Assembly: GCA_051599415.1 (NCBI GenBank) | Contig: AP039699.1 | Span: forward strand, 310,001-374,000 | Direction of reading: 5' to 3' | Length of the DNA: 64,000 nucleotides | Source of the DNA: Savitreella phatthalungensis | Lineage: Eukaryota | Part shown: piece after piece, positions 1 to 64,000 of the stretch | Layout: each line of letters starts with the position of its first letter | Position numbering within the stretch: the first letter of the stretch is position 1 | The notes under the pieces: model-generated | Databases searched by the model: none | Seen by the model: the letters and a program-made list of their open reading frames with translations, nothing else | Told to the model about the DNA's origin: nothing | Position numbers and translations under genes: made by a program

Positions 1-2142
1 GTGCGATGGAACGAGACCCTCGTATTCCCTGACATCTGCGCACTCCCACTGGATGCTCAGCTCGCAATCACTGTCTGGGATGTGCGCGGACCGGGTCAAA
101 AGTACCCGCTCGCAGGCACCACCATTCGCGTTTATGATCAGGATGGCGTTCTGCGGAAAGGCAGGCAGAAGCTTCTCCTTCATCGTGATCGCGCAGCAGA
201 TCCATTCGAAAATACAAGCACACCAAGCGAATCGACAGAGGTAACCGAGCTGGACCGCCTCGAAGAGCGCATCAAAAGTCATGAGGCAGGTGACCTGCCA
301 CGAATCGATTGGCTTGACAACCTCGCATTCAGGCAGCTGGAGAAGCTCGCAGCACAACCGAGCACATCCGAGCACAGCTACCTGATTCTCGAGTTTCCTA
401 GATTCGACTTTCCCGTCGTTTACACAACGCAAGAGCACAGGTACACAATCAAAGCAGGTCAGCAACACCACAAGCACACCATGGTCATGGTTCATGATCC
501 CGATGCAGCCAATGCAAATCCAGTCGAAATCAAGCACCGGAAGCTCGTTCGCAGCCACCGCACTGGTCAAGTCGACCGCGATCTCAAACCATCACCCCGA
601 GTTCGTGATACCCTGTTCGAGATCGTGTCAAGCCCCGTCTCGACAGACCTCACGAGCGAGGACAAGGATCTACTGTGGAAATTTCGTTACTTTCTCGCAA
701 AGCAAACGCGCGTGCGTGCAGCACTGCCAAAATTCCTCCGTGCTGTCGTTTGGACAGATGCCACAGAGGCTACTCAGGCTGTTGCTCTTCTCTCACGCTG
801 GCAGATGGTCTCCGTCGAATGTGCGCTCGAATTGCTCGGTCCAGCGTTCACGAATGAGGAAGTGCGTCGATTTGCGGTCTCCAGACTGGCGGCAGCATCG
901 GAAGCAGACATCACACTCTACTTACTACAGCTTGTCCAGGCGCTGCGCTACGAACCCGCAAGTTCACCACTCAAGTCACTGCTCATCGAGCGCGCACAAG
1001 CAAACGAGCGGATTGCCGGACAACTGTTCTGGTATCTGAACGTCGAAGGCGCCTCGCCCCCTATCTTCCTCAAGACAAAGGAAGAATTACTGCTTGCTCT
1101 ACCTGAGACAAGCTCGCTCGAGGCGCAGGAAGCCTTTGTGGGCGATCTCACAAAAATGGCGGAAGCTATCAAGGCAAGCAAGGAAACGCGTCCAAAGCGC
1201 ATCGAACGTCTTCGCGCCTGGGCGTCCGAGCACACCTTCAGCGAGCCCATTCCATTCCCGCTAGACCCCACGATGAAGCTTGTTGGATTCGAGCCAGAAA
1301 AATGCTCAGTCTTCAAATCTTCCCTCTTCCCGCTGCGTCTATCGCTGCGACTGACAACAGGAGCACACTTCGACTGTATCTTCAAGAGCGGTGACGATCT
1401 CAGACAAGATCAACTCGTCATTCAGATCATCGCTGTTTTCAACGAGCTCCTCCTCAAAGAAAACCTCGACCTCAAGCTCACGCCTTACCGCATTCTCGCC
1501 ACCTCAGTAGCGTCCGGGTTCGTTGAGTTCGTCGCATCAGAATCACTGGCTGCGATCTTGTCTGAGTATGGCACGATTGGGTCGTATCTTGGCGCGACTT
1601 CGACGCGAAAAGTCCCGGAAGAGATGATGGACAACTATGTTCGATCTTGCGCGGGCTATTGTGTTATCACATACCTGCTCGGTGTCGGTGACCGTCATCT
1701 CGACAATCTGCTCCTCACACGCGATGGCCATTTCTTCCACGCCGACTTTGGCTTCATCCTCGGGCGCGACCCTAAGCCGTTTGCACCCGCACTCAAGCTC
1801 GCCAAAGAGATGGTCGACGTCATGAATTCAAACTCGCCAGAACACGACCCGCAGCTTTGGTACGCGCGATTCAAGGGACACTGTTTCACGGCGTTCGCAG
1901 CCCTACGCAAAAACGCAGCAGTCATCCTTAACCTATTCGAGCTCATGACAGATGCAAGTATCCCGGACATCCGTGCAGAGCCAAAACGTGCGGTCGCCAA
2001 GATCGTCGAACGCTTCTGTCTCGACATGGACGAGTCGCAATCGATGAGATTCTTCGAAGACCTGTTGGTCGAGTCGGTCTCAGCCTTGTTCCCAGTCTTC
2101 ATCGACCGGGTCCACCACATTGCCCAGTACTGGCGCGCTTGA
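1..2142 (+). CDS. VPS34: Class III phosphatidylinositol 3-kinase Vps34 (5' end lies outside the window)
   Basis: C2-like N-terminus (WNETLVFP..LPLDAQLAITVWD), PIK helical region (YLLQLVQALRYE), kinase motifs FKSGDDLRQDQL, LGVGDRHLDN, DFGFILGRDPKP, C-terminal AQYWR. Confidence 0.97.
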   Translation: MRWNETLVFPDICALPLDAQLAITVWDVRGPGQKYPLAGTTIRVYDQDGVLRKGRQKLLLHRDRAADPFENTSTPSESTEVTELDRLEERIKSHEAGDLPRIDWLDNLAFRQLEKLAAQPSTSEHSYLILEFPRFDFPVVYTTQEHRYTIKAGQQHHKHTMVMVHDPDAANANPVEIKHRKLVRSHRTGQVDRDLKPSPRVRDTLFEIVSSPVSTDLTSEDKDLLWKFRYFLAKQTRVRAALPKFLRAVVWTDATEATQAVALLSRWQMVSVECALELLGPAFTNEEVRRFAVSRLAAASEADITLYLLQLVQALRYEPASSPLKSLLIERAQANERIAGQLFWYLNVEGASPPIFLKTKEELLLALPETSSLEAQEAFVGDLTKMAEAIKASKETRPKRIERLRAWASEHTFSEPIPFPLDPTMKLVGFEPEKCSVFKSSLFPLRLSLRLTTGAHFDCIFKSGDDLRQDQLVIQIIAVFNELLLKENLDLKLTPYRILATSVASGFVEFVASESLAAILSEYGTIGSYLGATSTRKVPEEMMDNYVRSCAGYCVITYLLGVGDRHLDNLLLTRDGHFFHADFGFILGRDPKPFAPALKLAKEMVDVMNSNSPEHDPQLWYARFKGHCFTAFAALRKNAAVILNLFELMTDASIPDIRAEPKRAVAKIVERFCLDMDESQSMRFFEDLLVESVSALFPVFIDRVHHIAQYWRA

Positions 2143-2227
2143 GCTGCCATCTACCCTGAAGTACGTACCATGATTAATGACAATCCAAGCTATTCGTCCG
2201 TGCGTGGTATCCAGCTCCTCTTCATTA

Positions 2228-2743
2228 TCATTCAGAAGCGAATGCCTCGGCCAACCACTTTGCCTCCTTCTCCAGCTCCTCGAGCGACCTCGGTTTTCGT
2301 TCCTCGTCGTCAACCGCTGTAAACTTTGGTCGATTCTCCAGTATCGTCCTCCAGCCGCTCTCCATCTCTGCGGATGCCGTATCCAGCATGCCGTAGACGT
2401 CGTCATTCTTCTCGAGGTCGCCGCTGGCGCGCGGGATCACATGCACATGGACATGCGGCACGCTCTGTCCTGCCACGGGCCCATCCTGCATCGACACCGT
2501 CCACCCTTCCGCTCCCGTGTACCTCTCCTTCGACAGCACCTTCACCACCCGGTGCACCAGCGTGTACAGATCGCGAACCTCGTCCACCTCCAACTCGCCA
2601 AACCTCCCAACCACCCGCTGCGGAACCACCAGCACGTGCCCGCGCATGATAGGCTTCAAGTTCACAATCCCACATGACAAGGCCGATCGCACAAACACCT
2701 GCGACGTCACATCGAACTTTGCAAAGTACTGCTTGGATGGCAT
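2228..2743 (-). CDS. HNT2: Fhit/Hnt2 diadenosine triphosphatase (HIT family)
   Basis: VNLKPI..GHVLVVP, QDGPVAGQSVPHVHVHVIPR HIT motif, NDDVY, and the C-terminal RSLEELEKEA typical of Fhit. Confidence 0.93.
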   Translation of the reverse strand: MPSKQYFAKFDVTSQVFVRSALSCGIVNLKPIMRGHVLVVPQRVVGRFGELEVDEVRDLYTLVHRVVKVLSKERYTGAEGWTVSMQDGPVAGQSVPHVHVHVIPRASGDLEKNDDVYGMLDTASAEMESGWRTILENRPKFTAVDDEERKPRSLEELEKEAKWLAEAFASE

Positions 2744-2915
2744 GTCTTGTGGATGAGGGTGTGTCTGCCGGCTCCGCGGTTTTTTTTTCGATTCGGAGTG
2801 GGATACTTTTGTGGACTGATGACGTCGTGGTGTGTTTTTGGGGAGAGGGATGCGTGGACGACGACGACTTGCCCTGACATTGAACGCCCTCCGAAAGAGC
2901 AGCAGTAGTCACAGG

Positions 2916-3542
2916 ATGGCTGCACCACCGACAAATGGATCGACGATCGTCTCGACGTCGACCCTGCAGTTGGACGAGGCCAAGTGGACGACGTTGAAGA
3001 AGATCACCTGGCGGGATCCAGCGGGAAAAGAACGGGTGTGGGAGTCTGCAGAGCGGGTGACCAATGGGTCGACGACCACAAAGGCTGTTGGGATTCTTGC
3101 GTTTCTGAAGGAGGAAGGGGAGAAGACGCGGATCGTGCTCGAGAGGCAGTTCAGGCCGCCCGTGGGAGCCATGTGCGTCGAGGTGCCTGCGGGCATGCTC
3201 GATGCCGGCGAGTCTGCAGAGGTTGCGGCCGAGAGGGAGCTGAAGGAAGAGACTGGGTACGTTGGGGTGGCAAGGAAGAGCGGTAACGGGATTGGGTTGA
3301 TGTATAATGATCCTGGGTTCACAGATACGTCGACCTCGCTCGTGTATGTCGACATCGATCTGTCGGATGAGAGGAACAAGAACGTCCAGCCTGAAAGGGA
3401 GGCCGGCGAGTTCATCGAGGTCATTACGCCGCAAGTTGACCAGCTCGAAGAGACACTTGCACAGTGGGAGAAGGAAGGTTACGTGATTGACGCGAGGCTA
3501 GGCGCATTCGCCATGGGTCTCGCAGCTGTCAAGCACATCTGA
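2916..3542 (+). CDS. YSA1: Nudix ADP-ribose pyrophosphatase (Ysa1/NUDT5-like)
   Basis: KERVWESAER, RQFRPPVG, Nudix box PAGMLDAGESAEVAAERELKEETGY, DPG, IDARL. First ATG is at 2916. Confidence 0.88.
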   Translation: MAAPPTNGSTIVSTSTLQLDEAKWTTLKKITWRDPAGKERVWESAERVTNGSTTTKAVGILAFLKEEGEKTRIVLERQFRPPVGAMCVEVPAGMLDAGESAEVAAERELKEETGYVGVARKSGNGIGLMYNDPGFTDTSTSLVYVDIDLSDERNKNVQPEREAGEFIEVITPQVDQLEETLAQWEKEGYVIDARLGAFAMGLAAVKHI

Positions 3543-3642
3543 GCATGTGGCCGCATCGTAACATACTTAGATGTTCCCCATTGATTCTATGATCTATCCG
3601 TTGGTATGCTGTTGATGCGTAAGGTGTTAGGGTTACAATGAC

Positions 3643-4881
3643 TTATGGGACACTTGAGCGAACGACTTCGTCGATGCACCGTGCAAAGTAGTCGATGTTG
3701 CGCTCATTCAAACCGCACATGGAGATACGTCCGTTGTTGGCGAGGTAGACGGATTTCTGCTTGACGAGGACATCGCACTGTGCGGGCGTGAGTCCCGTGT
3801 ATGAGAACATGCCAATCTGCGAGACGATGTGTGACCAGTCTCCTGGTGTGGCGAGGTCAACGAGACGGGCGTGAAGGAGTTGGCGCATGCGAATGATGCG
3901 TCCGGCCATGGTCGGCAAGTCGTGATCGCGCCACTGTGCGTACAGCTCCGGGCTCGAGATGACGAGCTCTGCAATCTTTGCGCCAAACAACGGCGTACAG
4001 GAGATCTCGCCCCGGGTCAGGTCAGCGAGCTGCGTTGCAACGCGCGATGCCGAGTCAGACTCGCGGCATACGACGTGGAGGCAGCCGGCACGCTCACCGT
4101 AGATGCCGAGGTTCTTCGAGAAACTTTGTGCAACGAGAACCTCTTCGCCGGCCTCGACAAACAGACGAACTGCATATGCATCGGCATCGAGCGAGCCACT
4201 TGCGAAACCCTGGTATGCACTGTCGAATAGGGCGATGTGCCGCCGTGACTGCATGGTTGCTAGGATTCGTGACCACTGTTCGCGTGTAGGGTCGACGCCC
4301 GTCGGGTTGTGAGCGCACGCATGTAGCAGGAAGATGGAGCCTTCTGGTGCAGACTGCATGGTTGCCAGCATGCCCTGGATGTCAAGCGAACGCGAAGCAG
4401 GGTCCCAGTACGGGTAGCTGTGGAGATGCTTGTAGCCAACGCGCTCGTAGATGGCGTGATGATTGCCCCAGGTTGGGCTGGACACGTACAGCTGCGCTTC
4501 TGGTTTCATGCGACGGAGGAACAGGCCTGCCAAGTGGTTCGCACCTGTGCCGGAGATTGTCTGGTTGGAAGCGATGCGGGCCTCTGTGATGGCGCGCGAG
4601 TCTGCGCCGAAGATCAGCTTTGCAGCAAGAGCACGAAAAGCAGGCCGTCCTTCGATTGGCGGATACTCGTGCTCGTCTGTGGGATCATTGATCAGCTGCA
4701 GCTTTGCAGACTGTACAGATGGCAACACCCATGGACGACCGTCTTCGTCACGGTATGCGCCCGCACCCAAGTTGATCTTCTCTGGATTCTTGTCTGCAGA
4801 GAACATTGTGTTCAAGGCAAAGATCGGGTCCCCGGGAAGGGCCGGCACATCTGCGAAGACGCCTGCTTGCGAGTTGACCAT
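3643..4881 (-). CDS. AAT2: Aspartate aminotransferase (cytosolic type)
   Basis: NLGAGAYRD, QTISGTGA, LHACAHNPTGVD, FDSAYQGFASG, PLP lysine motif SFSKNLGIYGER, QIGMFSYTGL, GRIS. No obvious presequence. Confidence 0.93.
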   Translation of the reverse strand: MVNSQAGVFADVPALPGDPIFALNTMFSADKNPEKINLGAGAYRDEDGRPWVLPSVQSAKLQLINDPTDEHEYPPIEGRPAFRALAAKLIFGADSRAITEARIASNQTISGTGANHLAGLFLRRMKPEAQLYVSSPTWGNHHAIYERVGYKHLHSYPYWDPASRSLDIQGMLATMQSAPEGSIFLLHACAHNPTGVDPTREQWSRILATMQSRRHIALFDSAYQGFASGSLDADAYAVRLFVEAGEEVLVAQSFSKNLGIYGERAGCLHVVCRESDSASRVATQLADLTRGEISCTPLFGAKIAELVISSPELYAQWRDHDLPTMAGRIIRMRQLLHARLVDLATPGDWSHIVSQIGMFSYTGLTPAQCDVLVKQKSVYLANNGRISMCGLNERNIDYFARCIDEVVRSSVP

Positions 4882-5404
4882 TCTGATTGTGATGGACTTG
4901 GGAGAACACCGATTTGTTGATGGATCTATGGCCTGAATGTCGCGGCAATGATAGAGCGAGCTTCGGAAGATCGACGAGCCTGTAGCAGTATAGACAGAGC
5001 GTCAAATCGACTGTCTTTCAAGAGACTTTCGAGTATCCTCGATCGAGTGCGAGTGTGTACGACCTGAAGCTTGATAAGAAATTTTGATCTCCTCGAGTGT
5101 CTTGATCGGGGTGTCAGGCTGGATGAGCTTAATCGCGGAACTTGCCAAGCTGGGAAATTTCTTTCCATCGAATTGCAGGAGATGGAAGCGAGCAACCTGG
5201 CAAGCAGGCCCCGGCAAGCAAGATCAGTGAGTCAACCGGTCAGTCAGTCGGGTGTTCCGAGCAAGTGGGGCAGAGGGAATAGTCGAAGTCTCCACTGTCG
5301 ATCGCATCGATTTGAGTGGTCGATAAGGATTCTGGCCGGTGCGGCCGGGACGTAGGCGCTACCTGAGTGACCTTGTGTCGGTGTGTGGGCTGCCCGGCGT
5401 CTCT

Positions 5405-6238
5405 ATGCCAAAGGGCACTAAGGCCAAGCCCATCACTCAGCGTGGAAGGAATCATGTAGGAAGTACGAAGCGGTCTGGCGGTAGCGCAGGCCTGACTGGA
5501 AACAAGCTCATCAGACGGTACCATACTCTGCAGAAAGACCTTGCTGCTGCTCGGCGCGATGGCGATACCGTTGCAGCCAACGCTATCGATACGGAGCTAG
5601 AGGGACTTGGCGGGCTGGAGGCCTATCAGGCTGCTTCAATTCAGGGTCAGGACAAGCGATTTGGCGGGGACTCCTCTAAGGAGTTGGTGAAATGGCTGTC
5701 CGAGGAGCCTCGCATTGTGCCTGAACGGAGGCTGACCAGGGTTCTCGAAATCGGTTGCTTACGTGTCGACAACTATATCTCCCGGATGGCCGGCGTGCAG
5801 ATGACGAGGATCGACTTGCATTCCCAGCACAAGGAAATCCTCGAGCAGGACTTTCTCGCCAGACCTGCGCCGCGCTCGGTCGACGAGACATTTCATGGAA
5901 TCAGTTGCTCTCTGGTGCTGAATTTTGTGCCCGTGCACCAGCGAGGTGACTTTCTGATCCACCTGACAAGGTTTCTAAGGAGCAATGACCGATCTTGGCT
6001 ATTCTTTGTACTGCCTGCACCGTGTGTCGACAATTCGCGGTATTTGGATCTGCCATCACTCAAGCGGATGTTTGGTGACCTCGGATTTGACGTTGTCAGG
6101 GAGAAGTCGACACCACGGATGCTGTATTTGCTGCTGGTGCGCGAACGGGAAGACGTAGCTCAGGGTATTGTCTACCGGAAGAAGGAGCTCCGGGCTGGAG
6201 CCTCACGAAACAATTTCTGGATCCCGCTCAAGACATGA
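5405..6238 (+). CDS. BMT2: 25S rRNA adenine-N1 methyltransferase Bmt2
   Basis: LIRRYHTLQK, LGGLEAYQAASIQGQ..GGDSSK, LEIGCL, IDL, EQDFL, SLVLNFVP, LPAPCVDNSRY, RNNFWI. First ATG is at 5405. Confidence 0.9.
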   Translation: MPKGTKAKPITQRGRNHVGSTKRSGGSAGLTGNKLIRRYHTLQKDLAAARRDGDTVAANAIDTELEGLGGLEAYQAASIQGQDKRFGGDSSKELVKWLSEEPRIVPERRLTRVLEIGCLRVDNYISRMAGVQMTRIDLHSQHKEILEQDFLARPAPRSVDETFHGISCSLVLNFVPVHQRGDFLIHLTRFLRSNDRSWLFFVLPAPCVDNSRYLDLPSLKRMFGDLGFDVVREKSTPRMLYLLLVREREDVAQGIVYRKKELRAGASRNNFWIPLKT

Positions 6239-7322
6239 TCTGGCCATCGAGTTCTAGCGCGAGCTTCCCCTCTTTCTGTTTCTTGTCGGCCACATGGACA
6301 GAGCTGACGCTGATCCATCCATCTCTACACTTTGCGAGGAAGGCCTCGCTCGAACGATTGCAGACGATCGTTCCTGGAGGTACTTCCCAGATGAGGTCAG
6401 GAGAACCTCGAGTGACCCCACGAAGCTTGATGTTCTTGCCTGAAGGCAACGTTGCCCATAACGGCCGTTCCAGTACGAAGCTCTTACGAACGAGTGAGTC
6501 GACAGTGTCAGTGCTCCAGTGTATACGCATATCATCTTTCCCAATCTTGGGGGCATGCGACTCGACCACCCCTTCTGGTGGCGGGATTTGCGCAGGCGCG
6601 TTGACAGGATAGCCTTGTAGTAATACGTCTCTGAGGAGTTGCGCGCCGATCCGCGCAGTCTGAACTGATAGCTGGCTAAGTGAGGTTGTTGGTGTTATCT
6701 CGACGGGCGCCGAGCGCGCAAGCACTTGTCCTGCATCGAAGACGTGCGGATGCAATGTCTGCACGCTGACACCTGTTGTGGTGTCCCCCGCAAGCAGCGC
6801 ACGGTGCAGTGGCGCAGGACCCCTGTATTGCGGCAAAACGGACGGATGAACGTTCAGACCGCCGTGAGAGGTAGCAGCGAGTGTGTCAGCGTGAATCTTG
6901 TGACCAAAGCTGACTGCGATAATCAGATCCCACTTGCTCTCTCCATCTGATGATTCTTCAACCTCATCGGGCTTTGCACGCGGAGCTTGAGGCAGGTGAT
7001 GTGGACGCATGACGAATGAGTCGACATATGACGGTGTCATGCCCATCCGCTTTGCCAGCTGTGCGAGTGGCGTCTGGGTGAGGTTCTGGAGACCACGGCC
7101 CGACCTTGCAGGAGCAGGCACACAGAGACCAAGATGCGAAACGACATCTGACCTACGTGATTGCAGCTCACGCAGCATCGTCCATGAAGGCATGGAGAAA
7201 GCATCTGAGCCGCAGAATAGGACTCGTAATGGAGGGAATCCAGCCTGTGGTCGGCTGGGTGTATGGGGTGCCCATGACCAAGGTCTCGCAGTTGGCAACC
7301 TAGCCACCGGCGACAGACGCAT
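6228..7322 (-). CDS. FMT1: Mitochondrial methionyl-tRNA formyltransferase
   Basis: LFCGSDAFS, AVSFG, LNVHPSVLPQYRGPAPL, TGVSVQTL, FDAG, APKI. Arg-rich presequence-like N-terminus. Confidence 0.93.
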   Translation of the reverse strand: MRLSPVARLPTARPWSWAPHTPSRPQAGFPPLRVLFCGSDAFSMPSWTMLRELQSRRSDVVSHLGLCVPAPARSGRGLQNLTQTPLAQLAKRMGMTPSYVDSFVMRPHHLPQAPRAKPDEVEESSDGESKWDLIIAVSFGHKIHADTLAATSHGGLNVHPSVLPQYRGPAPLHRALLAGDTTTGVSVQTLHPHVFDAGQVLARSAPVEITPTTSLSQLSVQTARIGAQLLRDVLLQGYPVNAPAQIPPPEGVVESHAPKIGKDDMRIHWSTDTVDSLVRKSFVLERPLWATLPSGKNIKLRGVTRGSPDLIWEVPPGTIVCNRSSEAFLAKCRDGWISVSSVHVADKKQKEGKLALELDGQIMS

Positions 7323-7619
7323 GCAGATGTGATCTCTATTAGCGGGTATTTATGAGCATAAAGAGCTCGACTGTCTTATATAGTGGCCGAGAGGCAGAGA
7401 GAGCTTGCAAGACGACTTCAGGCGGCGTCGTGCATACGAGGATAGCAGGTATAAGGATTATCATATACTGCATATATCGGAGAGAACAGGCGCTTGAGGG
7501 AAAATCAATCATCATGTATGCATGGCTATAGGAGTAGGAGGAATGCTACAGGGGTGCTTCATTCAGGAAGCTCGGGAGGATGGCGTTGAGGACACGACTG
7601 AAGAGGTCAGGTCTGTGTT

Positions 7620-8262
7620 TTACTTTGTGTGCGCTGTTGAAAGAGTTAGTTCAGCCGCTTTCTAGAGAACTGAAGAGAAGATAGACTTACCGATTTTGCG
7701 TGGGTTCATCTGTGTACGGGTAAAGTTGGAGGAGTAGCTCTTTGGGTGGAATTCCTGCATGTGAGGTGCTTGAACGAAGTAGTCCCAGCCGTTCTTCTCG
7801 GCAAAGCGGATAGCATCGTCCTGGGAAGCAAAAGACAGCTTTGTACCCTGCATGAAGTCTCCAGAAGATGCCCAGCCCATCAGAGGATTCGTCCAGCGGT
7901 TGTCCCCCTCCAGTGTATCCCAGTCCATGCGCCAACCTTTCGTTCCCTGTACACCAGACTGCATAGCTGTTGTGGAGTTAGTACACGTTTTGGTCAAGGA
8001 CACATCGGACCGTTTCAGCTGTTCGGCTGTCTATGAACTTACCAGTCTTGCTTGGTCTGTAGATACGCACAATACGGCGATGAAGAGATTCAGGTGCGCC
8101 AGTGACTGCATCGACAGGTACAACTTCCTTGATTGGCTTGTCTTCTGCGACGCCTGTGGAGAGATGTTCTGCTGGTGCAAGAGTTGAGCTCAGCCTCAGG
8201 TTGATGGGAGCGCGTGCAGATGCAATCGATCGCATCAGCTGATATGTCGTAGAGCGAAGCAT
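7620..8262 (-). CDS. NDUFS4: Complex I subunit NDUFS4 (18/21 kDa); exons 8043-8262, 7691-7966, 7620-7633
   Basis: Splicing two GTAAGT..CTAAC..CAG introns (7967-8042, 7634-7690) gives VRIYRPSKTAMQSG..RWTNPLMGWASSGD..FAEKNGWDY..PKSYSSNF..AHTK*. Confidence 0.92.
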
Positions 8263-8688
8263 GATGATTGAATTGAAGCTGCAGACCAGCGTGATGAAGA
8301 AGATGATCGACTTCTAGCTTGTATATGATATCCTCTGACCCGTGTATGTGAGTGTCGCTGTGACCAGTTGTTGCTGTTGCTTGTGCACGTGCAAGAAGAG
8401 AGTCAAAAATCCCGTGCATTCATCTCTAGGTCACGTGTACAGGACTTCTAGATCATCAGACACCTGGGTGTACTTACTACCTCATTGTAATTGAATTTCT
8501 TTCACTTCTCTCCGATGCACCCGAACAATCTCTACCGCAACAACCAGAACGACGACGACAGCTACGGTAGACTCCCTAGTGTCATCCTACCACTACTCCT
8601 CCTCATACCCTGTCGCCGAGCAGCTCAGTCAGTTCAATTACATAAGAAACTCAAAGGTTACAAGAGGTCACCGATCAGTATATACATC

Positions 8689-9118
8689 ATGAGTCTGCGC
8701 AACCTCATTCCACCAAAGGTATGTTCTTACAGTGCACTGGAAAGACAGGCATTATTCTTTCTTTGCCCTTCCGCGCGACTCTGGAGCAACAAGTCGAACT
8801 AACTTCTTTAAACAGATTGCCAACCCGAATGCTATCGGCGTTGCAGCTGACGCAGCACGGATGACGCGTGTGGTGTCATTCTACAAGGCTCTGCCACGCG
8901 GTCCTGCTCCGAAGCAGACTGGCTACGTTGCTACCAACATCCACGGCGACAAGCCTTCAGGCAAGCCGATGCTCTATCTCATGGGCGGTCTATTGTACGC
9001 TCCTCTCACCACACCCTAGTCTACGAATACAAGCTGACATTCTCCCTCCCTTAGCCTCATCGGATACTCGATCGACTACGCTCTCCACCTCAAGCACCAC
9101 AAGAACAACCACCACTAG
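8689..9118 (+). CDS. ATP17: Mitochondrial ATP synthase subunit f; exons 8689-8718, 8816-8994, 9055-9118
   Basis: Introns 8719-8815 (GTATGT..CTAAC..CAG) and 8995-9054 (GTACGC..CTGAC..TAG) give MSLRNLIPPKIANPNAIG..ARMTRVVSFYKALPRGPAP..SGKP..IGYSIDYALHLKHHKNNHH*. Confidence 0.92.
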
Positions 9119-10060
9119 ATTCCTTGAAGGACTGCGGCCTCCCACACACAGGATATATGCGCGATAGAACGCGCTACCTACAGGCCGCTCAATGCATGTA
9201 TGGCAAAGAACCGAGAAACCTAGGAGCAAGAGGCTCCCGTGTTTGGAAAACAACTTATGCGGGTTCGAAAATTGATTGACTTTGCATGCAATCTTTGTCG
9301 TCGTCGTCGTCGTCGTCCTTGCAGTGATCGAGCGTTGTCTGCTCAGCTGCTTCACGTGTGGCAGACCGTAGTGGGAATCGGACGCTCACCGTGATCTTGA
9401 CATGTCGTGGTCGATTCTCGTCGATCGCGAGGTGGTCGATAGTATCTATCTCGCGCAGTCGCCTGAACAACTGTGTCGAACCTACCGCACTAATCGATAG
9501 ACAGCTCACAAGTCGAGTTACAGGTGTTCTCAGCAGTGATCGTCTCTCTGAAAATCTCGACCTGAGGAAACAGTTGAGTAAAGGCATGATGAACCAAACT
9601 CGTGATATTCCTGCTAACATTTCCATCGGCGGCAGTGGGCATGGGTAGACCAATAGTACGTCTATGCGGAAAGGTGACAGATCCCGTCCACTCTGTCTGC
9701 AAGATATCGTTGGAGAGGTGCAGAAGTCAAATCGATCTGAGAGATCGAAGCCTGTCGTGGGTATGAGCTTGAGGGTGCTAGAAAGCCTTTGAGACGTTGA
9801 ATGCGCACGAGTTGTAATGCGCAGTGATTCAGTGAAGACACGCGTCTCGCGTTCAGCGGCAGGTGTTACATCTTCTTGGCTTGACTGAACAGAACATGTC
9901 TTCCACATGGTTGATTTACTAGACGCCACAACGTCAATAAAATGATTGAACCCAAGCCTTTGTGAAACTGGCACAATATAAACTTGGCTGCACAAGACTC
10001 GATCGTGCACAGTGCGCAAAGTTGTTGATTAATGAAATACGTAGATGTGGCACTGGAGAG

Positions 10061-13000
10061 CTAATTGGGTTCCTCGGGAGCTGGCAGCTCTGCAAGACTA
10101 GTGGGATCGCCTCCTTGAGTAATCACTCCTGCTGCTGATGAGTCATCATCTTCGTGATCATCGACGATGTCGCCACCGACGACCAGATCCAATGATGTCT
10201 CCTCGAGCTCCGTGTACACCGCGTTAAAGAGAGCGACTCTGTCGGAATCGGACTCGCCCCGACGCCACGCTGCCTCGAGACGTTGTGGGATGGGGATGTC
10301 GGGCTTCCGGACTGCTTGACGGGAGTCCTTGTGCGCTTTGCTCGGGTCATAGGCGGCAAGGAGGGCAGACTTGATGCCGTACAGGCGCTGGAGGAAGGGC
10401 GCGAGTTGGAGCGCGAGAGCTAGAATTGCAGCCGCCCGAGCGAGTTGCGTGTTGACTGATCCCAAGGGCTCGTCACGCAGGATCGACGCAAGTTGGATGG
10501 CGGCATCGCTCGCGCCCTTGTTGATGCCTGAGATGATGAGCATGACTTCTTCGTGCAGCGAGAAGTCGAGGCAGGCAAGATCGTGGGCGATCAGTTTAGC
10601 ATACGCCACCTGACTCTCGCTTAGATCGAACGTCGACTCTGATGATGTCAACGCATCAATATCAACGTGGAAAGCACGCCCAATAGCTTGAAGGAACTTC
10701 TTGCGCGACTTACGTCTGTGGCGAACGATGCTGTAGACCGGTGTTATAAGCGCGTGGCTATGTGTGACCGCGGTACCGAGTTGTTGAACCGTACTGCGGC
10801 AGTACTGTGTGGCGAGTTTGAGACCGTCGATATAACGGTCATCAACTTGCGATTCATGGCGCTCATGAACCGTGCGTAGCAGAGATAGTGCGGATTCTTG
10901 CAGAACAGGGTCATCACTGAACGTGAGCGCTACGACATGAGCAGTACACAGGCGTGGCGAAACGAGTAGACCTGTCAGAATCAGACTGATGAGTTCCAAT
11001 GAAACGAGGCCAAGCTTTGCCTCGTAAGCCAGAGCTGCTTGCAGAATGATTGGTAAGTAGTGCTGCGCGAGTGAGGTACCGACGGCCTCATCAATCACAG
11101 GCAGGTTTGAGCCGGTGAGCTGCTGTTGGCGCTTCCGCTTCGCATCGACTGGCGCGTCCTTCTTGAACACGCGCTTCGACGCTAACAGAGCTTCGTCCGG
11201 GTTTCTCTCAGCATCAGTCTGCAGGTAATCACGAAGAATTGAGAGCACTGCCAAGGAGAGATCCGGTCGAGGACTGGCCGCACAAAGGTCCAACGCATCC
11301 ATCGCACTTTTTTCGAGGAACAGTCGCGGAGAGGCGATACACACATTGCCAAGCGCTTGAATTGCAGCCCTTTGCAGGCGGAAATCGTCCTTGTCGGCAG
11401 CACTGTGGACGAACGTGGTTGCTAACGACGCCATGCGTGCCGATACAGCCTGAGCATCTGAAGCGTCCAGCGTCGAGAGAGGGAATGTGGAGTTGCGGAT
11501 GGGCAAAAACCTGCCAAGTAGACCCATAATGGAAAGCAACAGGACCGCTTCCGTCGATGTCGGCACCCGACCGTCCTTCTCCGTCTTGGAAAGTGATATC
11601 AAGCACGTCTTGAGAACGTGCACGACTTTGGTGTAATCCCTGTTGAGAGCGACGGCCCGACAAAGACATGGCAGCAAAGCGCTCAGTGTTACCATGCCAA
11701 CGCGCGTCAGTTGAGGCACAATGGCAGCCTCGATGCCGACCAGGAAGTCTTTCGGAGCAGTGTCGGCGCGGCGCAGAATTCGAGTCAGGATGTCAGCGAC
11801 ATGGACGGGAAGAGCTGCATCTGCCTTTCCGATGTTTGCTGGGGAGAGGAAGAGACGCAACGGTTCTACGTCGGATATTGTCAGGTGCTGTGGTACACTC
11901 TTAGCGAGACCACGAAGCAGCAGTATGTTGGACAGTGTCTCAGCCTCGTTAACCTCATCGTTCAAGATGTGCTGCACCGCAAGCTTTGCAATGACCTGGA
12001 AGAGCAAGCTGAATGATAAATGTGACGAATCGGTCTTTGCAGTTTCGTCCAGCTTGTGTAGGAGGCTTTGCAGATCAGTCTGCTGACGATCTTCAACCGT
12101 GCGGAACATGTATGCTAGACGCCGACGGCTTGCCTCTAGGAGAGCTTTCTCCTGTGGCAGCTTGCGTGCTAATTGTTCGTTCAGATCTGATTCGGCGTCG
12201 AGCTTGACAGATGTTGCGAAGATGTGCTCGAAAGCGGCAACGGCGCTCGATTGAATCGACTCCTCCTCATCGCCGACAGCACGGAGCAGGAGGCGTGCGA
12301 TGCGATCGCGTAGGTCATCGCGTGAATCAGCAGCAAATAAGTCGCGCATGAGACGGACGATACGTTTGCGGACGCTCAGCGCAGGGTCTTGCATTCGACT
12401 GCCAATCAAGTCGAGGAAATAGTCTGCGTGGGTCGAGTCGCTAGCGATGTATTTGCCCAGTAGTTCGAGTGCGCTATCGCGGACTTGTGGAGATGGATCG
12501 ACGAGCAGATCGCTGATCTTTGTCTGTACGGCCTTGTAGCCCAGAATGTCGACATCGATGTCAGCCAGGGTTGATAAAGTTCGTAATGCCTTTGAGCGGA
12601 GAGTGATGAGAGGATGCTCGATGACTGTGAGGATGCGCGGTATGACGAGCTCGAAGAGCTTGAACAGACCTGATAGGCGTAAGAAGTCGAGCCAAATCTT
12701 CTCGGTGGCGAGTCTGCGCTCAGTATCCAACTTGTCAGTCTCAAATGGGTCAACATCTGCGAGAAGATCGTATATAGCTTGAGCGTTCTCGAGTGGCTTA
12801 TCTGCATCACCGATGAGAATCTTGGATGAGCTGACGACAGCAGAGGTGACAATGTAATGTGCACCTGCCTGCAAGCGCGATGGGAATGTGCGATCACTGA
12901 CCCATTCCAACAGATTGCTCAGCTCTTTTCCGCTGATGTTGGGGTCTGCGTCGTGGTCTGCGACAAGTGCTTGTGCGCGGAGATTGGCAGCAAGCTTACT

Positions 13001-14845
13001 CAGATGATCGAGCACCGTAGCCTTAGCGAAGGCTCCGAGATCCTTGCGGTCAAGTGCTTGACAGAGAAGCACAAAGAGCGCGCGGATGTACGCATCTGCT
13101 CCAGGATGACTCGGCAGAGTGTAGAGCTGAACTACATCGTCACAAAACGCCGTAAAAAGTGATTGGGCAGACGTGGCTTCCTTTGCATCGTCCTTGGTCG
13201 CTGCAAGTGCGTTGCCGAGCAGGTACGAAACGACGGTGGCGGCTGTCTCTTCTGCGCTGGCTTTGGTCTGCGTCGCGCGTGTGACAAGGTTCGACTCGGC
13301 ATCATTGTTGACATGCTCCGGAATTAGCGCACAGGCCTGTACGAGATCAATGAGGAGGACTGTGGTGTGGCGGATGAAGAATGGCGGACGTCCTTCTGCG
13401 CCGGAAATTCTGACGACGTTGTTCGAGGTTAAAGACGACGGCAGACGTTTGAGGCTTGCAAGGACTTCATGCCTGATGAAGCTGCGTTGTGATGGCTTCC
13501 GCGCAAAGAGGATGAAAAGGAGGCGGTGGGCGAGCGCCCTGAGTCTACTCAATTGACTTTTGTCCGCCAGAGCAGAATCTTTAGACGGCGTTGTGTCCGC
13601 AAAGAATAGGTCAAGCGCGAGGAACTCTGCGCGAGAAACAACGTCATCCGATAGGTCACTCGCTGCGAGCACGTGTGTCATGACGTCCATCATTTCAAGA
13701 TGACTCTGAAGGACTGCACGCGCCTTTTGCGCCTGATCTGACTGCATCTTCGGAGGCATTGGCATGGTCATCCATAGTAGATGTGTCGATTCGAGATTGT
13801 TCTTCAGGGCTTCAAAGAGGTTTAACAGAAGCTCCTCGGTCACGCCGGTGTCTGTATCGGTGGAGACGTTTGCCAGGAGCAGCAGTATACACTTGCATGC
13901 ATTTGCCGAGTCATTGGTCTGCGCCATTCCGCGGAACCAGGATGCCTGAGCTTCTTCATTGGCATCCTCTGTGAGCACTATCAGTTCGATCGTGGCAACA
14001 CAACGTTGCAAGATAGACAACAAGCGAGATGCCTGGAGAATCTCGAGCACGCCCGTGCTGGTGAGCGTCAATCGAATAGCATAGAGGAGTCGGTCTAAGG
14101 CTTCGGTCGTTAGTGTGGCGTTCTCGTCGCTGGAAATGAAGAGATCCGAGCTTTCGGCGGAATCCGCTTGTTCATCAGCACTCAGGCGGTCATCGGCATC
14201 GAAGATCTTTGTCACAAGCTCTTGTAAGCTCCGCGTGGTTCTGTCGTCCTGTGGCTCTTCTGAAATTGTGGACGTTTGGGCTGACGCTCGAGCTTTCTTC
14301 TGTGTCTTCTCGACCTTTTGCCGCTTCTTCGGCGGCTGACCTTGTGGCGCTGGCTCAGCTGGCAGTGGATCTTCCACTTTCGTTCGGAACGTCAGAACTG
14401 GACTTAGAGGCTGTTGCCTGGGGACTGGTTCGGACTTGTGACGCGCAGGCTCAGGGAAGGTGTTCTGTCCGGATGCCTGCTGCAGACTTTCGAAACGTGA
14501 CAACAGCTGCGACACTTCTCTTGCACGGAAATGCTCTGCCCCGGGCTTGATAGAAGGATTTTGAATCCTCAAGAATGTGGCATGCGCCAGCACGTCGTTT
14601 GTTTGCTCGCGGCGATGGCTGGTGCGGAAGCTGGCCATGTTCAATGCTGCGCGTTCGAGAAGAGCATTCGTTAGCTGCGCAGTGAGCGGCTGTCCATCGT
14701 CAGGCAAGTAGATCGGCGGCACATCGTTCACATGCAGCGTTGTCCTCAGAGGCGGTATACTGCGGGCGACTGAATCGAGCGACAAGGCTGACAAGAGTGG
14801 CGTACATGCCAGCATCTTGTCCAGCTTATCATCGCCTGGATCCAT
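10061..14845 (-). CDS. SCC2: Cohesin loader subunit Scc2/Mis4/NIPBL
   Basis: 1594-aa HEAT-rich ORF with LRSKALRTL, DPSPQVRDSALELLGKY, DPALSVRKRIV, LAQHYL and RKKFL motifs. Confidence 0.9.
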   Translation of the reverse strand: MDPGDDKLDKMLACTPLLSALSLDSVARSIPPLRTTLHVNDVPPIYLPDDGQPLTAQLTNALLERAALNMASFRTSHRREQTNDVLAHATFLRIQNPSIKPGAEHFRAREVSQLLSRFESLQQASGQNTFPEPARHKSEPVPRQQPLSPVLTFRTKVEDPLPAEPAPQGQPPKKRQKVEKTQKKARASAQTSTISEEPQDDRTTRSLQELVTKIFDADDRLSADEQADSAESSDLFISSDENATLTTEALDRLLYAIRLTLTSTGVLEILQASRLLSILQRCVATIELIVLTEDANEEAQASWFRGMAQTNDSANACKCILLLLANVSTDTDTGVTEELLLNLFEALKNNLESTHLLWMTMPMPPKMQSDQAQKARAVLQSHLEMMDVMTHVLAASDLSDDVVSRAEFLALDLFFADTTPSKDSALADKSQLSRLRALAHRLLFILFARKPSQRSFIRHEVLASLKRLPSSLTSNNVVRISGAEGRPPFFIRHTTVLLIDLVQACALIPEHVNNDAESNLVTRATQTKASAEETAATVVSYLLGNALAATKDDAKEATSAQSLFTAFCDDVVQLYTLPSHPGADAYIRALFVLLCQALDRKDLGAFAKATVLDHLSKLAANLRAQALVADHDADPNISGKELSNLLEWVSDRTFPSRLQAGAHYIVTSAVVSSSKILIGDADKPLENAQAIYDLLADVDPFETDKLDTERRLATEKIWLDFLRLSGLFKLFELVIPRILTVIEHPLITLRSKALRTLSTLADIDVDILGYKAVQTKISDLLVDPSPQVRDSALELLGKYIASDSTHADYFLDLIGSRMQDPALSVRKRIVRLMRDLFAADSRDDLRDRIARLLLRAVGDEEESIQSSAVAAFEHIFATSVKLDAESDLNEQLARKLPQEKALLEASRRRLAYMFRTVEDRQQTDLQSLLHKLDETAKTDSSHLSFSLLFQVIAKLAVQHILNDEVNEAETLSNILLLRGLAKSVPQHLTISDVEPLRLFLSPANIGKADAALPVHVADILTRILRRADTAPKDFLVGIEAAIVPQLTRVGMVTLSALLPCLCRAVALNRDYTKVVHVLKTCLISLSKTEKDGRVPTSTEAVLLLSIMGLLGRFLPIRNSTFPLSTLDASDAQAVSARMASLATTFVHSAADKDDFRLQRAAIQALGNVCIASPRLFLEKSAMDALDLCAASPRPDLSLAVLSILRDYLQTDAERNPDEALLASKRVFKKDAPVDAKRKRQQQLTGSNLPVIDEAVGTSLAQHYLPIILQAALAYEAKLGLVSLELISLILTGLLVSPRLCTAHVVALTFSDDPVLQESALSLLRTVHERHESQVDDRYIDGLKLATQYCRSTVQQLGTAVTHSHALITPVYSIVRHRRKSRKKFLQAIGRAFHVDIDALTSSESTFDLSESQVAYAKLIAHDLACLDFSLHEEVMLIISGINKGASDAAIQLASILRDEPLGSVNTQLARAAAILALALQLAPFLQRLYGIKSALLAAYDPSKAHKDSRQAVRKPDIPIPQRLEAAWRRGESDSDRVALFNAVYTELEETSLDLVVGGDIVDDHEDDDSSAAGVITQGGDPTSLAELPAPEEPN

Positions 14846-15138
14846 GGCAGCGCCGTCAACGCATCAACGCAAGCATACCAATCTATCAGCACCCCTCAAA
14901 CATAGCTGACAGCACTTGACTGGCCTCGAGAGAGGCAGCGTGAAGACGACGATGTATCAGAGATCGTGGATGGTTGCGCGTGCAACGCTTTTGTGAAGAA
15001 TTCATGGTGTTCAAACGCAAATCTAAAATTAGCAACACTGGCTCCACATCGACACTGTGATCCCTGCACCGTTCAGTCAGCAGGCTATAAGAGGGCATAC
15101 CTCTCCGAAGACTGGCTCATTAGTGTTTGCTCGCGGAG

Positions 15139-16203
15139 ATGAGTGCCTCGTCGGATCTGCAAGAAGCTGACTTGGAGCTGCTTCAGCGTTTCTCGTTGGA
15201 CCGCGTGCTCGCAGCTGATTCTCGGAGCAAGAGTATGTCGGTCGTGGGCACGATTGATGGGCAGATGGCGATTGTCGTAGCAGAGAAGACTGCCTTTGAC
15301 GTGGATCGGGCGGTAGACGCTACGAAAGTCCTGGCTTCACGACTGGGTTTCCACAACGACGTCTACAACACTTTCTTCGCGACGCTCGAACCAGACCTCG
15401 AGAGCGCACCTGCTGTCAAATACATCGTCATCTGGCCAGCGAACGAGACACACCTACAGAAGTATCTGCCACAGAAGAAACGCATGGTTCGTGAGACGGC
15501 GAAAATGTATGAGGAAGTCACAAAACCGTATATCGCTACGAAGCTCGGAGCGCGGATCGCGTGGGTGTACAATATCCTTGATCATAAGAAGGAGGCGGAT
15601 CGGATCGTCTACGAAGATCCTGATCCAGTGAATGGGTTTATTCTGTTGCCTGACCTGTAGGTGGCTCCTGGCAAAGCATCGCGTGAGCCGAAGGGACTGA
15701 CTCTGCTACAGCAAATGGGACTGTACCACGGTCTCGTCACTGTACTTGATCGCCATTGTGCATCGACGGGACATCCACAGCATTCGAGACCTACGTGGCG
15801 AACACTTGGAGTACTTGCGGAAACTGCGCGATCAGTGCTTCAGTGCCGTGGAGGAGAAGTGGGGCGTCAAGCGGTGTCACTTGCGTCTCTGGCTCCACTG
15901 TAAGTTGATCCTGCCGAAGTGCCGCTCAAGGACTCCGCATGACTGACGAATGCAGACCAACCGAGTTATTACCATCTGCATGTGCATGTTCAGACGATCG
16001 AGTATGAAGCGACCGAGGGACTGGCTGCTGGTAAAGCATTCCTGCTTGACGACGTGATTGAAAATCTGTCGCTCGACCCAGATGCATACGCTCAACGGAC
16101 AATCACATATGTGCTGGGAGAGAGCAGTGAGTTGTTTGCTGCATTCACCAAGACCGGCTGCTTAGGTGAAGGGGTTCACAGTTCTGCCTCGTCTGCACCA
16201 TAA
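15139..16203 (+). CDS. DCS1: Scavenger mRNA decapping enzyme DcpS; exons 15139-15656, 15712-15899, 15956-16203
   Basis: AEKTAF, NDVY, WVYNIL, GFILLPDL|KWD, SIRDL, H|YQPSYYHLHVH (HIT variant) after removing introns 15657-15711 and 15900-15955. Confidence 0.93.
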
Positions 16204-16904
16204 TCGTCGCCGTCATCTTCGCCATTGTCGAAGTAGTTATCTTCATAATCATCTCCATCATCCTCTTCGTAAGCTGCATCTTCGTCGTCAATCTCGGCCT
16301 CGTCTCCTGACCCGGCTTCTCCAGTGGGTCCTGCACTGTTTGTCACGTCACTATCTACACCTGCTTCGATGCCGTCCGGTCCACCACTACCGAGATGACC
16401 ATCTTCTCCAGAAACCTCTCGCTGGACGGTCATCTCGATGAATTGGCCTACATCGAAGGTCGGCCGTTTCTTTCGCCGCTTGACTCCTTCTGGACCGCGA
16501 ACGACGATATGAAGTTCTTCAGGGATGAATTTCTCGTCGATGTGGATATCCTGCATTGTGAACGCTGCTTTCCGCTTAGGCTTGTATCTATCAGCAAATC
16601 GTTCGATGCCGTCACCTTCGTCTGTGTGCATCTGCTGTGGAGCAAGAACGTAGTATGGGGTGTCGTTCCTGATGGATGAGATGAACTCACTGGCGAGTTT
16701 GACCTGGAGGATTTCTTCGTCCAGTAAAGGCTCCGCGCGTGGAATCCGCCGATCGGGATAGAGTTTCATGGGACGACTGTTGGCTCTAGCAGCTTCCATC
16801 ATGGCTGCAAATTCCTCTCTATGTGCAGCGAGCGGAGGTCCGTTCCCACCTCCCCGACCACCTCCACGGCCTCCACGACCACCACCTCGACCTCTCATCG
16901 ACAT
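16176..16904 (-). CDS. RPC31: RNA polymerase III subunit Rpc31
   Basis: RGG-rich N-terminus, LYP, DGIERFADRY, FIPEEL, acidic tail DDYEDNYFDNGEDD. Confidence 0.88.
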   Translation of the reverse strand: MSMRGRGGGRGGRGGGRGGGNGPPLAAHREEFAAMMEAARANSRPMKLYPDRRIPRAEPLLDEEILQVKLASEFISSIRNDTPYYVLAPQQMHTDEGDGIERFADRYKPKRKAAFTMQDIHIDEKFIPEELHIVVRGPEGVKRRKKRPTFDVGQFIEMTVQREVSGEDGHLGSGGPDGIEAGVDSDVTNSAGPTGEAGSGDEAEIDDEDAAYEEDDGDDYEDNYFDNGEDDGDDYGADEAEL

Positions 16905-17129
16905 GATTGACTTGGTTAGAGCTCGTAAATCACCGCATGGATCGAATGAAAGGGATCAATCAAACAGATCAAAAGCGTGAAAGAGGAGCTCAGGGTAGCA
17001 GATAGAGCAGATCTGTGGTTGTGCTTGAATGGTTTTGGTGAAGTATTATAGCTGTAGAGTTGGTGGATGAGGTGCCTGTGAGGTCAGTCAGTGTCCTGGA
17101 TCACATGTTTGAATCTATCACCTGAAGTG

Positions 17130-17167
17130 CACGTGACAGACAATTCGATTGCTCATCTGCTCACGTG
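17130..17167. promoter_or_regulatory. Two CACGTG (Cbf1/bHLH-type) boxes upstream of sulfite reductase
   Basis: CACGTG at 17130-17135 and 17162-17167 in the RPC31/MET10 divergent spacer. This motif regulates yeast MET genes; function here is inferred. Confidence 0.4.
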
Positions 17168-17551
17168 TTTTTTCGTGATTTCCAGATATTCTGTCGATCA
17201 AATTGAATTTCACTAGCTTTCAATATTGTCAAATCAGAAAAGTTTATAAAAATTTCTCCTCGGATCTGGAATCTAAAATCTGGAACGTATAAAATTTAAA
17301 AGTGCTTTTGCTTACACCATGGATTCTACGCATACTAGCCAAGCAGAGAGAGAGATAGAGATCACTAGCACATACTCTAGGCGATAACATCCTACTGCAC
17401 ACCTACTGCACACTCACCCTTACCAGTGTACCCGGTCTCCTCTCCTGCACTTCCCATACGCATCCTCATCGTTCCTGTCCTATCCTCCCTTCTGTCTGGT
17501 GCTACTTAATCAGAGTCTTCTGCAGCAATTGCATACCTATCTTTGAGAGTC

Positions 17552-20500
17552 ATGGCCAAAGCCCTCGCTGACCTCTCCGGTCCAAGCTATACAGATGGAC
17601 AGAGTCTAGTGGAACAGGTCGCCTTTGTCCTCTCAGACAAGGTCTATTCCTATGGAACTGAAGAACAGCAGCTAGACCTAGCCGTCCAGTCATGGTCATC
17701 TGCAACTGACAAGAATGCATTCGGTCGCGACGTCTCTTTCTCTCGCATGCAGACACGTTCAGGTGCGGCAAGCATGATCCTGGGTGACATCTTCTCACGC
17801 AACGTCGCACTCACGAAGAAGGATGCACCCACTGCAGTCCTCGCTTCATCCTCTTCCCTCATCGCCATGAAGCCAGTGCTCGATCAACTCGCTGCACTCT
17901 ACGACGATGCAACCCCGCTCGTCGCCCACGTCTCATCCCTGGACTTGTCAGCTCGAACCTCAAACTTCGTCTCTGACTACACGCGTGCTCTCCTCCTCAG
18001 CCGTGATGGCCAGTACGCTGTTGTCAACTCTGTCACGACTCACGACACCCAGCACATGGCTCTCCTCGCCACCGCGCTCTCCTCTCAGCTGCCAGCAGTC
18101 CACATTTACGATGGCATCCGCCTCGCAAAGGAGACAACTCGCGTCGGTGACGTCCTTGACAGCAAGAAGCTTGCTGCCGTTTACAGCACACTCGTCAAGC
18201 AGGACAAGGCGCAGATCGCAGACAAGGAGGAGGCTGTGCGCAAGATCGTCTCCGGTCTCAATGCTGAGCTCGGCACAGCTTACGCTCCTTTCGAGTATCA
18301 TGGCCCAGCTGACGCTAAGCACGTGCTCGTCACCTTTGGCTCCCAGGAATCCAGCCTGACAAGGTATCTTGCTCAGCAGACCGACAATGCTGTCGGCGTC
18401 ATCAACGTCCGCATCTATAGGCCGTTCCTTGAGCAGGAGTTCCTTCAGCAGCTTCCAGCCTCCGCATCCCGCGTCAGCGTGCTCGGCCAAGTGCTCCTTG
18501 ACGAGCAGGTCGACGACGTCAATGCTACCTCTGTCCTCTACGGCGATGTTCTCGGCGCAATTGCCATGTCTGATGACTGGTCTGCCAAGCGTCCTGCTGT
18601 GATCGATGTCAAGTATGCACGTGACACGCAATGGACCCTGAGCAAGGTCCAGGCTCTTCTGCAGGCAGTCGCTGCTGGAGACAACAAGATTGACGTTGCA
18701 ACTCTGCCTGAGCTTTCGCAGCAGACACCAATTCCCGCAGCCGATGCTGTCCTCTTCTGGGACTTTGATGAGGCAGTCACCCGCAAGGCTGCAAAGGCAT
18801 TTGTTTCGCGTCTCACAAAGGCAAAGAAGGATAACGTTGCTTCCCTTGAGGTTTACGACAACTATGCCGAGGGAGGTCTTGTTCTTACCGAAGCTCGTAC
18901 CTCGTCCAAGATCGTCGAGCTCTCCTTCCCTGTCGAAGCCGCGCACGCTGTGGTTGTCAATGATACACAGATCCTACGTGCTTACGATGTCACCGGAACG
19001 CTCGCTCATGGCGGCAGCATCGCCATCCGCGCTGAGGCCAAGCCAGAGGATTTCGAGAAGAAGCTTAACGATGGCTTTAAGGTCGGTGTTGCCACCAAGG
19101 ATGCCAAGTTATTCTACTACAGGCCTTCTGCATTTAGCGAGCTCGGTGACGATGAGCAGGCAGTTCTTGCACACCTCGTTGCTGCGCGTGTCGCTTCCTC
19201 CCAGGACCTCGAGGTCTCTGTCATCGAAGCCATCGGCAGCGAGCACTCTGTCTCGTCCGATGCGACTCGCTCGATTGCGGACAAGCTCAAGGAGGAGCTT
19301 CATGCTGTCGAAGTCCCGGCCGAGTGGAAAGAGATTGCCGTCGAGAACGCCTTGCCATCGATCGTGATCCCGAACGCTCTGGCTCCCAACACCGAGAAGG
19401 AGCCAGAGCTTCAGCAGCCGAATCTGACCTCGTGGCAGACGGCCGCTCAGCAGCTCGCATTCAAGGAGGCTTACGCGTACGATTCGACTCTCCGTCCCGA
19501 TCTGGCAGAGCGGACTTGGGAGGTGAGCGTCCAGGCGAACCGCCGCCTGACACCGACCACATACGATCGCAACATTTTCCACATTGAGTTCGACATTACC
19601 GGCACCGGCCTCAAGTATGAGCTCGGTGAATCGCTCGGTGTCCACGGCCACAACGACCCGAAGCAGGTACTTGCATTCCTCCAGCTGTACGGTTTGAATC
19701 CCAACGACCTCGTCCAGGTTCCCAGCCGCACCGATACCTCCGTTTTCGAGACGCGCACCGTTCAGCAGGCATTCGAGCAGAACATCGACCTCTTCGGTCG
19801 TCCTGCCAAGAAGTTCTACGAGTCGCTGGCAACGTATGCGTCTGACGAGAAGCAGCGCAAGGTGCTGTCGTCGCTGAGCACGCCCGAGGGCGCAGTCGAT
19901 TTCAAGCGCCGTGCTGAGGTGGAGACTGTAACCTATGCCGACTTGCTGGAAGAATTCAGCTCCGCTCGTCCACCGCTCGAGGACCTCGTTCAGCTTATCC
20001 CGCCGACGAAGCGTCGCGAATACTCAATCTCGTCATCACAGAAGGTGCACGAGAACAGCGTTCATCTGCTGGTCGTCGTCGTCGACTGGAAGGATCAGCG
20101 CGACCGGGAACGATTCGGTCACTGCACGCGCTACCTGTCGAACCTGGAGATTGGCGAGAAGGTGACGGTGTCACTGAAGCCTTCAGTGATGAAGCTCCCG
20201 CCTCGCCCCGAGCAACCGATCATCATGGCAGGTCTCGGCACGGGTCTCGCACCGTTCAGGGCATTCGTGGAGGAGCGTGCATGGCAGAAGGCTCGTGGCG
20301 AAAAGATTGGTGCAGTGATGCTGTACCTCGGCTCGCGTCACCAGAAGGAGGAATACCTGTACGGCGAGGAGTGGGAAGCTTACAGGGATGCTGGCATCAT
20401 CACCCTCCTTGGTCAAGCCTTCTCTCGCGATCAACCCAAGAAGGTCTACATCCAGGACATTATGCGCAGCACAATCGCAGACATCCAGCAAGCACTCATC

Positions 20501-20674
20501 GGACAAGAAGGGTCATTCTACCTCTGCGGTCCAACCTGGCCAGTTCCAGACGTCCAAGAAGTCCTCGAGGAAGCAATCCGAAACCAAGCAAACCAGGACG
20601 GCAACAAGGTAGAGTCAAACAAGGTCATCGAGGAGCTCAAGGACGCTCACCGGTACGTCCTCGAGGTGTACTAG
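17552..20674 (+). CDS. MET10: Sulfite reductase (NADPH) flavoprotein alpha subunit
   Basis: PFOR-like N-terminal half (VHIYDG, VINVRIYRP), then FNR module NRRLTP..YDRNIFHIEFD, REYSISSS, MAGLGTGLAPFRAF, FYLCGPTWPVPDV, RYVLEVY*. Confidence 0.96.
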   Translation: MAKALADLSGPSYTDGQSLVEQVAFVLSDKVYSYGTEEQQLDLAVQSWSSATDKNAFGRDVSFSRMQTRSGAASMILGDIFSRNVALTKKDAPTAVLASSSSLIAMKPVLDQLAALYDDATPLVAHVSSLDLSARTSNFVSDYTRALLLSRDGQYAVVNSVTTHDTQHMALLATALSSQLPAVHIYDGIRLAKETTRVGDVLDSKKLAAVYSTLVKQDKAQIADKEEAVRKIVSGLNAELGTAYAPFEYHGPADAKHVLVTFGSQESSLTRYLAQQTDNAVGVINVRIYRPFLEQEFLQQLPASASRVSVLGQVLLDEQVDDVNATSVLYGDVLGAIAMSDDWSAKRPAVIDVKYARDTQWTLSKVQALLQAVAAGDNKIDVATLPELSQQTPIPAADAVLFWDFDEAVTRKAAKAFVSRLTKAKKDNVASLEVYDNYAEGGLVLTEARTSSKIVELSFPVEAAHAVVVNDTQILRAYDVTGTLAHGGSIAIRAEAKPEDFEKKLNDGFKVGVATKDAKLFYYRPSAFSELGDDEQAVLAHLVAARVASSQDLEVSVIEAIGSEHSVSSDATRSIADKLKEELHAVEVPAEWKEIAVENALPSIVIPNALAPNTEKEPELQQPNLTSWQTAAQQLAFKEAYAYDSTLRPDLAERTWEVSVQANRRLTPTTYDRNIFHIEFDITGTGLKYELGESLGVHGHNDPKQVLAFLQLYGLNPNDLVQVPSRTDTSVFETRTVQQAFEQNIDLFGRPAKKFYESLATYASDEKQRKVLSSLSTPEGAVDFKRRAEVETVTYADLLEEFSSARPPLEDLVQLIPPTKRREYSISSSQKVHENSVHLLVVVVDWKDQRDRERFGHCTRYLSNLEIGEKVTVSLKPSVMKLPPRPEQPIIMAGLGTGLAPFRAFVEERAWQKARGEKIGAVMLYLGSRHQKEEYLYGEEWEAYRDAGIITLLGQAFSRDQPKKVYIQDIMRSTIADIQQALIGQEGSFYLCGPTWPVPDVQEVLEEAIRNQANQDGNKVESNKVIEELKDAHRYVLEVY

Positions 20675-20845
20675 ACATTAGATAGCTCTATCATTATTGA
20701 TATCAATTTCTACCCAAAGATGCCTGCAAAAATCATTGTATACCGCCATCTGCATTTCGAAGTATGTGCTTGCCTAGTGGAGCCGTGCCCCTATGTGACC
20801 CATGACACAAAAGGGCGAGACTACCCGCTTGCTAGCCGACCACCG

Positions 20846-21925
20846 ATGGCAGAAACAGACGCTCGTCTACCGCCTGACGATCCGCAGACAGACGTCTCCG
20901 ACACCGAAGATGCTGCCGATGCCGCTCCCACATCCTCCGACCCAACCCACGCGTTCGGTGGTGATGTAGATCGTCCTCTAGAAGTGATCGCTGGCGAATC
21001 GTTGGAGGACGATACGTCACTGCTGAGTGACCTGCCTTCCAATACGGTGGATGTGGAGTGCGTGCACCGTAAGATCGGTCGGATGGATTGGCTGGGGCTG
21101 TGCCGGTTTACGCGGATGGAGCGGTTGTGTTTGCGGCAGAATACGATCCGTGAGATCGCCGGCCTGCCGGATACACCTACGCTCACAGAACTCGATCTAT
21201 ACGATAACCTGATCACCGAACCAGCAAACCTAAACCACCAGACAAACCTCGTCTCCTTAGATCTATCGTTCAACAAGATAAAGCATCTCGCTCATCACCT
21301 ACATAACCTCACCAATCTCCAGGAACTCTACCTCGTCCAGAACAAGATCGCGAAGGTTGGTGACGGGCTGAGGGGGTTGATTGGGTTGCGGATGATTGAG
21401 CTGGGTGGGAATCGGTTGCGCGGGTTGGAAGGGCTGGAAGGGTTGAAGGGTTTGGAGGAGTTGTGGTTGGGTAAGAATAAGATAACTGCGTTTGGGGAGT
21501 ACCTGAAGGAGTTTCCTAAACTCAGGCTGCTGTCTATCCAGAGTAATCGTCTCACGGATCTCGCTGGTCTACACTACGTCAAGGATACACTCAAAGAGCT
21601 CTACATCTCACACAACGGCTTGACGAATCTCGATGGGATTGACGCGTGCACGAGGCTTGAGGTTCTGGATGTGAGTAATAATCGACTGACGACGATTGAG
21701 GGGGTTGGCAAGTTGGAAGGGTTGAAGGAGTTCTGGGCGAGTAATAATGGGCTGGAGTCGTTTGATGAGGTCGAGAAGGAATGTGGGCATCTGGTGCATC
21801 TTGATACAGTCTACTTTGAAGGAAATCCACTCCAGCTCAAGAACCCGACGACCTACCGCAACAAGGTCAAACTCGCCCTCCACAACGGTCTCAAACAGAT
21901 CGACGCCAACATGATCCGCGCTTGA
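20846..21925 (+). CDS. SDS22: PP1 regulatory subunit Sds22 (leucine-rich repeats)
   Basis: LRRs LCLRQN, ELDLYDN, LDLSFNKI, ELGGNRL, ELWLGKNKI, LSIQSNRL, ELYISHNG; LRR cap TVYFEGNPLQ..YRNKV..QIDA. Start taken at ATG 20846. Confidence 0.94.
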   Translation: MAETDARLPPDDPQTDVSDTEDAADAAPTSSDPTHAFGGDVDRPLEVIAGESLEDDTSLLSDLPSNTVDVECVHRKIGRMDWLGLCRFTRMERLCLRQNTIREIAGLPDTPTLTELDLYDNLITEPANLNHQTNLVSLDLSFNKIKHLAHHLHNLTNLQELYLVQNKIAKVGDGLRGLIGLRMIELGGNRLRGLEGLEGLKGLEELWLGKNKITAFGEYLKEFPKLRLLSIQSNRLTDLAGLHYVKDTLKELYISHNGLTNLDGIDACTRLEVLDVSNNRLTTIEGVGKLEGLKEFWASNNGLESFDEVEKECGHLVHLDTVYFEGNPLQLKNPTTYRNKVKLALHNGLKQIDANMIRA

Positions 21926-22078
21926 CGTACTTTGTCCGCCTAGCTATAGGTTGTATAATTGAGATACTTCTAATGTCACGCGCGGGGATTTGTTCGTGTA
22001 CGCAAGGCAAGGCCGGGAGATGCTTAAGACAGAATATAGTGTACATCTACATATGATATAGGAGATTTTGAGGAGAAC

Positions 22079-23443
22079 TCACTGTTCGAGACCATCGATC
22101 AGAGAGGTGGTATTTTCACGGGCGGTAGTGATGATGACATCGCCAAGAATTTTGGCTTGGAAGCCTGCCATGCAGTAGGAGAAGTAGAATTCAAACTTTC
22201 GCCGGAAGACCTCGCAGTCGTGGCGAGTCAGGTTCTCCGTCGGATACTGGCGAAGGAGTGCTGGTGCGATATCGGCTTCGAAGTTGTCGAGGAACTTTTT
22301 CCGCCACAGACGAAGGGTTTTCGAGTAGTGTCCGCCGATGTTGAGGATCTCGTCCACGATCAGCTGATTTCGAGAGCCCTTGTTGATGGCTTCGACTAGA
22401 GAGGTGACTGTGGGACAGTGACCTCCCGGGAAGATCCACCGGCGGATAAAGTCGACCTCGTTACAGTATCGCTCGTACCGTGTCTCCGGCATTGTGATCA
22501 CTTGGAACACACCAATACCGCCTTCCTTCTTCAGCAATTTGTCGACGCACTCGAAATAGGTTGAAAGGTACTCCTTTCCTACAGCCTCGATCATCTCGAT
22601 CGAGACGACCTTGTCGTAAGGCTTTTCTGGCACGGGCAGCGACCGGTAGTCGCACAGCTTGACGTCGATTCGGTCGGTGAAGCCTGCTGCGGCGATTCGC
22701 TCACGTGCTAAACGCTGTTGCTCAACGGAGAGAGTGAGCGTGGTGACGCGGCAACCAGTCTTGCGGACTGCCTCGATTGAGAAGGAACCCCAGCCACTGC
22801 CGATTTCTAGCACGTGGTCGGTGGAGACGATGCGAGCGCGATCGATGATCAGCTGCAGCTTGCGCTTCTGTGCGTCTTCCAGCGGCTCCTTTGGCTTCTT
22901 CGGGTCGAAGACTGCGCAGGAGTAGGTCATATCGTGAGAGAGGAAACTCGAGAACATGTCGTTTGAGAGATCGTAGTGGGCAGAAATGTTGTTGATGGCG
23001 TTCTTGACTGAGTTGACGAATCGAGAATTCATGAGGAAGTTGATGCCACTGAAGAGCTTGCTAGCGTAGGTGGTGGCGTCATTTAGGTTCTCCCTGTTGG
23101 CAATAAACATCTGGAAGACTGCGACAAGGTCACTGCAGGCTACATCACCGACCATGTATGCTTCTGCAAATCCGAGGTCACCGCCGATCAGAAGACGGAC
23201 CCAGAAGGTGTCGTTGACGACCCTAAGCTCTGCCTGAGGTGCATCCTTAGTGAGCATATCGCCAAATTCCCAGACTCCCTGCTCGGTCAGGATGCGCAGC
23301 TTGCCGACGGTGATGCGCTTCATGAGGGAGAGAATGGAGTTGCGTGCGACGTTGACGAGTGGTCCCCATGACTTGCCCACGAGAAAGTTTCGAGAGTTGT
23401 CGTAGGCGGAGAGGAGACCTCCATTCTTAGCGTTGAGCTCCAT
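22079..23443 (-). CDS. Cyclopropane-fatty-acyl-phospholipid synthase-like SAM methyltransferase
   Basis: GDLGFAEAYM, NISAHYDLSN, MTYSCA, VLEIGSGWG, SIEMIEAVG, FIRRWIFPGG, HYSKTLRLWR, YFSYCMAGF. Confidence 0.9.
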   Translation of the reverse strand: MELNAKNGGLLSAYDNSRNFLVGKSWGPLVNVARNSILSLMKRITVGKLRILTEQGVWEFGDMLTKDAPQAELRVVNDTFWVRLLIGGDLGFAEAYMVGDVACSDLVAVFQMFIANRENLNDATTYASKLFSGINFLMNSRFVNSVKNAINNISAHYDLSNDMFSSFLSHDMTYSCAVFDPKKPKEPLEDAQKRKLQLIIDRARIVSTDHVLEIGSGWGSFSIEAVRKTGCRVTTLTLSVEQQRLARERIAAAGFTDRIDVKLCDYRSLPVPEKPYDKVVSIEMIEAVGKEYLSTYFECVDKLLKKEGGIGVFQVITMPETRYERYCNEVDFIRRWIFPGGHCPTVTSLVEAINKGSRNQLIVDEILNIGGHYSKTLRLWRKKFLDNFEADIAPALLRQYPTENLTRHDCEVFRRKFEFYFSYCMAGFQAKILGDVIITTARENTTSLIDGLEQ

Positions 23444-24184
23444 AGGGCGAAGGGGACGAATGAACGTCGAACGTCAAAGGATGGCAAAGTAGGACAGTGA
23501 GAGAGAAGAAGTAGGGACAATGATAGAGAAGCTTCTTGATGTCGAGGTTGACGCAGGATGATGAGTGAAGCGAGAGTTTGAGAGTTGCAGAGGTTTCGGA
23601 GGATTGCAGAGTAGGTAGCCAGGTAGAGGTGCAGCTGCGGAGATGCGCTATAGCGTGCGTGCGTGCGTGCGTAGAGTTGGGTAATTGTGGTTGCGTAAGG
23701 GTATAATGATGATCTGGGTAATTAACATTAATCTGCGATAGAGTACGAGGATGAGGATTAAATACTGCCGACCGATTTAACCACTAGAGCTCTGAATCAT
23801 GCAATCCACCCTTTCACCTTCTAATTGTGGATCAGCTGCATATGTGCTTGTCATTATCATATGTTCATGTTCATGCTGTACGGTACATATGACGGCTGCC
23901 AGCAGGGAAGCCATGACCGAATTTCAAGATCAAGATCGAGCTGCATCGATGCAGGCAATATCAAGTCAGTAAGTTTTTGTTGAGCTTCAATTGAAGGGAA
24001 ATACTAAGCGGGTCATCCGATGTGCAATCAACTTGATGTGATCTTTTTCAAAGTGACTGACTAAAATTAGATAGGAATGGCTGGCAGCGTGGCTGATTGA
24101 CTGACTAACTGGCTGACAGTAACTGAATGGCTAACTGACTGGATGACTGAATCTAGATCTGATCTAGATCTCCATTCAGATATC

Positions 24185-24527
24185 TGTTGGAATCCAGCAG
24201 TCACGTGCTGGATTGACAGCACGTGCGCACAATAAACACGTGCAGAACCGAACGCTAGGTTCGTGTCAAGGATGCGACCTCGATTTTACTGACGCGTCCT
24301 CGGCTATCAGGACGCGTCTGTCGCCCCCCTGGTCTCCTGGGTTCCGACTTACTGGTACCGCCTAGAACAGGTCTATATAAGTCCCATACAAACACATAGA
24401 AATACCACCTTCGTCTACACACAGTAACGGAGTACCACACTCATAGGGTAGTCAGTGCGACATCTCTTGATCAAGCCACACTTAGCCACACACGTGATCT
24501 ACCACGTGGGAAGATGAGCGTTCAACA
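24185..24527 (+). repeat. 5' LTR (343 bp)
   Basis: TGTTG...CAACA termini; TATATAA at 24374-24380; identical to the 3' LTR except at 3 positions. Confidence 0.97.
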
Positions 24528-27500
24528 GGTTATGGGCCCGGACACGTCAAGAGGTCAAGGAAGTAAGAAAAGGCCTACGTTCCCTTGCCCTAGGCAGGAT
24601 TACTACCTATGGTACACCGCCATGAAGGCGGAGGTCCTGAGGAAAGGATATTACCCTCAGGTATTCGATAATGAGATTATCGAACTCACTAGAAGCGCGA
24701 AAAAGGTATACGCCAGCTATCAGTCAGTGGCAGTCGCCAGGCTAGCCACCGTGGTCCAGGAAATGGAGCTCGAGACCAGGCCAGAGGTCAGGGCGAGGCG
24801 CCCAACGAGCTCCAACAAGCAAGACTCTGCCAATACGGCTACCGAGCAGTCTGAAAAGGTCGATCGAAAGGATCGAAAGGACCTAGAGGAACTCATTCAA
24901 AGAGGGCATGAGGCGTACGGAACGGTCCTGGAGACCCTCAACAACAGTTCCATCCTACTGCAGGTCGTCAAGGACTGCAAGGACGCAGCCTCGGTCCTCG
25001 AAAGGCTTGAAGAACGCTACAGCACTCCTCGTAAGGACATTGTCATGAACATACGCAGGGATCTAAGGCAGCTCAAGGCCAGGGGGCCTGACAGGGCATC
25101 AGTCGAGGCCTACCTCATCAAACACGAAGCCTTAAGGACCAAGATTGTCGAGCTAAACGGCAGGGGCATCGAAAACGAAGAAGGATGCGAATGGCTCCAC
25201 ATGGGGCTGCCGCACACGATGCGCGCCACCATCCAAGCGCTGGAGGACCATCCACACATGACTCTCGATGAATCCTTGCGCATAGCGCACAAAGAAGTGC
25301 GTGCCTACCACTACGAACAGTTCGTGAACGCCTTATCGGTGGTGTCGCCTTTCGCAGTATCTTCGAGGAACAATCAACGTGAAACGCGACCTGAAACTTT
25401 TTCGCAAGTTTCACCTAGCGAAAAGGCGTACGCAGCGGCAGAAGGTTCTCGCAGAAGGACACCACCCACCTATACGAAAGGACGTCCACAACGTCCTAGC
25501 CTACTCTGCCACCAGTGTAAGTCGCCAAACCACCTCAAAAGAGACTGCCCAGACCTCAAGGACCCCAGCAATGCCAGCGCCACCGGCAAAAACGGTCCAG
25601 AAAGAGCTTTTATGGCATTCGCAAAGATCCAACAGAAAGAAGAAGAAACCTCCCTCTCCCACAGGTTCATCCTAGACTCAGGAGCAAGCTCACACTTCAC
25701 TCCACACCTCGAATGGCTCGAAGGCTACCAGCCTTACGCTAACCCCATCCAGATATCCTCCGCTGACGGTATAGAAAAGGCCTACGGAGAAGGCACGTGC
25801 ACCATCACCCTCGAAGGCAGCGAGCCTCTACCGGTACACAAGGTTCTCTACGTCCCCAGCTTCAAGCAGAGCATGCTGTCCGTCAGCAGGCTAGACGCCC
25901 TAGGCCTTTCGGTATCCTTCCGCGCAGGAAAGGCGGAAATTCGCCGCGAAAAGGAACTATACGCCACGGCAACCATGGTGGAGGGGCTCTACGAGTTACA
26001 AGCTGACGTCAAACAGCAGAGAAAGGCAGAGCGCGCGTTCTACAGCTCCGAGGCAAGAACCCTCGACATCGGCAAATGGCATACGAGGCTCGGCCACATG
26101 CCGCTGGAAACGATTGCGAAGGCAAAGAAACTCACCACAGGCATCCCTGACGACCTAGTGACCTCCCAGGTCGCTCTCGAATGCGATGGCTGCCAGGTCG
26201 GACGCCTCGCCCGATCTTCCTTCCCTACACGGCAAGATATGAGCACTAAGAAACTACAGATCGTCCACATGGATATCGCCGGCCCTCTTCCGACCTCAGG
26301 AATCAACCAGGCAAGGTATCTTCTGGTCCTAGTCGACTCATTCACCAGAATGACCTGGACGCGCGCACTGGAACAGAAATCGGCGAAGCATCTACGCACC
26401 TCCTTCATCACGTGGATGCGGCAGGTGGAGCGACAATGCGGGGAACGCCTCGTGACCCTTCGATCTGACGGCGATCTCGCCTTCCGCCTCCTCGGACAGG
26501 AACTACGCCGCGACCAGGGTATCACTCACGAGGTCACTGTCCCCTACACGCCCGAGCAGAACGGCGTCGCCGAACGGCACATCAGGACTATCGTCGAAAA
26601 GATACGATCATGCTCACTATCTACAGGACTACCGGACCAGCTTTGGCCCGAACTGGCACGTGCCACTGCCTATCTCGGTAATCGCTCCCCACACGCCGGA
26701 AAGGAAAAGACTCCGATCGAACTCTGGAGCGGCCGCAAGCCTGATCTATCTCATCTTCGCACCCTAGGCACAAAGGCCTGGGTCAAGTTGCCTCTACCGG
26801 GTGCCAAGCTAACCGCCAGGGCAGCCGAAATGTACCTCGTCGGCTACGACGAAGTCACAAAAGGGTGGCGATTCTACCACGCGAATTCTGGCAAGATCTG
26901 TATCAGCCACACAGCACGATTCTTTACTTCACAGAATCTAGCGACCCCAGGCACGCGCGGCACTGCACCTTCCAACACGAACACGGCACAAGTCCATCTC
27001 GGAACTACTCCCATCTCCCCCGGCGAAGAGGAACTCGCCGACGAACAAGAATGGACCGACGAAGAGAGAGGACTCGCCGAACCCCACTGGGCCGTTCACG
27101 AAGACATCAAACCATACGAGGACCTCAGCACCGACGATCAGGACGCCTCGCAACAACTACAGGAAACGACCGAGGACTTCGACCAACCTGAAGGATCTAC
27201 GGCGATCCTCGAGGTACCTACGACAGAGGGGGCCTACCACGCACGTGCGTCACGTGGCTCGGCTTCGGCACCTCCAACCCCCGAAGGCGACCCGATCGAT
27301 CTCAAGGACGCGCGATCTCGGCCCGACTGGCAACACTGGAAGGAGGCAATGGACAAGGAGATGTCTTCTCTTACCAGCAAGCACGTCTTCGAGTACACCA
27401 AACCCCCGACGGACGCCAATATCGTCACCAACAAATGGGTGTTCAAGCTGAAAAGAAAGGCCGACGGGTCGGTCGACAAGTACAAGGCAAGACTCGTTGC

Positions 27501-28872
27501 CCGCGGCTTCTCTCAGGTGTACGGCCTGGACTACACGGAGACTTATGCGCCGGTCGCACGACTCGATAGCGTTTGCCTCGTCATCGCCCTGGCGGCCCTG
27601 CGAAATCTCCAACTCTACCAGCTCGATATTGGCACCGCCTACCTCAACGGAGATCTTTCGGAAGAGATCTACATGCGAGCTCCGAACGGCTACGAGGCTC
27701 CAGGCACGGTTGTACGACTACGAAAAACTCTCTACGGACTCAAGCAGGCTGGGCGCGAATGGAACAAGAAACTACACGCCTCTCTCGATCGCCTCGGCTG
27801 GCAGCGCATGAAATCAGAGTCATGCCTCTATCGCAATCAACTAGGCTATCTCCTCTGCGTATACGTCGATGACCTCATCCTCGCCTGCCCCTCGGAGACA
27901 GGGATGATCGACCTCGCCAATGATCTTCGGCGCGAATACGAAGTCGAAGCAGCACCAGCGACTTCCATCCTCGGCATCAGGATATTAGACACACCCAGTG
28001 GCTTCGCGATCGACCAAAGCTACGCTATCGAGGCTCTCGCCAAGCGATACGGCGTTCACGAGCGGAGATCGGCATCTACACCTTTGACACCTGGTCACGC
28101 GCTGAAGATTGCTACAAAAGAGGAAAGTCGAAGCGACCTTCCGTATCGGGAACTGCTCGGCGGCATCATGTACATCATGACAGGCACTCGGCCCGATCTC
28201 GCCTACCCGATCTCCTTCCTTGCTCGCTTCTCTAGCGCACACACAGAGATCCACTGGAATGCCCTGCTACGAGTACTCACCTATGCCTACGGTACGCGCG
28301 ACAAGGCACTGCACTACGATCGAAAGGGAAACTCTCGCCTCCTAGGCTACTCGGACTCAGACTGGGCAGGAGACCTGGACACTCGCAAGAGCACACATGG
28401 CTACGCTTTCCTCCTCGCAGGATGTGCCATCTCCTGGAAATCTCAACGGCAAGAGTGCGTCGCCCTATCCTCGACCGAAGCAGAGTACATCGGCATGTGC
28501 CTTGCAGGCAAGGAAGCCTGCCACCTACGGCAGCTACTACAGGACCTTCGCGACAACAACCAAGACGAGACCACCACCCTGCTAGTCGATAATCAGTCAG
28601 CCATGGCCCTCGCAAAGAATCCGACCTCACACGCGCGATCCAAGCACATTGAGATCCGATGGCACTGGATACGGGACGTCATCCAACGAGGGATCCTCCA
28701 CCTACAATGGACAGACACACACCAGCAACTGGCAGACGTACTCACAAAAGCTCTCACAGGAGAAAGGGTCGAATACCTCTCAGACGGACTCGGACTACGC
28801 CTGCGAAAGGACACGTCAGACATCTTTGTTCGAGAGGGGGTGTTGGAATCCAGCAGTCACGTGCTGGATTGA
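24514..28872 (+). CDS. Copia Gag-Pol polyprotein (single ORF, 1452 aa)
   Basis: Zn knuckle CHQCKSPNHLKRDC, protease ILDSGASSH, integrase WHTRLGH..CDGC, HMD..RSD..PEQNGVAER, RT YKARLVARGF..YVDD, RNase H YSDSDWAG..SSTEAEY..KHIEIR..LADVLTK. IN precedes RT, which is the copia order. Confidence 0.97.
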   Translation: MSVQQVMGPDTSRGQGSKKRPTFPCPRQDYYLWYTAMKAEVLRKGYYPQVFDNEIIELTRSAKKVYASYQSVAVARLATVVQEMELETRPEVRARRPTSSNKQDSANTATEQSEKVDRKDRKDLEELIQRGHEAYGTVLETLNNSSILLQVVKDCKDAASVLERLEERYSTPRKDIVMNIRRDLRQLKARGPDRASVEAYLIKHEALRTKIVELNGRGIENEEGCEWLHMGLPHTMRATIQALEDHPHMTLDESLRIAHKEVRAYHYEQFVNALSVVSPFAVSSRNNQRETRPETFSQVSPSEKAYAAAEGSRRRTPPTYTKGRPQRPSLLCHQCKSPNHLKRDCPDLKDPSNASATGKNGPERAFMAFAKIQQKEEETSLSHRFILDSGASSHFTPHLEWLEGYQPYANPIQISSADGIEKAYGEGTCTITLEGSEPLPVHKVLYVPSFKQSMLSVSRLDALGLSVSFRAGKAEIRREKELYATATMVEGLYELQADVKQQRKAERAFYSSEARTLDIGKWHTRLGHMPLETIAKAKKLTTGIPDDLVTSQVALECDGCQVGRLARSSFPTRQDMSTKKLQIVHMDIAGPLPTSGINQARYLLVLVDSFTRMTWTRALEQKSAKHLRTSFITWMRQVERQCGERLVTLRSDGDLAFRLLGQELRRDQGITHEVTVPYTPEQNGVAERHIRTIVEKIRSCSLSTGLPDQLWPELARATAYLGNRSPHAGKEKTPIELWSGRKPDLSHLRTLGTKAWVKLPLPGAKLTARAAEMYLVGYDEVTKGWRFYHANSGKICISHTARFFTSQNLATPGTRGTAPSNTNTAQVHLGTTPISPGEEELADEQEWTDEERGLAEPHWAVHEDIKPYEDLSTDDQDASQQLQETTEDFDQPEGSTAILEVPTTEGAYHARASRGSASAPPTPEGDPIDLKDARSRPDWQHWKEAMDKEMSSLTSKHVFEYTKPPTDANIVTNKWVFKLKRKADGSVDKYKARLVARGFSQVYGLDYTETYAPVARLDSVCLVIALAALRNLQLYQLDIGTAYLNGDLSEEIYMRAPNGYEAPGTVVRLRKTLYGLKQAGREWNKKLHASLDRLGWQRMKSESCLYRNQLGYLLCVYVDDLILACPSETGMIDLANDLRREYEVEAAPATSILGIRILDTPSGFAIDQSYAIEALAKRYGVHERRSASTPLTPGHALKIATKEESRSDLPYRELLGGIMYIMTGTRPDLAYPISFLARFSSAHTEIHWNALLRVLTYAYGTRDKALHYDRKGNSRLLGYSDSDWAGDLDTRKSTHGYAFLLAGCAISWKSQRQECVALSSTEAEYIGMCLAGKEACHLRQLLQDLRDNNQDETTTLLVDNQSAMALAKNPTSHARSKHIEIRWHWIRDVIQRGILHLQWTDTHQQLADVLTKALTGERVEYLSDGLGLRLRKDTSDIFVREGVLESSSHVLD
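24528..24539 (+). other. Primer-binding site GGTTATGGGCCC (initiator tRNA-Met anticodon-arm type)
   Basis: Directly follows the 5' LTR; complementary to GGGC(C/U)CAUAACC of tRNAiMet and lacks TGG. Confidence 0.85.
28832..28840 (+). other. Polypurine tract
   Basis: GAGAGGGGG abutting the 3' LTR. Confidence 0.85.
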
Positions 28873-29183
28873 CAGCACGTGCACACAATAAACACGTGCA
28901 GAACCGAACGCTAGGTTTGTGTCAAGGATGCGACCTCGATTTTACTGACGCGTCCTCGGCTATCAGGACGCGTCTGTCGCCCCCCTGGTCTCCTGGGTTC
29001 CGACTTACTGGTACTGCCTAGAACAGGTCTATATAAGTCCCATACAAACACATAGAAATACCACCTTCGTCTACACACAGTAACGGAGTACCACACTCAT
29101 AGGGTAGTCAGTGCGACATCTCTTGATCAAGCCACACTTAGCCACACACGTGATCTACCACGTGGGAAGATGAGCGTTCAACA
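28841..29183 (+). repeat. 3' LTR (343 bp)
   Basis: Direct repeat of 24185-24527, followed by the TSD ATATC. Confidence 0.97.
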
Positions 29184-30305
29184 ATATCTGCTCTGACCAA
29201 ATCAATAACGGCATGCATGACCAATTCTGTAGATTGAACTGGACTTGCGCATGTTAACAGTCATTAAATCAGACCGGCAGGATTTACACTAATTGATTCT
29301 GAATTCACCCTTGCAACTGGGGTTGAGCATATATGGAGTATTCAAACATCTGCCGTCTGACCCGTTGTAAATCTGATATGGCAGATAAGACTGCATTAGA
29401 GTTGAATTGTTCCGATTGACTTGACCATTGAATTTTCACATGCTCCAAGTAAGTTGAAGCACATGCAAATTTCAGTCGAGAAAATATTCTGATCTAGGCT
29501 GCTGCTGTGTAGCCCGACGTGGAAGCTGAAGCCCGAGCTGGACTCGACATCATGCAGGATGACACACAGATCAATCTCTGTAAACTAGGTTGCAGGGATT
29601 AGTCCTACGCATCTGCCAGCTCAAGCTGAAGTCTGATCTTTCGATTAAAGTAGTATGTTCCATAGCTCCATTGAGCGACGTAATGCTTCCCATGCGCGCG
29701 AGTGCTATACTTGTCCATACACAGACGTCGATGACTTTGCTGTCAATATTCCGGCTCTGTATATCCTGCGAAGTAATTGCGCGCGTGTCGACATAGTGAA
29801 ACTCTGCGACTATTCAGCTGAACGATCATGAGAGCAGGTATCCCATTGATGACATTTCTCGATTCCATGCATCCAGAACCCAAAATGAGCTGTCTTGGAG
29901 CGTTTCAGGTTTCAAAGTATGTGGGTCACAGCATCACACCATTACGCCACTGATGAAAGAAATACACGGTAGAGGAGTGCGGCCTCTTTGCTCAATCAGA
30001 CACAGCTCGATGATTTCCTCAGCGGGCGAATCACAATCAGGGCACAAGCTGGTGCACTTGCCTCGCTCGATATGAATCCAAACCTGCACATCTTCCATCC
30101 CTCAGTCACTCGTGAACAGATCATTGCGTGTTCATGCCATTTGCTCTCTCTAGCGTAGTAATTCCACTCTCCTGTGTCTTCTCTCTTGTCAATTCCACTC
30201 GTTCTCACTGACGATGCTTCAGCAGCTGTTTTGCGCTTTCTGCTCTGCTGTATCGCCCATGATCTTTCATCTGTTGCTTGAGCTGCTTTCGGCTCGTCAA
30301 ATCCA

Positions 30306-30776
30306 TCAGAACATTGATCCCTCAGGCGGCTGTGGCAGCTTTCTGTTCGAACCATTCGCCATATCCCTGTCGCAAATTTGTCAGTACTTGATCTCCGCTG
30401 TGATCAAATTGTCGAATACAACTCACTTTCGCAACTCTGTTAGCACTGTCTCGATCGTGTATTTGCGATTCCACTGAGCTAAGCAGCCAAGTCGATGAGC
30501 TAAGACCTTGCCGTTTGTCGGATCGACACATGGCACATTGATCCGTGACAGAAATTGAATCTCTGGGGGTGCGTCTGGGTACTGCGGTCCACAGTAGATC
30601 TTGAGTGAATAGATCCTGTTCTCGTGTGTACTGTGCGCTGGTCCAAGAATTGTTCCTTGCCAATTGCTCATCAGGATATCTTCATCAGCTAGACCATAAG
30701 AACAAGCGCCATCACCACCCTTCTCTCCTTTCTCTAGCTCCTCAAGCAGCCGAAAATTGCGTGGCACCTTTGCCAT
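30306..30776 (-). CDS. MMS2: Ubiquitin-conjugating enzyme variant Mms2/Uev1; exons 30427-30776, 30306-30366
   Basis: MAKVPRNFRLLEELEKGEKG, WQGTILGP..HENRIYSL; intron 30367-30426 (GTGAGT..CTGAC..CAG) restores KLPQPPEGSMF*. Confidence 0.96.
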
Positions 30777-31112
30777 GTCTGAACTATCTGTGACGATCTA
30801 CTGGCAAACGATCTGAGCTCTCTTTCTTGCTTTTGACTCTGGGCGGTCTGGTATGAACGACTGCTCACGAGTGAGGTCACGCTACTGAAGATGATGCTCT
30901 GGAAGTCAGTGCGGTCACTTCTCCAGATCCGATATTGTCCATCCATTCATTGTATGGATGCAGTGGATACCTTCGATGCACATCTGCATATTTTACATTC
31001 ATGCACTTGGTCGATCACACATCTGATTCACTCAGTTCACAGCCTAGCTAGCTATAGGCACATGAATTGATTCTGCAGACAAAATTGGTCGTGCTTATTC
31101 GACTACGCACTT

Positions 31113-31220
31113 ACTCACTCACTCACTCACTCACTCACTTTACCTGCATACACAAGATATTCATCATCATTCACAATTTAAATTGATCACTCAAAGTAGC
31201 TCACTCACTCACTCACTCAC
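31113..31220. repeat. (ACTC)n tetranucleotide microsatellites
   Basis: Two ACTC/CACT runs (about 31113-31139 and 31200-31220) in the MMS2/GEA divergent spacer. Confidence 0.85.
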
Positions 31221-31468
31221 GCGCACGTCCATATACGCGCTTAGGTGTAGGTACCAACACTACTGCAGCCTCCACATCATCAACCTCTACACCATCAACT
31301 GCTATTCTAGGTATCAAAAGTACGCCTGCATCTTCTGAAGGACACTTCTGAAGTAAGTCTTGCCCAGCCGTGCGAGGCAAACAGAATATCTTGACCTCAG
31401 ATCAAAGTTCAACTGAATTAGCTGGCATCATGCTTGGTCGCTGATAGAGATCTCCCAGAGTCCCACTC

Positions 31469-34400
31469 ATGGCTACTGACGCAGACGTCAAAGGGCTGAC
31501 GCTCGACGCAGCCAGATCTGATGGCTGCCTTGCAGCTGTCCCGCCAGTCACACTGGTACTCAATGAGACCATCTCTCTGGTTGCAAGCATGCGTAAGCAG
31601 TCAAGATGGACTTCTTCATCCGTTGCTGCCATCCTAGGCAGTGCAGTCGAGGTCAGCCTCAACACAGACGAGAGTCTAGCTGGACGTTGGGGACTCCGTG
31701 CTCAGCGTGCCAACCAGAACGACAATCCATTACTCATTGGATTCACGCGGCTTCGCCAGGATCTCATCGGTCTCCGCGACTTTCACGAATATGACACGAC
31801 AAAGCTCTTGAGCCCTTTCCTGGAAGTTGTCAAATCCTCCCACACCTCAGGTGCTGTCACCTCCCTCGCGCTCAACTCAATTTCGAAATTCTTCAGCTAT
31901 CGGCTTATTCACAAGGGCTCGCTCCGGCTGGCCGACGCAATGAAGCAGCTTTCAAGCGCCATAACACATTGCAGATTCGAGGCGTCCGATAGCGGACAGG
32001 ATGAGATCGTATTGCTCCGGATATTGCTCCTTATGCAGGAGATGATGCTTGGCTGTGGCGGACATATGCTCGGGGACGAGTCCATCTGCGAAATGATGGA
32101 GACAGGTTTGAGCATGTGCTGTCAGATGCGGCTGAGTGAGATGCTTCGCAGATCGGCAGAGATGGTGATGCAGAAAATGCTCCAGGTCGTCTTCCTGCGG
32201 CTGCGCGAGCTCGACCCGGCTGATGACCCAGTGGAGTCTTCTGCTGGCGACGCGCCACTCTCAACACCGGCACCTACGCCCTTGACATCACCCCGCCACG
32301 GGCCCATATCGCCAGCAGAGACATCAGCGCGTACGTCAATAGCAGACTCGTCGGCTGCCGCTCAAGAGCCAGTGTCGCCCTACGGTATCATGTCGATACG
32401 CGAGCTCCTCCGTGTCCTGATCACCATTCTCGATCCAGACAACAGGCAGCATACTGACTCGATGCGTCTGATGGCATTCCGACTGATCGAGGTTGCATTC
32501 GAGGTCGGCGGTGAAGCCATTGCCCGGCACAAGTCACTGAGAACGCAGACGTGCGATGAGATGTGCCGACACCTGTTCCGTCTTGTCCGTTCGGAAAATC
32601 CATTGGTCCTCAGGGGCTCCCTCAGAGTCATCTCCACCCTGATACAGACTGTTCGGGTCCACCTGAAGCTACAGCAAGAGCTCTTCCTAAATTACATCGT
32701 TGCATGCCTCGCGCCGACCGAGGAAGCTGGAGAGAACGGAGGAAATGGTATCGATGCAGCCACGGCTAGCGCAATACCCAATCTGCCGCGCATCAAGCAG
32801 CTCAACTCCGGTCGCTCAACCCCAGTGCCCGTCAAAGAGCGCCAGCGACTTGGTCTGGAGGGTAGTGCTCGCGGTGGTGATGATCGAGAAGCAATGGTCG
32901 AGTGTATGGGCACCCTCCTGAGAATACCAACGTATATGGTCGAGCTCTTCGTCAACTATGACTGCGATGAGAATCTCGGCGATCTGTGCCAGGACGTGAT
33001 CGGGTTCCTATGTCGCAATGCCTTCCCGGACGCTGCCAACTGGTCGACCACCAATGTCCCGCCGCTCTGCCTGGACGCTCTATTGGCATACATTGCCTTC
33101 ATGCACGCGCGAATCTCGTTGCCCGAGACCACGAGCCAGCCAGTCGCTGGTCTACCAGAGCCAGAAGTACTCCTAAAATCCAAAGCACGGAAGGAGACCA
33201 TCATGCGCGCATGCGCCAAATTCAACGAAGACCCTAAGCAAGGTCTTCAATTCCTGCTTGATAACGGCCTTGTAGACCCGTCGAACGAAACAAAGTCCCT
33301 GGCAAGTTTCCTTTTCTCTTCCACCCGCATCAATAAGAAATTGCTAGGTGACTATATTTCGAAGCCCAAACACCTGCCATTACTCCAGGCTTTTGTGAAG
33401 CTCTTCGACTTCCACGACAAGCGGATCGACGAGGCGCTCCGCATGCTGCTGCAGAAGTTCCGTTTGCCTGGAGAAGCGCAGCAGATTGAGCGCATTGTGG
33501 AACAATTCGCCAGCATTTACTTTGCCACTGGACCACAGGCCATCCGCAGCTCAGACGCCGCATTCGTTCTTTCCTATGCCGTCATTATGCTCAACACTGA
33601 CCAACACAATCCTCAGGCAAAGAAGTCGAAAATGACAGTGACAGACTTCGCGAAAAATCTGCGTGGCACGAATGACGGCGAAGACTTCGACCTCGTCTAC
33701 CTCCAGCAGATCTACGACGAGATTAAGGGGAACGAGATCATCATGCCGGAAGAACATGACACGAGCGCGAGCTTTGACTATGCATGGCGTGGCCTGCTAG
33801 CCAAGGTCGAGGCAACCGGCACTCTGATGACATGCGATACAAACAAGTACGACGGCGCGATGTTTGAGGCGACCTGGCGGCCGCTTGTGGCGACTCTCAC
33901 CTTCGTTTTCGCATCTGCTACGGACGACGCGGTCTTCTCTCGCGTCATGGCAGGCCTGCATCAGTGTGCGGAGATTGCTGCAGGATATAACAACACCGAA
34001 GCTATAGACCGGATCGTCGCCTCCCTTGCGCGACTTACACCGCTGGCCGCAGACCAGCTGCCGGGCATCGGTCGCAACACGAGTGTCGAAGTTGACTCCC
34101 AGCGCGTCACCGTCAGTGACCTGAGCGTTGCTTTCGGTAGAGATTTCAAGGCGCAGCTCGCCACCGTCCTGCTCTTCCGTATCTGCCAGGGCAACCTACA
34201 TGTCCTTCGCCAGGGATGGCGGCATCTGAGCGACATTTTTGCTGCCTTGCTGGTCAATTCCCTTCTCCCGCAGGACTTTTCACCGATTCACCGCTACATG
34301 AAGATCTCCAGTATTCCATTACCGCCATCCAACAAGTCGTCCAAGGCAATTCGGCGAAACCAGGAGTCAAGCTTCTTCACCTCTCTCTCGTCATATCTAT

Positions 34401-36040
34401 CCAGCTACGCTAGTGACGAACCGCCACAACCCTCAGATGAGGAAATTGAGAGTACGATGGGCACATTCGACTGCGTTGCCTCGTGTCAGCTCGACGTTCT
34501 GCGCGACCAGATGCTCTCGATGACCGCTGAGCAAGCGGAAGCAACGATCAATGCATTGCTAGCACCGTCCAAGGATCTGGAGTCGCCTGCAAAGACAGTC
34601 GTGGCCCAGTACCTTGCGTCCGCCGAATTCACTGACAGTAACGGCGAGTCGGCCAAGGTTTACGATCCGTCAGAGCTCCTCAAGCTCGAAATTGCCACCG
34701 CTTTGTGTGTCAAAGACGAAGCAAGTGTGACGCGCTTCAGCTCTCGTTTGATTGCGCGGCTCGCGCCCTTCATTCAGGATGCACCCAGCCAGCATTTCCT
34801 TGTGACAGAGCGAATTGTCGTCTACCTGCTCCGCATCCTCCTTGCTATGCTCAAAGCTGAGACCTGCGAAGCAGACAGCGCAGCGATTCGGCTTCTCTCG
34901 GAGATGGACGCCAAAGCGCTCAAGCAATGTGCTGTCCCTGTGTCGTATGGTCTCCTTGACTGTCTACAAGTCGAGCGCGGCCGCAAGCTCATCGGCAGCT
35001 TCCATCAGACGTACGATCTCCTTCGGAAGCTCTCGGAGAACACGGATGCTAAGGCACTTGTCTTTGAGCACGCCTCCCTCCTCGCCACCACCTTACACAA
35101 GGACAACTTTTCGTGGCTGATCCGCATGTTCGATGCGTTTGCAGCTGAAGCAGCGATCGGCGCAGGGATCGATGATCTGACAGCAAAGCCAAAGGCGACG
35201 CCGCCTGCCAAAGGTCAGCGAAACTCACCGCAAGTTCAACAGCAGCAGGAGGAGGCGGAAGAGGCAGAGCTACGACTTCGCAAGGAAGCCGTTGTGCGAG
35301 GGTGTCGATCACTCGAACTGCTCTATCAGATGCGCTTAGAGCTGCAGGAGATGGCTCAGGCCGCAGACGCATCCACCACCTTGTACTGGCAATCGCTTCT
35401 GAACGCCATCAAGACACACTGTTTGAGCACGAGCAAGCCCGTTAAGCTCGACGCCTTCAAGTACCTGCAGCGCCTCGTCCTCAGCTTTGACCTGTCTGTG
35501 GAAACGGGTCCGATGGCGGAGGTAATCTTCGAGGAGACGGTGATTGATCTTGTGGAGTCGCTACAGCAGCTGTCTCCTGGTCCGGAGAGTGGTCGGCGTC
35601 CGAAGATTCTCGAGGAGTCGAAAGTGCAGGCGTGTTCGCTTCTCGCAAAAGCTTGGCTACATCACCTGATCGACCTCCAGCGTGCATCTCCAGAAGAGTT
35701 CGCCGCCCACTGGCACCGCGTCCTTCTCACCCTCGCACACCTCGCCAACGCAGCACCACCCAGCAGCTCACAAGACAATCGGACGCAGCAATACCTTGTG
35801 GAAGCAGCTACCGAATCACTCAAGAACGTCCTCCTTGTCATGTTCTCCTCCTCGATCCTCCTCCCAGGTCAACCTCTCTACGCAGACACGCAGAAGTCAC
35901 TTCGCGAGGAGGCAAATGCGCGGATCGATCTCGACCTCCTATTTAATGACTACGGTCCCAGATCGCCAGCCACGGAGAAATCACAAACAGATGCAGTGAA
36001 GAGCGCGGACGGTATCGTCGCTGGCGACAAAAGTATCTAG
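31469..36040 (+). CDS. Arf guanine-nucleotide exchange factor, Gea1/Gea2/GBF1 type
   Basis: DCB region (AITHCRFEASD), HUS box (LFVNYDCD), Sec7 domain (FRLPGEAQQIERI, YAVIMLNTDQHN), EIIMPEEH, ESLKNVLLVM. Confidence 0.95.
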   Translation: MATDADVKGLTLDAARSDGCLAAVPPVTLVLNETISLVASMRKQSRWTSSSVAAILGSAVEVSLNTDESLAGRWGLRAQRANQNDNPLLIGFTRLRQDLIGLRDFHEYDTTKLLSPFLEVVKSSHTSGAVTSLALNSISKFFSYRLIHKGSLRLADAMKQLSSAITHCRFEASDSGQDEIVLLRILLLMQEMMLGCGGHMLGDESICEMMETGLSMCCQMRLSEMLRRSAEMVMQKMLQVVFLRLRELDPADDPVESSAGDAPLSTPAPTPLTSPRHGPISPAETSARTSIADSSAAAQEPVSPYGIMSIRELLRVLITILDPDNRQHTDSMRLMAFRLIEVAFEVGGEAIARHKSLRTQTCDEMCRHLFRLVRSENPLVLRGSLRVISTLIQTVRVHLKLQQELFLNYIVACLAPTEEAGENGGNGIDAATASAIPNLPRIKQLNSGRSTPVPVKERQRLGLEGSARGGDDREAMVECMGTLLRIPTYMVELFVNYDCDENLGDLCQDVIGFLCRNAFPDAANWSTTNVPPLCLDALLAYIAFMHARISLPETTSQPVAGLPEPEVLLKSKARKETIMRACAKFNEDPKQGLQFLLDNGLVDPSNETKSLASFLFSSTRINKKLLGDYISKPKHLPLLQAFVKLFDFHDKRIDEALRMLLQKFRLPGEAQQIERIVEQFASIYFATGPQAIRSSDAAFVLSYAVIMLNTDQHNPQAKKSKMTVTDFAKNLRGTNDGEDFDLVYLQQIYDEIKGNEIIMPEEHDTSASFDYAWRGLLAKVEATGTLMTCDTNKYDGAMFEATWRPLVATLTFVFASATDDAVFSRVMAGLHQCAEIAAGYNNTEAIDRIVASLARLTPLAADQLPGIGRNTSVEVDSQRVTVSDLSVAFGRDFKAQLATVLLFRICQGNLHVLRQGWRHLSDIFAALLVNSLLPQDFSPIHRYMKISSIPLPPSNKSSKAIRRNQESSFFTSLSSYLSSYASDEPPQPSDEEIESTMGTFDCVASCQLDVLRDQMLSMTAEQAEATINALLAPSKDLESPAKTVVAQYLASAEFTDSNGESAKVYDPSELLKLEIATALCVKDEASVTRFSSRLIARLAPFIQDAPSQHFLVTERIVVYLLRILLAMLKAETCEADSAAIRLLSEMDAKALKQCAVPVSYGLLDCLQVERGRKLIGSFHQTYDLLRKLSENTDAKALVFEHASLLATTLHKDNFSWLIRMFDAFAAEAAIGAGIDDLTAKPKATPPAKGQRNSPQVQQQQEEAEEAELRLRKEAVVRGCRSLELLYQMRLELQEMAQAADASTTLYWQSLLNAIKTHCLSTSKPVKLDAFKYLQRLVLSFDLSVETGPMAEVIFEETVIDLVESLQQLSPGPESGRRPKILEESKVQACSLLAKAWLHHLIDLQRASPEEFAAHWHRVLLTLAHLANAAPPSSSQDNRTQQYLVEAATESLKNVLLVMFSSSILLPGQPLYADTQKSLREEANARIDLDLLFNDYGPRSPATEKSQTDAVKSADGIVAGDKSI

Positions 36041-36067
36041 TCAATAGCATTTATGACTGTATTACAC

Positions 36068-37600
36068 CTAGCGAGCTCTACTGTGTCGGTGGTACAGGGC
36101 AGTGAGCGATTGTGCTAGATCCAAGACCATCTCATCGTCACCAAACTGTCCGATCACCTGCACTCCCGCCGGCAGCGACCTGTCCCCATCACTGAGCACA
36201 GGCACACTGCATGCAGGCAACCCAGCCAGACTCGCAGGCACCGTAAACACATCCAACGCCAAAGCCTCCGTCCTCTGCATCGTTCGTGCTTGGTCGATTG
36301 TGGGTGGGTAGTTGGGTGCTGTGGGTGTGACTAGGAGATCGATAGATCCTTGGTGAGGGGGGTGTGGTGCGAGGGTAGGGTGTGGTTGTGCAAAGACGGT
36401 ATTAAACTCGTCGCAGAGACGGCGTCGAATCCGAGCGGCGCGCAGATAGTGATTATCGAACTTGTCAGCAGACAAGGCCAAGGTGCCTGCGAGAATCCGA
36501 CGGCGGACTTCAGACCCAAACATCCCGCGCGTCGGCGCGTACAGCGTCCCGCGTGAATCTCCACCCACCGGCGCAGACCGATCAGCGCAGGCACGAGCGC
36601 CGTAAAACACCCCGCTGTACCGAGACAAATTCGATGACGCCTCAGCAGGAGCGACCACGTAGTATGCCCCCAGCCCAGCTCGCGTCAGCGGTAGTGATAC
36701 CTCCACAAACTCGACCTCCCGTCCGCCGCAACCGGCCAACCGCAGTTCCTGGAGCGTGTGCTCGAGCGACGCTCGGATCGAGGGGTCGATCTCGTCGATC
36801 ATGTACTCGCGCGGGATGCCGACTTTAAGTGGACGGTCACTCTGCCGGGTGACGTGGTTCGCTCGGAGGGTGGCGCGGAGGGTGGAAGGGAGGGATGTCG
36901 GGTCTCTCGGGTCGTGGACGTCGAGGATGGAGAATGCTGTGCGGAGGAGGCCGAAGGAGGTAGGGTGTGGGCGGGTGATGAGACCGACGGTGTCTAGGCT
37001 GTTGGCGTACGCGACCACACCAGTGCGAGAGATCCGGCCGTAAGACGGCTTGAAGCCGACCGTGTTGGTGTATGCAGCAGGCAACCGCACACTGCCACCA
37101 GTGTCCGTGCCGAGCGCAATGTCAGCACAGCCTGGATGGTCGTCCTCAAGGAGCACCGACACAGCCGCGCCACCGGAACTCCCGCCAGCCGATCTGTTCA
37201 CCTGCAGGTCGATGGGGCTTATCACGGGACCGTGGTGTGAGGCGATTGAGAAAGAGCCCATGCCGAATTCGTCCATGTTGGACTTGCTCGTCAGGGAAGC
37301 TCCTGCACGTGACAGGAGAGAGACACAGGTGGCATCTTCTGGTGCATTGTAGCCCGAGTACGCGACAGGACCAGCCTGAGGAGACAGGATCTGTGAGCCA
37401 CAAGTTGTCAAGCCTTGCTTAGTGCATATGTTTGCTTTGGCAGAGAAACGGATGCTTGCAAGTGCGCCCGAACACGGACTCTGGGGAATATCTATGAGCT
37501 GGATGAGAGCATTGTATGGGTCAAATGGAGGAGACTTGGTAGCTGCAGAAGTCCCAGGAGCATGACTGATGGCTTGGAGACAGCGGCTTGTGACTCTCAT
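36068..37600 (-). CDS. HER2: Mitochondrial glutamyl-tRNA(Gln) amidotransferase subunit A
   Basis: KSNMDEFGMGS, GGSSGG, GTDTGGSVRLPA, GFKPSYGRISR, AEASSNLSRY, FGSEVRRRIL, DVFTVPASLAGLPA. Confidence 0.93.
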   Translation of the reverse strand: MRVTSRCLQAISHAPGTSAATKSPPFDPYNALIQLIDIPQSPCSGALASIRFSAKANICTKQGLTTCGSQILSPQAGPVAYSGYNAPEDATCVSLLSRAGASLTSKSNMDEFGMGSFSIASHHGPVISPIDLQVNRSAGGSSGGAAVSVLLEDDHPGCADIALGTDTGGSVRLPAAYTNTVGFKPSYGRISRTGVVAYANSLDTVGLITRPHPTSFGLLRTAFSILDVHDPRDPTSLPSTLRATLRANHVTRQSDRPLKVGIPREYMIDEIDPSIRASLEHTLQELRLAGCGGREVEFVEVSLPLTRAGLGAYYVVAPAEASSNLSRYSGVFYGARACADRSAPVGGDSRGTLYAPTRGMFGSEVRRRILAGTLALSADKFDNHYLRAARIRRRLCDEFNTVFAQPHPTLAPHPPHQGSIDLLVTPTAPNYPPTIDQARTMQRTEALALDVFTVPASLAGLPACSVPVLSDGDRSLPAGVQVIGQFGDDEMVLDLAQSLTALYHRHSRAR

Positions 37601-38872
37601 GAGATCTCTAGTGTTAAGAGGATAATTGACTGCTGATCTGGGTCTATCAGGGTTGAGTCATCTAGTGTTCTGAGGATGTGTTAGTTGTGCATCTGACCTG
37701 TGAAATAAGGGGCGAGCTACCTGACGACTGATCCTCGTGGTTTCGATACAGATGATCTTGTTGATCCAGCTACTACATGCAGCTGCGAGTGTTGGCGAGT
37801 GTGCATACATAAATTGATTCCCACATGTGTACACGTGTACGTACTTGATAAATGTGCATCTATACTTGATCATCATGCATGCGCGTGCTGCGGATAAATC
37901 CCGCGGTCAGCTGGTCTACGGGCGATTGGCTTGACCCGGTTGGAGGTTAGGATTTTGAACATTGCCGTCAAATGCATGTACGGTCTCTGACTTGAATATT
38001 GACGACTTGAATACTCAGTGACCACTCACCCACTCACTCACTCACCCAATGTGAACAGTTGGGTATTTATCCCAATTTGGAATTGACAATCGTGCATTAT
38101 AAGACGAACATTTGACAGAATGTGGAGAATTGGACAATCTAGAAACCGGAATTTACAGGTAATTTACGTGCGTATATGTTTGCATAGATAAATTTAATTT
38201 GAGATGTAATGAAGTTCAGATTAAATTTATATGTGTTTCACTTTCAGAAGATATGAATTTAGATCAAATCAATTCGACGCACTAAAATTGATCTTGATTA
38301 TAGAAGATCAAGAATAGAGCAACTTTGAAGCCTCAGAGCATGAATTGCAAATCTAAATTAATTTAGTCTATACAGGATGTATGGTGTTGATTAGACTTGA
38401 AATATAAATTTAGTCTGGTCGTTGAAGTGTGAATGCTGCACTGCATGGTCCTAGGCTGAATCTCATGAACGACTCCAGTATGCATAGGCTAAAAAGCTAC
38501 CAACTACAGTACAGGCCACAGGGTACGGGGAATGAAAATAGGCAATAGCCTACAACAATCATCCACGCAAAATAAGCAAGCAAGCAAGCAGGTCAGTCAG
38601 TCAGTCAGTCATTCAGTCAGCGAGCAAGCACACTTCTCTCCAGTCCATCTCATACAGTCGCCTGTGCGCCAGAGTCAGTGGAGTGACCAGCAATTATTCA
38701 CGGTCCTGACGAGGCGCGTCAGTCAGTCATTTCGAAACATCAGTGCCGCACGCGGCCCCTTTCAGGCAAAACATCGGAGCGGTGGCAGCACTCACAGGCG
38801 ATCAGATGATTCTTGCCATGCATATCGCCCTATAGCATTCTGTCCTTTCCCAAAGACCCATAATACCCGCTC

Positions 38873-40951
38873 ATGATCACAACAATGGTTGGGTCACAGA
38901 CGCTTGCCAATGGCCAGCATACCCTCACCCACATCCCAACCTCGGCCATTCCAGGCGCAGGCGCAGGCGCAGTCGCTGGCAGTAAGCTTCGGAAGGCTAC
39001 AAAAGCTTGCGATCGGTGCAGGGCAAAGCGACTCAGGTGCACCATCGATATAGACGTAGACCCTGCCGATCCCAATCGTACCTGCTCAAACTGCGGCTCA
39101 AGTCAGTCAGAATGTACCTGGACACGAGAACAGAAGAAGCGCGGTCCACAAAAAGGCTTCCAAAAGGCGCGGCAAGACGCAGCTGCAGCCGCTGCTTCTA
39201 CCAACAGATCCAATAGCCACGGCAGTTACAGCAATACCCGGCCTAAGCTCGACGACGAACTCAATAGCAGTATCTCTCCTAGCGAGATGCGCGATGATGA
39301 TGCCATCGCTGCAGACTTTGTGCGTGGCTATGGTGAGCACAGGCCCATGCCAAGCCATCAGAACGGCCAAACGTCCGCCTACCAACCTTTCGCGCCCTAT
39401 GCAGTATCAGCTGCGAGCGGCAATCGTGGTTCTGCGACATCCACATCCGCACCGGCAAGTAACATGCCACCTTTGCCCTCTCCTTCTCTTTTGACTCCCG
39501 GCAACGGCTTTCACCATCCTCACCACCATCATCAGCCATTCTCCGGGTTTACGCCAGGATCGAGGTCTTCATCGATTGATCGGAAGATCTCTTTCGGTGC
39601 CGCGACGCCACCTGCGCCGTTTGAGCCTGACGTGAATAATCCCGCGTGGATGTCGCGGGCTTCGAACAATCATACCCCCACGGGCGGCTTGACACCAGCC
39701 TCAGGCTCACTTCCATTCAATGGCAGCAGTCTGCCGCGTGTGCCGGCGCTGTCGATGGTGCCGCCAAGTCAACCGGAACGCGTGCCGTGGTCGCACGAGG
39801 CGTTCGAGCGATGGTATTTCCTGAACCAGCCGACTTTCCCTATCCTCGATCAGGACATCGACGCGCTCAGGGAGCGTCTTGATCGAGGTCACCCGAAGCT
39901 GCGAGAGGGTCTCATGCTAGCAGTGTACAGTGTCACCCATCGGAATCGGACTGCCCAGAAACGCGACATGCTCGATGCCGAGATTGCCATGGCGGAATTC
40001 AGGGTTGCCCTCCGAAACGCTGTCCACGGTTCCCACGCTGATCTGATCCAGGAGAAATTGACTTGTCTACAGGTCTGTCTCCTGCTCGCAGTCGAAGCCG
40101 ACCAGCGTGGACTCGAGGCCAGCCACATCGTTGGCATCTGGATCGCCAGGTCTGTCGCCCAGGCGTACGACCTTGGACTACACACAGATGAGTTTGACCA
40201 TCCACGTCTACTCGTTCTAGGCCGCAGACTCTGGTACATCCTCATCATCCTCGACCGCTGGCATTCCGTGTCTGCCTCATGTCCACCATTCATCACAGAG
40301 TACGGTGTACGGGTAGTGGCGCCAGATAGAGATCTGCTGGGCCCGTTGACGAGCTACCTGTACAGAATGAGTGGCATCGTGGCAAGCGTTTACGCTTTCC
40401 TGATCTCCGGCACTGCGGAGATCACGACTGCCCGGCTAGGTGGGATCGAGAGTGTTAGGGCTCGTGTGGACGAAGACCTTGACGCATTTCGTCGCGACGT
40501 CGAAGTCGTCTGGGGACAGATGAATCTGCTCAACATCGCATTCTGGCACGTCTCCCTCTTGTCGTGTCTAGCGACGACGGCAAACCCACATACCCTGAAA
40601 GAACTCGCCATGCGTCTCGCCTCAACCCTCCCTTCCTCTGCTACCCCATACACCCCACTCAACCACCACTTCTTCTCCCTGACTGCCTGCGTGCTCGCAC
40701 ATCTTGCTCAGCGTGATGATATGCGGGAAGAGGTGTTGAGAGGACTTGCGCAGTTAGGTGAAGCCGTCGAAAAGCACAGAGTCCTTGTGACGGACGACGC
40801 CCAACACTGGGACGAAGCTATTCTCAAAGGTCTACACCAGGTGTCCACCTTCGCAAAGAGGCCTTCAGTCTCAATCGATGACGGCTCTTTGCTATTACAC
40901 ATCCGCAGGCACGGCTACATCCGCTCTTTCTGTCTCGAATTCAGTGTATAA
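38873..40951 (+). CDS. Zn(II)2Cys6 transcription factor, probably Rgt1-like
   Basis: ACDRCRAKRLRC..CSNC....C followed by KKRGPQKG (resembles Rgt1 KRGPSKG); fungal TF middle homology region RRLWYILIILDRWH. Confidence 0.85.
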   Translation: MITTMVGSQTLANGQHTLTHIPTSAIPGAGAGAVAGSKLRKATKACDRCRAKRLRCTIDIDVDPADPNRTCSNCGSSQSECTWTREQKKRGPQKGFQKARQDAAAAAASTNRSNSHGSYSNTRPKLDDELNSSISPSEMRDDDAIAADFVRGYGEHRPMPSHQNGQTSAYQPFAPYAVSAASGNRGSATSTSAPASNMPPLPSPSLLTPGNGFHHPHHHHQPFSGFTPGSRSSSIDRKISFGAATPPAPFEPDVNNPAWMSRASNNHTPTGGLTPASGSLPFNGSSLPRVPALSMVPPSQPERVPWSHEAFERWYFLNQPTFPILDQDIDALRERLDRGHPKLREGLMLAVYSVTHRNRTAQKRDMLDAEIAMAEFRVALRNAVHGSHADLIQEKLTCLQVCLLLAVEADQRGLEASHIVGIWIARSVAQAYDLGLHTDEFDHPRLLVLGRRLWYILIILDRWHSVSASCPPFITEYGVRVVAPDRDLLGPLTSYLYRMSGIVASVYAFLISGTAEITTARLGGIESVRARVDEDLDAFRRDVEVVWGQMNLLNIAFWHVSLLSCLATTANPHTLKELAMRLASTLPSSATPYTPLNHHFFSLTACVLAHLAQRDDMREEVLRGLAQLGEAVEKHRVLVTDDAQHWDEAILKGLHQVSTFAKRPSVSIDDGSLLLHIRRHGYIRSFCLEFSV

Positions 40952-41058
40952 CAGGCGAGGAATGTTTTGGAAGACAAACAATCTAATGTCGAGAATATGA
41001 ATGTACAATGTATGCTGTATATCTACAATGGCGTGTGCATGAGTGTTGAGCTAGTGAT

Positions 41059-41535
41059 TCACTTCTTCTTCTTGGCTGCGTCACGTTGCTCGCGGTCTGA
41101 CATCTTGGGCGGTGGTCCTGCGGAAGTGTCGACGAGCCAGTCGAGGTCATCTGTTGCAGAAGCAGCGGGACCAGCGACCTTCTTCCCCGCGGCCACCTCC
41201 TTATCCGAGCCGATGGGTGCAGGCGCACCGTACCCAGCAAATCGGTCCCTGAATCTAGCCAACCTGCCAGTCTCCTCACGCTGGACACCACTCGCAGAGC
41301 TCGGGTTCCAGAGCGGGTTGTTGCGGATATCGCGCGTCAGTCGCACACTAGACCTCGGACTCGTCGTCATTCGAGACACAGTCGATCCATCTGACAAAAT
41401 CACAGTCTGGGTGAACAACTGCGGCCGGTATGCCTTCCCAATCAGCGCCTTCCGCACGGGAGTTATCAACTTAGAAGCAGAAGAACCAGCTGCTGTCGCC
41501 GCAGAAGACACCGCAGAAGCAGACTTGATTGACAT
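41059..41535 (-). CDS. MRPL36: Mitochondrial ribosomal protein bL31m
   Basis: TQTVILSDGST..TTSPR..LTRDIRNNPLWNPS..GRLARFRDRF. Confidence 0.82.
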   Translation of the reverse strand: MSIKSASAVSSAATAAGSSASKLITPVRKALIGKAYRPQLFTQTVILSDGSTVSRMTTSPRSSVRLTRDIRNNPLWNPSSASGVQREETGRLARFRDRFAGYGAPAPIGSDKEVAAGKKVAGPAASATDDLDWLVDTSAGPPPKMSDREQRDAAKKKK

Positions 41536-43138
41536 GAGGCGAGAGCGATTACGATCGAGATTGGAGAGGGCAAAATCCTGGCTTGGGAGCTAAGGAAGTG
41601 GGTAGAGAATTCTGAGTTGTAGGAAGGTATGTGGTTGTCCTATTTCTGCATACCTTCATAATTCTGTTCTGTGCCCGTGCCCTATCCTCATGCGCGTACA
41701 TAAATTCTATGCATGCACGTTCTCTATCTATGCTTGTGCTCCTGATCTGATTTAGATGAATGCATGACGATTTACAAAAATAGAAATTTCTTCAAAACCC
41801 GAATTTCCTCCTAGAACTTAGTTAGTTACTGTAAGCTCCAGAGAGTCAAAAGCGCATACGTATGTATAATCATGCACTGATGTGATCTAAGTTAGGTTAG
41901 AAAGTAGGTGTCGATTAATTGTAGTGGATTGAGTATATTCACTTGATCATGCAGTTGCATCTCTATCAAAGTCATGTGTGCATTCTACAGCGTCTTCTCT
42001 AACTCGGAACGCTCTGATCAGGAAATAGGATTAGGAGTGGATGATGGAGGGATGGATCAGGCAGGAAGATGCAGGGAGACTTGTCATACCGCAGAATCTA
42101 CTCTCCTCGTGAGCGTCTCCAACAACACTTGTCACCATCTTCATCATTTATCATCGTCATCATCATCATCATCGACACTACAAGGAGCAGCGCTATCATC
42201 GAATCATTAGGGATCACGCAGGAGACCGAGACTGACAGCATCCTGACTCGTCCATGATTCAAGGCAGAATCTGAAACGCATTCTATTTGCAAAGCGTATC
42301 TACAACGAGTTCTTACCAAACCACGGCAGATCATCCGGCCACGTTAACCTTCCAGTCGCCCGAACTTGGCTTCTGATAGTCTGCAGCACGATCACTGTCA
42401 TCTATCTGAAGCGCACGCGAGCACGCCCATTGTCACGATCACACTCTGTAGTAGAGTAGGCTTACTCAGATATCCAGACACGCGAGTCTATTCGTGATCG
42501 CGCGCACAACCACGCAGACAAGCACGCGGTCGTCCAATTTCTATTTGCACGCCCACGCTTCGGAGCTTTCTTTACAGCCCTGCGCTTCCGTTGTTCTGGT
42601 GGCGACTTGGCTCTCCTGCATCAGTCTGCTCACGCCTAGCCCACACGCGTCTCGAACAGCCCGGGCAATCAAACTCAATCTCAGATCAACCTCACATTCT
42701 CCATCCTACCACATTGTAGGCCTTTTGCATAAGCTTCATCACGCTACACATTCAACAACACATCCAACAACACGTCACCACCCTCCCTCTCTCTCTGGCC
42801 TTCTCTCTTTCTCTCCTCTGATTTCTGACGACAACACGCGTCTGAACATCGAATACTTGCAGAACGACTCCAAGGCCTTTTCTTACACACTGATACTTAT
42901 CTGAAGACTCACTTCACCAGGATCTTCGTTCCGTTATTCACAACCTCAGCCGTCTCAGATTTGCTGCACGCGCACACGCCACCAGACACGTATACCGTGC
43001 ATAGCATTCCTCAACGCATACACAAGTCGAAGTCATTTCGAGCACCAAACCATCGATGCCATCAGCGATGCAGCCAAGATAATTCCCCGTTGCAAGATCA
43101 AGTCTTTCACTACTAAATAGCTGCAGCGCGATTGAGCA

Positions 43139-46039
43139 ATGGCTCAAGACCGTGGTGGTGATGATAGAGGCTCCGAAGGCGGCGGATATGGGTCAAGCTA
43201 CGGCAGGACAGCAAGCGCCGCAATTGGCGCAACTGCATCTAATCGAGGCCTGGTCCGTAGTCCAGCAATCTCTCCAGACAGACCTCTCTCCTTCAACAAT
43301 TTCGACTCTTACAGCGATGTGCACAGCTTGAGTCAGAGCGCATCCCAGACCTTTGCAAGTGGCAGGATCCCCGGTAACGATCCCTTCGCGGCATATCCCT
43401 CGGCAGACTACCAAAGCTACGAGCGCGAGACTGAATTTTCCCGTGATGATGTCGCTCAAGAGCTTCGTACACTGCGCGACCTACGAAGGCTCTCTCTCGA
43501 CGGTAGCAAGCGCGACCCGGATGTGCCTCAGCCTTCATACGAGCGCCCACTCACGTCTTCAGACGGCTCTTCACCTACGGACTCCGTGCGTACGCCACGA
43601 TCGCCAGACGACAGTGACGAGGTTGTCAGTGGCGACTCCGTATGGGTTCCGGCAAATATCCATCCTGAAATTGCCCCGCAAGAGTGGCAATCGTTCGTGC
43701 AGAAACGTGGTGGTTTTGATCAGGATGATTTCCCAGGCGTGTTCGGCAGCACTGGTATAGGTCGCTCTCTGTCTCGATCCAAATCGTTGCTGTCGCGCCA
43801 GGTCTCCGACGTCAGCGCCGACGAGTATGTCGACGCGGGACCTGAGCTGGCCCGACGCAGATCACAAAGAAGGCCGCAATGGCGAATATCTGATGTGCAG
43901 CGAACACCATCGCGCCTGTCGACGCATTCGTCACCAGACACACTGCAGGCCGAGGAGGTACCTGCTTCTGCAACGCAAACTGCAGGCACTCAGACAGATC
44001 AGCCGACAGAGGGGGACGCGCCTATACTTGTCCCTCCACCAGGTCAAATCCTCCGTAGGGCGGCACGAACCGGCAAAGGCACAAGACGCTTACCGAACAA
44101 GAAACCGCCTGAGCTCCGGCAGACAACAGCAGACGAGAGTTCCTCGTCGCAGGCTTCGCAACCAACGCATCAGCAGGAGCAAGTTCCGCCTTCGCTGACC
44201 GCCTCTCAAAAGTCTCCGCTGTTGTTTGAGCAAGAGAATCTTGAATTGCGTGAGGACGCCGTGCGGCGGACTATCATTGCAACAAGTCCAGTATCTCATG
44301 CGAACTCGCCAGAGCAAGCCCAGCCTGTATCTGGAAATCTCGAGAGTCTGCCAAGACGGCGCTCGAAGAATCGCTATGCTCATGTCATGGGTCCGAAAAG
44401 CCCGACAACAGATACGATGCCACCCTTGCCGGCAGACTGGTCACAGCATGTGCGTCGGCAGCAGGACCAACAGCCTTTCATCACACAGTCTGAGCTTGAA
44501 CCTCAGCCGTCAAGGCAGCAGCAGCAGCAGCAGCCTCTTGCAGTGCAGCCTTTAGATTCACAGCGCTCATCAGAGCGTCCTCGGCTCAAGCTCGATACCA
44601 AATCATACACACGTGAATCAGAACAGCAGGATTTCAGCTATCAGGATCGGCAACCTGCTGCAGCTGTAGCTCCGCCTCCGGTGCCGCAGAAGGATCGCGA
44701 CGCAAGGCAGCACAGCGCATCGTTATCTCCGACCAGGGTGCAGCCGGCGTTGCAACTCGATGCCATCGCTCCGCTCGAGCGTATACCCAGTAGCAACAAG
44801 GTCAATCAAGAGCCGGCCACGATTCGGCTCGTCTCGCCGCTCGAGCAGATACCGCCCTCAGATTACGAGCATCTTGTCAATGGAGCACGGCAGGGCACTC
44901 CGCAAGTCGAGTCTGCCAAGCCGCCGTCCCCGATTCGTGAAACCTCCGCGACTGAGCAAGAACAGCAACCTCCGGAAACCATGGCCCAAGCACGTCCACC
45001 TCAAAGACCCGGTATGAAGCGCGAGGTCTCCGCCGCGACACTGAGTCGCAATGTGATGAATGGCGCTGCAGCTCAGCCTGCTCTAGCACAGAAGACTAAT
45101 CTTGTCCAACAACAGCCACCGCCGGCTGCAGCGCCCTCAGCTGATCCACCGAAGAAGTCCGGCTGGGGAAAATTGTTCTCGAGCGATGAGAAGAAGAGCA
45201 AGACAGGAACAGCAGCCACAGGCAGTGTCAAGCTGAAACGATCGACCTCGAAAGAGTCTACCAGCACTGCCACCAATTCGACACCTGGTGACGAGCAATC
45301 TGCCGGAACGACGGGCATATTTAGTTCTATCTTTGGTGGTGGCAAACGAAAGGACAAAGAGCCTGGAGGCGCTGACACTTCTCCGAAGAGGAACCAGGGA
45401 GCATTTTCGACGGCGCAGCAGCAGGCAGGCCATGCTGCTGGTCATCGTCAACGCAGTGCGTCACCAAAACGCCGCACGCCACAACAATCGTCTGTCAACG
45501 TGCAGCCTCACTTTTACACTCGCTACCCGATCCAGCTCGAGCGAGCCATCTATCGAATGGCTCACCTGAAGCTGTCAAATTCGCGTCGGCCGCTCGGTCA
45601 GCAAGTCGTGCTGTCGAATTTCATGTATGGCTACCTTGCGCTCATTGGTGCTGGTCATGGCCAGAGTTCGGGTGCAAGTGCTTCGGCAGCTGCGGCATCA
45701 TCCGCACGGCAGCAGCAGCAGCAGCGAGCGAAAGCCGGAATCGCCACGGTCGGTCAATCAGTTGCAAACGGGCAGCTCGATACTCCATCCTCGGGCACTC
45801 CAATCGGCGGCAGCTCTGCCGACAAGAGCGTGTCACACATGCAAAGTATGGCAGCTCAACGACAACAAGCTGACAGCATCATGGGCACTCCGTCCCGTCC
45901 AGCTCATTCCTCCCCGCGAGCGTCTTTCGCTTCTGGCGGACCTGGTTCTTCCCCGCAGCACCAACACCATCACCATCATCAGAATTCACAGCATCAGCGG
46001 ACGGCCACTGCTGTATTCGATGAGCGAGACTACGACTAA
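43139..46039 (+). CDS. ZDS1: Zds1-family PP2A regulator
   Basis: WVPANIHPEIAPQEW homology box and C-terminal Zds_C motif RYPIQLERAIYRMAHLKLSNSRRPLGQQVVLSNFMYGYL; the rest is low complexity. Confidence 0.9.
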   Translation: MAQDRGGDDRGSEGGGYGSSYGRTASAAIGATASNRGLVRSPAISPDRPLSFNNFDSYSDVHSLSQSASQTFASGRIPGNDPFAAYPSADYQSYERETEFSRDDVAQELRTLRDLRRLSLDGSKRDPDVPQPSYERPLTSSDGSSPTDSVRTPRSPDDSDEVVSGDSVWVPANIHPEIAPQEWQSFVQKRGGFDQDDFPGVFGSTGIGRSLSRSKSLLSRQVSDVSADEYVDAGPELARRRSQRRPQWRISDVQRTPSRLSTHSSPDTLQAEEVPASATQTAGTQTDQPTEGDAPILVPPPGQILRRAARTGKGTRRLPNKKPPELRQTTADESSSSQASQPTHQQEQVPPSLTASQKSPLLFEQENLELREDAVRRTIIATSPVSHANSPEQAQPVSGNLESLPRRRSKNRYAHVMGPKSPTTDTMPPLPADWSQHVRRQQDQQPFITQSELEPQPSRQQQQQQPLAVQPLDSQRSSERPRLKLDTKSYTRESEQQDFSYQDRQPAAAVAPPPVPQKDRDARQHSASLSPTRVQPALQLDAIAPLERIPSSNKVNQEPATIRLVSPLEQIPPSDYEHLVNGARQGTPQVESAKPPSPIRETSATEQEQQPPETMAQARPPQRPGMKREVSAATLSRNVMNGAAAQPALAQKTNLVQQQPPPAAAPSADPPKKSGWGKLFSSDEKKSKTGTAATGSVKLKRSTSKESTSTATNSTPGDEQSAGTTGIFSSIFGGGKRKDKEPGGADTSPKRNQGAFSTAQQQAGHAAGHRQRSASPKRRTPQQSSVNVQPHFYTRYPIQLERAIYRMAHLKLSNSRRPLGQQVVLSNFMYGYLALIGAGHGQSSGASASAAAASSARQQQQQRAKAGIATVGQSVANGQLDTPSSGTPIGGSSADKSVSHMQSMAAQRQQADSIMGTPSRPAHSSPRASFASGGPGSSPQHQHHHHHQNSQHQRTATAVFDERDYD

Positions 46040-46245
46040 AACCGGATCAAACGACTATCATTACATCTCTTTACGTACGCCAATGACCTGTCATCGTTGG
46101 ACAGTCGACTGTAGCTACGTATCCCTGAGGATATCATGACTTATTTCTTTCACCTCCAGGTCCTGTGGACAATGCTGATGCGGTGCGGGTATACGTACAT
46201 TCGTGGGTGTTTGGCTGATGTGCCGGGACTCTGTGAGCATCAATA

Positions 46246-46752
46246 TCAGGCCTGAACCTTGAGGCCAAGTGTCTTTGCAGTGCCAACCACACTCCTAGCC
46301 ACGGCTTCAAGACTCAAATGCGCCAGTCTCGGATCTGCTTGCTTGACTTTGGCAATCTCAAAGATATGCTTGACAGACACCGTCCCGGACACACTTATTG
46401 CAGCCTGGCCCGATGCAGCACCTCCTTTCTTACCGCCGCCGCCGCCACCACCGGCCGTCGTCCCTGCTGCCCCTGCACCCTTCTCGATCCCAGCGGCCTT
46501 CTTGAGCAGCCAAGAGGTCGCTGGCGTTCGGACATCGAACGCGAACGATCGATCAGGCCGGACGATGATCTGGACTGGGAGGGGGACTCCCGGTAGGTAG
46601 CTGGCAGTCCTAGCGTTGAACTCCTTGCAGAAATCGATACTCTTCACACCACGCGCTCCGAGCGCAGGACCGATCGGTGGCGATGGCGTCGCTCCACCAG
46701 CAGGCACCACCAACTTCACCAGCACGTCTCTCACCTGCGCGCCCTTCGACAT
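46246..46752 (-). CDS. MRPL19: Mitochondrial ribosomal protein uL11m
   Basis: VKLVVPAGGATPSPPIGPALGARGVKSIDFCKEFNART, VSVKHIFEIAKVK, VVGTAKTLGLKV. Confidence 0.94.
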   Translation of the reverse strand: MSKGAQVRDVLVKLVVPAGGATPSPPIGPALGARGVKSIDFCKEFNARTASYLPGVPLPVQIIVRPDRSFAFDVRTPATSWLLKKAAGIEKGAGAAGTTAGGGGGGGKKGGAASGQAAISVSGTVSVKHIFEIAKVKQADPRLAHLSLEAVARSVVGTAKTLGLKVQA

Positions 46753-46927
46753 CGCACTCGAGTGATCTGGTGTAGTGCTGTAAGGGTGTGCCTCTTTAGC
46801 AGCAGAGCAGTCGTGTAGGGTTTGTTCAGTGCATGTGGAGATTTTTCAATGATGGGAAGTCGATCGGTGGAAAATAAAGCACCCAGTGCGTCACCATCGC
46901 CTCAATCGGCCAAACACCATCGGCACC

Positions 46928-47845
46928 ATGAGCTTGACGATAGACAGGCGTCGTAACAACGGTCCATCCTCGACATACACACCTCGTCTCCCTCCGTCCT
47001 CACGAGCCACACAGACATCGACCGACAACGCTGACGAACGCTCGCCTGCGAAAGTGTACCTGAAGACCGGCCTGGTGGCTCGGTGTCACGGGAGCGCGTA
47101 CCTGGAGACGCGGTGGGGTGATGTGGGTGGGCTGAAGGTTGTTTGCAGTGTGCACGGTCCACGGCCTGTGGGCGGTGTACGAGGTGGTGCGTCGTCCGGC
47201 ACCCACGCTGGCGGTGGTGGTGCGGGAGGGTACTCCTGGACGGCGCAGCTGGTGGTGGATGTCCGGTACGCGCCTTTCGCCAGGGTCGGCGCGAGGTCAG
47301 GGTACCTCCGCACAAGGCACGAGCGCGCACTCGCAGCAGCAGTCGCAGACGCACTCACGCCAAACATCCTCCTCCACAAATTCCCTAAATCAGAAATCGC
47401 AGTCCACCTCGCAATCCTACAGCAGCCCGTCCCGCTAACCGAGACAGGCGCAGTCGCAGTCGAGGCCATCACCCTCGCAGGAGCGATCAATACGGCCATG
47501 GCTGCGGTCGCCGATGCCGGGGTTGAGTGCCGGGATGTGGTGGCTGCGGCTGCTGTGCGGGTGGTTGGGGATGGGGTTGGTGGGAGGAAGGTGCTGGTGG
47601 ATTGCTTGGGTGGTGGGGATGGGGAAGGGGACGAGGTGACGGTGACGGTCGGGTGTATGGCGCAACGGCGGGAGGTAACGCTTCTGCACCTCACAGGTCT
47701 AGCTCATGCCAAAGAAGAAATCAATATCGCCATGGAGACTGCCACCGACCAAGCCACTCGAATCGCAGGCGTCATTCGCAGGGCGTTGCTCGAGGAATAT
47801 TCTGAGGAACTCCAACAGGACACCAACATGACAGGGACAGAGTGA
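46928..47845 (+). CDS. MTR3: Exosome RNase PH-like subunit, Mtr3-like
   Basis: DRRRNNGP start, LKTGLV...GSAYLE, CSVHGPRP, VRYAPFA, FPKSEI. First ATG is at 46928. Confidence 0.8.
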   Translation: MSLTIDRRRNNGPSSTYTPRLPPSSRATQTSTDNADERSPAKVYLKTGLVARCHGSAYLETRWGDVGGLKVVCSVHGPRPVGGVRGGASSGTHAGGGGAGGYSWTAQLVVDVRYAPFARVGARSGYLRTRHERALAAAVADALTPNILLHKFPKSEIAVHLAILQQPVPLTETGAVAVEAITLAGAINTAMAAVADAGVECRDVVAAAAVRVVGDGVGGRKVLVDCLGGGDGEGDEVTVTVGCMAQRREVTLLHLTGLAHAKEEINIAMETATDQATRIAGVIRRALLEEYSEELQQDTNMTGTE

Positions 47846-47962
47846 AGGATCTGGCTAACGGTAGAGGTCAAAATGTATAGGGTCTAATCTAGTCTATTCA
47901 AGCGGTAGTCTAATGCCAGGTGGAAAGTATGTACTATGAAGCTGTCGACGTAAATTTGTGTC

Positions 47963-50779
47963 CTATGTCCACTGTGACTCTTTGATGTGGTCTGCGGGCT
48001 GCGTGGAGGATGGTCTGCGCGTGGGTGCGCGTTCGACGAACGGTGCTAGGATCTGCTTTGCGGAGACGATGCGGTCTGCGAGGTCACGGATCGAGCCGTG
48101 GTTGGCAACGAGCTGCCAGGCGAAATGGACGTCAAATTTGGCTCGAATCGCGGTCGCGAGTCGTGAGCCATACTTGTCCGCCTCATCACCAAACACGACC
48201 TCGAGCTCGTCACCAGTGCCTCCCGATGTGGTCAGGTCTGCAGGTAAGGTCACGTGCTTTTCAGAAGAGAGCACGCGTCGGACGAGGTCGACGAGATCGG
48301 CTTCCACTGCTTGCCGGGACGCTGCCGTGGTGAGGGAGGCGGTTGCGGATGGTGGCACGGTGATCTCGATAGGTTGGGAGATGGCCAAGACATCGTGCTT
48401 GCCTGCGTGATGATAGCGCAGCTCGTAGGCGCCGCAACTCCACGGCAAGCAGTCAGACCGCAGCTCGATCGTGCCCGAGAACTTTTCGTCAGAGACGATG
48501 CCGTTCTCGTGCTCATCCTCCTGGAAGCCACCCTTGTGGAGTGCAGTCCAGCGACCACGGCTGGAAACGCGGGTGATCTCGCGCGAGAGGTTGTCGGACA
48601 CAAGATAAATGCCAATCCAGTCATTCTTCGCATGTCCAGCTGGCGCCCGCCACTTGCATGAGATTGGCTCACCAAGATGAAACACGTTAGGCTGTGAGGC
48701 CAAGTTTTCCTTGTAAAGTCGGGAAGGCAGCAGCTCAAGCGCATACTCATGCTTGTCGACTTTTGTTGCGGCGACGCTGGATCTGCGGGGTATAACGGGG
48801 TGAGAATAGCGCTGGGCAGCGTGCTTGCTGTCCTCAAGAGCCTTATCGATGTGCGGACGTGTGCGGGTAAAGAGGTCGATAATGTAGTGAACAGCACGAT
48901 CGAGCATCTCGTCGAGCGAGACTTCGATGCGCTCGACTTGAGCGCGTACCTGTGGCTCCTTGACGACGGGCATACTCTTGAGCGATCTCGTGAAGCCAGC
49001 TTCTTTACGGACCTGGTGCTTGCCGTATACTTTGATGGTGTGGGGCTTCTCTACGAAGGTAATGAAAGCGAGATTGAGAACCTGAGCCTGTGCGGCGAGA
49101 ACGATGATAGCAGTGGAATTTGACATGAGCGCGAAGCCCCAGAAGCTGTAGACGATGCGCTCGGGGTTGTTCAAGTAGCGGTAGACGCCTGTATATTTGA
49201 GCTTTGGTGCGCGGTCGACGAAGAAATCGCCAAAGTACCAGCCAAAATCACCGAGCACGTCATAGATCGATGCTGAAGTCCAGACGTGCATGCCAACGAG
49301 TGCGAGGCCAAGTACATGGCGGAGTGTCCAGGTGGAGTATTGCCAGTCGTTTGGCCATGAATAACACTTCCAGAAAGCCGTCAGGAATGTGACGTAGGTG
49401 AATGTCAACGAGAGCGCGTAGGCAGCCTTCCATTCCGACCAAGCCTTGCGAGGTGATTCTCCATACTTGAGGAAGTGCCTGGTCCAGACCTTGTCATTGC
49501 TTTGACCGTGAAGGGTCCAGCAGATGGCAGCAGAGTGGATCAGACGCCAAGCGAATGCCTGACCAATTGCAAAGATGCGATAGGCTCCCGAGGCCGGAGT
49601 GAAGACGGCAAAGACGAAGCCAAGCGTGATTGACAGGATCTGCACAAGATCGGTAGCCCGATATGGATCAAACGGCCGGAAGATGTTTAGCTCACGCAGT
49701 TTTGATGCATCGGCCCGAAGGTCGGAGGTCTCGTCGAATGCTGTTTCGTTGGAGACGAGCTCACGCGCCACATTTGCCCGCGTTCGGACGGAAATTGTCT
49801 GCTTGGGGCTGTATGTCTTGGTAATGTGTGGTTCCTCGACGATGTAGAGGAAGAGGAACTGCATGATGTGAGCGACAATTGAGACAAACAGGACTGCATA
49901 GCTGCAGGCCAGAAGAGAAATGCCGTAATAGCCTGCGTAGCCGAGAGAGTACATAGGATGCATGCAGAGCTCATATACACCGTCGAAGGTCAGGTCAGAG
50001 TCGATCAGGTAGAAGAAGTCACCCCAGTACCATGCAAAGTCCTTGACGACTCGGTTTGCATCCAGCTTTACCCAGAGGTTGAAAAGAACGAGAAGCCAAC
50101 CGACTGTCCAGCGAAGGGAATGCATCAGGATTCCATGTGATAATGGTGTGTATGACCAGGAGAAAGCGAGGAGGACGTAAGAGGAGAAGTCGAGCATGAG
50201 GATGAGATCGACGCCGCGTCGGAAAAGAAGCCAGGTCTGATATTCTACCGGAGATGCCTCGAAGTTGTAGTCCTTTCCCATCTTGTCTGCGAGCTGGCGC
50301 TTGATGAAGCGATAGCGGCGGGGGTCACTGGTTGGATCGAATAGCTTGTGTTTCTTTGCGAGCTTGACAAGCATGTTGTGCTTGGATTGGTGGTGTAGGA
50401 CCCAGCCGATGCCGACGTTGTATGAGAGTCTCCAGAACGCAAACGCAAGGAGGAAGAATGCTTTGCGGACTGAGCCGTCTGTGAGGAGGTATACGAGGAG
50501 ATGGAAGGCGATGACGGCGACGATGAAGAGATCCCATTCTGATTTGGGCTTCCGTGGATCTAGAATGGTTGAGACCATGTCATGGGTCGTGGGGACTGAG
50601 AACACTGTACCATCTGCTGTTCTGCCGACAGTTGGACGTGCCTTGTCATCATTGGCTGTAGGATCCGTGGAGGGATGTGCTGATGATGATGTTGATGCAG
50701 GTTGTGGAGGATCTGGTTTTCTATGTCGGAGAGCTTGGGCTTGGGTTTGAGCTTGCGCGTGCGCGTGCGCGTCTGCCAT
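47963..50779 (-). CDS. CHO2: Phosphatidylethanolamine N-methyltransferase
   Basis: VGRTADGTVFSVPTTHDMV, WVKLDA.RVVKDFAWYWGDFF, HPMYSLGYAGYYG, LGDFGWYFGDFF, YRYLNNPE, DWIGIY, RYHH. First ATG is at 50779. Confidence 0.95.
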   Translation of the reverse strand: MADAHAHAQAQTQAQALRHRKPDPPQPASTSSSAHPSTDPTANDDKARPTVGRTADGTVFSVPTTHDMVSTILDPRKPKSEWDLFIVAVIAFHLLVYLLTDGSVRKAFFLLAFAFWRLSYNVGIGWVLHHQSKHNMLVKLAKKHKLFDPTSDPRRYRFIKRQLADKMGKDYNFEASPVEYQTWLLFRRGVDLILMLDFSSYVLLAFSWSYTPLSHGILMHSLRWTVGWLLVLFNLWVKLDANRVVKDFAWYWGDFFYLIDSDLTFDGVYELCMHPMYSLGYAGYYGISLLACSYAVLFVSIVAHIMQFLFLYIVEEPHITKTYSPKQTISVRTRANVARELVSNETAFDETSDLRADASKLRELNIFRPFDPYRATDLVQILSITLGFVFAVFTPASGAYRIFAIGQAFAWRLIHSAAICWTLHGQSNDKVWTRHFLKYGESPRKAWSEWKAAYALSLTFTYVTFLTAFWKCYSWPNDWQYSTWTLRHVLGLALVGMHVWTSASIYDVLGDFGWYFGDFFVDRAPKLKYTGVYRYLNNPERIVYSFWGFALMSNSTAIIVLAAQAQVLNLAFITFVEKPHTIKVYGKHQVRKEAGFTRSLKSMPVVKEPQVRAQVERIEVSLDEMLDRAVHYIIDLFTRTRPHIDKALEDSKHAAQRYSHPVIPRRSSVAATKVDKHEYALELLPSRLYKENLASQPNVFHLGEPISCKWRAPAGHAKNDWIGIYLVSDNLSREITRVSSRGRWTALHKGGFQEDEHENGIVSDEKFSGTIELRSDCLPWSCGAYELRYHHAGKHDVLAISQPIEITVPPSATASLTTAASRQAVEADLVDLVRRVLSSEKHVTLPADLTTSGGTGDELEVVFGDEADKYGSRLATAIRAKFDVHFAWQLVANHGSIRDLADRIVSAKQILAPFVERAPTRRPSSTQPADHIKESQWT

Positions 50780-52024
50780 GACAGTGCTGCAGGGGAAAGG
50801 TTGATAGGAGGAATGAATGTTGTAAGGAGCAGATGCTGTAATGTGATGTCGTGCGAGCAAGAGATTAGACCTGGACTACAGAGTGCAGTGGCGGATAGAG
50901 TCTGGCTGCATGATGCACAGTCGAGGATGCACTTGATTCACTGCATATATGGATTTAAATTGCTGTATACTATATGCAGCTAGGCTGAGGATATGCGGAG
51001 AGTTTGCTTCATCATCACGTGAATGTGAACCATTTCGACAGAATTAATATATTGCTACTCCAGATAGATGAGCAGTGCAGGGATGATTGAGTAGATGTAC
51101 AGTACTCATACAAGCTCTACAAGATGATCCGGCTGCTTCCAGAAGGAAAATTTGATAGTTTCTTTCAATCTAGAGTTGAGTTGAAAGGACTTTGTCGATC
51201 TTCCGATGTGGAGAATTCCCTCCAGAATGGCGAGGTGATCGGCAAAAGGAGATTTTACATAAATTAGGTTAGATGTGAATGAGTCTGGTTGAGGGCGATA
51301 GTCATTGGAGAATTGATTCAAATTCAGGTGCTGGTTATTGATGTGATCGACGATGTGAATTCCGATGAAAGACATCTCCGTAGTGAAGATGCACAGTACA
51401 GTACAGTACAGTCTAGAATAATACACAGTACACTATACAGCTCAGCCATCTGCTTTTGAAGGGCAATACTACTGTAATACAGGATCAATTTGAGTGAGTA
51501 AACGTCGACTCTGGAAAAACGTGATGTGACAGACACATCAACCCTGCATCAACCCTGCATATAATTTATGTATGGAACATGCCCGGATGAAATTCTGTAA
51601 ACTCAGCCACAGCTGTAATGTAACACGTACGCGTAGTTTTCTTCTCGTACGTAGAGCACGGGTTTCACTAGCCACTTTCGAAATCCACAAATGACGACGA
51701 CAAATCCATCCATCTGTACTGTACTCTCCTCAGTAAACTGCATCCTGTATCGATCCACTGCAGTGAAGCAACCTTCAACCCACAGACATATCTACTCGCC
51801 AGCACGTCAAGTAGAGCCTGCAGATCAGCTGTTCCTGGTCCTTCATCCTTCTGTGATCGCTTCTTCTTCCTAGTCAAGAACAATTGCTGGCAGGAAGTTG
51901 AACTCGGTTCTCTTCCACCTGATCTCAGACCTATCGTCTTCCAAGACCATCCCACATTTATACTTCCCATCTTCAACGCGCGCCCTCTCTAACCCGCTTC
52001 TCAACTACATAAGCCAAATCCGCC

Positions 52025-55000
52025 ATGTCAGATTCGCTCGCATCCAAGATGCAGCTTGATCCACTGGAAAAGGACGGAGGTCGCGAGATTGACGAGTCTC
52101 TTTACTCACGTCAGCTGTACGTCCTCGGCCACGATGCTATGCGGCGCATGGCAAACAGTAATATCCTCATCGTCGGTCTCAAAGGACTTGGATGTGAAAT
52201 CGCAAAGAACGTTGCGCTCGCAGGCGTCAAGTCTCTTACACTGTATGACCCAAATCCGGTCATGATCCAGGACCTATCCACACAGTTCTTCCTTCACCCG
52301 GAAGACGTCGGCAAGCCGAGGGCAGCAGTCTCTGCTCCACGGCTAAGCGAACTCAACAGCTACGTTCCAATCCGAGTGCTTGATGGCGACCTTACACCGG
52401 ACAACCTGCGAGACTTCCAGGTCGTCGTGCTGACAGAGACTGCGCTAAGCAAACAGCTGGAGATCAACGACTTCACTCATAACAACGGCATCTTCTTCAT
52501 CTCTACAGACGTTCGCGGCCTATTCGGCAACATCTTCTGCGACTTTGGACCCGATTTTGCAGTCGTCGACCCGACCGGCGAAGAACCCTTGTCCGGTATT
52601 GTTGCCAGCATCACAAGTGATGGCCTCGTCACTGCTCTCGACGAGAGTCGACATGGTCTCGAGTCTGGAGACTTTGTGACGTTTGCAGAAGTCGAGGGAC
52701 TTGATCTGGGCACTGAACCGTACAAGATCGATGTCAAGGGGCCTTACACCTTCAGTATCGGGCCCCTCACTGGCAAGGGCCAATACACGCGTGGTGGCAT
52801 CTTCACTCAAGCCAAAATGCCAAAGATCATCAATTTTGCCTCGCTTCGACAGCAGCTCGACGCACCCGAGATGCTCATTTCGGACTTTGCCAAGTTCGAC
52901 AGACCTCTTCAGCTCCATATTGGCTTCCAGGCGCTTCACAAGTTCGCCGAGGCGCACGAGGGTCTTCTGCCACGCGCACGGCATGAAGCCGATGCAGCGG
53001 ACATCTGGCGCATTGCACAGGAGCTTGCTGGAGCCCGGACTGACAAGCCGGAGCTGGACGAGAAGCTCATCAAGGAGCTTTCGTACCAGGCTCGTGGTGA
53101 CATTTCTCCGATGGTGGCTGTCTTTGGCGGCATCGTTGCACAAGAAGTGCTCAAAGCCGTGTCAGGCAAATTCCACCCAATCGTACAATACCTTTACTTC
53201 GACTCACTCGAGTCCCTTCCACAGTCTGTCACGCTCTCGGAACAGGAGTGCGCGCCCACAGGCTCGCGTTACGATGGACAGATTGCTGTGGTCGGTAAGA
53301 GCTTCCACGAGCGCATCGCTAATACGAAAGAGTTCCTAGTGGGGTCTGGTGCCATCGGATGCGAAATGCTCAAGAATTGGGCCATGATGGGTCTTGGCAG
53401 TGGCCCACAAGGCCAGATCCACGTGACAGATATGGACACGATTGAGAAGAGCAACCTGAACAGACAATTCCTCTTCCGCTCGCCCGATGTCGGGAAGCTG
53501 AAGAGCGAGGTTGCAGCAACTGCTGTCGCCAACATGAACCCTGATCTTCGTGGCAAGATAACAGCATATCGGGAGCGAGTCGGCTTTGAGACGGAGAATA
53601 TCTTTGGCGATGACTTCTTCGCTGGACTAGACTCTGTCACAAACGCACTCGATAACGTTGACGCTCGTACGTATGTCGATCGCCGTTGCGTCTTCTTCAA
53701 GAAGTCGCTACTCGAATCCGGCACACTTGGAACGAAGGGTAACACGCAAGTTGTATACCCGAATCTGACGGAGTCCTACTCATCCAGTCAGGATCCGCCG
53801 GAGAAGTCTTTCCCGATGTGCACTATCAAAAACTTCCCGAACCAGATCGAGCATACGATCGCGTGGGCGAGAAGCGAGTTCGAGGCATACTTCTCCGAAC
53901 CGGCGAACCACGTCAACCTCTACTTGTCACAGCCAAACTTCCTCGAAGCGACGCTGAAACAGAGTGGCGACCAGCGCGCGATTCTTGAGACGATCAAATC
54001 TTTCCTTGTCACGCACAAGCCGTTGACGTTCGAGGAATGTATCGCGTGGGCGCGATTCGAATTCGAGAAGACCTACAATCACAATATCCGCCAGCTGCTG
54101 TATCGTTTCCCGAAGGATTCCGTCACCTCGACAGGCACACCGTTCTGGTCCGGTCCAAAGCGTGCCCCGACGCCTCTCGCATTCGACGTCAACGACCCGA
54201 TCCACTTTGCGTATGTCGTCGCCGGTGCCAATCTGCATGCGTTCAACTATGGTCTGAAGGGGGAGGCTTCCGCGGAGGTATATCGGAAGGTCTTGAGCAC
54301 GATCGAGATTCCTGAGTGGCAACCTTCTGAGAATGTGCATTTCAAGGTGAATGACAACGATCCGGAGCCTGAGGCTTCAGGGGCAGGGGACGATGCAGAT
54401 GTCTTGCAATCTCTTGCAAACGATCTACCTCCGCCGAGCGCTGTCGCAGGTTTCCGCCTTCAGCCTGTGGAATTCGAGAAGGACGACGACACGAACCACC
54501 ACATCGACTTCATCACGGCGGCATCAAACCTGCGAGCACTCAACTACGGCATCGCCACCGCCGATCGCCACAGGACCAAGTTCATCGCAGGCAAGATCAT
54601 CCCGGCTATCGCGACCACCACCGCTGCAACCACAGGTTTCATCTGCCTCGAGCTCCTCAAGATCATCGACGGCAAGAACAAGTTGGAAGACTACAAGAAC
54701 GGCTTCATCAACCTAGCCCTGCCGTTCTTCGGTTTCTCTGAACCGATTCAGTCGCCGAAGCTCAAGTACAATGGTCGTGAGGTTGACAAGATTTGGGATC
54801 GATTTGACGTGAGTGCTGGAATGACGTTGCGCGGGTTGCTGGATCAGTTCAAAGATGAGCATGGGTTGGAGATCACGATGCTGTCGTCAGGCACATCCCT
54901 CCTGTACGCCAGCTTCTTCCCGGCAAAAAAGCTGCAGGAGAGGTATGCGCTCGATCTCGTTGCACTAGTCGAAACCGTCTCAAAGAAACCGGTACCATCA

Positions 55001-55087
55001 CACGCCAAAAACTTCATCCTCGAAATCTGCTGCGACGATCAAGAAGGTGAGGACGTCGAAGTACCTTTCATCACAGCACATCTGTAG
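52025..55087 (+). CDS. UBA1: Ubiquitin-activating enzyme E1
   Basis: [39 protein letters not shown], catalytic [29 protein letters not shown]. Confidence 0.98.
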
Positions 55088-55218
55088 ATCGATTGACTTT
55101 TGCACGCCTTCTTGCTAGAAGATACAGAAGATAATAAAGGAATTGTTGAAAAAATCGTCATTCATGAATATAGGAGGTGAAAGGGGTTCGTCAAAACTGT
55201 ACAGGATTTGCGTGGTCA

Positions 55219-56488
55219 TCAGGAGACGCGACCGGAGTCGTGCATGACGACGTCGGTGGAGGCTACGGCTGTGTCTCCGTTGTTGGCGCCACCGTTGGCA
55301 TTGCCGGCTTGTGGGTGTGAGGATTCTGCGGCGGCGCGCTCTTTCTCCTGGATCCCTTGCTGCCAGAGGAACAGTCGTACGAGACCTCGAAGCTTGGCCT
55401 CACGAACGATCCCCTGCGACTCAAGCAGTGCCTCGTTCACCCGATCAGCAACCAGGTGCCGAGTATCTGTGCTCAGGAGCGCACGCGCAGACGCGTCAAG
55501 GACGTCGTGCGGGAAACATAAGAGTGACATTGTCTGCTCGAGGTCGGTCAAGCAAGCAGGCGATGTCTGTGCTCGCGGAGCCAAGTGCGATGTGGCAAAG
55601 TCGAGAAGCGTCGAGAGCGACCAAGGCGATGGTGCTGCGAGGTGTGCGCGAATCAGCTCGATCAGGTGTAAGCGCAGTAGCATGAAGTGTAGCGTCGGGT
55701 CCGTGTCAAGGAGCTATGGGTCAGTCATATGATTCGGGGTGACGTGTCCGTGATCGCTCGATGGACGTCAAGCCACAGTCATTCTGGAACACTCAGCTTG
55801 AAGACTGAAGTTGTGATATGCCTCATCATCCGGCGCGAGCCGGCAGAGTGGTGCATGAACAATGCTCATCAACGTGTTCCTGTGAAATGGTGGCTTGGGC
55901 TTGCGAGTGATTGATTTTGTCTGTTGCGACTTACCTCTGGATCGAGCTCATTGACTAGGGTGATTGCACGGGTGATGTCTCCACGAATGATGGCGGTTCG
56001 AATTTGGACCCGTTCTGAGATGGATTCCGTGGAGACCTTTGGCGTGATGTTTGCCTCCTGTGCGAATTTGGCTGCAGCAGTTTCGTAGCCTTCGATGACG
56101 AGAAAACTGAGAACGAGGTTGTTCAGGTCACTAGGAGGAGTGTCAGTCTAAAAGTCCTTGCCACTTTAGATTTCAACGACGACGACGCTCAAGCAGATCT
56201 TCAGCTCTGTGCCTTCTCCGGTGCTCAGGTCAGTCGATAATGATCATTTACTCTTCCACAAGCGTAATTCTCGGAGAGATTCCCAATCATGAGTAATCAG
56301 TCCTGAGCTGGGGAGGAGAGCTGGAAGAAGATATATGCTGGATACGTTGCCGCCAACGGGACGACATTTCGTGATAGATGGAAAGTGGGAATAACGTACG
56401 CTTTCGAGTAGGGTGTCTCAATGTGCTCGTGAGCGGTCTGGACGATTGGTTGTGATTGATGCACGGTCTGCGCCGCTGCCGCACTCAT
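55219..56488 (-). CDS. GID8: GID/CTLH complex subunit Gid8 (LisH-CTLH-CRA); exons 56400-56488, 55935-56130, 55219-55713
   Basis: Introns 56131-56399 (GTACGT..CTGAC..TAG) and 55714-55934 (GTAAGT..CTGAC..TAG) splice in frame: SKADLNNLVLSFLVIEGYETAAAKFAQE..ERVQIRTAIIRGDI..NELDPE|LLDTDPTLHFMLLRLHLIELIR..LEQTMSLLCF..VADRVNEALL. Confidence 0.92.
55786..55880 (-). ncRNA. Intronic box C/D snoRNA, snR40/U32-like (18S G1271 equivalent), with a second LSU guide
   Basis: Minus strand: stem GGAACAC, C box TTGATGA, guide CATGCACCAC, D' CTGC, hairpin CCGGC/GCCGG, C' ATGATGA, guide ACTTCAGTCTTCAA, D CTGA, stem GTGTTCC. Confidence 0.85.
56223..56308 (-). ncRNA. Intronic box C/D snoRNA, U79/SNORD79-like
   Basis: Minus strand: stem GCTCAGG, C-like CTGATTA, guide TGGGAATCTC, D' CCGA, C' ATGATCA, D CTGA, stem CCTGAGC. 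The guide is complementary to LSU GAGAUUCCCA. Confidence 0.75.
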
Positions 56489-57051
56489 GGCTGGGGCAAG
56501 GAGAGCAGCAGGCAGAACAGACAACCAACCAGTTTGACTGGTCGATTGACTGACTGATTGACTCACGTTCAAATCAGATCTGCTGATGTGAGCGTTTGAG
56601 CGTACAGATGGTCTTGAGAGTCTGCGTAGAAGCGTCGCAATGGATGGTCAGATTGGAAACAGTAAGTAGGTCTGACTCAATTGACCTGAATACTGTGCTG
56701 CAGCAGTTTGAAATTAGCCCAGGATGCAGCTCCCAGATGCAGGGTTTGTACGCACACGCTTAAATCCTGTGGCATTCAGTACACGATATATCATGCTTAT
56801 TATTTGTGTGTGTACGTGTATGCAGGCACGGCAATCTGGTGTAAAAGCCTGCTGAACTCAAATTAGACCTTGAGCGCATATACAGTATATGCATTTAAAC
56901 TCAATTGAAAATTTAAGTGGAATTCGGAAATTTCTTTGAAAACAAATTGGATATCAAATTGATTTTGCAGCTTGAATACAGTCCTCGATCGCCTTCTAAA
57001 GTGCTTTCATAGCAGTACTGTGTCTGTGATTTGGAACTGGTATTAGAACTA

Positions 57052-58970
57052 AAGTCGAAACACGTAAAATTGATCACCTTTAACTTCGCGCAGAAAATAA
57101 AGACGCGTCGAACACGTCACCACCTGCCTTCAGAGCAGCCTACTGCCTCCTACAGCGCCTATGGACGCATTCTATCGCGAGGCATGCCTCCAGGCAGCCT
57201 TGAACCACTACGCTGCTTGAAGAGACGGCCAGAAACCGTCTCTTCGTGATGCTGCAGCAGAGTATAGCGTTTCACCCAGCACTTTGAGGCATCGGCTACT
57301 GAACGGCAATAGGACTGCCTCAGAGGCTGCCAGAGAGCGCCAAAAGCTGACAGAATCACAGGAGAAGGCTCTGGTAGACATGCTGCACAGAAGGTCTGCA
57401 GTAGGCTATCCTATGACTCCTGGGGAGGTCACTAGCCTAGCAGACAAATTTTTCGAAGCTTGCGGCAGCACAGTGCACCTCGGAATGCGCTGGTTTCCTT
57501 CCTTCAAATTACGCCATCCTGACATCCACACAGTGCGCAGCAATCGCATCGACCACAGCCGCATGTACGCGGTGGATTCAGCTACTGTGGAGGCCTATTC
57601 AAGATCCTAGGCACCTATCTTCGAGAGGAAGCGATCCTGCCTGAGGATGTGTGGAATGCTGACGAATCTGGCCTCATGATGGGCCGTTCCCAGTCCTCCC
57701 AGGTGGTGGTTCCACTGCTGCAGAAGGGTAAGAAGCGCGCTGTGGCAGCAGACAATGGAGATCGCGAAACAGTCAGCTGTATGGCCTGTGTTTCTGCTGC
57801 AGGTGCCCATTTACAACCAGTTCTGGTGTTCAGGCGCACTCAGGCAAAGAGGGAGGCCTGTGGAAAGGCTGTGGAGGCTGGGCTGGCGCCTCCTGACAAG
57901 GCGAAGTACCTAGGCACGCCTGGAAACGCTGTACGCGTGTTTCACTCGAAAAACGGCTTCCTCACGTCCCAGTTAATCGTCCAGTGGCTACAGGAGGTCT
58001 TCCTGCCTGCCACAGCACGAGATCCACCGAGGACGCGCGTCCTAGTGATTGATGGCGCCTGCGCTCACGCCACGCACGAGGTCATGTACGAATGCGCAAA
58101 AAATGGCGTCAAACTGGTTTATCTGCCTGCCCACAGCTCCCACCTCACACAGCCGCTCGACCTAGCCGTGTTCTCGCCTTTGAAGAACTACTATGGGCAG
58201 GCAGTGAAGGTACTCAGCCGCAGGCTAGCTGGCAGACCCTGGGGGCGCAAAGAATTCATCTCGATCTTTCTCGGCGCCTGGCAGAAGGCGCTGAACCGCC
58301 AGAACATCACCTCTGGCTTCAGACAAGGAGGTATCTGGCCCTATGACCCACAGGCGGTGCGCCGAAGCGTGCTCTCCTACAACAATTCAGTCGAACCTGC
58401 CTCGGAAGCTGCGAAAAGGCCAGAAAGGCCTGCCTTGGCCACCCTGACCACCAATGCAGCCAATACACTGCCGAAAACGGTCAAAGCGACACGCGCGACA
58501 CTGCAGGCAGCTGGAAAAGAGAGATACGAGGTGCTAGAGCTAGCACTCGCAGAGAATGCGCGAAAAGATCGCCTCATCGAGGAACTGAGAACTGCTGCAG
58601 AGCAGCACCAGTTCATGATCGCCAATAGGGACGAGACTATAGCAGCCCTGCAGGCCAAGGCCTCGCGTCCTAGGGCAGCCTTCAAGGCACAGCAGCTGGC
58701 TAGAGGAGTGGACTGGCTAAAAGGCTTACTCGGCGAAGACTACACAGATATGAGGTGGCACTGGATCGCAGCGAAGGCGAGGGCTGCTAAAATTGAGCCT
58801 AGAGCATGGATAGAGGCACAGGACCAGGCTGCCTTACTTTCAGAGCTAGCGCTGGTGATTCCATCGAATAGCGAGCAATCTACGGAGAAGGTGTCTTGGA
58901 AGAGGCGACAAAAAAAACGTGTGTGAAATTGATTAATCTTAAAGGTGATCAATTCTAGGTGTAGCGACTT
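57052..58970 (+). mobile_element. pogo/Fot1-type (Tc1/mariner superfamily) DNA transposon
   Basis: 32-bp TIRs at 57052-57083 and 58939-58970 (28/32 match), flanked by TA at 57050-57051 and 58971-58972; encloses a DDE transposase. Confidence 0.9.
57161..58926 (+). pseudogene. Disrupted pogo transposase (HTH-psq, CENP-B HTH, DDE_1)
   Basis: ATG 57161; in-frame TGA 57218-57220; SLRDAAAEYSVSPSTLRHR and LTESQEKAL HTHs; 1-nt frameshift near 57597; then WNADESG, LVIDG, PAHSSHLTQPLDLAVFSPLK. Confidence 0.9.
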
Positions 58971-59787
58971 TAGGATTAGGATCACGAGCAGCATCATGTT
59001 CGGCAGCAAGCAATGTTCGATTTCATCAGGGCTGACACAGCATGAGGAAATCATCGAGTGGGTGATGAACTAGGAAGCCGTTCCGGGCAGGAGAGTGAAT
59101 GTTTCTATGTATCCATCTCAACTCTGAATGACACAACTCAACTGGTTAAGGCTTCTTTGCTGAGATTAGGACACTCCAGCTTTTCTCAGAGCTGTCAAAG
59201 ATCAGCTGTGCATCAGCTTATTGCCTCTGACTATGCTCGCCCTGCTGCAGAACAAATTTGTATACTTTGCCAGACACGCACGCTTCTCCAAAGCAGTACG
59301 GTGTCACGGCAATTTTGGCTCACATTCCCTGCCGGTCAGATGAGGCTGCCGGTGTGCAATGCTCTACCGATTGTTACATGTATATACGAGATGTCAAGGA
59401 TGTGTAAACTTTGCCTCGTTACTCATCCTAGTATTCGAGCCAAGCTGTATCTTCCAACCAGGACTATATATACGTACGTGTACAGACTACACCTTCGACT
59501 ACACCTTGCAATTGATGCTTGTAAGGTCAGATCTCGAATAATTAATTAAATTCGATTGCGAGTGTTTTCTGATTTTAGCTCAGTTAATATCCAAAATATA
59601 TGCTGACCCCGGCCGTTAACGCATGAGCCCTGTGACTTTCACGTGGATTATGACGACATTCCAAGACCTCGCCGAATTCTTAGATCTCTGTCTTGGATAG
59701 CTCAAACATCTACTGGATCTACACTTCACACAAGCAGTCCACGAACTACACGACAGGCTTATAAGCAAAGGTGAAGCTTTCCAGTGC

Positions 59788-60906
59788 ATGCTAGGTAGAC
59801 TCAAACAAGTTCTCGGTCAAGTCAACTCTCAACTCCCTTTCACTCAATCACGCAACATGGCAATCACAAACTGGGCTTCCAAGGACGGCCACTTCCGCAG
59901 ACCAGAGTCACAATTCCGTAACAGCATCGGTGACAAGGACTTCCCGGCAGAGAAGGATCGTTACCACCTCTACGTCTCCTACGCTTGCCCATGGGCACAC
60001 CGTGTCCTGATCGTCCGCAAGCTCAAGGGTCTGGAGGAGTTCCTCCCAGTCACTGTTGTTCACTGGGAAATGCTTGAGGGAGGATGGCGTTTTCTTAAGG
60101 ACGGAGAGCAGGCCGGCAACGACATCGAAAAGGATCCCTTGTACAATTCACAGTTCATCAAGGACCTCTACTTCAAGGCCAAGCCAGACTACGAGGGTCG
60201 TTTCACTGTCCCGACAATCTGGGACAAGAAGCAGGAAACAATCGTCAACAACGAGTCGAGTGAGATCATCCGCTTCCTCAACACCGCATTCGACGATTTG
60301 GTCGAGCCAAAGTACAAGGGCGTTACCTACTACCCTGAGGACCTTCGTTCCAAGATCGATGAGCTTAATGAGTGGGTCTACAATACTGTCAACAACGGTG
60401 TTTACAAGTGTGGATTTGCAAGCACGCAGGAAGCTTACGAGGCAGCTCTGTTCCCGCTGTTCGAGTCTCTCAACCGGCTGGAGAAGCAGCTGAGTGAAAC
60501 CTCAGGCGGTTACCTGTTTGGTGACAAGCTGACTGAGGCTGACATCCGTCTATTTACGACAATCGTCCGCTTCGACGTCGTCTACGTCCAGCACTTTAAG
60601 ACAAATCTCGGTACTATCCGCCACAACTACCCTCACCTGAACCGCTGGCTGAAGAAGCTCTACTGGAACGATGCCGCTTTCAAGGACACGACGAACTTTG
60701 AGCACATCAAGAAGCACTACACAAAGTCACACACGCAGATCAACCCCACCAAGATCACGCCTGTCGGTCCTTTGCCCCACGTCGAGCCCGAAGACGGCGG
60801 CGACGTCATCCTCAAGGTCGGAAACATCAAGCTCGACCATCTGGTGCCTGAGACCGAGGGCAGCCGCACGCACACGCTCAAGCACCCAGAGCCCAACCCC
60901 GAATAA
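59788..60906 (+). CDS. ECM4: Glutathionyl-hydroquinone reductase / omega-like GST (Ecm4/Gto2 family)
   Basis: GHFRRPESQFRN, RYHLYVSYACPWAHR, FTVPTIWDKK, IVNNESSEIIR, VNNGVYKCGFA, TEADIRLF, HIKKHYTKSH..INP..ITPVGP. Confidence 0.94.
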   Translation: MLGRLKQVLGQVNSQLPFTQSRNMAITNWASKDGHFRRPESQFRNSIGDKDFPAEKDRYHLYVSYACPWAHRVLIVRKLKGLEEFLPVTVVHWEMLEGGWRFLKDGEQAGNDIEKDPLYNSQFIKDLYFKAKPDYEGRFTVPTIWDKKQETIVNNESSEIIRFLNTAFDDLVEPKYKGVTYYPEDLRSKIDELNEWVYNTVNNGVYKCGFASTQEAYEAALFPLFESLNRLEKQLSETSGGYLFGDKLTEADIRLFTTIVRFDVVYVQHFKTNLGTIRHNYPHLNRWLKKLYWNDAAFKDTTNFEHIKKHYTKSHTQINPTKITPVGPLPHVEPEDGGDVILKVGNIKLDHLVPETEGSRTHTLKHPEPNPE

Positions 60907-61030
60907 TTTCAGGGATCCCCAATTTGGTATAGCGAGCCAGTTCTGCGCGGCATTAGGAGCTCCATAAAATGCAGTACAATGCAATATCCTATCATATGAC
61001 GTTAGAGTCAACATGACCTTCTCTTCTCGA

Positions 61031-61972
61031 TCATGACCGATCTAGGCGGATGTAATTGACGAGTTCGACGCCTTCACCTGCCCATTGCCTGACGGTTCTC
61101 GATTGCTGATCTCCTACTTTGTCGAGCGTCCAGAACTCTTGCGCAGACTCCGGCTGCTGAGCGACGACTTCTCTAGCAATCTCGTCTGCAAACTCAACGA
61201 CCGTCCGACCTTGCTCGTTCAATCGCCCAGCCAATTCCTCAGTCACAGACACCTGGACCAACGCTCCCATCCGCCCAATCGCCGTGTCAACTTGGACGTC
61301 ACCCATCACACCAGGTGTCGAATTGAACCCAGGCGGTCCACCGTGGCAGTGGACACCGAGCGCTAGCTGGACACCGGTCTGTGTGACTTTGTGAGCGGCA
61401 AGGGCGGTACCCAAGACGGCCGAGAGTCTGACAGTCTCTCCGACGAGGGACATCTGGTGGGTGATGGCCTGGTGGAGTGGTGTGGAGGCTGATGGGGAGG
61501 CAGCGGTGGCGGCTAGTGTGGGGTCGAGGATATTTGCAAAGTCAGCTGTCCCGTGCTCGCGAGCGGTCCTCGCAGCAGCTCCACCAACCACCCGCGCAAG
61601 CGACACAATCGCCTCCGATCGAGCCACAAAATCAGTCTCCGTGTTCAGCTGAGAGATCGATGCTGCAGGTCTATTTGTAGGCGTGTTGATCCTGGAGGCG
61701 ATCACCCACCCTTCACGTGCTTCACGTCCTGCACTCTTCGCCACGAGCTTGTCTCCTCGCTTTGCCATCTCTTCCTTCAAAGCTGCGAGAGCTGCAGCAT
61801 AGTCACCTGAAGACTTGGACACCGCATTCTTGATCAGGTTTAGTGGTGCTCCAGACTCGTCCCGCAGACGCTTGATGAGCTGCAGGGAAGAAGAACCCGA
61901 TGTTGAGGTAGAGCTGTAGCAGCGGTAGAGAGAGCGAGTGAGCCCGCTCGAGCAACAATGACGTGACAGCAT
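61031..61972 (-). CDS. TSF1: Mitochondrial elongation factor Ts (divergent C-terminal half)
   Basis: Presequence-like start, UBA-like LIKRLRDESGAPLNLIKNA, REAREG, LNTETDFVARS, VGETVRL, GRMGALV. Confidence 0.82.
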   Translation of the reverse strand: MLSRHCCSSGLTRSLYRCYSSTSTSGSSSLQLIKRLRDESGAPLNLIKNAVSKSSGDYAAALAALKEEMAKRGDKLVAKSAGREAREGWVIASRINTPTNRPAASISQLNTETDFVARSEAIVSLARVVGGAAARTAREHGTADFANILDPTLAATAASPSASTPLHQAITHQMSLVGETVRLSAVLGTALAAHKVTQTGVQLALGVHCHGGPPGFNSTPGVMGDVQVDTAIGRMGALVQVSVTEELAGRLNEQGRTVVEFADEIAREVVAQQPESAQEFWTLDKVGDQQSRTVRQWAGEGVELVNYIRLDRS

Positions 61973-62530
61973 CTACTACCAGATGTCTGACTCACTCGAC
62001 CTCACTACTGACGTCGTACACTTCAGTAGAGAGATCCGTGCTCAAGTTGTGCATACCAATTTTTTTTTCCTTTATGATAAGCTTCCCACTTGACCTTGGT
62101 TGTGGGAGATGCCTGTGGAGGTATGATTTTAATTCAGATTTAAAGCTGATCAAATGTTCTCTTTTGTCTGGCTTCGATTAATGAACCAAATTCAAAATGA
62201 TGCAAGCACATGCATTAAATTTCCATGGAGTAAAAAGTGTGATCGTCGAATCAGCCGTCAACAGCTAGGAAGAGCTCAAGGCTCATATCACTCTCGTCAT
62301 CCACAGAACCTCCTCCCCACACATAACAATCCTCGTCTTCCTTCGTCCCTATTGACAAGCTGTTCTTCTTGAGTATAGGACGCGCAGTTTGATCCAAATC
62401 AGCAGGTCTGGCGGGCATGATTGCTATCTGACTGCAGCTTGAGTTCTTTCCTGTGTAGCAGGGCAGTGTGATCATCACAAAAGTCAGCCGCTGAAACTTT
62501 ATCATATATCGACCCTCATACTCCATCAAC

Positions 62531-64000
62531 ATGTCATCCTGGAACGTCCCAGAGTCACAGCCGATCATTGCGGGCCTCTTGCCTGTAAAGCGCAACATGT
62601 CCATGCACAGACTCAATGAAGCTGGTACATTGATGGCCGCAAAGCAGAGCAAAGTCCACTCGATCGATCCTGAAAACCGCGCCATGCGCCTGCTCAGTAA
62701 CTCGAAGGAGCGAATCCCATGGGCAGACATGCTGATAGAAGACGACAAGATTGATAAGATCCAGAACAAGAAACTGCGGAGGTACTATCGGGATCAGAAT
62801 GACAAGATTCGCAACTTCATGGAGATCGATCGGCTACTTGACTCCTCATTGCCACGTAATGTGATTCGCAGCTATGGCGCGACCACAAACAATTCTGGCA
62901 ATCGCCAGCTCGGACCTGGAGGTCGCAAAGTTGACAGCCAGAACCATGAAAATGGCCATACAAAATCCGGGTCGACCGAGTCTTCATCTGGATCAGGAGC
63001 TGGTTTGCTCGGAGCATCCCATCGGCAAGAGCAGCAGGACGAATCACCAGAGGAAGAGCCAGATGAGCAGGCAAAGCTGCTTGAAGAGCGCGAAGCGAAA
63101 GAACACCGCGCTGTGCAAAACGCCATCAACGTCAACTTTGCTGCCAATGTCGTCCTTTTGGCTGCTAAGATCGCCGTCACCTTGAGCACAAATTCGCTCT
63201 CGATCGTTGCATCCCTCCTCGACAGTGTTCTCGACTTTCTCTCCGGCGTTATCGTCCTCATCTCTAATAGACTGGCGTCGGCAGGCGATCGCTCGAAATA
63301 CCCTGTTGGCAGATCACGGCTTGAGCCCCTTGGCGTTCTGGTCTTTTCGGTCATCATGATTGTCTCATTCCTACAGGTCGCGCTCGAAGGTGTACAGCGG
63401 CTTGCAGCACCGCCGGAGCAACGAGAGCCCGCAGCACCGCTCGGTCCAGCGATTGTGGCCATCATGGCTGCTGTCGTGGTCGTCAAGGGGCTATGCTATA
63501 TCTGGTGTCGTTCGTCAAAGTCCGGGTCCGTGCAGGCACTTGCTCAGGATGCGCTCTCGGACGTCATTTTCAACTTCTTCTCGATCGTCTTCCCGATCAT
63601 TGGATACTTCCTCAACCAATGGTTCCTCGATCCTCTAGGAGCCGTGCTGATCTCGATCTATATCCTCGTCCAATGGGCTCGCACATCGTCAGAGCACATC
63701 CGCAATCTGACCGGTCGCGTTGCAGACGCAAAGGACATCGAGAGCGTCATCTACATGGCCATGCGCTTCTCAGACTTCATCGAGTCTATCACCTCTGTTG
63801 CAGCCTACCACGCCGGAGACAAGATTGTTGTCGAGCTTGACGTCTCACTCGACCAGCAGACCTCTCTTCGGGATTCTCATGATCTCGGAGAGGCACTCCA
63901 GTTCGCCATCGAGCATCTAGAAGGCATCGAGCGTGCCTATGTCCACCTCGACTACGTCAAGACCAAGACTAACCTGCACAAGACGCAGGGTGGATTTGCT
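62531..64000 (+). CDS. Cation diffusion facilitator (Mn-CDF/MTP-like), runs off the window end
   Basis: Frame from ATG 62531 (absent from the ORF track because no stop is reached): YYRDQN, INVNFAANVVLL, ASLLDSVLDFLS, YPVGRSRLEPLG, ALAQDALSD, DPLGA, AYHAG, HDLGEALQ, ERAYVHLDY. Confidence 0.9.
   Translation, partial: MSSWNVPESQPIIAGLLPVKRNMSMHRLNEAGTLMAAKQSKVHSIDPENRAMRLLSNSKERIPWADMLIEDDKIDKIQNKKLRRYYRDQNDKIRNFMEIDRLLDSSLPRNVIRSYGATTNNSGNRQLGPGGRKVDSQNHENGHTKSGSTESSSGSGAGLLGASHRQEQQDESPEEEPDEQAKLLEEREAKEHRAVQNAINVNFAANVVLLAAKIAVTLSTNSLSIVASLLDSVLDFLSGVIVLISNRLASAGDRSKYPVGRSRLEPLGVLVFSVIMIVSFLQVALEGVQRLAAPPEQREPAAPLGPAIVAIMAAVVVVKGLCYIWCRSSKSGSVQALAQDALSDVIFNFFSIVFPIIGYFLNQWFLDPLGAVLISIYILVQWARTSSEHIRNLTGRVADAKDIESVIYMAMRFSDFIESITSVAAYHAGDKIVVELDVSLDQQTSLRDSHDLGEALQFAIEHLEGIERAYVHLDYVKTKTNLHKTQGGFA

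Follow-up and report, generated by a model that had tools for sequence, protein, structure and literature searches.

Most box C/D RNAs of Neurospora crassa are processed from introns by splicing, debranching and trimming, as set out in passages of the survey that catalogued them (PMC2780460). According to part of a comparison across 44 genomes, what unites the hosts of such RNAs is broad expression and not function, and positions within introns shift over deep time (PMC3511168). Among conserved fungal introns that bear snoRNAs, those of RPL7 (snR39/59) and NOG2 (snR191) are singled out in sections of one study (PMC8476143). Full-text literature searches, judged on titles and abstracts, found no description of GID8, a CTLH subunit, as a snoRNA host; nor is GID8 named as one in main-text passages of the N. 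crassa and fission-yeast surveys, of the fungal snoRNAome or of a fungal intron study, although the supplementary tables of these four may list it.

Two described families of guide RNAs are relevant to the present locus. In yeast, a single D′ guide of snR40, in which the C fifth from D′ is indispensable, serves both Gm1271 and Gm562, as reported in part of the text of PMC4344503; one SSU guanosine site is likewise stated, in an excerpt, to be served by Arabidopsis snoR21, human U32 and yeast snR40 (PMC3511168). A passage of The fungal snoRNAome reports 90 fungal snoRNAs of the snR40 family (PMC5824354), and the snoRNA table of N. crassa, in the portion of the source available, contains no snR40 homologue (PMC2780460). 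The other family is that of U79: passages of the same survey present N. crassa CD14 as an intronic U79 homologue whose D′ guide is directed to 26S Am2288 with a 10/0 match (PMC2780460). Here we report that candidate members of both families lie in the two introns of GID8 in Savitreella phatthalungensis. Judged by sequence comparison, the pairing of GID8 with these snoRNAs is old and conserved, and present in many distantly related ascomycete fungi.

The GID8 gene and its two intronic cassettes

We analysed a 64-kb stretch of S. phatthalungensis DNA, hereafter the window; a taxonomy look-up places Savitreella in Taphrinomycotina. The gene in question is a three-exon minus-strand gene with its ATG at 56488. 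Exon 1 (56400..56488, 89 nt) ends in phase 2, exon 2 (55935..56130) encodes a LisH motif, and exon 3 (55219..55713; coding to 55222, stop codon 55221-55219) encodes the CTLH/CRA domain. Intron 1 (56131..56399) is 269 nt long with borders GTACGT...TAG and a branch-like ACTGAC within 56147-56140; intron 2 (55714..55934) is 221 nt long with borders GTAAGT...TAG and a branch-like ACTGAC within 55725-55718. The spliced product of 259 aa equals in length the NCBI protein of S. phatthalungensis (P0001), to which an exon-3 query was 100% identical across its entire length in a protein search, and the Protomyces orthologue aligns with P0001 free of gaps over both exon junctions.

A GID8/TWA1 protein is expected to carry LisH, CTLH and CRA only, to be about 230-270 aa long and to be nearer to GID8 than to RanBP9/10 or the RING-bearing subunits. 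Pfam and PDB searches place the window protein there: its Pfam domains are LisH and CTLH/CRA, and its top PDB match is human GID8 (7nsc_H, E 2.9e-35), followed by weaker matches to yeast Gid8 (6e-7), RanBP10 (1.9e-6) and RanBP9 (1e-4). Relatives are named 'glucose-induced degradation protein 8' by some sources. By domain content and similarity, the window gene is the Savitreella orthologue of GID8.

Four DNA runs each yielded one contig piece on the GID8 locus. Three of the pieces are short contigs (164-239 nt, about 95-97% identity) that span parts of the locus and show no joints; the fourth matches exon 2 with 59 nt of a 61-kb contig, at less than 90% identity.

The 64 kb were scanned on both strands for a perfect 7-bp stem enclosing UGAU[G/U]A, 46-120 nt and CUGA, followed by the matching stem arm. 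The window contains exactly two such stem-closed cassettes, RNA A in intron 1 and RNA B in intron 2, both on the sense strand, while 200 second-order Markov simulations gave a mean of 0.015 per window and no simulation (0/200) with two or more. The exact guide cores of A and B occur nowhere else in the window. The layout is that of intron-encoded RNAs, with one RNA per intron, in sense orientation and some tens of nucleotides before the branch site: RNA A starts 91 nt past the 5′ splice site and ends 92 nt short of the 3′ splice site, and the corresponding distances for RNA B are 54 and 72 nt. A third C/D-like match, at 54521-54454(-), has a stem of only 5 bp, lies antisense to a long ORF and was taken as chance. 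Homol-D elements were also considered for the CAGTCA repeats located 40-75 nt upstream of the ATG. Part of the source on this element states that it requires an invariant AGTCAC core (PMC4138321), which none of the repeats has, and the idea was rejected; the three-repeat pattern used for Homol-D matched the window only at 38594-38619.

RNA A (56223..56308, minus strand, 86 nt) resembles U79/SNORD79 and N. crassa CD14. Its terminal stem (GCUCAGG/CCUGAGC, 56308-56302 with 56229-56223) is a perfect 7 bp; two nucleotides inside it lies the C box CUGAUUA (56300-56294), and the D box CUGA (56233-56230) abuts the 3′ stem arm. The 12-nt D′ guide UUGGGAAUCUCU (56286-56275) is directly followed by the D′ box CCGA (56274-56271), and the C′ region is degenerate. 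Thus of the box C/D hallmarks the CUGA and the perfect stem are present, but the C box deviates from RUGAUGA, with U in place of the G that pairs with the first D-box residue. RNA A could be aligned end to end with SNORD79 (Rfam RF00152), though at 18.1 bits (E 0.97, 121 nt searched) against a gathering threshold of 47 bits, and it has UGGGAAUCUCUC in common with the Rfam consensus. A box C/D guide measures at least 10 nt, adjoins D or D′ and faces its target residue with its fifth nucleotide; in the D′ guide of RNA A this nucleotide is U, which fits the reported Am. We propose that RNA A carries a putative D′ guide, shared with U79/SNORD79 and N. crassa CD14, that would direct LSU Am.

RNA B (55786..55880, minus strand, 95 nt) resembles snR40/U32/snoR21. 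A perfect 7-bp terminal stem (GGAACAC/GUGUUCC, 55880-55874 with 55792-55786) encloses the C box UUGAUGA (55872-55866), which has U rather than R in first place, and the D box CUGA (55796-55793). Between them lie the D′ guide UUCAUGCACCACU (55859-55847) with the D′ box CUGC directly after it (55846-55843), a small internal hairpin (55843-55830), the C′ box AUGAUGA (55829-55823) and the D guide ACUUCAGUCUUCAAG (55811-55797). End-to-end alignment with snoZ221/snoR21b (Rfam RF00300) gave 19.4 bits (E 0.044, 126 nt searched; gathering threshold 44 bits), and no match to the Rfam snR40 and U32 models was listed in this cassette-only search. Fifteen consecutive guide nucleotides, UCAUGCACCACUCUG, are nevertheless common to RNA B and the RF00300 consensus. 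The fifth nucleotide of its D′ guide is C, fitting the reported Gm, and RNA B would carry a putative D′ guide shared with snR40, U32 and plant snoR21 and directing SSU Gm. The nucleotide fifth upstream of box D is U, which makes an A, and not 25S Um898, the predicted target of the D guide.

A preliminary description of this locus had given the introns as 269 and 221 nt long, each with one sense-strand C/D cassette closed by a perfect 7-bp stem some 70-90 nt upstream of the 3′ splice site. Lengths, GT...AG borders and cassettes are all borne out, the distances being 92 nt (A) and 72 nt (B). The comparison with Rfam that it proposed gave a divided answer, in that the RNAs do align with SNORD79 and snoZ221/snoR21b, yet both stay below the gathering thresholds, at which a search of the window returned 0 matches.

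Conservation of both RNAs in the GID8 introns of relatives

A protein alignment of the window Gid8 with eight database relatives was used as the query to fetch GID8 stretches from metagenome contigs, and the best 80 of 147 confirmed stretches form the sample of loci. We aligned 47 distinct A and 45 distinct B sequences from relatives. In A, the columns without variation cover the guide block TGGGAATCTCTC, a portion of C′ and GA in box D, and the C box is nearly invariant; the block UGGGAAUCUCUC is invariant in 47/47, and the 12-nt D′ guide of the window RNA is identical to the invariant block, while its D-side guide is not that which the relatives conserve. The columns of B that vary little or not at all comprise GATTA in the C box, the two guides, C′ and TGA in box D; blocks in both guides are nearly invariant in the 45 sequences except for the D′ guide of L061-L068, which differs from that of the other relatives. 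The small hairpin between D′ and C′ occurs in 39 of the 44 sequences examined, the window's included, with differing hairpin sequences. Sequence between and around the conserved blocks of A and B varies freely, and the introns are not conserved outside the RNAs.

Covariance models made from the relatives only, R1 for A and R2 for B, were run on the whole window and gave significant matches in the homologous introns. The best match of R1 is RNA A (56321-56222, 26.8 bits, E 0.0065), and the sole match of R2 is RNA B (55863-55791, 32.6 bits, E 3.2e-9). A second R1 match (56888-56983, E 0.039) is AT-rich, has no boxes and was regarded as spurious. RNAalifold found no useful consensus structure, with 4 pairs inside the guide for R1 and none for R2, so that both models are essentially sequence profiles.

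Among the best 80 of 147 loci, 62 have an R1 match and 68 an R2 match, one each and always on the gene strand, and every locus with A also has B (62/62). Most of these matches are training sequences or duplicates, and the counts record presence rather than independent validation; seven B matches (L023, L032, L034, L045, L048, L057 and L077) lie outside the training set. In this sample A is found in intron 1 in 62 of the 65 loci that could be assessed, and B in intron 2 in 68 of the 70 where that intron is present and covered. Measured from the start of the exon-2 match, the guide core of A lies 90-151 nt upstream and that of B 241-283 nt downstream, in every case on the gene strand. Upstream of A, 33 of the 62 loci have an exon-1 end of the form ...VDEVKPSK plus 2 nt plus GT, with AG preceding exon 2 ((T)DINF...), which is the phase-2 position of window intron 1; the other 29 failed this strict pattern or are incomplete, and do not count as negatives. 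Exon 3 opens with (Q)ILDxxP in relatives and with LLDTDP in the window.

Nine loci (L001-L005, L007, L011, L015 and L031) have no intron in the matched range and neither RNA. Together with these, the 18 loci lacking A comprise six contigs that start too late for A to be assessed (L013, L027, L048, L050, L059 and L067) and L006, L012 and L023; the 12 lacking B comprise the same nine, L059, whose contig is cut 28 nt before exon 3, and L006 and L012. Intron 1 of L006, L012 and L023, as counted from the printed sequence, is only 33-39 nt long and has no A. L006 and L012, with short introns, are also without B, yet keep both intron positions, and L023 keeps a weak B (19.2 bits), the sole one in this lineage. 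These RNA-less introns show that the association of GID8 with the RNAs is not universal.

One of the intron-less sequences has a close genomic counterpart. L003 matches the genomic locus L034 at 96.8% over exon 1 and at 99.5% over each of exons 2 and 3, and lacks exactly positions 373-556 (184 nt) and 756-930 (175 nt) of L034. Both segments have GT at the start and AG at the end, and hold the R1 match (400-499) and the R2 match (786-856), respectively. This is what a spliced transcript of the same environmental organism would look like, although L003 might instead be an intron-less gene copy.

The preliminary description held that GID8 hosts one guide RNA per intron, and named conservation of boxes and guides in aligned introns as a check. 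The boxes and guides of A and B are indeed conserved in relatives, and the same RNAs sit in homologous introns in most of the best 80 of 147 loci.

The relatives span several ascomycete classes. Comparison to named proteins over 104-194 aa placed six loci with both RNAs near known genera: L047 (97% to Pseudogymnoascus), L069 (93% to Elsinoe), L025 (90% to Penicillium), L038 (88% to Thermoascus), and L037 and L039 (88% to Mytilinidion). Placement here goes by the similarity of proteins to a few dozen references, and many other loci, at only 40-78% identity to any reference, stay unplaced. Pseudogymnoascus, Thermoascus, Mytilinidion and Elsinoe belong, by look-up, to the classes Leotiomycetes, Eurotiomycetes and Dothideomycetes, and Penicillium is a Eurotiomycete. 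Wherever the motif was found (73/73 loci) the sequence is LLRLQLIEL, as in the named Pezizomycotina proteins of the alignment, and its Taphrinomycotina proteins have LLRLHLIEL at this position. Three loci nearest to Kickxellomycotina proteins lack introns as well as RNAs. Since Savitreella stands across the basal ascomycete split from the relatives, the simplest history puts both RNAs in the GID8 gene of the ascomycete ancestor. The host relationship is probably real and as old as that ancestor.

In the C/D kink-turn, the fifth residue of the C hexamer pairs with the first residue of the D box. Window RNA B has UGAUGA with CUGA, whereas 39 of the 45 B relatives have UGAUUA with the D box AUGA and four have GGAUUA with AUGA. 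Of the remainder, B of L080 is ambiguous, and B of L079 has UGAUUA with CUGA in an otherwise intact RNA. Given the pairing just described, the two B clades differ by a compensatory change from G-C to U-A, and Savitreella UGAUGA/CUGA against (U/G)GAUUA/AUGA in 43-44 of 45 distinct relatives would be a natural instance of such a kink-turn change. Window RNA A, with UGAUUA and CUGA, shows the same combination as B of L079, while all 47 distinct A relatives have GAUG at the C-box positions (mostly UGAUG, in a few cases GGAUG).

Expression from the introns and competing explanations

We think it likely that this GID8 orthologue holds one intron-encoded methylation-guide snoRNA in each intron, inherited and kept for the expression of the RNAs. 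The GID8 pre-mRNA would carry both RNAs as part of its transcript, the core snoRNP proteins Snu13, Nop56, Nop58 and Nop1 would assemble on the C/D kink-turn beside the 7-bp terminal stem, and, after splicing and debranching, exonucleases would trim the intron back to the protected particle. The architecture, strand, single RNA per intron and distances to the 3′ splice sites fit release by this route. The D′ guide of RNA A would then direct 2′-O-methylation of an LSU adenosine, at the site of N. crassa CD14 and human U79, and that of RNA B methylation of an SSU guanosine, at the snR40/U32 site, which corresponds to G1271 and probably also to G562 in yeast. The second, equally conserved guide of RNA B, upstream of box D, may be aimed at another site. 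The association would date back at least to the ancestor that Taphrinomycotina and Pezizomycotina share, and is most simply seen as kept by the RNAs' need of these introns for expression, rather than by a link between Gid8 and ribosome modification.

The scores of both RNAs below the Rfam gathering thresholds would be expected if the cassettes were chance look-alikes of box C/D motifs, but two cassettes against 0.015 expected, with guides that do not vary among dozens of relatives and lie at the same places in their introns, make that reading barely credible. The state of RNA A is a more serious matter. Pairing of UGAUUA with CUGA sets U opposite C, which is the main reason for some doubt about its activity, and it could be held that only RNA B works and that RNA A is a copy impaired or in decay, with a damaged C box that blocks proper snoRNP assembly. 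The GAUG of all 47 distinct A relatives at the matching positions, the modest R1 score of 26.8 bits and a second guide that is not the one conserved in relatives would agree with this. Decay should not, however, have spared the 12-nt D′ guide, which equals the invariant block of the family, or the perfect 7-bp stem, and B of L079 combines UGAUUA with CUGA in an RNA that is intact elsewhere; we regard decay of RNA A as rather unlikely. We find it very unlikely that the RNAs are made from intronic promoters of their own, independently of GID8 transcription and splicing. Room for such promoters exists in the 91 and 54 nt that separate the RNAs from the 5′ splice sites, and passages of the N. crassa survey ascribe putative promoters of their own to some snoRNA genes (PMC2780460). 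Against them stand the presence of one RNA per intron, always in sense, in 62 and 68 of the best 80 of 147 loci, the lack of conservation of the intron outside the RNAs, and the 92 and 72 nt to the 3′ splice site, a spacing that corresponds to the layout of intron-processed snoRNAs described in parts of the same survey (PMC2780460).

The preliminary description had further inferred that transcription of a ubiquitin-ligase subunit of carbon metabolism is coupled to the production of rRNA methylation guides. Co-transcription with GID8 follows from the layout, but a coupling of carbon metabolism to rRNA methylation finds no support here. In a selected form of such coupling, carbon-responsive GID8 would set two rRNA methylations, or snoRNP assembly would tune GID8 splicing. 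Across subphyla, both RNAs have stayed in one and the same pair of introns in a non-ribosomal gene, and the extra length within the matched coding region of relatives is enough for a single intron, as such coupling might lead one to expect. Retention is, however, equally expected if the RNAs simply have no promoters of their own, some relatives keep the introns without the RNAs, and hosts in general have broad expression in common and not function, as part of the 44-genome comparison reports (PMC3511168). The positional drift over deep time described in the same excerpt makes the stability at GID8 noteworthy, yet is no evidence of coupling, which we consider unlikely. Retention of the introns for the expression of the RNAs thus remains the reading we prefer. 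If GID8 has been home to both RNAs since before Taphrinomycotina and Pezizomycotina split, the pairing would be among the oldest stable associations of a non-ribosomal gene with snoRNAs. This can be extended to a bolder proposal, in which the output of a nutrient-responsive ligase gene sets two rRNA methylations; this extension we hold to be improbable.

Comparison with known guide families and host genes

The two guide RNAs, missed at standard Rfam thresholds, can now be annotated in the Savitreella genome, and by position the same is feasible in many ascomycete GID8 genes. Their presence may explain why GID8, an ordinary gene, retains exactly these two introns across lineages, although RNAs in GID8 introns do not by themselves show a link between carbon metabolism and ribosome modification.

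RNA A shares with the U79 family the box C/D architecture and a D′ guide core, UGGGAAUCUCUC, identical to the Rfam consensus; it differs in its C box UGAUUA, its D′ box CCGA and its 18.1 bits against a gathering threshold of 47. The host of human SNORD79 is the non-coding gene GAS5, so GID8 as the host of a U79-like RNA is not shared with animals. Closer is N. crassa CD14, which in passages of its description is, like RNA A, intron-encoded and uses its D′ guide on an LSU adenosine, a target that for RNA A is predicted (PMC2780460).

The known snR40 family comprises S. cerevisiae snR40, human U32A/SNORD32A, Arabidopsis snoR21, RF00300 and 'CD_43' of The fungal snoRNAome. In yeast, to our knowledge, snR40 lies outside introns and GID8 is intron-less. 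RNA B has, fifth from D′, the C that is essential in yeast snR40 according to part of that study (PMC4344503); whereas the D-side guide of the yeast RNA targets a uridine, 25S Um898, that of RNA B is predicted for an A. That no snR40 homologue is listed for N. crassa might reflect the unusual boxes of the Pezizomycotina form.

Among hosts, the nearest parallels are RPL7 and NOG2, whose intron positions, in sections of the study that singled them out, are kept across large parts of the fungi with a guide RNA in each, and whose guide RNAs are given as the likely reason for intron survival (PMC8476143). GID8 would join them, on the short list of deeply conserved fungal introns, as an added host from outside ribosome biogenesis: RPL7 and NOG2 act in ribosome biogenesis, whereas GID8 is a ubiquitin-ligase scaffold, with two such introns in one gene.

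Near-identical and diverged GID8 loci

Short contigs about 95-97% identical to pieces of the GID8 locus were found in three other public DNA runs, where they cover positions 55739-55965, 56207-56361 and 56338-56573 of the window; close relatives of the Savitreella yeast are therefore present in other samples. The listed differences from the window that are not near contig ends all fall outside the two box C/D RNAs.

Among the metagenome loci, an intron-less GID8 contig (L003) matches a genomic contig with both introns (L034) at 96.8% identity in exon 1 and 99.5% in exons 2 and 3, and the segments that it lacks are exactly the two that bear the RNAs. The two contigs apparently come from one organism. 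The snR40-like RNA of L034 has lost its box-D guide. In an unplaced lineage (L006, L012 and L023) both intron positions are retained; intron 1 is just 33-39 nt long with no RNA inside, and the RNA of intron 2 is absent from L006 and L012 and present as a diverged copy in L023.

Many 162-175-aa database matches to Gid8, as well as P0002-P0005 and P0007, start at MLLRL..., that is, within GID8 exon 3. These proteins look like the products of prokaryotic-type gene calling on fungal contigs, truncated at the long intron 2.

Other matches in the window

The model of the U79-like RNA, built from the intron-1 RNAs of relatives, gave a weak match (E 0.039) at 56888-56983 (+), an AT-rich intergenic stretch without a C or D box, and this match is probably an artefact of composition. 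A C/D-like pattern (UGAUGA ... CUGA) at 54521-54454 (-), with a stem of only 5 bp and antisense to a 1020-aa ORF (52025-55087), probably arose by chance.

Box variants and upstream repeats

In the Pezizomycotina-resembling relatives (L008-L080), the snR40-like RNA of intron 2 nearly always carries a C box (A)UGAUUA and a D box AUGA, in place of UGAUGA and CUGA. These unusual boxes may be why no snR40 homologue appears in the table of the N. crassa survey (PMC2780460).

Several overlapping or closely spaced CAGTCA and GAGTCA repeats lie at 56530-56565 (-), 40-75 nt 5′ of the GID8 ATG; a comparable CAGTCA run occurs elsewhere in the window, at 38594-38619 (+). Although they are without the AGTCAC core that is invariant in the fission-yeast Homol-D box, the repeats upstream of GID8 look like this element of snoRNA and ribosomal-protein promoters.
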